This document shows positions 1-16,572 of a DNA stretch of 16,572 nucleotides, one piece after another. This DNA comes from a virus. The stretch lies in the IMG/VR virus record IMGVR_UViG_3300013426_000031; one strand, written 5' to 3'. The notes beneath the pieces were generated by a model that had not been told where the DNA came from, searched no databases, and saw nothing but the letters and a program-made list of their open reading frames with translations. Both the position numbers and the translations under genes were made by a program. Numbering within the stretch: the stretch's first letter is position 1; each line of letters opens with the position of its first letter.

Positions 1-47
1 TATTCATCCCAATAAGGACCTCGCCACACCTTATAAATATCTTCCAT
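1..47 (-). CDS. 5' end of a gene that runs off the left edge of the window; only MEDIYKVWRGPYWDE... is visible
   Basis: An ATG sits at 47..45 on the minus strand, with GTGAGGG 6 nt upstream, and the frame stays open to position 1. A class I motif copy lies just upstream at 52-90. Confidence 0.35.
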   Translation of the reverse strand, partial: MEDIYKVWRGPYWDE

Positions 48-51
48 AATT

Positions 52-90
52 ACCCTCACTTTCTATATATATTATATCAAATTATTTATT
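52..90 (-). promoter_or_regulatory. Class I conserved intergenic motif, partial copy (putative phage promoter) upstream of the partial gene 1..47
   Basis: The plus-strand sequence cctcactttctatatatattatatcaaattatttattattt matches the core of the cassettes at 1848, 6018, 10935 and 14110 (tctttatatatatattatataat). This copy has no hairpin. Confidence 0.4.
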
Positions 91-1828
91 ATTTCGCAAA
101 TGGAACCGCAAAAACATAGTTAGGAACTTTAAGGATAGGTTCAGGAATTGGATTAAATTCTTTGCGCTTTTGCTCAATCTCTTTATCGCGCACAAACAAA
201 TACTTTTCTTTTTCAGTCATTTCATCTACATCAACGATATTACTTACTCCCCAGATGCCTTCAGTATGAACATCTCTATGAACTTTATCGGCCAAATCGC
301 CAAGGTCATAATCATCAAAGCAATTATCACAAACTTGGCAATCATATCTCAAAGTCTTAGCGCACGTCTTTTCTTTATTATAGACAACAATATCAAAAAC
401 ATTGCCGAATTTCTCAAAATCATCTTCTGCCCAATAAGTGTTATCACAAATAGTGCAAGTAGTAAAATGGTCTTGCGCACAATAATCACAATAATGCTCA
501 TTATCATGCCAATACATTTCATCTACATCGAAATAACCACCACAATCATAACACTTAGCAAGACCATAGCAACTATAACAGATGACCGCACTCGAGCCAT
601 CAAATGATTCTTCATCATCAAGCTCTTCACCGCAATCCATACACTCAGTCTCGCCAGAATAATTAATCATATTAATACTGCCATAAATAAGATTATCACT
701 TACATAAGCCAAATGCTCGTTATAATAATCATTATACATAAATTTTGTAGCCATTTGGAATGTTGCAGTATTATTCGGCAAATTAATCTTTTTACCAGAA
801 GCAACGGAATATACGTTGGGAAAATAAGACCAATTCATATTCTTTTCGGCAAGCTCTTTAATCCATTTGAGAACAAAATTGTTAATATCACTATTATGAT
901 AAGGATATTCTTTAATAGTGGTAATAATATCTTTATTCACAATATAAAGACAACGCCATTTCTTATTAGACCAAGTGCGCTTTTCAGTAGAGGAGGGACG
1001 TGCCGGGTCATTACAAAGAGGGTAATAAGGATGGTCCGCGTTTACATATGCCTCAAGGACGACGGCGCTGTTCATCATTTCAACTGTGCCCATACGATAA
1101 TCGCCGACGCTATACCAATTCATGCAACTATCCCAATTACAAGCATTATCGCTCATAGTAAGATAATCCAGGGGATGGATAGATAAACAAACATTACCAT
1201 CAATTTCGCTTGTATTAAGAACTTGAGAATGCCAAATACGGAACTTTTCAAATTCTTCTTTATCCAGTTCAAACCAATCAACAAGCTTTGACATAATGCG
1301 CATAAGCTTCATGCTCTTATCAATCTTCAAAGGCTTACCATTATAATGCGGGCCTCGGTCAAAGATAAAATAATTAACATCTCTATATTTCTCATTATCA
1401 ATAGAATTACGAACAAGAGGCCCATAATCAGTAAGGTCGCTAAGCATGTACCAAATCATCTTATGATTGACATTACTTGGGTCATTGCTTAAATTCCAAT
1501 CACTAAAGTAATCATTGCGGATTTTGAAAAAACTATTTACAAAATAATTGCAGGTTTCAACTTTATCATCTTCGCCAAACATTTCATCAATCATTTTTTC
1601 AAGTTCATCATCACTCTTGGTATAATGAACTTTATTAGAGATAATAATATGACCGCCTAAAAGCTTAAAGAGGTCCTGTTTATTATTATTCCAAAAGCGC
1701 AAACGATACTCAATGGGCGTGCGCGCATTAGGCGCCGAAGTATCATACATCGAGTGCATATACATATTTACATAATCAGTCAACAGTTCTTTTTCTTCTT
1801 CGGGAATGAGCGTAATTAAATCTTCCAT
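89..1828 (-). CDS. Hypothetical 579-aa protein; the C-terminal ~140 aa carry at least 7 CxxC pairs (likely zinc ribbon / zinc finger cluster)
   Basis: The listed ORF is 89..1852. That start lies inside the promoter/RBS, so I prefer the ATG at 1828 (MEDLITLIP), which has GGAGA 8 nt upstream. The C-terminus reads CMDCG..CYSCYG..CYDCGG..CDYC..CTICD..CQVCDNC. Confidence 0.75.
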   Translation of the reverse strand: MEDLITLIPEEEKELLTDYVNMYMHSMYDTSAPNARTPIEYRLRFWNNNKQDLFKLLGGHIIISNKVHYTKSDDELEKMIDEMFGEDDKVETCNYFVNSFFKIRNDYFSDWNLSNDPSNVNHKMIWYMLSDLTDYGPLVRNSIDNEKYRDVNYFIFDRGPHYNGKPLKIDKSMKLMRIMSKLVDWFELDKEEFEKFRIWHSQVLNTSEIDGNVCLSIHPLDYLTMSDNACNWDSCMNWYSVGDYRMGTVEMMNSAVVLEAYVNADHPYYPLCNDPARPSSTEKRTWSNKKWRCLYIVNKDIITTIKEYPYHNSDINNFVLKWIKELAEKNMNWSYFPNVYSVASGKKINLPNNTATFQMATKFMYNDYYNEHLAYVSDNLIYGSINMINYSGETECMDCGEELDDEESFDGSSAVICYSCYGLAKCYDCGGYFDVDEMYWHDNEHYCDYCAQDHFTTCTICDNTYWAEDDFEKFGNVFDIVVYNKEKTCAKTLRYDCQVCDNCFDDYDLGDLADKVHRDVHTEGIWGVSNIVDVDEMTEKEKYLFVRDKEIEQKRKEFNPIPEPILKVPNYVFAVPFAK

Positions 1829-1847
1829 ATTATTATCTCCTTTATTT

Positions 1848-1900
1848 CTCATTCTTTATATATATATTATATAATATTTTTATATAAAAATAAATAAAAA
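1848..1900 (-). promoter_or_regulatory. Class I conserved promoter-like motif (copy 2), driving gene 89..1828
   Basis: ctcattctttatatatatattatataatatttttatataaaaataaataaaaa is near-identical to the copies at 6018, 10935 and 14110. Read on the minus strand it contains TATAAT with an AT-rich upstream region and no clear -35. Confidence 0.55.
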
Positions 1901-1928
1901 CCTCTTAGTCATTTCACTAAGAGGTTTT
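1886..1928 (-). terminator. Rho-independent terminator ending the unit 5983->1947
   Basis: The hairpin has stems cctcttagt and actaagagg (9 bp) with loop catttc. On the minus strand a U-run (TTTTTATTTATTTTT) follows. It lies just 3' of the stop codon at 1947. Confidence 0.65.
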
Positions 1929-1946
1929 GAAAGGAGGTGAACGCTC

Positions 1947-3362
1947 TCACTTCTTCATGCTATTCATCATGAACATCAGAGGAAGTAAATCATTTTTATC
2001 TGAATTCTTATCTTTCGACAAGAAATACAGCATCATAGGATTAAATTCGGCGGATGCGCCACTCATCATGGAAGACATCATCATCATAGTCATAAGGTCA
2101 GAATCCTTATTATCGTCATCCATCATAGCAAACATCCACATATTACCAAGAGGATTTTCAGTAGAAGGAGCCATCATCATATTATCAAACAGGCTTACAA
2201 TCTTGGTAAGGAAACTAAAGCCAAAGGGCGACTTATTAGGAAGAATTGTCTTTTTCTCACCAAGCGCAATATCAATTACAATTACATCACCCTGCTCGGA
2301 AAATCCAAAAACAAAGCAGGGACGTCTATTAAAGATAATAAGGTCGCCTGCGCCTACCGCATCAACAGCAACAGGAATCTTATAGAAGAAGTTATTACCA
2401 CTAAAGTTCATAACATCAACATCCATCATTTCGCCGTTTACCTTGTCATATGCCTGATAAGTGCCTGTGCTATTCTTAACTGCAAGACCATAGGGCGACA
2501 TACGAATATTATCATTATCCTTAATCGGACCAAAATCAAAATTAAACATCTTCATTTTATTATCCTCTTTCTTATTATTACTCTCTGTCTTCAAGCTATT
2601 TTCTAAAGCATTTAATCTATCATCAATTTTATTTACTTGTTCTTGCTTCGCGAATTTATCTGTCTCAATGCTTATTGAACCATACTCGGCAGGCTGAACA
2701 GTTCCGATAGTCCAATCGGCACTATTTAATTTGTTCCAATCAATATTTGTCTTGGTCGTCGTGGTATAATCCCAACAAGGTACTGTAGCTGTTGTCGCGG
2801 TTGTATCCATATTATTTTTCTCCCTTTCTTCTGGGAAAAGTTGATAATAAAGAATACGCGCGCCTACTGTCTGATTGGCTTTATAATCCTTATTTTCATC
2901 TTGTGAACCGCAATTCCATGCCTTATCATACTGCATTGGATTGCCCATCATATCCAAATCATGAAAATAACAATTATTATGAAAATAAGTTTTTACAAGA
3001 TAATTACCAAAATTATTATCCTCGCGAAAATTAAGATGATAAACGACTCTATACTGTCTTGTAAAATGTTTATCGGCAAAAGTGCTTTTATTATAAGCTT
3101 CAATAATTACATCATCAGGATAGAATGGCTCTATCATAGAAGTTTCAAAATAAACTACCCAATAATCATAATCATGTTTAAAATTTCGCCAAGTATTATA
3201 TTCAACCTTAGCATAATTCTTATCGCTTACAAGTTTTGTATAAGGAGCAAGAACCTGTTCACGCCACGCACTTCCTTCAAAAACTTTTCCATCGGCAATA
3301 GCATCATAGATTCGCCAATATGGCTGAAATCCTGTGCCACTCGGTTTAATCCATGCACCCAT
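1947..3362 (-). CDS. Hypothetical 471-aa multidomain protein: N-terminal globular region, Thr-rich linker (TTATTATVPCWDYTTTTKT), coiled-coil segment, C-terminal domain and a Met-rich C-terminal tail
   Basis: The ORF is long and its start overlaps the upstream stop (TAATG at 3362). The tail reads DLMTMMMMSSMMSGASAEFNPMMLYF...LMFMMNSMKK. Confidence 0.75.
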   Translation of the reverse strand: MGAWIKPSGTGFQPYWRIYDAIADGKVFEGSAWREQVLAPYTKLVSDKNYAKVEYNTWRNFKHDYDYWVVYFETSMIEPFYPDDVIIEAYNKSTFADKHFTRQYRVVYHLNFREDNNFGNYLVKTYFHNNCYFHDLDMMGNPMQYDKAWNCGSQDENKDYKANQTVGARILYYQLFPEEREKNNMDTTATTATVPCWDYTTTTKTNIDWNKLNSADWTIGTVQPAEYGSISIETDKFAKQEQVNKIDDRLNALENSLKTESNNKKEDNKMKMFNFDFGPIKDNDNIRMSPYGLAVKNSTGTYQAYDKVNGEMMDVDVMNFSGNNFFYKIPVAVDAVGAGDLIIFNRRPCFVFGFSEQGDVIVIDIALGEKKTILPNKSPFGFSFLTKIVSLFDNMMMAPSTENPLGNMWMFAMMDDDNKDSDLMTMMMMSSMMSGASAEFNPMMLYFLSKDKNSDKNDLLPLMFMMNSMKK

Positions 3363-3583
3363 TATCTACTATACCTTTCCCAAATCATATCTTCTTCCGC
3401 GGGGGTGAGATAATCAAGACCATATTCATGGCACATATTATCAAAGTTCTTTTCCACATATCCACGCGGATATTCATTCATTTTATTAATAAGAGTATTA
3501 ATTCTACCCAGCTTTGTATCGACCATGCCAGTTCCTTCTGCCTCGTTTATATAAAGCCAATAGCTATCATTAAAACCAAACAT
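3362..3583 (-). CDS. Hypothetical 73-aa protein
   Basis: The ATG at 3583 has AGGAG 10 nt upstream. The stop shares a TAATG overlap with the downstream start. A class II promoter lies directly upstream. Confidence 0.6.
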   Translation of the reverse strand: MFGFNDSYWLYINEAEGTGMVDTKLGRINTLINKMNEYPRGYVEKNFDNMCHEYGLDYLTPAEEDMIWERYSR

Positions 3584-3610
3584 AGAATTTAACTCCTTTA
3601 TTCTTTATAT

Positions 3611-3645
3611 AAATATTATACCAAAAAATTTTTATTTTTTCAAAT
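3611..3645 (-). promoter_or_regulatory. Class II sigma70/sigmaA-type promoter: -35 TTGAAA (3643..3638), 17-nt spacer, extended -10 TGgTATAAT (3624..3615)
   Basis: Read on the minus strand: TTGAAAaaataaaaattttttggTATAAT. The same architecture recurs at 8438-8470. Confidence 0.55.
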
Positions 3646-3646
3646 T

Positions 3647-4228
3647 CTACTTAACTACAATAGTTCCTTCCGGGCGTTTTTCATATGTAAATTTGCCCGG
3701 CATATAATTCCTAATATCCCAATTAGGATTCTGCATTTCCTCTACAATTTTCTTTGTATTCTCTGCGCTTTCGGCGATTGTTTTCATGCTCTTCTCGCGC
3801 AATAGATTACATTCATTTTCCATAAGCGCGACAAATTCAAGACCTTCTTGATTCTTTCTCATTTCCTTCTGGCGCTTCTCTCTGTCTAAATAAAAGCGCA
3901 TATACTTTCTGTAATCACTATACTTAGCAAATTTAATATAAAAGAATGCGCGCTCCTCAACACCCCAAATAGTTCTATACTTTTCACGTTTTTCTTTTGG
4001 AATTTCATAATAAATTTCTTTAGAACCAATAGACCACTTATCGGGGCAAATACTATAGAATTTAATAAACTGATCATAAGTAAGAATAGTCTTTTTGCGC
4101 TCTTGATGATAAATATTAAATTCATCATTCATATCATTGTATGCTTCTTTATATTTATTATAATTACAAAGGAGAGTAATACCCAAAATAGATAACGCAC
4201 CGGCAATAAGTAAAATAATAAATACCAT
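3647..4228 (-). CDS. Membrane-anchored 193-aa protein: one N-terminal TM helix and a Lys/Glu-rich charged C-terminal domain
   Basis: The ATG at 4228 has GAGGAG upstream. The N-terminus MVFIILLIAGALSILGITLL is hydrophobic. Confidence 0.7.
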   Translation of the reverse strand: MVFIILLIAGALSILGITLLCNYNKYKEAYNDMNDEFNIYHQERKKTILTYDQFIKFYSICPDKWSIGSKEIYYEIPKEKREKYRTIWGVEERAFFYIKFAKYSDYRKYMRFYLDREKRQKEMRKNQEGLEFVALMENECNLLREKSMKTIAESAENTKKIVEEMQNPNWDIRNYMPGKFTYEKRPEGTIVVK

Positions 4229-4231
4229 CTT

Positions 4232-4573
4232 TTACCACTCCTCAAAAATCTTAATCAGTTTCTTTTGATTTGCTTCTTGATATCCACCAAAACTTAAATC
4301 CAAAAAATAATCAATCATCATATTAGTAAAACCTTGGCCACTAATCTTATGGCAAGTATGTACCTCACCATCCCACATTAAATCACTATAATATTCATCT
4401 TCCCATTTAATTAGACGCCCGCGCCAATTATGTCCCTTATATGTCCAACAGCAATCATCAATGGTAGTGCCGTATTTCATAAGATTATTATGGAGTCCTT
4501 CGGCTTCTTCTTGAACTTTCCTATATAGATTAAACACATAATCGGCAAGTCCATCAAATGCAAAATCCTTCAC
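4232..4573 (-). CDS. Hypothetical 113-aa protein (GTG start)
   Basis: A GTG at 4573 has AGGAGG 7 nt upstream and overlaps the end of the upstream gene. Confidence 0.55.
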   Translation of the reverse strand: MKDFAFDGLADYVFNLYRKVQEEAEGLHNNLMKYGTTIDDCCWTYKGHNWRGRLIKWEDEYYSDLMWDGEVHTCHKISGQGFTNMMIDYFLDLSFGGYQEANQKKLIKIFEEW

Positions 4574-4811
4574 TCGGCATCCTCCTTTTAAATATGCTAT
4601 AATCTACAAGAGGTTCCGCAATTACTGGAACATCATCACGGCGCCAACAAAGATAAACAGTATCGCCATTCTTTGTTAAAGTAAGTTGATAGGTATGGCC
4701 ATTCTCTTCGGTGCATCTATTATAAAGAATACTACCATAAGTTAGACATTGGGTATAGCGTTCTTCAATAAGTCTATCATATATTTCAAGAACTTTTTCT
4801 TCATCTATCAT
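4554..4811 (-). CDS. Hypothetical 85-aa protein
   Basis: The ATG at 4811 overlaps the upstream stop (ATGA). Confidence 0.55.
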   Translation of the reverse strand: MIDEEKVLEIYDRLIEERYTQCLTYGSILYNRCTEENGHTYQLTLTKNGDTVYLCWRRDDVPVIAEPLVDYSIFKRRMPSEGFCI

Positions 4812-5116
4812 ACGTAGTGTTTCAAATATTCTTCATAAGTTGTAATCCACTCACAATAAAGACACTGATTATTAATAAACAATGCCAAATAAACAGCACC
4901 GGTATCTCTTTTAATTACTTTGGCATTAAAAATACTACCATGATACTCTTTATCGCGGTCAATAAGTATTTCATGTTCAAACAACATAATAGTATTATAA
5001 CAATCTCTTGCACGTTCCGATGTCCAATTAACTGTCTTCAAAAGCTTTTCATATCCTTCATCGGTATCCGCACCAAGAAGGAATGTAATAAAATCATTTC
5101 TATTATCCAACTTCAC
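4808..5116 (-). CDS. Hypothetical 102-aa protein; the start codon is uncertain (GTG at 5116 or TTG at 5110)
   Basis: There is no in-frame ATG near the 5' end. GAGGTG lies upstream of the TTG. Confidence 0.5.
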   Translation of the reverse strand: MKLDNRNDFITFLLGADTDEGYEKLLKTVNWTSERARDCYNTIMLFEHEILIDRDKEYHGSIFNAKVIKRDTGAVYLALFINNQCLYCEWITTYEEYLKHYV

Positions 5117-5813
5117 TACACCTCGTCAAATAAGTAATCTTTTGCTTTTGGAAAGTATCAAGATTTTTGATAGTGCCTTTAATACGGTGTTCACTACCTA
5201 CTTCCCAACTTTTAGCTGATGTATTCCAACAGTAAAGGTTATCATATACATCAACAAATGTCATAAAATGGCTAATGCCGTAATAGCCTTCTTTTTCAAT
5301 ATTTTTAACAACAGTTAGAGTGCGCTCAATCTTCTCGCCGACTTCACCTTGCCATTCGCTTGTGCCTTCTTCATACACAAGGTCTTCAATAATCTTTTTA
5401 ATTTCCTTATCACTCTTCAAAGAGCCATCATCATTTCCCACATATTCCCAATTAAGGCGAACCGGCGTAATATCTTCGGGCATATCATTCGGCAATTCAT
5501 CAGTGGATACGATATACCATCCCCACAATTTAGCATATCGCGCGATTGATTTTTCAAACCATTCAAGGTTTGCGTAAGTATTGCCTTTAAAGATAGTAAT
5601 ATAACCCTTTTCAAATCCAAGAACTTGCTTTCTATTGGAAGGTTTGATAATTTCTACTTCAGGATAATAACGTGCATACTCGGTATCAGTATAGCTTTTA
5701 ACGCGCTTAACCTTGCCATCTTTAGTGCGCACATCGCAGTAGCGCTTACCATTTTCAATATAAGTATCACGAACAATCTCAAGGTCTTGATAAGATTTGG
5801 CAACCAGCGCCAT
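5103..5813 (-). CDS. Hypothetical 236-aa protein
   Basis: The ATG at 5813 (MALVAKSYQ) has GAGGAGGG upstream. The listed ORF instead begins at a TTG at 5819. Confidence 0.7.
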   Translation of the reverse strand: MALVAKSYQDLEIVRDTYIENGKRYCDVRTKDGKVKRVKSYTDTEYARYYPEVEIIKPSNRKQVLGFEKGYITIFKGNTYANLEWFEKSIARYAKLWGWYIVSTDELPNDMPEDITPVRLNWEYVGNDDGSLKSDKEIKKIIEDLVYEEGTSEWQGEVGEKIERTLTVVKNIEKEGYYGISHFMTFVDVYDNLYCWNTSAKSWEVGSEHRIKGTIKNLDTFQKQKITYLTRCSEVG

Positions 5814-5983
5814 TAGCAATCACCCTCCTCAAAAAGTTTCTTATAAAGAATATCCAAAGCTTCATTTAACTTATCAACATACTCCGTATCTTCCTCGTCA
5901 TCAAGAGCATCAATCGCGCTCATGCACTCTTCATAAACAACATTATAAGCATTAATAACATTCTCATCTTTAATCTTGTGCAT
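5813..5983 (-). CDS. Small acidic 56-aa protein (MHKIKDENVINAYNVVYEECMSAIDALDDEEDTEYVDKLNEALDILYKKLFEEGDC)
   Basis: It is absent from the ORF track, which omits ORFs shorter than about 60 aa. The ATG at 5983 has AGGAGA 7 nt upstream, immediately after a class I cassette. Its stop overlaps the next start (TAATG). Confidence 0.5.
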   Translation of the reverse strand: MHKIKDENVINAYNVVYEECMSAIDALDDEEDTEYVDKLNEALDILYKKLFEEGDC

Positions 5984-6017
5984 AAGTTTATCTCCTTTAA
6001 ATATTCTTTATTTATCT

Positions 6018-6065
6018 CTCATTCTTTATATATATATTATATAATATTTTTTTATAAAAATAAAG
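6018..6065 (-). promoter_or_regulatory. Class I conserved promoter-like motif (copy 3)
   Basis: ctcattctttatatatatattatataatatttttttataaaaataaag matches the other class I copies. Confidence 0.55.
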
Positions 6066-6090
6066 TCTTGCCTTTATAGGTAAGACTTTA
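6048..6090 (-). terminator. Rho-independent terminator ending the unit 8398->6093
   Basis: The hairpin stems are agtcttgcc and ggtaagact, with one mismatch, around loop tttata, and a U-rich tract follows on the minus strand. It lies 3' of the stop at 6093. Confidence 0.55.
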
Positions 6091-6092
6091 TT

Positions 6093-6488
6093 TTACTTAT
6101 AATCAATTGTTTCCATACCTTCATAGAAACTCGGTACAAACCAACTTGTCCAAGGATTCTTTCTAAAATACTGATTCACAATAATCTTTTCATTATAGTC
6201 TCTAATCTGCGTATAAAGCAATTCATTTACATTAACTGCGGAAGTTGTTCCATAAGCATCAATCTGATATTCAATAATTTCTCTTTCGGCTTCAAGAGCA
6301 AGTTTATCACTGGGCGCTTGCACATTAATACATACAATAGAAGCAAGTGCAATAATAAGACAAACAGCAAAAGTAATCGCCAAAAGTTGACAAATAGTTT
6401 CCCATGTGGAGAATACACTAAAAGCATTAGACAAAGCGAGAGTAATAAAAATAATGGTCAATACCAATAAAGCAAAAATAATTAGCAT
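6093..6488 (-). CDS. Small membrane protein, 131 aa, two predicted TM helices
   Basis: The ATG at 6488 has GAGAGG 6 nt upstream. Hydrophobic segments LIIFALLVLTIIFITLAL and LLAITFAVCLIIALASIV. Confidence 0.7.
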   Translation of the reverse strand: MLIIFALLVLTIIFITLALSNAFSVFSTWETICQLLAITFAVCLIIALASIVCINVQAPSDKLALEAEREIIEYQIDAYGTTSAVNVNELLYTQIRDYNEKIIVNQYFRKNPWTSWFVPSFYEGMETIDYK

Positions 6489-6491
6489 AAT

Positions 6492-6722
6492 TTACCTCTC
6501 AATCGTTTCATAACCTTCAACATCTACAGTTGCCATATCGCCGATGTCAAATTCCGCATCTTCGGGGACATTGTAATCGTTTTTTGCTTTCTCAATAAAA
6601 TCTTCAATAGCCCAACCATATGCGGACCAATTGTCAACCCTACCACAATCTAATGCCTGAAGCAATAAACTATCCGCTAATAAATCTGTCAACTCATCTT
6701 TAGGTACAAGACAATAGGTCAT
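6492..6722 (-). CDS. Hypothetical acidic 76-aa protein
   Basis: The ATG at 6722 has AGGAGG 8 nt upstream. Confidence 0.6.
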   Translation of the reverse strand: MTYCLVPKDELTDLLADSLLLQALDCGRVDNWSAYGWAIEDFIEKAKNDYNVPEDAEFDIGDMATVDVEGYETIER

Positions 6723-6850
6723 TCTTCTTCCTCCTTATCCTTCTTCTTATGGAAAGGCCAAATAGGAAGATTAGCATCGGCGCGGTAATTCGCCCACTGA
6801 AGAAAACCGCACAAGCCAATAGCAATTACAAGAATAAAAATAGGGTTCAT
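6719..6850 (-). CDS. 43-aa small membrane protein (MNPIFILVIAIGLCGFLQWANYRADANLPIWPFHKKKDKEEEE)
   Basis: It is not in the ORF track. The ATG at 6850 shares an ATGA overlap with the stop of the MetK-like gene. GGAGAG lies upstream. Its stop TGA shares an ATGA overlap with the next start. Confidence 0.45.
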   Translation of the reverse strand: MNPIFILVIAIGLCGFLQWANYRADANLPIWPFHKKKDKEEEE

Positions 6851-7953
6851 CTTAAACTCTCCTTTATTTCATCTACTTTATCAAGTCGTTCCCAAGGACT
6901 ATTACACTCCGGTCTGCCGAATTGCCCAAAACAAGCATACGGAAGATACTGAGTTTCGCGCAAATCAAGATTATTGATAATAGCTTTACCATTATAATTA
7001 AATGTAATGTCCGCGATTTCTTTAAGTTTTTCTACGGATACTTCTGGATTAATTGGATTAAGATTAATCTCAAAAGGCTTATCCCATTGCGCAGTATAAG
7101 CCAACTGAACAGTCATAGCATCACATGCACCTGCAGCGACAAAATTCTTAGCAATATAGCGTGCCATATAAGTGCCATAGCGCCCACAATAATTAATGCT
7201 CTTACCATAGCCGTTTACGCCCATCGGGCAATAAGAACCATAAGCATTTTCTACCGCCTTGATGCCGGACACACCAAAAGTATCGGGAATATCAGATAGG
7301 GGATTAACATAGAATCGGCAATTCTTATCCACTTCATATCCAAGAGTAGCAATATTGCAAATGTTAGTAATGTCTGGGATAATATCCTGTGGGTCTTTTA
7401 CATCTTTGTATCTAATACTATATACAATACTATCAATACACTTGAATTTACCGTCTTCGTATCGCGCACTTACTTGGCATCTACCGTAAGGTAATGCCCA
7501 ATATAGCTCTTGCTTCTGCATTTTACTAAATGTAATTACTGAAATATTTTGGGCAGTAATTTGCGCAATAGGCATAAAATCAGTAGTCTCATTACAAGCA
7601 TAACCATATGCCGGTCCATATTCCCCACTACCAATATCTTCGACAAACCAATTTACATCGGTTCTAATGTTGTTGATAAATATACAAGTATTACAGTTAA
7701 AACCAGCTACATCATTATTATATCCAATAAAACGTAATGTTTCTTTTGCAATTTCTTCATAAGGAATAGTCCTATTTATCTGTCCCACTACCCCAGATAA
7801 AATAACTGTATTAGAGAAGATACTACAATGAATATTAATTAATGCATCGCAATCAAATTGTAAAATATAATCAGTAATACTTTCTACTATTTGGTCGCAT
7901 ACTTTATTGTATTCTCCAGAGAAACTACTTGAACAAGTATAATAGTTATTCAT
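6847..7953 (-). CDS. Divergent S-adenosylmethionine synthetase (MetK/MAT) homolog, 368 aa, with substituted catalytic motifs (possible pseudoenzyme)
   Basis: I aligned it by eye to E. coli MetK across all three domains:
- TCSSSFSGEYNKVCDQIVESITDYIL against [26 protein letters not shown];
- LRFIGY against VREIGY;
- GSGEYGPAYGYACNETTDFMP against [21 protein letters not shown];
- YEDGKFKCIDSIVYS against YDDGKIVGIDAVVLS;
- YMARYIAKNFVAAG against AARYVAKNIVAAG;
- FGQFGRPE against YGHFGREH. Confidence 0.72.
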   Translation of the reverse strand: MNNYYTCSSSFSGEYNKVCDQIVESITDYILQFDCDALINIHCSIFSNTVILSGVVGQINRTIPYEEIAKETLRFIGYNNDVAGFNCNTCIFINNIRTDVNWFVEDIGSGEYGPAYGYACNETTDFMPIAQITAQNISVITFSKMQKQELYWALPYGRCQVSARYEDGKFKCIDSIVYSIRYKDVKDPQDIIPDITNICNIATLGYEVDKNCRFYVNPLSDIPDTFGVSGIKAVENAYGSYCPMGVNGYGKSINYCGRYGTYMARYIAKNFVAAGACDAMTVQLAYTAQWDKPFEINLNPINPEVSVEKLKEIADITFNYNGKAIINNLDLRETQYLPYACFGQFGRPECNSPWERLDKVDEIKESLR

Positions 7954-7954
7954 T

Positions 7955-8398
7955 TTATTCCTCTCTTTTAACTACTTCATCTAATTCAACTATACAAGCT
8001 TTTGCAAAATATTCCCAATTTGAATAATTTTTATCATTCCAATCATAATATTTTAATGCTGTATGCGCTGAACATCTTTCTTGACTATAAAATGTACTTC
8101 CATCCATTTCAATAGGAAAATAATAATTATCTTTATCTCCATAAGGGGTTCTAATAATTATATGTTTATATAAAGCTTTACCTTCTTTATCACATCTATT
8201 AACTGTATAAGTACAATGATTAATATAATCTTCAACCATTGGATTAGTTAAGTCTTTTTTACCAAAATATTCTTCTGCTATTTCCTTTAAAATAGAACTA
8301 ATTAAAAATTGCTGATTCTCTTTATTTCTTTTATTACTAATGAATTCTTTAATTAATTCATCTTTAGGATTATAAAATTTATATTTTAAATAAGTCAT
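7955..8398 (-). CDS. Hypothetical 147-aa protein; very AT-rich gene
   Basis: The ATG at 8398 is the first gene after the class II promoter. Its stop lies 1 nt before the MetK-like start. Confidence 0.6.
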   Translation of the reverse strand: MTYLKYKFYNPKDELIKEFISNKRNKENQQFLISSILKEIAEEYFGKKDLTNPMVEDYINHCTYTVNRCDKEGKALYKHIIIRTPYGDKDNYYFPIEMDGSTFYSQERCSAHTALKYYDWNDKNYSNWEYFAKACIVELDEVVKREE

Positions 8399-8437
8399 AT
8401 TTCTTTTATATATTTTCTTTCTTATTTATTTTATATA

Positions 8438-8470
8438 TAAATTATAACAAAAATTTTTTCTTTTTTCAAA
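8438..8470 (-). promoter_or_regulatory. Class II sigma70/sigmaA-type promoter: -35 TTGAAA (8469..8464), 17-nt spacer, extended -10 TGTTATAAT (8449..8441)
   Basis: Read on the minus strand: TTGAAAaaagaaaaaatttttgTTATAAT. It matches the consensus and resembles the site at 3611-3645. Confidence 0.6.
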
Positions 8471-8480
8471 TAATTATTGA

Positions 8481-8511
8481 AAGAATAAAACGCAAAGCGT
8501 TTTATTCTTTC
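8481..8511 (-). terminator. Stem-loop terminator, likely bidirectional, ending the unit 10920->8502
   Basis: A perfect 11-bp stem (gaataaaacgc / gcgttttattc) closes a 3-nt loop, with A/T tracts on both sides. Confidence 0.55.
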
Positions 8512-8753
8512 ATGGACACTGCATAGTTGCATCCAGTGCGGAACCAGCAGGCTCGAAGGAACTCTTCGTATGTGGAGTACTCATCTTTATGTTCCGGCCA
8601 CCATTCACGGGCAAGGTCTTTAACAAAACCGCATGCTATCTTACGCAATTGCTCTTGCGAAAAGTTGGCATCGCAACAAACATTATCCTTCTCACCAAAA
8701 GGTGTCCAAGCTTCAATAAACTTTTGAGTTAGAGTAAATTCCGGCGTTTTCAT
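8502..8753 (-). CDS. Hypothetical 83-aa protein; GC-rich relative to its surroundings
   Basis: I prefer the internal ATG at 8753 (MKTPEFTLTQKF), which has AGGAGG upstream, over the listed 102-aa form. The listed N-terminal extension overlaps the upstream gene and has no RBS. Confidence 0.55.
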   Translation of the reverse strand: MKTPEFTLTQKFIEAWTPFGEKDNVCCDANFSQEQLRKIACGFVKDLAREWWPEHKDEYSTYEEFLRACWFRTGCNYAVSMKE

Positions 8754-8758
8754 AAGGT

Positions 8759-8992
8759 TTATCCTCCTTGACCTGATGCAACCGCGACGGGCACACAAGT
8801 AAAATAACATTTATTATAGACTTCCATTACATTCTTATACTCCTGGTTATGTTCTTCAAAGTATTTAAATGCAATATCTAAAAGACTTTCTGGAACAATG
8901 TTATACATTTCTGCTTCTCGCGCTGTTGCTGTTATACTATTGGCTTCTTTGCCATCCGGTGTATAAAAAGTATAATCATAATTTTGCGACAT
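8759..8992 (-). CDS. Hypothetical 77-aa protein
   Basis: The ATG at 8992 has AGGAGG upstream. Confidence 0.6.
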   Translation of the reverse strand: MSQNYDYTFYTPDGKEANSITATAREAEMYNIVPESLLDIAFKYFEEHNQEYKNVMEVYNKCYFTCVPVAVASGQGG

Positions 8993-9054
8993 ATAAATTA
9001 TCCTCCTTTGCCCAAATGCGCTTGCAATTCTTCAAAAATTTTTGTATAATATAA

Positions 9055-9510
9055 TTAAGAAATATGAATACTCATATCATTTAAATAATACCGCTCTTCC
9101 GTATTACCCGCGTAGTAGCAAAGCCACCAAGGCAATGTCCCCACCTTGTATACTCCCCACTTACATTTAATATAACAGGGTTCATCGTTTGTCCTATAAT
9201 AAGTATTATTATCAAGAGTATCATCATTATAATAACCTGTATCGGCAAACCTTACCCACACTGAACCACTATTGGAAAATGTAATATAATTATCGTCCAT
9301 AGGTTCAAGAAAATGCTGTTCAATGCTATACTCACAATTCTCTTCAGTTGGAGTAAATGCTGTACCAAAAATGACACAAAAGAAAGTCGTAGCGATAACC
9401 CCGGTGCATGTGATTGCAATAAAAATCCAAATTCTTCCACCAATAGACGTATATTCCGCGGTTATTGCACAAAGAATAGCAATGATTAATGTGATACAAA
9501 TCCAAACCAT
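9055..9510 (-). CDS. Membrane protein, 151 aa, two TM helices, Tyr/Asp-rich C-terminal domain
   Basis: The ATG at 9510 has AAGGAG upstream. Hydrophobic segments ICITLIIAILCAITA and IWIFIAITCTGVIATTFFCVIFG. Confidence 0.7.
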   Translation of the reverse strand: MVWICITLIIAILCAITAEYTSIGGRIWIFIAITCTGVIATTFFCVIFGTAFTPTEENCEYSIEQHFLEPMDDNYITFSNSGSVWVRFADTGYYNDDTLDNNTYYRTNDEPCYIKCKWGVYKVGTLPWWLCYYAGNTEERYYLNDMSIHIS

Positions 9511-9519
9511 AAGCGCTCC

Positions 9520-9585
9520 TTAATAATTATAACATAAATCAAATAGTGCAACGAGAATAATTAGAATAAAAATAATATATTCCAT
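9520..9585 (-). CDS. Candidate 21-aa hydrophobic micro-ORF (MEYIIFILIILVALFDLCYNY)
   Basis: The ATG at 9585 has GGGAGAA 6 nt upstream. It stops just before the RBS of the downstream membrane protein. This call is speculative. Confidence 0.2.
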   Translation of the reverse strand: MEYIIFILIILVALFDLCYNY

Positions 9586-9586
9586 T

Positions 9587-9925
9587 TTATTCTCCCATTG
9601 TTTGGTCATTTACGAAATCATTTACCGTATTCCAAAAGTCAAAAGAATAAGGCGACAAAAATGCGTGGTCGGGCAAAACAGCAACCTGTGTAATACCAGT
9701 CTTAGTGTCAATCATTTCAAACACTACTGCGCATCTATTGGCGCTTCCATCTTCATAAGTAAAATGCTGGAAAGCTTGCACACGAATCTTAAAACGACCC
9801 TGCCACTTTTCATCTTCTTCAATATTTTTATTCATTGCGCGAACAGTCTTCATAATCTTGCGCTTAAGGTTATTCTTGCTATGTGCGCTACGCGAGGCAC
9901 CCCAAAATGCATAATCTTCTCTCAT
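9587..9925 (-). CDS. Hypothetical 112-aa protein
   Basis: I prefer the ATG at 9925 (MREDYAFWG), with AGGAG 9 nt upstream, to the listed GTG at 9934. It shares an ATGA overlap with the upstream stop. Confidence 0.6.
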   Translation of the reverse strand: MREDYAFWGASRSAHSKNNLKRKIMKTVRAMNKNIEEDEKWQGRFKIRVQAFQHFTYEDGSANRCAVVFEMIDTKTGITQVAVLPDHAFLSPYSFDFWNTVNDFVNDQTMGE

Positions 9926-10203
9926 CTTTTCCACTCCTTAATTTTAAATTGATAAAGTCCTTTGCCATAATCGGTTTCATCTTTTACTACCACAATGATA
10001 TAATCAAAAAATGGCGCATCTTTAATTAATACATAATCAATACTTTCATGATATCCATTATCACCAAGACTTTTGGTAATTTCTTTGGTAAGACCCTCTC
10101 GCGCAATCCATACACTTTGTGTATTTGCTTTAGAGGTTTCCATCATCTGCGCGTTATATTTAGCTTTAAGAAAGCCTAAAACAATTTGATGTGTTGTCTT
10201 CAC
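9922..10203 (-). CDS. Hypothetical 93-aa protein (GTG start)
   Basis: The GTG at 10203 has AGGAG 7 nt upstream. An ATG nearby in another frame is followed immediately by TGA. Start and upstream stop overlap (GTGA). Confidence 0.55.
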   Translation of the reverse strand: MKTTHQIVLGFLKAKYNAQMMETSKANTQSVWIAREGLTKEITKSLGDNGYHESIDYVLIKDAPFFDYIIVVVKDETDYGKGLYQFKIKEWKR

Positions 10204-10577
10204 ATAATCACTCCTTTCGCGCGTAGTCTATCCTCATCTGTCATTTCTTCTGGAATAATTTCAATAATATCTTTAGTACACCACATATCTACTTCACCGG
10301 CGATATAGTCAATAAAAGCATCCCTGCCCATGCCAAGAAGAACTGCGGTTTCATAAAGATACCATTGTTCAGTAGCTTCGGCGCCCGTCTCATAGATTTC
10401 CTCTTGAAGGTATTGAATCATATAATCGGCACATTCGGCACAATAATCATAATATTCTATAAGAGCTACGTTAAAATCTTCTGTTATAATTACTCTGTCT
10501 CCTGGAAGCCAAGAATAATTATTATCCCAATGTAATCTATTATGAAAAATATAACCTGTCATATTATCACCACGCAT
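10200..10577 (-). CDS. Hypothetical acidic 125-aa protein; the alternative start at 10562 would give 120 aa
   Basis: The ATG at 10577 has no RBS and overlaps the upstream gene by 11 nt. The ATG at 10562 (MTGYIFHN) lies 4 nt after the upstream stop, with GGTGA just before it. Confidence 0.5.
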   Translation of the reverse strand: MRGDNMTGYIFHNRLHWDNNYSWLPGDRVIITEDFNVALIEYYDYCAECADYMIQYLQEEIYETGAEATEQWYLYETAVLLGMGRDAFIDYIAGEVDMWCTKDIIEIIPEEMTDEDRLRAKGVIM

Positions 10578-10920
10578 AATTTAAAAGATAAGTAGTAAAG
10601 ACGGGCGGATATTCTCCAAATGCATCAAAGAATTTCTTTTCAACTGAGTATTCGGCGCAAGCATCAATATCGAGGCAACCAATAGGTGTCGCCGCGAAAT
10701 CACTATCAAGGTCTACACTGGCTACGGTATAACCGAAGAACATATGATTACCGCCATAATAGCTTCTGGTAATGTAATCATTATCGTTCCAATCATCCAT
10801 GAGTTCTTCAATCTGCTTTTCGGTCATGTGATTGCGCTCACAATATTCCTCGAAAGTAGGAACATCATTCTCGCCAAAGAAGAAACCACGTGCAATTTTT
10901 GCGCAATAATCAATACCCAT
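10567..10920 (-). CDS. Hypothetical acidic 117-aa protein
   Basis: The ATG at 10920 has GGAGG 10 nt upstream. It is the first gene after a class I cassette. Confidence 0.65.
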   Translation of the reverse strand: MGIDYCAKIARGFFFGENDVPTFEEYCERNHMTEKQIEELMDDWNDNDYITRSYYGGNHMFFGYTVASVDLDSDFAATPIGCLDIDACAEYSVEKKFFDAFGEYPPVFTTYLLNYAW

Positions 10921-10934
10921 TTTTTATTTCCTCC

Positions 10935-10985
10935 CTATTCTTTATATATATATTATATAATATTTTTATATAAAAATAAATAAAG
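10935..10985 (-). promoter_or_regulatory. Class I conserved promoter-like motif (copy 4)
   Basis: ctattctttatatatatattatataatatttttatataaaaataaataaag matches the other class I copies. Confidence 0.55.
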
Positions 10986-11010
10986 CCAGTAGAGAATTAG
11001 TCTACTGACT
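10965..11010 (-). terminator. Rho-independent terminator ending the unit 14096->11011
   Basis: The hairpin stems are agccagtaga and tctactgact, with one mismatch, around loop aattag. TTATTTATTTTT follows on the minus strand. It lies directly 3' of the stop at 11011. Confidence 0.6.
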
Positions 11011-11496
11011 TTAAGTAATAGGTTTATAAACTCCTTTAGGAAGTGTAATAATTATATCATCATCTTCTAATGTTTTAAAAGTAAAGTAAGAGCGCCATCC
11101 TTTATATTTCGGATATGTAATACGCTTTACATTAGGTACTTCACCTTCACGGACCACACGTACAGTAATATAGTTTTTATTTATATCATATGTTTTAATT
11201 TCGCCAGTTTCAGTAAGACAAATGAGACGGTTCTCATCTCCCCAACGTACAAAAGCATTATCTTCAATAGCTTCTAATTTATATTCATATACTACTTCGG
11301 TTTCCATGTCTTCTATATCAGAGAAAGCATAGATTAATCCAGTAGATATAATAAGACATACACATGCGCACATTTCAAACAAACCAAGAAATTTAAAGAA
11401 CCATCCAATTTGCGCGGACAGTGTATCCGGTTCTTCATAAATAGATATAATAATAAAAATAACGGCGAGAATAAAAGCTAAGATAAACCAAAACAT
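11011..11496 (-). CDS. Membrane protein, 161 aa, two N-terminal TM helices
   Basis: The ATG at 11496 has GGAGGA 8 nt upstream and shares a TAATG overlap with the upstream stop. Hydrophobic segments FWFILAFILAVIFIIISI and FLGLFEMCACVCLIISTGLIYAF. Confidence 0.7.
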   Translation of the reverse strand: MFWFILAFILAVIFIIISIYEEPDTLSAQIGWFFKFLGLFEMCACVCLIISTGLIYAFSDIEDMETEVVYEYKLEAIEDNAFVRWGDENRLICLTETGEIKTYDINKNYITVRVVREGEVPNVKRITYPKYKGWRSYFTFKTLEDDDIIITLPKGVYKPIT

Positions 11497-11696
11497 TATC
11501 TCATCCTCCGTAGACCCATATGTTGAGCGAATGGCTCGTTTTCTTTATAATTAAATCTTACATCATAAAAATTATCGTGTAGACCAATAGTAGAGAAACT
11601 ATATACTTCCGCGCTAATACGTTCAAATGTAAATGCGGGGACAAGATTTGTATTAATGCTAATCAGGCGACCATCAATAGTAATAATATATTCCAT
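11496..11696 (-). CDS. Hypothetical 66-aa protein
   Basis: The ATG at 11696 has GGAGG 9 nt upstream and shares a TAATG overlap with the upstream stop. Confidence 0.55.
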   Translation of the reverse strand: MEYIITIDGRLISINTNLVPAFTFERISAEVYSFSTIGLHDNFYDVRFNYKENEPFAQHMGLRRMR

Positions 11697-11929
11697 TAAA
11701 TTTTACCTCCACAATTCATACAATAAATTTTATTATCTACAATAAGAACTTGTTCATTGCGCAAAGCAGAACCACATCTTGTGCAATAAGGCGGATTAGA
11801 GCAGAAGAGCTTGCAAGCAGGGTCTTCGGCATTAATAGCTAAGCCACTAAACATAAGGCATTTGCCAATTTCTTTAGATAAATTATTTGGCAATTTGGCG
11901 TACCCGCATCGTCCGCATTTATTTACCAC
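11696..11929 (-). CDS. Small Cys-rich 77-aa protein with four CxxC pairs (predicted zinc ribbon); GTG start
   Basis: CGRCG ... CTRCG ... CMNCG, plus further Cys residues. The GTG at 11929 has AGGAGA 7 nt upstream. Confidence 0.6.
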   Translation of the reverse strand: MVNKCGRCGYAKLPNNLSKEIGKCLMFSGLAINAEDPACKLFCSNPPYCTRCGSALRNEQVLIVDNKIYCMNCGGKI

Positions 11930-12159
11930 ATTACATTCTCCTGCATAGCATTAAGCGCCTCTTCACTTACTTCAAGACATCCATCTGGCGCAAATACATC
12001 AAGAAATACACTTTCAATTTCATCGAATTCCTTAAGAATTTTTCTCATAGCAAGAGCAAACTTTTCATCATCTTTTTCATCGCCATTTACATATACAAGG
12101 CCGGTATCAGTGCGCACCTTACCACTCATATGCCATGCAACTTTATATCTAAGATACAT
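11923..12159 (-). CDS. Hypothetical acidic 78-aa protein
   Basis: The ATG at 12159 has GGAGGA 5 nt upstream. Confidence 0.6.
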   Translation of the reverse strand: MYLRYKVAWHMSGKVRTDTGLVYVNGDEKDDEKFALAMRKILKEFDEIESVFLDVFAPDGCLEVSEEALNAMQENVMW

Positions 12160-12161
12160 AA

Positions 12162-12449
12162 TTAGTCCTCCAAAAAATTATTTTCATAGATTTTACTGAA
12201 TCCAAGAGCGCCTTCATGAAGAGAGTATGCTTCAAGGGACTTATGGCAAAGAAAAGCATATTCTTTCCAATTTTCAATAACATATTTTCCAGTAGGAACG
12301 GGAGCACACATACAAAGAGCGTTGAACGTATGTACCGCATCTTCTTGCGCACATGATAAAATGAATTCTTCAGCATCATTGCGCGTTTTAAAAGAGTACA
12401 TTCCATAAATATCATAAGCATCACTATCAATTACGGTATAAATTTTCAT
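12162..12449 (-). CDS. Paralog family member 6 of 6 (95 aa)
   Basis: MKIYTVIDSDAYDIYGMYSFKTRNDAEEFILSCAQED... shares the N-terminal core with ORFs 12452-13911. GAGGA lies 7 nt upstream. It ends in NFLED, like member 5. Confidence 0.7.
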   Translation of the reverse strand: MKIYTVIDSDAYDIYGMYSFKTRNDAEEFILSCAQEDAVHTFNALCMCAPVPTGKYVIENWKEYAFLCHKSLEAYSLHEGALGFSKIYENNFLED

Positions 12450-12451
12450 AA

Positions 12452-12727
12452 TTAATCCTCTAAATAGTTAATTTCTTTAATATAAAAATTAAATCCGCCC
12501 AAATATAAACAGATACATTCGTTATTAAGGTTTTCTTTATGCCATAAGCCACGAAGTAAATCTATATATTCTTCAAGAGTATCGGCATCTTCAAGTTTAT
12601 TAATGCCATAATTGCAGTCTCCAAAGGCTTCTTCTTCCGCAATAGAAAGAATGAGTTCTTCGGCAGACGCGCGACTATCACAGCAAATCATATCATTATT
12701 AACAGTATTCCAAACAATATATTTCAT
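12452..12727 (-). CDS. Paralog family member 5 of 6 (91 aa)
   Basis: MKYIVWNTVNNDMICCDSRASAEELILSIAEEE... GGAGG lies 9 nt upstream. It ends in NYLED. Confidence 0.7.
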   Translation of the reverse strand: MKYIVWNTVNNDMICCDSRASAEELILSIAEEEAFGDCNYGINKLEDADTLEEYIDLLRGLWHKENLNNECICLYLGGFNFYIKEINYLED

Positions 12728-13008
12728 TAATATACCTCCAGCTCTTCAATAAAATAATGTCCGCCTTTAAGCCAAAGACCAAAGCCATAATTTGTTTGGC
12801 AATTTACTTCTGGATAAAAATTTCTAATTCCATTAATCCACTCATCGTATTCATCATTATTAAAATTCATATAAACAAATGTTTCATAGAGGTCAGCTTG
12901 TGCCAAAGAAAGAATATACTCTTCAGCATTGGCTCTGGTTTCACAAAGACAGATGATTCTTTCGCTTTCTTCGGCATAATCAATTTCAAGAATTACATAT
13001 TTTTTCAT
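12727..13008 (-). CDS. Paralog family member 4 of 6 (93 aa)
   Basis: MKKYVILEIDYAEESERIICLCETRANAEEYILSLAQAD... It shares a TAATG overlap with the upstream gene and ends in ELEVY, like member 1. Confidence 0.7.
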   Translation of the reverse strand: MKKYVILEIDYAEESERIICLCETRANAEEYILSLAQADLYETFVYMNFNNDEYDEWINGIRNFYPEVNCQTNYGFGLWLKGGHYFIEELEVY

Positions 13009-13337
13009 TAAGTATACTCCTTCACACTATGATATCCATACCATTCTCCGTGTTTAATAAGTACATAGCCATAAAGAGAGATAGGTTTGTGAAACTTATT
13101 AAAGTCTTCTACTTCAGGGATAAGGTCTTCGAGATAAGATTTCATAGGGTCAGAACACAAATGGTCAATACCAACAGCGTCATACTGTTCAGGCTCATAG
13201 AGGTAATCATCAAGGAAAAGGTCATAAGCCTCTTCTTCTACACAAGAAAGAATAAGTTCTTGCGCATCGGCTGCTGTTTCACAAAAGGCTTCAATATTTA
13301 CATCATCATCATAGTGAGTATAAACAACATATCTCAT
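13008..13337 (-). CDS. Paralog family member 3 of 6 (109 aa)
   Basis: MRYVVYTHYDDDVNIEAFCETAADAQELILSCVEEE... GGAGA lies 7 nt upstream, and it shares an ATGA overlap with the upstream gene. It ends in EYT. Confidence 0.7.
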   Translation of the reverse strand: MRYVVYTHYDDDVNIEAFCETAADAQELILSCVEEEAYDLFLDDYLYEPEQYDAVGIDHLCSDPMKSYLEDLIPEVEDFNKFHKPISLYGYVLIKHGEWYGYHSVKEYT

Positions 13338-13603
13338 GAATATTCTCCAATCTTACGAATATAATAACAAAGACTTTCTGTGTAATAGTACCAAGCATCA
13401 AGATTTTTAATGCGTTTAGGTCCATATTTTTTTCTAATATGACTATAAATTCTATTAAAATGTTTAATACCATCGGCCATAGCTTTATTATATTCTTTTT
13501 CTTCTACAATGGAAAGAATTAATTCTTGGGCATCTTCTTTGGTGGCGCAAATACCAATTGGTTTATGATTTTCAGCATCGTCATAAATAACAAGATATTT
13601 CAT
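13334..13603 (-). CDS. Paralog family member 2 of 6 (89 aa)
   Basis: MKYLVIYDDAENHKPIGICATKEDAQELILSIVEEKEY... GGAGG lies upstream. It ends in EYS. Confidence 0.7.
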   Translation of the reverse strand: MKYLVIYDDAENHKPIGICATKEDAQELILSIVEEKEYNKAMADGIKHFNRIYSHIRKKYGPKRIKNLDAWYYYTESLCYYIRKIGEYS

Positions 13604-13605
13604 AA

Positions 13606-13911
13606 TTAGTAAACCTCCACCTCAGCAATGTAATACTCTCTACTATCCATAGTAAGGTCATAGCCTTCGAGGGTTTTATAACCTTCGTCATTAAGCATAC
13701 TATTATGATATTCCATAGCACTACGTCGGCATTTTAAATATTCTTCAATAGAAGAATAATCTCTATATTGCACACATCTATAAAGATAATCTTCATATTC
13801 AGTTTCTTCCATGATAGTAAGGATATATTCTTCGGCATCCGCGAGTGTATCACATGTGGTTTTAATTTGCGTGAAATCGTAGTCTTGATAATAAACTACG
13901 TAGCGTTTCAT
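13606..13911 (-). CDS. Paralog family member 1 of 6 (101 aa)
   Basis: MKRYVVYYQDYDFTQIKTTCDTLADAEEYILTIMEETEY... AGGAGG lies 8 nt upstream. It ends in EVEVY. Confidence 0.7.
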   Translation of the reverse strand: MKRYVVYYQDYDFTQIKTTCDTLADAEEYILTIMEETEYEDYLYRCVQYRDYSSIEEYLKCRRSAMEYHNSMLNDEGYKTLEGYDLTMDSREYYIAEVEVY

Positions 13912-14096
13912 TCTTCATCCTCCTCTAATACTTTATTAACAAAATAGTTAATAATTCTATTGCCTTTGGGGTCCGTGCCTGTATCTACGTAAAGGAGGAT
14001 TTCTTTAGGGTCTTCAGGCATCATCGCAGGAGGGTAGTCGCGCATAAATTGTGCCATTTTCTCAATAGTTTTAATAAGGACTTGAGTTTTTTCCAT
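13908..14096 (-). CDS. Hypothetical 62-aa protein, first gene of the unit that contains the paralog array
   Basis: The ATG at 14096 has GAGGGG upstream and lies immediately after a class I cassette. Its stop shares an ATGA overlap with paralog 1. Confidence 0.55.
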   Translation of the reverse strand: MEKTQVLIKTIEKMAQFMRDYPPAMMPEDPKEILLYVDTGTDPKGNRIINYFVNKVLEEDEE

Positions 14097-14109
14097 TCTT
14101 TATTTCCCC

Positions 14110-14156
14110 TCTCTTTTATATATATATTATATTATATTATTTATAAAAAATAAAAG
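14110..14156 (-). promoter_or_regulatory. Class I conserved promoter-like motif (copy 5, slightly diverged)
   Basis: ctcttttatatatatattatattatattatttataaaaaataaaagg matches the other class I copies. Confidence 0.5.
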
Positions 14157-14180
14157 GAGTTAGATTTTTCTAACTCCTTT
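14135..14180 (-). terminator. Rho-independent terminator ending the unit that contains the RNA ligase
   Basis: A perfect 10-bp stem (aggagttaga / tctaactcct) closes a tttt loop, and TTTTATTTTTTAT follows on the minus strand. It lies 3' of the stop at 14185. Confidence 0.65.
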
Positions 14181-14184
14181 CGAT

Positions 14185-14481
14185 TTATTCAAGCTCCTCG
14201 TCAATTACAATACCACCGTGTATAATAACGCGCTTGTCATTATAATCAAAATATACTTCATTTTCGCTTTCACTTACATCAAATTTGCCTTCCCATCGGC
14301 GCAGTTCATTACCATTATAATCATATACAATGACGCATCTATTAAGACCACCACTATAATTAGATTTCATAGATTTCCAAGAGCGTTGAAAGTCAGCGCC
14401 ACGGAAGAAAAGTATAAAAGAACCACCCAATAAAATAAGAATAAGAGCGATAACAAGGATAGCTTTCACAGTATCATTCAT
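14185..14481 (-). CDS. Membrane-anchored 98-aa protein with one N-terminal TM helix
   Basis: The ATG at 14481 has GGAGGG 6 nt upstream and shares an ATGA overlap with the upstream gene. Hydrophobic segment AILVIALILILLGGSFILFF. Confidence 0.65.
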   Translation of the reverse strand: MNDTVKAILVIALILILLGGSFILFFRGADFQRSWKSMKSNYSGGLNRCVIVYDYNGNELRRWEGKFDVSESENEVYFDYNDKRVIIHGGIVIDEELE

Positions 14482-14699
14482 CGGATACCCTCCACAATAG
14501 ACTTAACTTTTTCAAAGAGGCAATTAAGTTCGGTGCAATCTTGCTCAATATAATTAAAATTCTTTTCGATGGGTTCGGCATGCGCATCATGGACATCACA
14601 GCCCAAATTGACAAGCGCGCCTGTCATATCATCTACGTATGCCAGAAGACGCAGGTAATCATCTTCGGCAATCTTATGTTTCTTTTGGAAAAGTTTCAT
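14478..14699 (-). CDS. Hypothetical 73-aa protein
   Basis: The ATG at 14699 has GAGGAG 8 nt upstream, inside the 3' end of the ligase gene. Confidence 0.6.
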   Translation of the reverse strand: MKLFQKKHKIAEDDYLRLLAYVDDMTGALVNLGCDVHDAHAEPIEKNFNYIEQDCTELNCLFEKVKSIVEGIR

Positions 14700-14701
14700 A
14701 A

Positions 14702-16039
14702 TTAAAGCTCCTCTGCGATAGTTTCATCAAGCGGATTTACATCAAGAACGGCAATGTTCTTGAGAAGTTTGTAGGAAAAGTTTTTATGCTTATATGCAGT
14801 AAAAGAAGGCTTATCAACGAGACGAATTACAACACCTTCGCGCACATGACGAGGGTCGATAAGTTCAGGACCATCATAATATTGTTCCGCCTTATGGAGT
14901 ACCCATTCACCTGCAGAAATGGTATCATCTTCATCGCATGCCGGATGCTCGGGGATATAACCGCGCCATTCAACAGGTACAAATTTTACGCCCATTTGCT
15001 CACAACGATAGCGCACATAAGAAGGCGGGTATTCAATAGTATAACCGCTTTCATCGGTATAAGTCATACGATATACCCAGAAGTCATTCTTGGGGCCATT
15101 TACTCCAGTAGGATCACAGCCATAAGAGAAAGTAGTGGTATCGCCGTATTGCTTAATGAATTCTTTATCGCCGGTTTTCTTATTAGATACAGTACCCATA
15201 ATCGGCACACCATCATCAGTATATCCACAGATTTCCATAAAGATTTCTTCGTTTTTATGAAGTTTACCCTTAATTGCTTCAAAGGCATGACGGCGAAACT
15301 CATTAGAGCCATAGAAACCGCCGTCCCAGTCAGTAATCAAAGTGCGTCGAGTGCCATTAATATAGTCATATTCATAAATGGGTTTGCCGGAACGCTTAAA
15401 GAGACGGTCTAAAAGAGAACGGTGATAGCCCTTTAAGACGGGGAAATAACCAATACGATGGCTTGTACCGTCGAGTTTACGCGTAATTTCAATAAGATCA
15501 CCCGGTTTAAAAGCATTAAGATTGTATGCCAACTGGGCCGTGTCCACGTGTTCTGTAAAAAGAGGAGCAATAGGATCTTTGTGCTTGCGCGTCTTGCTTA
15601 CATTAGGGCCATTGGTCTTTGTTTTGTTGGTGCGGGGAATATACTTTTGGCAAATAGGATGACCATTAAATTCGCTTACAAGGTCGCCTACTTTGAGAGT
15701 ATTAATATCACCAAAAGAAGAAAGACAAGAAAGCGGAAGATACGTGCCGTCAGACGGCTCACCGCGCAAACGAATAGTGCCTACGTTGCGCTTGTCGGCA
15801 TCAAGGTAGCCGGTATCCTTTTCGCCCTTTTGGTTCTTACGGCATAGATGATTTATATCACAGAAAACGGCATCAAGCTGAAGTCCAGTGGGAAAATAAA
15901 TGCCGATATCGCCTACCTTAACATCAAGAGAAACGCAAGTATCATTGCCGAAGAAAGTAGCAATTTGAAGGCGGTCGGCGTTGCTATGCGGGCGCAGATC
16001 TTTTACTTTAACAATATAACCACAATGATTAATATCCAT
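14702..16039 (-). CDS. ATP-dependent RNA ligase-like nucleotidyltransferase (Rnl family), 445 aa, with a ~180-aa N-terminal extension
   Basis: The covalent nucleotidyltransferase motifs are present:
- motif I: ITRKLDGTS (putative adenylylated Lys);
- motif III-like: EIFMEICGY;
- motif IV: EGVVIR;
- motif V: YKHKN.
The ATG at 16039 has AAAGGAA upstream. Confidence 0.62.
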   Translation of the reverse strand: MDINHCGYIVKVKDLRPHSNADRLQIATFFGNDTCVSLDVKVGDIGIYFPTGLQLDAVFCDINHLCRKNQKGEKDTGYLDADKRNVGTIRLRGEPSDGTYLPLSCLSSFGDINTLKVGDLVSEFNGHPICQKYIPRTNKTKTNGPNVSKTRKHKDPIAPLFTEHVDTAQLAYNLNAFKPGDLIEITRKLDGTSHRIGYFPVLKGYHRSLLDRLFKRSGKPIYEYDYINGTRRTLITDWDGGFYGSNEFRRHAFEAIKGKLHKNEEIFMEICGYTDDGVPIMGTVSNKKTGDKEFIKQYGDTTTFSYGCDPTGVNGPKNDFWVYRMTYTDESGYTIEYPPSYVRYRCEQMGVKFVPVEWRGYIPEHPACDEDDTISAGEWVLHKAEQYYDGPELIDPRHVREGVVIRLVDKPSFTAYKHKNFSYKLLKNIAVLDVNPLDETIAEEL

Positions 16040-16099
16040 TTATATCAATTCCTTTCAAGTCGAGAGGCAATAAATGCCTCCCGATGGTTGTTTTAAGTG

Positions 16100-16249
16100 T
16101 TAGTTAATAGGAACAAAGAAGGCAATGCTTTCGGTAATCCAGCGCATTTTTTCGGTGTCGTAGTAAAGAACACGGAAATTATTACCTTCGTCTCGGAAGA
16201 TTTGAGCAACGTCATATGTCTTTCCGTCTACGTTATTTTTCATTTTCAT
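16100..16249 (-). CDS. Candidate 49-aa protein (MKMKNNVDGKTYDVAQIFRDEGNNFRVLYYDTEKMRWITESIAFFVPIN)
   Basis: It is not in the ORF track. The ATG at 16249 has GGAGGAA 6 nt upstream and overlaps the 3' end of the upstream gene by 17 nt. Confidence 0.35.
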   Translation of the reverse strand: MKMKNNVDGKTYDVAQIFRDEGNNFRVLYYDTEKMRWITESIAFFVPIN

Positions 16250-16547
16250 TGTTATTCCTCCATAAGATATCAAATGTGTTTCGGCCCCATGTATAGTTTG
16301 TCGTGAAGCCTTGCGCTTCCAATAGATTAGAAAGTGTTTTTACTGTGTAGTTGGTTGAACTTTCGCGGTCTTCGTCGGCAAGCGCAAATGAATAGATATA
16401 GTTGCCGTTTTTGGCGCTTTCTAGAAGAGCAGGTGTAATTTCATCGATAATTTGACGCGCACGTTCAGTTGCTTTATTTTGTCTATCTTTTTCGGTCAAT
16501 GCGGTCAAATTTCTTGCTTGTTCATAAAGAGATATATTTAAACTCAT
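16233..16547 (-). CDS. Hypothetical 104-aa protein
   Basis: The ORF has an ATG at 16547 but no clear SD. It is in the same orientation as the operon. Confidence 0.5.
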   Translation of the reverse strand: MSLNISLYEQARNLTALTEKDRQNKATERARQIIDEITPALLESAKNGNYIYSFALADEDRESSTNYTVKTLSNLLEAQGFTTNYTWGRNTFDILWRNNNENEK

Positions 16548-16572
16548 TTTGTAAGTGGAGACTTTTAGTCTC

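Follow-up and report, generated by a model that had tools for sequence, protein, structure and literature searches.

What is the AT-rich block, roughly 45-60 bp long, that recurs between the minus-strand genes of this phage DNA? A preliminary description of the window (the whole stretch of 16,572 nucleotides analysed here) had read it as part of a terminator-promoter cassette and had suggested that it might belong to a phage-specific class of promoter. The answer depends on what surrounds each copy, on how the block varies among related phages, and on whether any of it is found in front of bacterial genes.

The window and its source

Essentially all plausible genes of the window lie on the minus strand, and GC content is 33-38% throughout. 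The window matches part of the reverse complement of a 184,253-bp metagenome contig (ENA ERZ27300225 k119_102594) with 99.994% identity and one mismatch, and we examined 34 kb of that contig (record positions 56479-90571). A megablast search with the whole window against 50,697 phage records returned no match, that is, no cultured phage at the DNA level.

Apart from an RNA ligase and a MetK-like enzyme (Table 1), the window genes are small ORFs without known function, and the neighbouring ORFs mostly have no Pfam or PHROG function. The RNA ligase alone has some relatives; the 587-aa protein encoded after the block at 1848 has essentially none. The region looks like the early or accessory part of a large lytic phage. 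Searches of the window with Rfam, using gathering thresholds, and with ARAGORN found no structured RNA and no tRNA, and these two empty scans rule out a known RNA element as the identity of the blocks.

A repeated block in front of genes

We scanned the window for the core ATATAATATATATATAAAG, allowing up to three mismatches, and compared the counts with those of 200 shuffles. The minus strand has seven matches against 0.18 expected, a count reached in 0/200 shuffles, and the plus strand of the window has none. Non-coding DNA makes up 11.3% of the window and contains all seven (P about 2e-7), and the start codon of a gene with an SD follows 23-52 nt after each. The 34-kb piece of the contig has 12 matches, 12/12 of them outside coding sequence (P about 9e-10), and the distance from each to a following start codon on the same strand is 23-70 nt. 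Copies inside coding regions, which the preliminary description had proposed to look for, are thus absent from both sets. The motif is always co-oriented with the next gene, and the single reverse-oriented copy, in the flanking contig, fronts a leftward gene.

The block is present at all four positions at which a class I motif had been described (1848-1900, 6018-6065, 10935-10985 and 14110-14156). Read along the minus strand, each has the layout hairpin, TTTATTT(A)TTTTTATA(T)AAAAATATTA, TATAAT, ATATATATAAAGAAT, SD and ATG. A perfect TATAAT -10 hexamer is found at 7/7 window sites, followed at each by AT(A/T)TATA(T/G)AAA(G/A). Upstream of it, the -35 position lies at exactly 17 bp, across a spacer made of a T-tract, an A-tract and TAT(G)n; downstream come an AT-rich discriminator (ATATAT), a predicted start triplet T-A-T or T-A-G and an AG-rich leader, AAAGAAUGAGAAAUAAAGGAG.

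The four class I copies contain TATAAT and have neither TTG at -35 nor TG at -15/-14, as originally described: their -35 hexamer is TTTATT (three of six matches, no G), and the extended -10 reads TATT or TATA, a TRT without the G. The three remaining copies have a TTGnnn hexamer and TGn (Table 1), and the sole differences between the two sets are the change of G to T at -33 and the loss of TG. Two of these three (3643-3615 and 8469-8441) had been recognised as host-type promoters and set apart from class I. They are indeed of host type, but the separation does not stand, as the -10 and the downstream ATtTATATAAAG are common to both sets. The third, taken for a partial class I copy at 52-90, is actually a host-type promoter, TTGCGA-17 bp-TGaTATAAT.

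Table 1. Positions of the terminator-promoter cassettes, the unpaired promoters and the two annotated genes of the window.
Feature	Positions	Strand	Terminator hairpin	-35 and spacer	-10	Predicted +1	Downstream elements	Start codon
RNA ligase, 44% amino-acid identity to large Bacillus siphophages (160-168 kb)	14702-16039	-						
Cassette 1, class I	14097..14184	-	14152-14181 (-16.9 kcal/mol, z -6.4)	TTTATT 14149-14154, merged with the U-tract	TATAAT 14126-14131	about 14119	SD GAGGGG	ATG 14096
Cassette 2, class I	10921..11013	-	10981-11013 (-15.9 kcal/mol, z -5.8), overlaps the stop codon of gene 11011-11496	TTTATT 10975-10980	TATAAT 10952-10957	about 10945	SD AGGGAGG	ATG 10920
Cassette 3, host-type	8399..8512	-	8478-8512 (-19.7 kcal/mol, z -10.8)	TTGAAA 8464-8469; 17-bp spacer ending TGt	TATAAT 8441-8446		TTATATATAAAA	ATG 8398
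MetK-like SAM synthetase, three-domain	6847-7953	-						
Cassette 4, class I	5984..6092	-	6063-6088, one internal mismatch (-9.3 kcal/mol, z -3.5)	TTTATT 6059-6064	TATAAT 6036-6041	about 6029	long conserved leader; SD AAAGGAG	ATG 5983
Internal host-type promoter	3584..3646	-	none	TTGAAA 3638-3643; 17-bp spacer ending TGg	TATAAT 3615-3620		ATTTATATAAAGAAT; SD AAAGGAG	ATG 3583
Cassette 5, class I (site of the preliminary description)	1829..1946	-	1897-1928 (-17.5 kcal/mol, z -5.7)	TTTATT 1889-1894	TATAAT 1866-1871	about 1859	SD AAAGGAG; in-frame ATG 1852 inside the leader	likely 1828
Host-type promoter, overlaps the 3' end of gene 89-1828	48..99	-	none	TTGCGA 94-99; 17-bp spacer ending TGa	TATAAT 71-76		ATATATAGAAAG; SD GAGGG	ATG 47

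Predicted terminators paired with promoters

Five different hairpins with U-runs, each followed by a promoter, have folding energies from -9.3 to -19.7 kcal/mol and z-scores from -3.5 to -10.8. The hairpins begin 0-19 nt past the upstream stop codon, with a U-run after each. All five sites thus combine a stable GC-containing stem-loop, a U-run and a position downstream of a stop codon, the features of an intrinsic (Rho-independent) terminator. Four of them, with z-scores from -3.5 to -6.4, precede the class I copies near stop codons and with an SD downstream, in agreement with the initial observation. The fifth, at 8478-8512, precedes a host-type copy, so class I is not alone in being paired with a terminator. 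The proposal that such cassettes divide the co-directional gene train is supported by these five predicted terminator-promoter pairs.

For the gene that follows the block at 1848, the metagenome gene call gives 579 aa and the ORF list 587 aa. This gene most likely starts at 1828, where an ATG follows GGAG, rather than at the in-frame ATG within the leader.

A probable promoter family across a phage clade

A scan of viral contigs for the 18-mer TATAATATATATATAAAG found at least 120 loci. Among the matches listed, 36 loci encode homologues of the region's proteins at 25-90% amino-acid identity, and the window phage is therefore a member of a large clade of roughly 120-195-kb gut phages. The exact 26-mer of class I, too strict a query, matched 2 loci in viral contigs. 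From the 34-kb piece and the 36 loci we collected every TATAAT with up to three mismatches in the next 12 bases, leaving the upstream half unused for selection. This gave 125 non-redundant sites (126 by a slightly different deduplication key) from 37 sources.

Counted from the first base of TATAAT, the upstream consensus of the 126 sites has T at -23 (100%), T at -22 (98%), G at -21 (87%) and A at -20 (90%). The -35 hexamers of the 125 sites include TTGATT (62 sites), TTGACA (14), TTGAAA (8) and TTTATT (14), with TTG in 106/125, and the spacing from the -35 to TATAAT is always exactly 17 bp. The spacer begins with a T-tract (70-83%), continues with an A-tract (up to 94%) and ends in T-A-T-(G 52%)-n, giving the clade consensus TTGATT-TTTnnAAAAAAnTATGn-TATAAT-ATATATAGAAAG. 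The TATAAA downstream of the -10 is variable across the clade; TAGAAAG and TGTAAGA are common there.

In its sequence elements, the upstream half of this consensus has the layout of a Firmicutes sigma-A promoter. In Firmicutes the extended -10 is usually TRTG, and the spacer has four regions: T-rich by the -35, low-signal, AT-tract and G/Ex (PMC12641261). According to the same work, the discriminator of Terrabacteria is AT/AG-rich, transcription starts 7 bp past the -10 hexamer at a YRY/YRR start element, and the initial transcribed region of Firmicutes is AG-rich (PMC12641261).

The same upstream half in host genomes

Scanning genomes for TTKATTTTTNNAAAAAANTATNNTATAAT gave at least 120 loci; because these were ascertained by the pattern itself, they speak to the existence of such host promoters and not to their frequency. 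The matches listed are all on gut or rumen MAG contigs, mostly of Clostridia, Oscillospiraceae, Acutalibacteraceae and Eubacteriales, and about half of the listed loci are phage-like. In the 12 downstream bases, which played no part in selection, the loci form two populations. One has 0-4 mismatches to ATATATATAAAG and consists of phage contigs binned into MAGs, 22 loci having protein matches to the window phage. The mismatch count of the other has its peak at about 8, as expected for random sequence.

Six sites of the second population (L129, L166, L172, L216, L226 and L239) are correctly oriented towards a tRNA gene that follows 13-46 nt further downstream, on contigs of 42-50% GC. Six tRNA-proximal sites of 63 would be very unlikely by chance under a rough model. 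Two of the six contigs, L166 and L172, were scanned and encode an ABC transporter, a PPIase, a LexA-like protein, a serine recombinase and a relaxase, a gene content that is bacterial or that of a mobile element integrated beside a tRNA gene.

Since these tRNA-gene promoters share the -35, spacer, -16 and -10 half, the upstream half is a strong-promoter form native to the likely host group. The downstream element ATATATA(T/G)AAAG occurs in the phage copies and is absent from the host tRNA promoters; on this distribution, the downstream half is the phage's own addition, and it is plausibly explained as an optimised consensus. The host is inferred to be a member of the gut Firmicutes solely from MAG bin names and promoter similarity. 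The palindrome in the spacer, T5-ATA(TA)-A5, was considered as an operator for a phage repressor and was rejected as the primary reading, because the host tRNA promoters share the T-tract/A-tract spacer. Spacers of this kind have been attributed to promoter strength (PMC12641261).

The class I -35 lies in the terminator U-tract

The class I -35 hexamer, TTTATT, is one base off TTGATT, the commonest -35 hexamer of the clade. At 13/14 TTTATT sites the hexamer lies no more than 4 nt from the end of a perfect hairpin, compared with 34/106 TTG sites (Fisher p=1.6e-5); the fourteenth is the window copy at 6018, whose stem has one mismatch. The class I -35 reads TTTATT because the hexamer lies inside the terminator U-tract, which is UUUAUUU and not UUGAUUU. 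We infer a trade-off in which a cleaner U-run would give better termination and a weaker restart.

TG is present at 3/14 TTTATT sites and at 61/106 TTG sites (p=0.02). With neither the G at -33 nor TG, class I is expected to be weak for sigma-A alone. The scarcity of TG in the TTTATT copies is the opposite of compensation, and it would fit an activator-dependent class too. Class I is most likely a one-base variant inside the same promoter family and no separate type. Of the suggestion that two promoter classes interleave along the gene train, what remains is the tendency of TTTATT copies to lack TG; the two sets belong to one family.

Conservation and probable copying of cassettes

Between the T-run and the SD, orthologous cassettes in two relatives, L001 and L088, share about 96-99% identity, against an overall DNA identity of about 78% (blastn). 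The 1848 cassette differs from that of L001 by one substitution and one indel in roughly 75 nt between the T-run and the ATG, and its stem (1897-1928) shows a compensatory change of T-A to C-G with a resized loop. Compared with L088, the 10935 cassette has an identical stem and one substitution in the promoter. The 6018 cassette has an unrelated hairpin substituted in L088, and its promoter and 50-nt leader are about 96% identical. Between relatives, then, the hairpins of the three orthologous pairs keep structure rather than sequence. These comparisons point to selection or recent exchange acting on the promoter and leader, and to constraint on structure only in the terminators.

Selection on the block had been argued from the observation that the hairpins differ and the block does not, which was taken to mean that the block is not a copied unit. 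The excess identity of orthologous cassettes bears out purifying constraint, but the second part of the argument is weakened. Differing hairpins fail to exclude a copied unit, because positions of the leader and RBS spacer that appear neutral are shared and the flanks are more alike within genomes than between them. Copies within one genome have in common leader and RBS-spacer sequence of no obvious function (GAATGAGA(A/G)ATAAA and GGAGATAAACTT), and the flank similarity of promoters is 0.494 within loci against 0.457 between loci, a value reached in 0/1000 permutations. Copying or gene conversion between cassettes probably helps to keep the copies alike, as a secondary factor. Three independent metagenome contigs (L004, L006 and L008) have a start or end that falls exactly inside a cassette; these exact repeats, 40 bp or longer, break metagenome assemblies. 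None of the synteny breakpoints relative to the two relatives, L001 and L088, falls at a cassette.

A model for the cassettes and its alternatives

Taken together, these observations support a model in which the blocks are probably promoters for the host housekeeping sigma factor (sigma-A/sigma-70-type), each joined head-to-tail with the intrinsic terminator that closes the gene group before it, in an AT-rich phage of gut Firmicutes. Host RNA polymerase travelling along the minus-strand train of early genes would stop at the hairpin and U-run, and fresh initiation would follow 30-40 bp further on, at TATAAT. The predicted start is an A, 7 bp downstream of the -10 hexamer, from which a short purine-rich leader would lead directly to the strong SD. 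The result would be a series of independently dosed units (16572-14185, 14096-11011, 10920-8502, 8398-6093, 5983-1947 and 1828-89), with a putative internal booster promoter at 3615 in unit 5983-1947. The length of the block may reflect nearly all known Firmicutes sigma-A promoter elements being at or near their optimum, namely the T-tract by the -35, the mid-spacer A-tract, the TAT(G) '-16' element, a perfect -10, an AT-rich discriminator, a YRY/YRR start and an AG-rich transcript. Class I units would be re-initiated at a lower level than the units behind TTGAAA/TGn promoters.

The weak -35 of class I could also mark a separate, delayed (middle-type) class, in which a phage activator, sigma appropriator or RNA polymerase modification replaces the -35 and TG contacts at a host -10, interleaved with early units behind TTGAAA/TGn promoters. 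T4 middle promoters, which keep the sigma-70 -10 hexamer and have the -35 replaced, are a precedent. In the window phage 6/6 non-TTG sites (five TTTATT and one TCGCTT) lack TG and 4/6 TTG sites have it, in line with the clade-wide difference given above, and the T at -33 is kept in the orthologous cassettes of two relatives. A distinct box is missing, however: the -35 and spacer of class I are those of TTGATT promoters bar one base, and the near-exclusive tie to terminator U-tracts already accounts for the variant. Moreover, other phages of the clade (L031, L041 and L122) have TTTATT together with TG, and Pfam found no activator, sigma or RNA polymerase domain in the genes predicted within the 34 kb examined. 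We give a delayed class a small but real chance of being correct. A related possibility, which we think unlikely, starts from the make-up of the phage copies: an upstream half like that of the host is joined to a downstream element (TATAAT-ATATATA(T/G)AAAG) and conserved leader seen only in the phages, and one subset (TTTATT, no TG) has lost both sigma-A contacts ahead of the -10 hexamer. A phage-encoded factor might recognise the downstream element or the 5' end of the RNA, and so switch on the units with a weak -35 later, or protect or mark phage transcripts. If true, this would place a temporal programme inside otherwise host-type promoters, in a large uncultured clade of gut Firmicutes phages.

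Two further readings assign the conservation of the block to something other than host transcription. The preliminary description had suggested recognition by a phage sigma factor or RNA polymerase, which could be a T7-type single-subunit enzyme, a late factor such as T4 gp55 or a system like SPO1 gp28/gp33-34. The length of the conserved stretch would suit this, and the window copies have, just past TATAAT, the sequence TATAAAGA, identical at 6/8 positions to TATAAATA, the T4 late promoter consensus. Yet the block is not a contiguous motif free of the host -35/-10 layout, as promoters of these three kinds are; it is bipartite with a fixed 17-bp spacing, relatives have TTG at the -35, and the same upstream half fronts host tRNA genes. 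The TATAAA is unconserved across the clade, and the T4-late-like element was rejected since its position is unconserved in relatives. No polymerase or sigma domain occurs in the 34 kb read, and we consider a phage-specific promoter class very improbable. Alternatively, the cassettes may be mobile or recombinogenic repeats, as proposed for the PeSL elements discussed below, their identity being due to copying in the recent past or to gene conversion, with small ORFs shuffled in the process. The leader and RBS-spacer sequence shared within one genome, the greater likeness of flanks within loci and repeats long enough for three contigs to start or end in them all agree with this, and experiments with RB49 and phi1 have demonstrated exchange mediated by PeSLs (PMC2839356). 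But the within-genome excess similarity is small, and the breakpoints relative to L001 and L088 lie away from the cassettes. Copying within one genome cannot explain the consensus, because it is held across phages whose proteins are 25-55% identical and is matched by host tRNA promoters. We regard repeats of this kind as a quite improbable main explanation, and they would in any case be compatible with promoter function.

On the host-promoter model, the cassettes outline the candidate transcription units of this uncultured gut phage (about 184 kb), and the clade consensus could be used to annotate early regions in similar phages. The cassettes may also be useful in gut Clostridia as parts for strong expression. 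In conceptual terms the gain is modest: the association of TTTATT with the U-tract suggests how the same bases can serve a terminator and the promoter after it, with one gaining strength at the expense of the other. Details of some interest are this overlap variant, the phage-only downstream element, and the near-identity of promoter and leader in diverged relatives.

Comparison with known systems

A search of the literature on the motif in Clostridia and in phages found nothing relevant. The described Firmicutes sigma-A architecture (PMC12641261) has all of its elements in place in the family consensus and in 3/7 window copies, with the 17-bp spacing and a predicted start 7 bp after the -10 at a TAT or TAG triplet. 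The four other window copies depart from it by T for G at -33 and TATT for TATG. Compared with ordinary cellular promoters, the phage block is far more conserved position by position, discriminator and leader included.

Like the middle (MotA/AsiA) and late (gp55) promoters of T4, class I has a -10-like element with a non-canonical or absent -35, beside canonical early promoters. The window phage differs from the T4 middle system in having no separate motif resembling a MotA box, and from the late system in that TATAAATA is unconserved across the clade and the 34 kb read contains no genes for such factors.

The early promoters that T5 and SPO1 direct at host polymerase are conserved well past the hexamers, with an AT-rich upstream region and spacer and conserved positions from +1 to +20. 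Many promoters and terminators are interleaved in these phages with small genes for host take-over whose ribosome-binding sites are strong. The strong early T5 promoters PN25, P25 and P26 were reportedly described by Gentz and Bujard in 1985, and the SPO1 host-takeover module is said to have been described by Stewart et al. in 1998. The general logic is the same as in the window phage, but the consensus differs, and the window phage is known from sequence alone. To our knowledge, the variant in which a -35 overlaps the U-tract is undescribed for T5 and SPO1.

The closest known analogue is the PeSL (promoter-early stem-loop) cassette of the T4-like phages RB49, phi1, PST and nt-1, which joins a sigma-70-type early promoter to a stem-loop terminator between ORFans (PMC2839356, PMC4122927). 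Both functions have been shown experimentally for PeSLs, and the elements are implicated in modular shuffling (PMC2839356, PMC4122927). [quoted passage not shown] PeSL phages have Gram-negative hosts, in contrast to the Firmicutes-like host of the window phage, and the phages are unrelated. Recombination at PeSLs has been observed experimentally, unlike in the window phage, where the breakpoints relative to two relatives are away from the cassettes. The two systems nonetheless agree in being repeated many times between small genes of unknown function, in a promoter sequence conserved among the copies and in their extent, which begins at the stop codon upstream and reaches the SD and start codon of the gene that follows; the block family described here is that of an uncultured clade of gut Firmicutes phages.

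Class I cassettes and assembly breaks

The ends of three metagenome contigs, L004, L006 and L008, which were assembled independently, fall exactly within class I cassettes, the terminator-promoter repeats that carry TTTATT at -35 and lack the TG. It follows that copies of the cassette match exactly over a stretch sufficient to interrupt de Bruijn assembly of the phage.

Coordinates of the features discussed
Feature	Position	Strand	Assignment or context
Contig ends inside class I cassettes	window ~14131 (L004); ~10966/6035 (L006); ~6046/1869 (L008)
Leader hairpin	window 16553-16572; L003 9443-9492		cut by window start
RNA ligase	window 14702-16039	-	phrog_968
147-aa ORF	window 7955-8398
MetK-like S-adenosylmethionine (SAM) synthetase	window 6847-7953	-	Pfam N, M and C domains; phrog_1569
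76-aa ORF	window 6492-6722	-	weak match to PF25708 (Phage_T7_Gp5_9)
238-aa protein	window 5103-5819	-	phrog_2319 (function unknown)
Divergent intergenic region, 529 bp	L003 7918-8446		between leftward and rightward units, upstream of gene train

Upstream of the gene train

The start of the window cuts a 5'-leader hairpin, GGGGAGACUAAAAGUCUCCAC, which may be a 5' stabiliser stem-loop. Just beyond the window, in the flanking locus L003, it is preceded by another cassette-type promoter, TTGAAA-17-TATAAT-ATATATATAAAA. The divergent intergenic region of L003, a putative origin or array of operators, contains three direct repeats, about ATGAGTTTTTTTAACACTTTTTATTAACA. Positions 1-5000 of L003, also beyond the window, hold non-coding stretches of 160-900 bp with GC-rich hairpins and at least four copies of a canonical promoter of a different, GC-richer flavour (TTGACAAA-N14-TGATATAAT). 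Possible roles for these stretches are as immediate-early units or as genes for non-coding RNAs.

Genes of the window

Among the matches listed, the 238-aa protein is encoded by the most widely conserved gene of the region, with 39-50% identity across about 20 related viral and metagenome-assembled loci. In several relatives a promoter cassette lies directly ahead of this gene; in the window, a 56-aa ORF separates the two. The GC minimum of the window (20.6%, segment 8001-8500) spans the 147-aa ORF, which has no match in Pfam or PHROG, together with its promoter. The Pfam match of the 76-aa ORF is a precomputed one from the metagenome gene table.

The SAM synthetase ORF is complete, with all three Pfam domains present, and lies within the early region of the phage with a host-type promoter directly ahead. 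To our knowledge, it is unusual for a phage to carry this enzyme, which could be linked to methylation or to counteracting host defence.

The only connection found between the window and cultured phages is its RNA ligase: the nearest cultured counterparts of this enzyme are 42-44% identical in amino-acid sequence and come from the 160-168-kb Bacillus siphophages vB_BcoS-136, PBC2, Kirov and Thrax.

Follow-up and report, generated by a model that had tools for sequence, protein, structure and literature searches.

Two near-identical sites on the minus strand of a 16,572-nt stretch of viral DNA (IMG/VR record IMGVR_UViG_3300013426_000031, analyzed at its full length and referred to here as the window) resemble bacterial promoters, and they raise the questions (i) whether they are functional promoters for a bacterial RNA polymerase carrying a housekeeping sigma factor; (ii) whether the same design is kept in related phages and recurs in others; and (iii) how these class II sites relate to the class I blocks of the same stretch, which share their -10 element.

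Two promoter-like sites in gene gaps of the window

The original prediction had placed two consensus sigma70/sigmaA promoters, each composed of TTGAAA, a 17-nt spacer with TG, and TATAAT, at 3611–3645 and 8438–8470, and had described them as similar to each other outside the hexamers. Both cores lie inside these ranges (Table 1), and the likeness does extend beyond the hexamers: 26 of the 29 core nucleotides are identical, and both sites run on as TATAAT-wTwTATATAAA. At either site the -35 element, TTGAAA, agrees with the TTGACA consensus at five of six positions, the -10 element agrees at all six, and the spacer of 17 nt falls within a criterion of 17 ± 1. The spacer of site 1 is AAATAAAAATTTTTTGG (3637–3621), an A-tract followed by a T-tract, and that of site 2 is AAAGAAAAAATTTTTGT (8463–8447). 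The extended -10 elements are TGg at 3623–3621 (TG itself at 3623–3622) and TGt at 8449–8447 (TG itself at 8449–8448), respectively. Measured against the TRTGn motif, both sites have T-17, T-15 and G-14 but carry a T in place of the purine at -16 (T-T-T-G).

Sites 1 and 2 are the only matches of the window to the pattern TTGAAA-N14-TGN-TATAAT, whereas dinucleotide-preserving shuffles contained a mean of 0.01 matches and none of 200 shuffles reached two. A loose hexamer scan of the window (33% G+C) returned 101 promoter-like sites as against 79 in shuffles, and loose matches are therefore uninformative in AT-rich DNA. The minus strand carries nearly all genes of the window, and no more than about 900 nt (roughly 5%) is non-coding. 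Both sites are located in such gaps, have the orientation of the genes and are followed at a short distance by start codons.

Site 1 occupies the gap 3584–3646, beginning 3 nt past the TAG stop codon (3647–3649) of a 193-aa ORF. Its predicted +1 is the A at 3608, 7 nt counted from the -10 element, and the leader of 25 nt that would follow contains the Shine-Dalgarno sequence AAAGGAG (3599–3593), with the ATG of the 73-aa ORF 31 nt beyond the -10. Folding of the flanking sequence revealed nothing terminator-like upstream of site 1, and because of this we place it inside a longer unit, as had been proposed for this copy. The 471-aa protein encoded by the second gene behind it has an extremely methionine-rich C-terminal half, and its sole deposited relatives are gp39 of Bacillus phage G and a human faecal phage fragment. 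The stop codon that precedes site 1 is the only TAG among those of the 36 minus-strand ORFs of the window (TAA 24, TGA 11, TAG 1), and a TAA follows it five codons further on.

Site 2 lies in the gap 8399–8501, with a predicted +1 at the A at 8434, an A-rich leader of 36 nt and an ATG 42 nt beyond the -10; no clear Shine-Dalgarno sequence was seen in this leader ahead of the 147-aa ORF. The strong stem-loop reported before this copy is indeed present and very stable relative to shuffled sequence (Table 1). It overlaps the TAA stop codon (8504–8502) of a 102-aa ORF, is kept except for a loop difference in the relative L001 (see below), and looks like a terminator, though the T-run past the stem is weak. 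The statement that this copy heads the unit containing the MetK-like gene also stands, the 147-aa ORF and then the MetK-like gene following downstream of site 2. An Rfam search of the window gave no match, and no SAM riboswitch was found ahead of the MetK-like unit. A structured regulatory leader was considered and rejected, as the leaders fold no better than shuffles.

Table 1. Promoters, class I blocks, hairpin and associated genes in the window (position 1 is its first nucleotide; ranges in the last column are given in reading direction)
Feature	Position	Strand	Details
Third promoter, same build as promoters 1 and 2	71–99	minus	TTGCGA 99–94, 17 nt, TGa, TATAAT 76–71, then ATATATAGAAAG
Class I block	1852–1894	minus	TTTATT, 17 nt, TATAAT 1871–1866, ATATATATAAAGAA; after terminator 1928–1897
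471-aa ORF, second gene behind promoter 1	1947–3362	minus	terminator 1928–1897 after it
73-aa ORF, first gene behind promoter 1	3362–3583	minus	ATG at 3583; no family match
Promoter 1 discriminator and start region	3584–3614	minus	AT-rich, ATTTATATAAAG
Promoter 1 core	3615–3643	minus	-35 TTGAAA 3643–3638, 17-nt spacer, -10 TATAAT 3620–3615
Class I block	6022–6064	minus	TTTATT, 17 nt, TATAAT 6041–6036, ATATATATAAAGAA; after hairpin
MetK-like gene, 368 aa, second in promoter 2 unit	6847–7953	minus	Pfam S-AdoMet_synt N, M, C
147-aa ORF, first gene of promoter 2 unit	7955–8398	minus	ATG at 8398
Promoter 2 core	8441–8469	minus	-35 TTGAAA 8469–8464, 17-nt spacer, -10 TATAAT 8446–8441
Stem-loop just 5' of promoter 2	8478–8512	minus	16 bp, -19.7 kcal/mol, z = -7.6
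Class I block	10938–10980	minus	TTTATT, 17 nt, TATAAT 10957–10952, ATATATATAAAGAA; after terminator 11013–10981
Class I block	14112–14154	minus	TTTATT, 17 nt, TATAAT 14131–14126, ATATATATAAAAG; after terminator 14181–14152

Conservation at orthologous junctions and recurrence in other phages

When the complete window was compared by megablast with 50,697 phage records, no match was obtained, and an exact-sequence look-up of its 587-aa protein likewise found none. The following relatives were compared: (i) L001, part of a 155-kb IMG/VR contig, with a 471-aa protein 75% identical to that of the window; (ii) L002 and L003, IMG/VR relatives in which this protein is 39% identical; and (iii) L038 and L040, near-identical sequences from 184-kb ENA contigs, recognized by an identical MetK-like protein and an identical 104-aa protein, respectively.

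Sites 1 and 2 are unchanged in the L038 and L040 contigs. L001 is collinear with the window across all seven promoter-like elements of the minus strand (see below) and has both promoters at the orthologous junctions, where 28 of the 29 core positions match in promoter 1 (9720–9748) as well as in promoter 2 (4565–4593). The site 1 gap is 95% identical to its counterpart in L001, compared with 53% and 82% for the flanking genes, and the site 2 gap is 96% identical, compared with 79% and 89%. Since the gaps are better conserved than the neighbouring genes, this non-coding DNA is under selection. In the more distant L002/L003 lineage, TTGAAA-17-TATAAT still precedes the 73-aa orthologue and metK, the TG having been lost in L002, and the 73-aa orthologue stands directly behind the promoter in L001, L002 and L038.

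The MetK-like protein of the window aligns over its full length with solved MetK structures (E = 2e-40), while conserved motifs are altered (GHPDK to GEYNK, GAGDQG to GSGEYG, GGGAFSGKD to GVNGYGKS). This MetK homologue may be inactive as an enzyme; GHPDK is retained in the L002 version. The metK gene of L002 (4141–6263) contains an intein-like insertion (CVNGDTEFLT ... ITGN/C) and an in-frame TAG (4201–4203) in precisely the place of the conserved Gln in GHPDK-x-x-D-Q, an arrangement implying that TAG is read as Gln in the L002 lineage. In L040, the sequence just past window position 16572 (1–5350) holds divergent genes with promoters of the form TTGAAT or TTGATT, TGn and TATAAT, and a 530-nt intergenic region therein (3779–4307), with the direct repeats ATGAGTTTTTTTAACA... 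(three copies) and CAACTATTAAAAATTACCC (two copies), may be an origin or control region.

The same design recurs far beyond these relatives. A core with 26 specified bases, TTGAAAAAA-n-AAAAA-n-TTTTTG-n-TATAAT, was found in 19 IMG/VR stretches representing about 14 distinct contigs of 34–174 kb; its flanks are unrelated between contigs, and downstream there is always either a ribosome-binding site with an ATG, or tRNA genes. When 185,579 species genomes were searched with a slightly tighter pattern, no more than four contigs matched, each belonging to a metagenome-assembled genome (MAG) of Firmicutes (Ruminococcus, Acutalibacteraceae, Erysipelotrichaceae and Clostridia). These contigs are phage-like and carry tRNA arrays, and their MAG assignments may reflect mis-binned phage contigs. 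In three MAG-binned contigs with an identical promoter core (L023 4081–4155, L024 854–950 and L025 5814–5885), the tRNA arrays include a tRNA with anticodon CTA, i.e., an amber suppressor, as would fit stop-codon-recoding phages (bioRxiv 10.1101/2021.08.26.457843). Six contigs (L008, L011, L012, L014, L023 and L026) encode related proteins of 129–147 aa that begin 49–57 nt after a perfect core; this protein, present in at least six phages, has a lysine/arginine-rich middle, an acidic tail and no family match, and could be a DNA-binding protein made early and in abundance.

Statistics over the pooled loci (330 kb) point in the same direction. They contain 196 distinct TTG-N20-TATAAT sites, compared with about 16 expected by chance from base composition, and 138 distinct TTGAnn-N17-TATAAT sites, compared with 2–11 at each other spacing between 10 and 25, both counts being partly inflated since many of the loci were fetched for containing the motif, although only about 35 sites served for fetching and most are independent of it. 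The comparison of spacings is the cleanest of these controls. An ORF start lies 10–90 nt downstream of 55% of the pooled sites; the corresponding share is 13% for random positions and 10% when the orientation is reversed. Only 9% of the sites fall inside same-strand ORFs, as opposed to 48% of random positions. Information additional to the hexamers is found at A(-23..-20), T-17, T-15 and G-14 (66%) and in ATATATA-n-AAA after the -10; the A-tract and the T-tract of the spacer are conserved as A versus T, i.e., beyond a mere preference for A/T. Position -16 is T in 50% and A in 43% of the sites. No UP element was seen in the pooled sites, the information content being close to zero from -20 to -1 relative to TTG.

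Pfam and PHROGs searches of the genes behind the promoters (those of 73, 471 and 147 aa and those of the other phages) assigned no function, with the exception of one HPr-like match in another phage; therefore, gene function is unable to settle the timing of expression. Behind the motif stand tRNAs, small genes without a known function, and genes resembling MetK and gp5.9, a cargo that is only suggestive of early expression. Around a tail-fibre-like gene in L035, where long stretches are without standard-code ORFs, a search for a late-gene promoter type yielded no motif.

The class I blocks and further elements

The original prediction counted two consensus promoters. Both exist, but the window holds at least three, as a third site of the same build is present at 99–71. 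Its -35 element overlaps the last codons of the 587-aa ORF, and the next ATG is at 47–45; in the orthologues, TGa-TATAAT is kept whereas the -35 varies (TTTGTA in L001, TCGAAA in L002). Together with the class I blocks, the minus strand of the window thus displays seven evenly spaced elements that share TATAAT and an AT-rich start region, three having TTG and TG (class II) and four having TTTATT and neither G (class I), and the resulting transcription units are 2–3.5 kb long. The 193-nt gap at 16040–16232 contains no promoter of either class. It belongs to the RNA-ligase gene region (14500–16500), where G+C is 0.41–0.44 as compared with about 0.33 elsewhere and the negative GC skew is lost; this region may be a recent acquisition.

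Class I had been described as lacking a -35 element. This is correct insofar as there is no TTG, but TTTATT stands exactly 17 nt upstream of TATAAT, and elsewhere this position is occupied by TTGATT. In seven other phage contigs, the class I core (AAAATATTATATAATATATATATAAA) is preceded by TTGATT at a distance of 17 nt, and TTGATT is the commonest -35 of the pooled set (39 sites). Because TTGATT precedes the same core in other phages, we regard class I as a G-free version of the same architecture. Relative to the complete form, TTGATT has become TTTATT and TGn has become TTA, so that both G's that contact sigma are replaced by T. The two classes share TATAAT and the sequence downstream of it, and in a hybrid located just outside the end of the window, TTGAAA precedes the class I spacer, TG being absent. 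A hairpin precedes each of the four class I blocks.

Every site belongs to the same class in the window as in L001 and in L038/L040. At the corresponding junctions of L002, G-free blocks follow hairpins where class I is expected and TTGAAA is found where class II is expected; the TATAAT of its class I blocks has drifted to TATAAA or ATAAAA, with the flanking AT block retained. As class identity is conserved position by position, the distinction between the classes is maintained by selection. This argues that the classes differ in function. The class I -10 lies within a perfect 14-bp palindrome, ATATTATATAATAT (e.g., 1862–1875 and 10948–10961), which the class II sites do not have; it could be bound by a dimeric protein, or could be mere AT-rich repetition.

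Two further elements were observed in gene gaps. On the plus strand, opposite to all genes, TTGCAA-17-TATAAT occurs at 9022–9050 within the gap 8993–9054, which is almost identical in L001; the element holds the palindrome CAAAAATTTTTG and, by its orientation, may be an antisense promoter aimed into the 151-aa gene. On the minus strand, an apparent 76-nt gap contains a hydrophobic mini-ORF of 21 codons (9520–9585, MEYIIFILIILVALFDLCYNY) with its own GGAG, which is likely to be a gene for a small membrane peptide because the substitutions in L001 are conservative.

Readings of the two sites and known promoter systems

Taken together, these results make it likely, in our estimation, that both sites are functional promoters for bacterial RNA polymerase with a housekeeping sigma factor (sigma-A, of the sigma-70 family). 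The sigma70/sigmaA reading originally given to them is strongly supported by statistics, position, orthologous conservation and recurrence, and remains a prediction from sequence. They are very probably real, strong housekeeping-type promoters in a large uncultivated phage of Firmicutes. The window genes have strong GGAG-type ribosome-binding sites, and their best phage matches are to Bacillus phages; because of these two features and the Firmicutes MAG matches, the host is taken to be a member of the Firmicutes and the sigma factor, hence, sigma-A. As a -35, a TGn and a perfect -10 are all present, the promoters should be very strong. Against the sigma-A reading stand the lack of an UP element, the T at -16 and the lack of a clear Shine-Dalgarno sequence for the 147-aa ORF.

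At both sites, sigma region 4 would contact TTG, region 3 would contact TG and region 2 would capture TATAAT, followed by an AT-rich melting and start region with an A at the predicted +1. The conserved spacer, in which an A-tract passes into a T-tract, probably determines how the two hexamers are placed relative to each other or how the DNA bends between them, and minor contacts may be made there as well. From promoter 2, transcription would resume past the terminator-like hairpin and cover the 147-aa ORF, the MetK-like gene and the small genes that follow, and promoter 1 would supplement read-through into the 73-aa and 471-aa genes. The design is common to a wide range of large (about 120–185 kb) uncultivated phages of gut or rumen Firmicutes, in which it precedes small genes without a known function and tRNA genes. 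The analogy with phages T4 and T5 points to expression of these genes by the unmodified host polymerase soon after infection.

The sigma-70 promoters that phage T5 uses early, such as PN25, P25 and P26, are very strong; their spacer is AT-rich and has AAAATTTTT-like runs just before TG-TATAAT, and a conserved sequence downstream affects promoter escape. The sites described here resemble them in both the spacer and the conservation downstream, but the phages and their host groups are unrelated and the downstream motif is ATATATA-n-AAAG. The early promoters of T4 (Pe) combine UP, -35, TGn and -10 elements in an 'uber' promoter for unmodified E. coli sigma-70 polymerase (Hinton 2010, PMC2988021), have further consensus regions, and out-compete host promoters (PMC2988021; PMC2613000). 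Like Pe, the promoters of the phages studied here occur in many near-identical copies per genome, unite the -35, 17-nt spacing, TGn and -10, have a consensus reaching past the hexamers, and stand before small early genes, often paired with a preceding stem-loop; unlike Pe, they have TTGAAA or TTGATT as the -35 and no conserved UP element, and the host is probably a Firmicute. Gram-positive sigma-A promoters with an extended -10 (the '-16 region', TRTGn) have been described by Voskuil and Chambliss, as reported in PMC2613000, and sites 1 and 2 share with them T-17, T-15 and G-14 upstream of a consensus -10, whereas at position -16, where TRTGn has a purine, both sites have a T and the family consensus has a W.

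A further precedent is provided by the promoter-early stem-loop (PeSL) cassettes of T4-type phages, in which a terminator hairpin and an early promoter lie between small variable genes (PMC2839356, PMC4122927). This anatomy is present at site 2 (hairpin 8512–8478) and in all four class I blocks, but site 1 has no hairpin. T4 middle promoters, in which the sigma-70 -10 is kept but a MotA box substitutes for the -35 (PMC2988021), are comparable to class I alone, and not to sites 1 and 2: the -10 is retained, the -35 contact is lost and the upstream block is conserved and phage-specific. They differ in that no MotA/AsiA counterpart was found in about 36 kb, and in that the upstream block of class I is a G-free normal -35 with its spacer.

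This last comparison bears on the possibility, raised in the original prediction, that the classes are temporal, with class II read early by unmodified host polymerase and class I requiring a phage activator, a phage sigma factor or a modification of the polymerase. The loss in class I of precisely those G's, two in number, through which sigma makes specific contacts, the site-by-site conservation of class identity (the window, L001 and L038/L040, and the junctions of L002), the position of the class I -10 inside ATATTATATAATAT and the T4 middle promoter precedent (PMC2988021) are all in agreement with such a split. Yet members of both classes are interspersed, in alternation, within a single co-directional run of small genes and have TATAAT and the start region in common, the same core is elsewhere a complete TTGATT-17-TATAAT, the TTGAAA/class I hybrid exists, and a difference in strength alone explains the data equally well; the roughly 36 kb analyzed of the 184-kb genome contained no recognizable gene for an activator, a sigma factor or a polymerase. 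We therefore entertain a temporal division only tentatively. It appears very unlikely to us that recognition of the promoters, sites 1 and 2 among them, falls to a sigma factor encoded by the phage or to a polymerase modified by it, with near-housekeeping specificity in either case, so that they would not be early promoters of the host enzyme only. Conservation of the whole 29 bp, spacer included, and the rigid spacing do exceed what is typical of host promoter sets, but the hexamers, spacing and TGn are exactly those of primary sigma factors, small unknown genes and tRNAs are typical early cargo, and the strong early promoters of T4 are equally over-conserved although the unmodified host enzyme reads them (PMC2988021). 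No sigma-like ORF was found in the pooled genome fragments with queries for RpoD regions 2 and 4, a weak test given that it covered fragments of genomes only and that phage sigma factors diverge strongly.

The cassettes might also double as points of homologous recombination at which gene modules are shuffled between phages in the manner of PeSL. The hairpin-plus-promoter of site 2 and the class I blocks would be the clearest cases, the same 26–29-bp core lies beside unrelated genes in many phages, terminator-plus-promoter units occur every 2–3.5 kb among small unknown genes, and the RNA-ligase segment has a distinctly higher G+C (0.41–0.44 versus 0.33), all of which is compatible with the PeSL precedent (PMC2839356, PMC4122927). 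We nevertheless consider this unlikely, as all seven sites keep their order between the window and L001, no insertion, deletion or replacement bounded by a cassette having been found in the collinear stretches compared, and as the recurrence follows equally well from convergent selection for an optimal promoter. Chance resemblance in AT-rich DNA, without promoter function, could be argued from the 33% G+C of the window and the loose-scan counts, but it has a negligible probability in view of the two exact matches where 0.01 were expected, of intergenic conservation above that of the flanking genes, and of the recurrence of the core in the correct orientation at a fixed 17-nt spacing; the conservation, shuffle and spacing tests effectively refute it. 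A joint reading, which we regard as rather doubtful, combines several of these elements: the spacer would be a recognition element in its own right, class I would be the same cassette retuned for a phage factor, and the two together would form a two-state promoter code. The near-invariance of all 29 bp would then reflect more than an optimum for sigma-A. It builds on the observation that the spacer A6-n-A5-w-T5-G and the strict 17-nt length are kept across many phages in unrelated gene contexts; the spacer could be read through its shape by RNA polymerase, or by a host or phage protein on the AAAAATTTTT palindrome. Such a code would be maintained at each site in a large clade of Firmicutes gut phages, some of which use TAG as a sense codon.

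Host-type recognition of both sites by sigma-A, which we prefer, puts them among the strong host-type promoters of phages, a well-known kind, here in a region of a large phage that looks early, and in this respect the result is solid but ordinary. It nevertheless supplies a map of transcription units for a region whose genes are barely annotated, as well as a sharply defined promoter consensus, TTGAww-N17(..AAAA..TnTGn)-TATAAT-ATATATA, for an uncultivated clade of Firmicutes phages. This consensus can help both annotation and assignment to a host phylum, and argues against Bacteroidetes hosts. The promoter may, in addition, serve as a portable strong promoter in gut Firmicutes that are hard to manipulate. 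Finally, the fact that G-containing and G-free versions of one design are each maintained at their own sites offers a clean and testable case of how a phage tunes or times its transcription.

What the first reader, a model, noticed from the sequence alone, without database searches (positions are those of the whole stretch)
12162..13911. Tandem array of six diverged paralogous small acidic proteins, each with its own RBS, in one operon
Six consecutive minus-strand genes of 89-109 aa share a conserved ~35-aa N-terminal core. Its consensus is MK-YVV-Y, a variable ~8-12 residues, C-x-T-x-x-DAEE-ILS-x-x-EE-EY: a beta-strand-like start followed by an acidic helix. The C-terminal halves have diverged almost completely. 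The C-terminal endings still pair up as EVEVY with ELEVY (members 1 and 4), NYLED with NFLED (members 5 and 6), and EYS with EYT (members 2 and 3). This points to successive duplications followed by diversification.

The nucleotide level keeps a recognisable core as well. The minus-strand segment agaaagaat..ttctt..gcat, encoding AEE.ILS, recurs in all six. Every member has its own AGGAG-type SD, and most have ATGA or TAATG junctions with their neighbours. All the proteins are strongly acidic and Tyr-rich.

Rapidly diversifying tandem paralog families inside a phage transcription unit are typical of arms-race loci, for example anti-defence or host-takeover factors, decoys, or acidic DNA-mimic-like proteins. 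I cannot assign this family to any known domain from sequence alone. The flanking 78-aa acidic protein (11923-12159) may be a more distant member. This is the strongest candidate in the window for an undescribed system.
Basis: seen in the sequence. Interest (0 to 1): 0.85.

Follow-up and report, generated by a model that had tools for sequence, protein, structure and literature searches.

The report
Shuffling array of unknown small phage proteins
A large uncultivated gut phage carries six side-by-side diverged copies of a small protein with no known relatives or fold; related phages carry two to eight copies and swap halves between them, which fits host-interaction or counter-defence genes, but no function has been tested.

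Summary

- The C-terminal ~20 residues are conserved.
- m2 is basic (pI 8.45), and acidity is normal for this window.
- The 78-aa neighbour is not a member.
- The "paired" C-terminal endings overlap the next gene's Shine-Dalgarno.

Related phages carry 2, 4, 5, 6, 7 or 8 members at the same site. More distant phages carry 1-2. Near-identical phages differ by whole-gene indels and cassette replacement. Chimeric genes are joined at the conserved DAEE.ILS core.

Orthologs are under purifying selection (dN/dS 0.06-0.40, like the flanks), so diversity comes from old duplication plus recombination, not fast point mutation.

Function is unknown. My best inference is a set of early-expressed binding proteins with differing specificities against host factors, in a neighbourhood with a gp5.9-like RecBCD inhibitor, an RNA ligase and a SAM synthetase.

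The parts
13606..13911 (-). m1, 101 aa, subtype A family member
   Evidence: ORF. 63.3 bits against the distant-only HMM. AF2 pLDDT 96.0 with b-b-a-a-a-b topology. Orthologs 84% identical in L001 and L002.
13334..13603 (-). m2, 89 aa, subtype B family member; the only basic one (pI 8.45)
   Evidence: ORF. 50.1 bits. pI. Among the loci compared, this subtype is found only in the window's own lineage (L008-L013) and has no ortholog in L001, L014 or L015.
13008..13337 (-). m3, 109 aa, divergent subtype C family member
   Evidence: ORF. 49.5 bits. Only 41-43% identical to the C-type genes of relatives whose flanks are 77-90% identical.
12727..13008 (-). m4, 93 aa, subtype D family member
   Evidence: ORF. 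71.5 bits. 76% identical to the L001/L002 D genes. The acidic stripe is partly degenerate (N21, Q31, A32).
12452..12727 (-). m5, 91 aa, subtype E family member; the subtype most widely found in metagenomes. An intact E gene is in the window and five compared arrays, and E-derived chimeras are in L134 and L136.
   Evidence: ORF. 62.6 bits. AF2 pLDDT 93.9. Most hits are 91-aa proteins. Chimeras.
12162..12449 (-). m6, 95 aa, subtype F family member (the 'MKIYTV' clade)
   Evidence: ORF. 49.5 bits. 83% identical to L001.7/L002.8. It is the outlier among the six in pairwise blastp.
12342..12392 (-). 51-nt conserved core, copy in m6. It encodes the b2-a1 junction (T/S)RxDAEE.ILS.aEE. The other five copies are at 12632-12682, 12895-12945, 13233-13283, 13499-13549 and 13804-13854.
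   Evidence: the repeat finder family D1: six copies, 63-75% identical to the reference. Codon view. This is the junction of all observed chimeras.
13908..14096 (-). 62-aa gene, first gene of the transcription unit. It overlaps m1 by ATGA. It is not a family member, but its own family recurs within ~1 kb of family members in four phage lineages.
   Evidence: -0.7 bits against the family HMM. Homologues in L125, L129, L130 and L008.
14152..14181 (-). Terminator-like hairpin (13-bp stem plus T-run) ending the upstream unit. An AT-rich stretch with TATAAT repeats (14097-14151) follows, before the 62-aa gene.
11923..12159 (-). 78-aa gene (f78). It always follows the array in relatives, is in the same operon, and is not a family member.
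   Evidence: 0.0-0.2 bits against family HMMs. Orthologs 55-80% identical in L001, L005, L014 and L015.
11011..11929 (-). Rest of the operon: Zn-ribbon 77 aa (11696-11929), 66 aa (11496-11696) and 161 aa with an N-terminal hydrophobic segment (11011-11496).
   Evidence: ORFs. Weak Zn_Ribbon/LIM matches. Conserved downstream of the array in relatives.
10981..11013 (-). Terminator-like hairpin (13-bp stem plus T-run) closing the transcription unit

Best explanation
WHAT IT IS
This is a lineage-specific tandem expansion of an uncharacterised family of small (about 85-110 aa), single-domain, cytoplasmic phage proteins. It lies in one translationally coupled transcription unit, in a region that looks like the early or accessory part of a ~184-kb uncultivated phage. 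At least one related sample is from the human gut. The host is probably a Firmicute.

FOLD
Every member has the same predicted fold. An N-terminal b-hairpin and a C-terminal strand form a three-stranded sheet. A long helix a1 and two shorter helices pack against it.

CONSERVED AND VARIABLE PARTS
The conserved elements are the sheet, the start of a1 ((T/S)RxDAEE.ILS.aEE.Y) and the a3-b3 end (T..GY.L....Y.I.E). The hairpin loop, the second half of a1, a2 and the a2-a3 loop vary in sequence and length.

HOW THE ARRAY EVOLVES (shown)
- The duplications are old.
- Each subtype is kept under purifying selection.
- Homologous recombination at the conserved core between paralogs and between phages deletes, inserts, replaces and recombines cassettes.
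- The result is 2-8 members per phage and chimeric N-half/C-half genes.

WHAT IT DOES (inferred)
The proteins are stoichiometric binders of host proteins, acting in counter-defence or host takeover. The variable helical surface would set target specificity. The near-invariant acidic stripe on a1 (D21, E24, E31, E32 with S28 and Y35) would be a shared contact or scaffold element. The array would then be a toolbox covering variants of a polymorphic host target.
For: SHOWN
- Paralogy of all six.
- Shared high-confidence fold in two paralogs.
- No match in any library searched.
- The family has 143 clusters at 50% identity among 1.84 billion representatives. Nearly all are 85-110 aa, and those whose context was fetched lie on phage-like contigs.
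- Distant phages have 1-2 copies. This clade has 2, 4, 5, 6, 7 or 8 copies at the same site between the RNA ligase and the 161-165-aa gene.
- L001 and L002 are 98-100% identical in the flanks. They differ by one whole-gene indel, and their E cassettes are only 55-80% identical in nucleotides.
- dS along that one array ranges from 0.02 to 0.84.
- Chimeras: F2::E, A'::D' and E::X. D and D' share N-halves (88-91%) but not C-halves (47%). All are joined at the core.
- dN/dS is 0.06-0.40, against 0.06-0.25 in the flanks.
- Terminator-like hairpins bracket the unit. Junctions are overlapping or 2 nt apart, each with its own Shine-Dalgarno.

INFERRED
- An exposed conserved acidic stripe, from helical-wheel geometry. 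The acidic moment points to 164 degrees and the hydrophobic moment to 23 degrees.
- A counter-defence neighbourhood: gp5.9-like RecBCD inhibitor at 28.2 bits against a cut-off of 24.5, SAM synthetase and RNA ligase. A gp5.9-like gene also lies near a distant member in L132.
- Precedents: small acidic phage proteins that inhibit defence nucleases by direct binding (PMC11322646), and copy-number change at anti-defence loci (PMC9391042, PMC13096335).
Against: - There is no experimental or homology-based functional evidence of any kind.
- Gene-wide dN/dS shows no positive selection, so the classic arms-race signature is missing. Site-level tests were not done.
- Guilt by association is weak in a region where most genes are unknown.
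- No expression data exist, so calling the region 'early' is itself a guess from gene content.
- The stripe's exposure was inferred from a helical wheel, not measured on coordinates. It is degenerate in m4 (N21, Q31, A32).
- The host is unknown. No prophage or bacterial copies were found, but the pattern used covers only a minority of the family.
- Conserved exposed residues could equally serve oligomerisation or binding to a conserved phage partner.
Confidence: 0.45

Rival explanations
1. Acidic DNA-mimic proteins (Ocr, ArdA, gp5.9 or AcrIIA4-like). They would occupy the DNA-binding clefts of restriction, RecBCD-like or CRISPR nucleases, and each paralog would mimic DNA for a different enzyme.
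For: - Five of six have pI 4.1-4.7.
- Near-invariant acidic residues are spaced along one face of helix a1.
- A recognised DNA-mimic family (gp5.9-like) is encoded 5 kb away.
Against: - m2 is basic (pI 8.45), and net charge is only -0.08 to -0.17 per residue.
- That is the same as many unrelated proteins in this window, and less than the 56-aa and gp5.9-like genes (-0.21 and -0.18).
- No Pfam gp5.9 match and no PDB sequence-profile hit to any known mimic.
- The conserved acidic residues are few. Most of the acidic residues are not conserved.
Confidence: 0.1
2. Proteins with a phage-internal role, for example adaptors or regulators of the phage's own replication, transcription timing or assembly. 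They would act with a conserved phage partner such as the 62-aa protein or the 78-aa/Zn-ribbon proteins of the same operon. The paralogs would be functionally redundant or sub-functionalised.
For: - The 62-aa gene family recurs within ~1 kb of family members in four divergent lineages.
- f78 and the Zn-ribbon gene always follow the array in this clade.
- A near-invariant surface stripe fits a conserved partner better than a diversifying host target.
- Purifying selection.
Against: - A copy number of 1-8, with free gain, loss and chimerism between near-identical phages, is atypical for core machinery.
- f78 is absent next to distant members.
- The 62-aa co-occurrence may simply be conserved synteny among related phages.
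Confidence: 0.2
3. An immunity- or antitoxin-like array (a 'polyimmunity' locus). Each paralog would neutralise a different toxin effector, either host abortive-infection or toxin-antitoxin toxins, or toxins of competing phages, by direct binding.
For: - Tandem arrays of diverged small immunity paralogs are the hallmark of polymorphic-toxin immunity loci (PMC3482391, found).
- The cassette turnover and modular recombination seen here resemble those loci.
- Size and single-domain binder architecture fit.
Against: - No toxin domain was detected by Pfam in most neighbouring genes of the window or reported in the Pfam annotations of related loci.
- No match to known immunity families. The one SUKH_5 hit is at E 0.17 in 1 of 45 members.
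- No HicB-like similarity of note (Foldseek E 1.4).
- In practice this overlaps with the counter-defence reading rather than excluding it.
Confidence: 0.15
4. Functionless or decaying duplicates (selfish or neutral gene copies) with no selected role.
For: Copy number is variable and some relatives manage with two members.
Against: - All six ORFs are intact with their own Shine-Dalgarno sequences.
- dN/dS is 0.06-0.40.
- Each subtype is conserved across several phages and many metagenomes.
- AF2 models are highly confident, implying strong co-variation and conservation signal.
Confidence: 0.03

Closest known systems
Segmental amplification ('genomic accordion') of phage anti-defence genes, e.g. 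T4 tifA against toxIN (PMC9391042) and SegB-driven amplification in T6 (PMC13096335)
   Same: Tandem multiplication of a small phage gene. Copy number differs between closely related phages. Recombination is the driving process. The proposed benefit is against host immunity.
   Different: Those amplifications are recent, with near-identical repeats selected for dosage. Here the copies are 25-35% identical, each is an old, conserved subtype under purifying selection, and variation comes from cassette exchange and chimerism. No link to a defence system has been shown.
Small acidic phage inhibitors of defence nucleases, e.g. enterococcal phage TifA/Orf65 against type IV restriction enzymes (PMC11322646), T7 Ocr and T7 gp5.9
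   Same: Small, mostly acidic proteins of a lytic phage with no known fold relatives. Stoichiometric binding is the plausible mode of action.
   Different: No sequence match in deposited phages. No Pfam gp5.9 match. One member is basic. Those inhibitors are single-copy, not arrays.
Host-takeover and terminal-repeat small-gene clusters of large Firmicutes phages (SPO1 gp37-60 module; 'Tre' genes of Twort-like phages) - from my own knowledge, not tested here
   Same: Runs of many small genes with strong Shine-Dalgarno sequences on one strand in a large phage of a Gram-positive host, some forming paralog groups. The best (non-significant) structural neighbours are uncharacterised proteins of Enterococcus phage PEf771 and Brochothrix phage A9, which I recall, without checking, as SPO1-like phages.
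   Different: No detectable homology. The BFVD hits are at E 0.04-0.05. Expression timing and the position relative to the genome ends are unknown here.
Polyimmunity loci of polymorphic toxin systems (PMC3482391)
   Same: Tandem arrays of diverged small paralogous binders with modular recombination and rapid cassette turnover.
   Different: No associated toxin gene and no match to known immunity families. This is a phage locus, not a bacterial one.
Pfam DUF7336 (PF24024)
   Same: Weak similarity over the N-terminal b-b-a segment in 4 of 45 members (best E 6e-4). m2 gives E 0.053.
   Different: All scores are below the gathering cut-off (13.8 against 25 bits for m2). Only 2 of 94 members of the broader set match. 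It is itself a domain of unknown function with no literature.

Membership tests
The family itself (unnamed; 'DAEE.ILS' small phage proteins) | A significant score against a profile built from independent, distant members, over the full length | tested here: met
   All six score 49.5-71.5 bits. Shuffles reach at most 13.2 bits. f78, the 62-aa gene and the 66-aa gene score about 0 bits.
The family itself (unnamed; 'DAEE.ILS' small phage proteins) | Shared b1-b2-a1-a2-a3-b3 fold | tested here: met
   m5 pLDDT 93.9 and m1 pLDDT 96.0 have identical topology. The other four members were not modelled.
Pfam DUF7336 (PF24024) | Score at or above the Pfam gathering threshold (25 bits) | tested here: not met
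   m2 scores 13.8 bits. Matches in 4 of 45 members (best E 6e-4) and 2 of 94 members all appear to be below the cut-off.
T7 gp5.9 RecBCD inhibitor (PF25708) | Pfam match | tested here: not met
   No hit for any array member. The separate 76-aa gene at 6492-6722 does match (28.2 bits against a cut-off of 24.5).
DNA-mimic anti-restriction/anti-CRISPR proteins (Ocr, ArdA, AcrIIA4, AcrIIC5 type) | Exceptionally high negative charge density in all members | tested here: not met
   Net charge is -0.08 to -0.17 per residue in five members and +0.02 in m2 (pI 8.45). This is within the range of unrelated proteins in the window.
DNA-mimic anti-restriction/anti-CRISPR proteins (Ocr, ArdA, AcrIIA4, AcrIIC5 type) | Structural similarity to a known mimic, or a surface that mimics B-DNA | tested here: not met
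Known defence-system components (PADLOC-DB) | HMM match | tested here: not met
   No hit at E <= 1 for the six members or the two neighbours tested. Dedicated anti-defence databases (dbAPIS, Acr databases) were not available.
Recent segmental amplification ('genomic accordion') | Near-identical tandem repeats at the nucleotide level | tested here: not met
   Paralogs are 18-35% identical in protein. Even the best-conserved 51-nt core is only 53-71% identical between copies.
Polymorphic-toxin polyimmunity locus | An adjacent toxin gene, or a match to known immunity families | tested here: not met
   No toxin domains in the neighbours scanned. The only immunity-family hit is SUKH_5 at E 0.17 in 1 of 45 members.
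HicB-like antitoxin N-terminal domain | Fold or sequence match | tested here: not met
   Foldseek E 1.4 and TM 0.21. No PDB sequence-profile hit. DUF1902 matches in 1 of 94 members at E 0.031.
Counter-defence / host-takeover proteins (functional class) | A demonstrated effect on a host defence or host process | not testable with these tools
   Only context and evolutionary pattern are available.

The most novel reading that the evidence does not exclude
This is a previously unseen protein fold that phages use as a modular inhibitor scaffold. A universal acidic 'warhead' or docking stripe on helix a1 is combined with interchangeable N-terminal hairpin and C-terminal helical specificity modules. 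The conserved 51-nt core acts as a built-in recombination joint, so phage populations continually reshuffle half-genes and whole cassettes into new combinations. That would be a combinatorial counter-defence library, analogous to polymorphic toxin/immunity cassettes but on the phage side.
Probability: 0.2. Interest if true: 0.75.

Novelty: new variant of a known kind. Interest (0 to 1): 0.5.

Why it matters
Most small accessory genes of uncultivated gut phages are unannotated, and known anti-defence proteins came mainly from model phages. This is a well-delimited family with confident structure models and no match in the libraries searched. It has a clear evolutionary signature: a lineage-specific expansion to 2-8 copies, cassette swapping between near-identical phages, and half-gene chimeras joined at a conserved core. 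It sits beside a gp5.9-like RecBCD inhibitor, an RNA ligase and a SAM synthetase.

That makes it a concrete and cheap candidate set for anti-defence or host-takeover screens, since the genes are about 300 nt each and the subtypes are defined. It is also a natural example of modular protein evolution by recombination at an internal conserved joint.

If the proteins bind host defence proteins, the array composition could predict host range in a group of large gut phages. If they turn out to serve a phage-internal role, the finding reduces to a new DUF with unusual copy-number dynamics.

Tried and rejected
1. Megablast of the whole window, and tblastn of m5 and of a distant member, against 50,697 deposited phages found no match. 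No annotated relative exists there.
2. Pfam, PHROGs and PADLOC scans of the six proteins, and Pfam and PHROGs scans of 45 and 94 family members, gave only scattered sub-threshold hits.
3. PDB sequence-profile searches with two alignments found nothing below E 0.18.
5. The search for related loci with family alignments failed because no stretch was conserved enough.
6. The first degenerate DNA pattern (RADAEE[FY]ILS) found nothing. A relaxed pattern gave 101 genome hits. None contained a family ORF by HMM, and the seven inspected by eye were chance matches such as GMP synthase. No bacterial or prophage copies were found, so there is no host assignment. The pattern covers only a minority of the family.
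7. f78 as a distant member: rejected (0.0-0.2 bits).
8. A conserved partnership between a member and a 78/79-aa gene in distant phages: rejected. L016's 79-aa gene is unrelated to f78.
9. Gene-wide positive selection: not found.
10. Recent gene conversion keeping the core identical: rejected. The core is only 62% identical on average.
11. Literature searches for DUF7336 and for tandem paralog arrays of small early phage proteins found nothing that describes this family.
The second word-indexed search returned only 'hypothetical protein'.
Full report
OBSERVATION

- m1: 13606-13911, 101 aa
- m2: 13334-13603, 89 aa
- m3: 13008-13337, 109 aa
- m4: 12727-13008, 93 aa
- m5: 12452-12727, 91 aa
- m6: 12162-12449, 95 aa

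A MAFFT alignment shows 26-35% identity of m2-m6 to m1. Pairwise blastp, scaled to a database of 1e8 residues, gives E values of 9e-5 to 0.13 for most pairs, and m6 is the outlier.

The decisive test is independent of the window. I built an HMM from 71 relatives that are less than 40% identical to any array member. It scores the six at 49.5-71.5 bits. 500 composition-matched shuffles of each protein never exceed 13.2 bits. The similarity is therefore homology, not composition.

The repeat finder recovers the nucleotide core on its own as six 51-nt copies, one per gene, 63-75% identical to the reference copy. Mean pairwise identity is 62%, which fits protein-level constraint and not recent gene conversion.

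Each gene has a GGAG-type Shine-Dalgarno. Neighbouring genes overlap by ATGA or TAATG, or are 2 nt apart.

Strong terminator-like hairpins with 13-bp stems lie at 14181-14152 and 11013-10981 on the minus strand. They bracket an 11-gene unit: a 62-aa gene, m1-m6, the 78-aa gene, a Zn-ribbon gene, a 66-aa gene and a 161-aa gene.

1. The C-terminal halves are not almost completely diverged. Across 94 family members the last ~20 residues are conserved (T68 0.65, G71 0.73, L74 0.88, Y81 0.62, I83 0.83, E85 0.74 in m5 numbering). Only the hairpin loop, the second half of helix a1, a2 and the a2-a3 loop are variable and indel-rich.
2. m2 is basic (pI 8.45). pI 4-5 is the norm for this window's proteins. 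Tyr is enriched only in m1-m4.
3. The 78-aa neighbour scores 0.0-0.2 bits against family HMMs and is not a member.
4. The 'paired' endings fall on the codons that are also the Shine-Dalgarno of the next gene: GAG GTG GAG GTT, CTG GAG GTA, TTA GAG GAT, TTG GAG GAC, GGA GAA TAT and AAG GAG TAT. They also resemble the family-wide C-terminal consensus seen in distant single-copy members. They say little about duplication order.

WHAT THE PROTEINS ARE

None of the six, and none of 45 or 94 family members scanned individually, reaches a curated threshold in Pfam. PHROGs, PADLOC and two PDB sequence-profile searches give nothing either. The only recurring whisper is DUF7336, in 4 of 45 members (best E 6e-4). 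m2 scores 13.8 bits against a cut-off of 25. DUF7336 is itself of unknown function and is not mentioned in the literature library.

AlphaFold2 with family alignments gives very confident models. m5 has pLDDT 93.9 and pTM 0.78. m1 has pLDDT 96.0 and pTM 0.80. Both have the same topology, b1-b2-a1-a2-a3-b3.

No structure library searched has a significant match:
- Foldseek against BFVD: best E 0.04 and TM 0.57, to uncharacterised proteins of Enterococcus phage PEf771 and Brochothrix phage A9.
- Foldseek against PDB with the m1 model: best E 0.73.
- AFDB could not be searched.

The strongest conservation is (T/S)RxDAEE.ILS.aEE.Y at the b2-a1 junction: D21 0.91, A22 0.98, E24 0.98, L27 0.90, E31 0.88, E32 0.83, Y/F35 0.84. 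On a helical wheel the conserved acidic residues, together with S28 and Y35, occupy a 120-220 degree arc. The acidic moment points to 164 degrees and the hydrophobic moment to 23 degrees. I read this as an exposed, conserved acidic stripe. That is an inference, because I could not inspect coordinates. E24 is invariant in all six window proteins. The stripe is partly degenerate in m4.

DISTRIBUTION

A word-indexed search found 183 proteins, all unnamed and without Pfam domains, on contigs up to 174-211 kb. The exhaustive HMMER scan of 1.84 billion representatives found 143 clusters at 50% identity with E <= 1e-3. Almost all are 85-110 aa, and a few are two-domain tandem fusions.

tblastn against 50,697 deposited phage genomes finds nothing. 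A degenerate-pattern scan of 185,579 species-representative genomes gave only chance hits. The pattern covers a minority of the family, so absence from bacteria is suggested, not proven.

The window comes from, or is nearly identical to, a 184-kb contig. Related contigs are listed in IMG/VR, and one sample is Hadza human gut. The adjacent RNA ligase is closest, at 42-44% identity, to those of 160-169-kb Bacillus siphoviruses. With the strong Shine-Dalgarno usage, this points to a Firmicutes host (inference).

EVOLUTION OF THE ARRAY

In every relative the array sits at the same place, downstream of the RNA ligase and upstream of the 76-79-aa gene. Membership differs from phage to phage:
- 2 members: L134, L136
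- 4 members: L005
- 5 members: L015
- 6 members: window
- 7 members: L001, L003, L014
- 8 members: L002

More distant phages carry one copy (L016, L122, L129, L130, L132) or two (L125). The large arrays are therefore a lineage-specific expansion.

About ten subtypes (A, A', B, C, D, D', E, F, F2-F4) are each shared across phages, so the duplications are old.

Between the window and L001 the flanking genes are 77-90% identical. By contrast m3 has only a 42% counterpart, m5 a 57% one, and m2 none. L001 and L002 are 98-100% identical in the flanks. They differ by a clean ~324-nt whole-gene indel at the head of the array. Their E cassettes are only 55-80% identical at nucleotide level, right next to a 100% identical gene. 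dS along that one array runs from 0.02 to 0.84, which is a recombination mosaic.

Chimeric genes exist:
- P0056/L134.2 has an F2 N-half (73%) and an E C-half (71%; next best type 33%).
- P0144 has an A' N-half (85%) and a D' C-half (95%).
- P0089/L136.2 has an E N-half (93%) and a novel C-half.
- D and D' share N-halves (88-91%) but not C-halves (47%).

In each case the junction is at the conserved core. In L015 the order is C, D', F2, F4, E. In L014 it is A', C, D' and so on. The F2::E and A'::D' fusions are what deletions between the cores of paralogs in one array would produce.

Gene-wide dN/dS for orthologs is 0.06-0.40, indistinguishable from the flanks at 0.06-0.25. Each subtype is a maintained, functional protein. 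The diversity is not produced by fast point substitution.

FUNCTION (INFERRED)

No homology-based or experimental evidence bears on function. The context suggests an accessory counter-defence or host-takeover region. It holds long same-strand runs of small unknown genes, plus:
- an RNA ligase (phrog_968, 8e-59)
- a SAM synthetase
- a gp5.9-like RecBCD inhibitor above Pfam's threshold (28.2 against 24.5 bits)

A distant member in L132 also lies near a gp5.9-like gene, a Thg1-like gene and an RNase T gene.

Several features together are most simply explained by a set of stoichiometric binders with different specificities for a polymorphic host target:
- a small stable single-domain fold
- conserved scaffold with a variable helical surface
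- several diverged subtypes kept under purifying selection
- presence/absence polymorphism and cassette exchange between near-identical phages

I put this at about 0.45 overall. The evolutionary mechanism is well supported (about 0.8). The host-target function is much less so. Precedents include enterococcal phage TifA, a small acidic inhibitor of type IV restriction enzymes with no fold relatives (PMC11322646), and copy-number plasticity at anti-defence loci in T-even phages (PMC9391042, PMC13096335).

RIVALS

- DNA mimicry (0.1) has nothing specific in its favour. One member is basic, the acidity is at background level, and no fold match exists.
- A phage-internal role with a conserved partner (0.2) is favoured by the near-invariant stripe and by the recurrence of the 62-aa gene family near members in four lineages. 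It fits poorly with free gain, loss and chimerism.
- An immunity- or antitoxin-like array (0.15) is really a special case of counter-defence. It lacks any associated toxin.
- Neutral junk (0.03) is contradicted by purifying selection.

NOVELTY AND VERDICT

The kind of thing is familiar: multi-copy, plastic accessory small-gene loci in large phages. This instance differs in three ways from recent 'accordion' amplifications and from anti-defence islands made of unrelated genes:
- The family and its fold have no described relatives in the libraries searched.
- The copies are ancient, individually conserved subtypes.
- The array evolves by modular recombination at an internal conserved joint.

I rate it a new variant of a known kind, with interest 0.5. 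It is a well-defined candidate family worth testing, but not yet a demonstrated system.

Noticed in passing
window 6492-6722 (-): A 76-aa acidic protein (pI 4.05) matches Pfam Phage_T7_Gp5_9, the RecBCD inhibitor family, above the gathering cut-off (28.2 against 24.5 bits). A gp5.9-like gene also lies near a distant family member in L132 and L133.
   Followed up: partly
window 6847-7953 (-): A phage-encoded full-length S-adenosylmethionine synthetase with all three MetK domains (phrog_1569). It is conserved in all related loci. In L005 the gene is called as a 707-aa product, so it may be fused to something else there.
   Followed up: no
window 14702-16039 (-): A 445-aa RNA ligase with a weak PHA02142 OB-fold N-terminus. 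The closest deposited relatives are 160-169-kb Bacillus siphoviruses at 42-44% identity. No tRNA genes are in the window.
   Followed up: partly
window 12159-13911, gene junctions: The last 4-6 codons of each array gene double as the Shine-Dalgarno of the next gene (E-V-E-V-Y = GAGGTGGAGGTTTAC; L-E-D = TTAGAGGAT or TTGGAGGAC). The C-terminal peptide and the downstream RBS are therefore under joint constraint.
   Followed up: partly
window 13908-14096 (-); L125 12668-12874; L129 1963-2160; L130 8297-8494: The 62-aa gene that heads the operon belongs to its own small family (motif ..PP......L....D...D..G.R...YF). That family recurs within ~1 kb of 'DAEE.ILS' members in four divergent phage lineages. 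This could be synteny or a functional link.
   Followed up: partly
L136 and L137 4001-4270 and 371-568; window stop codons: In a relative, the source's gene calls read through an in-frame TAG in 2 of 18 genes; the product on record has Q where TAG lies in the 4001-4270 gene. In the window TAG ends only 1 of 35 genes (TAA 24, TGA 10). This could be a gene-caller artefact or a hint of TAG recoding in this phage group.
   Followed up: no
L017 2-454; P0123, P0125, P0256; P0209: Fusion architectures of the family domain. There is a partial ORF whose N-terminal part looked GNAT-like to me by eye (not scanned), followed by a family-like domain (E 2e-9). There are also two-domain tandem fusions of 175-190 aa, and one member with an N-terminal Cys-rich, Zn-ribbon-like extension.
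   Followed up: no
L132 4397-6892 and downstream: A 188-kb phage contig encodes an 831-aa protein with a major-vault-protein shoulder domain (PF11978) immediately upstream of a family member. Genes for cREC_REC, gp5.9-like, metallophosphatase, Thg1-like and RNase T proteins follow.
   Followed up: no
window 11696-11929 (-): A 77-aa Cys-rich (11.7% Cys) basic protein with weak Zn-ribbon/LIM matches. It starts with GTG, overlaps f78, and is conserved after the array in all close relatives. Unrelated small Zn-ribbon-like proteins sit next to distant members (L016 59 aa, L125 67 aa).
   Followed up: no
window 7501-8500: GC content dips to 0.253 against about 0.34 elsewhere. GC skew changes sign near 15000-16572, where plus-strand ORFs appear (15848-16306), suggesting a divergent transcription boundary.
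   Followed up: no
L005, L006, L134, L136 upstream of the RNA ligase: A 91-aa chorismate mutase (PF01817 CM_2) is encoded just upstream of the RNA ligase in the L005-like phages, but was not seen in the window.
   Followed up: no
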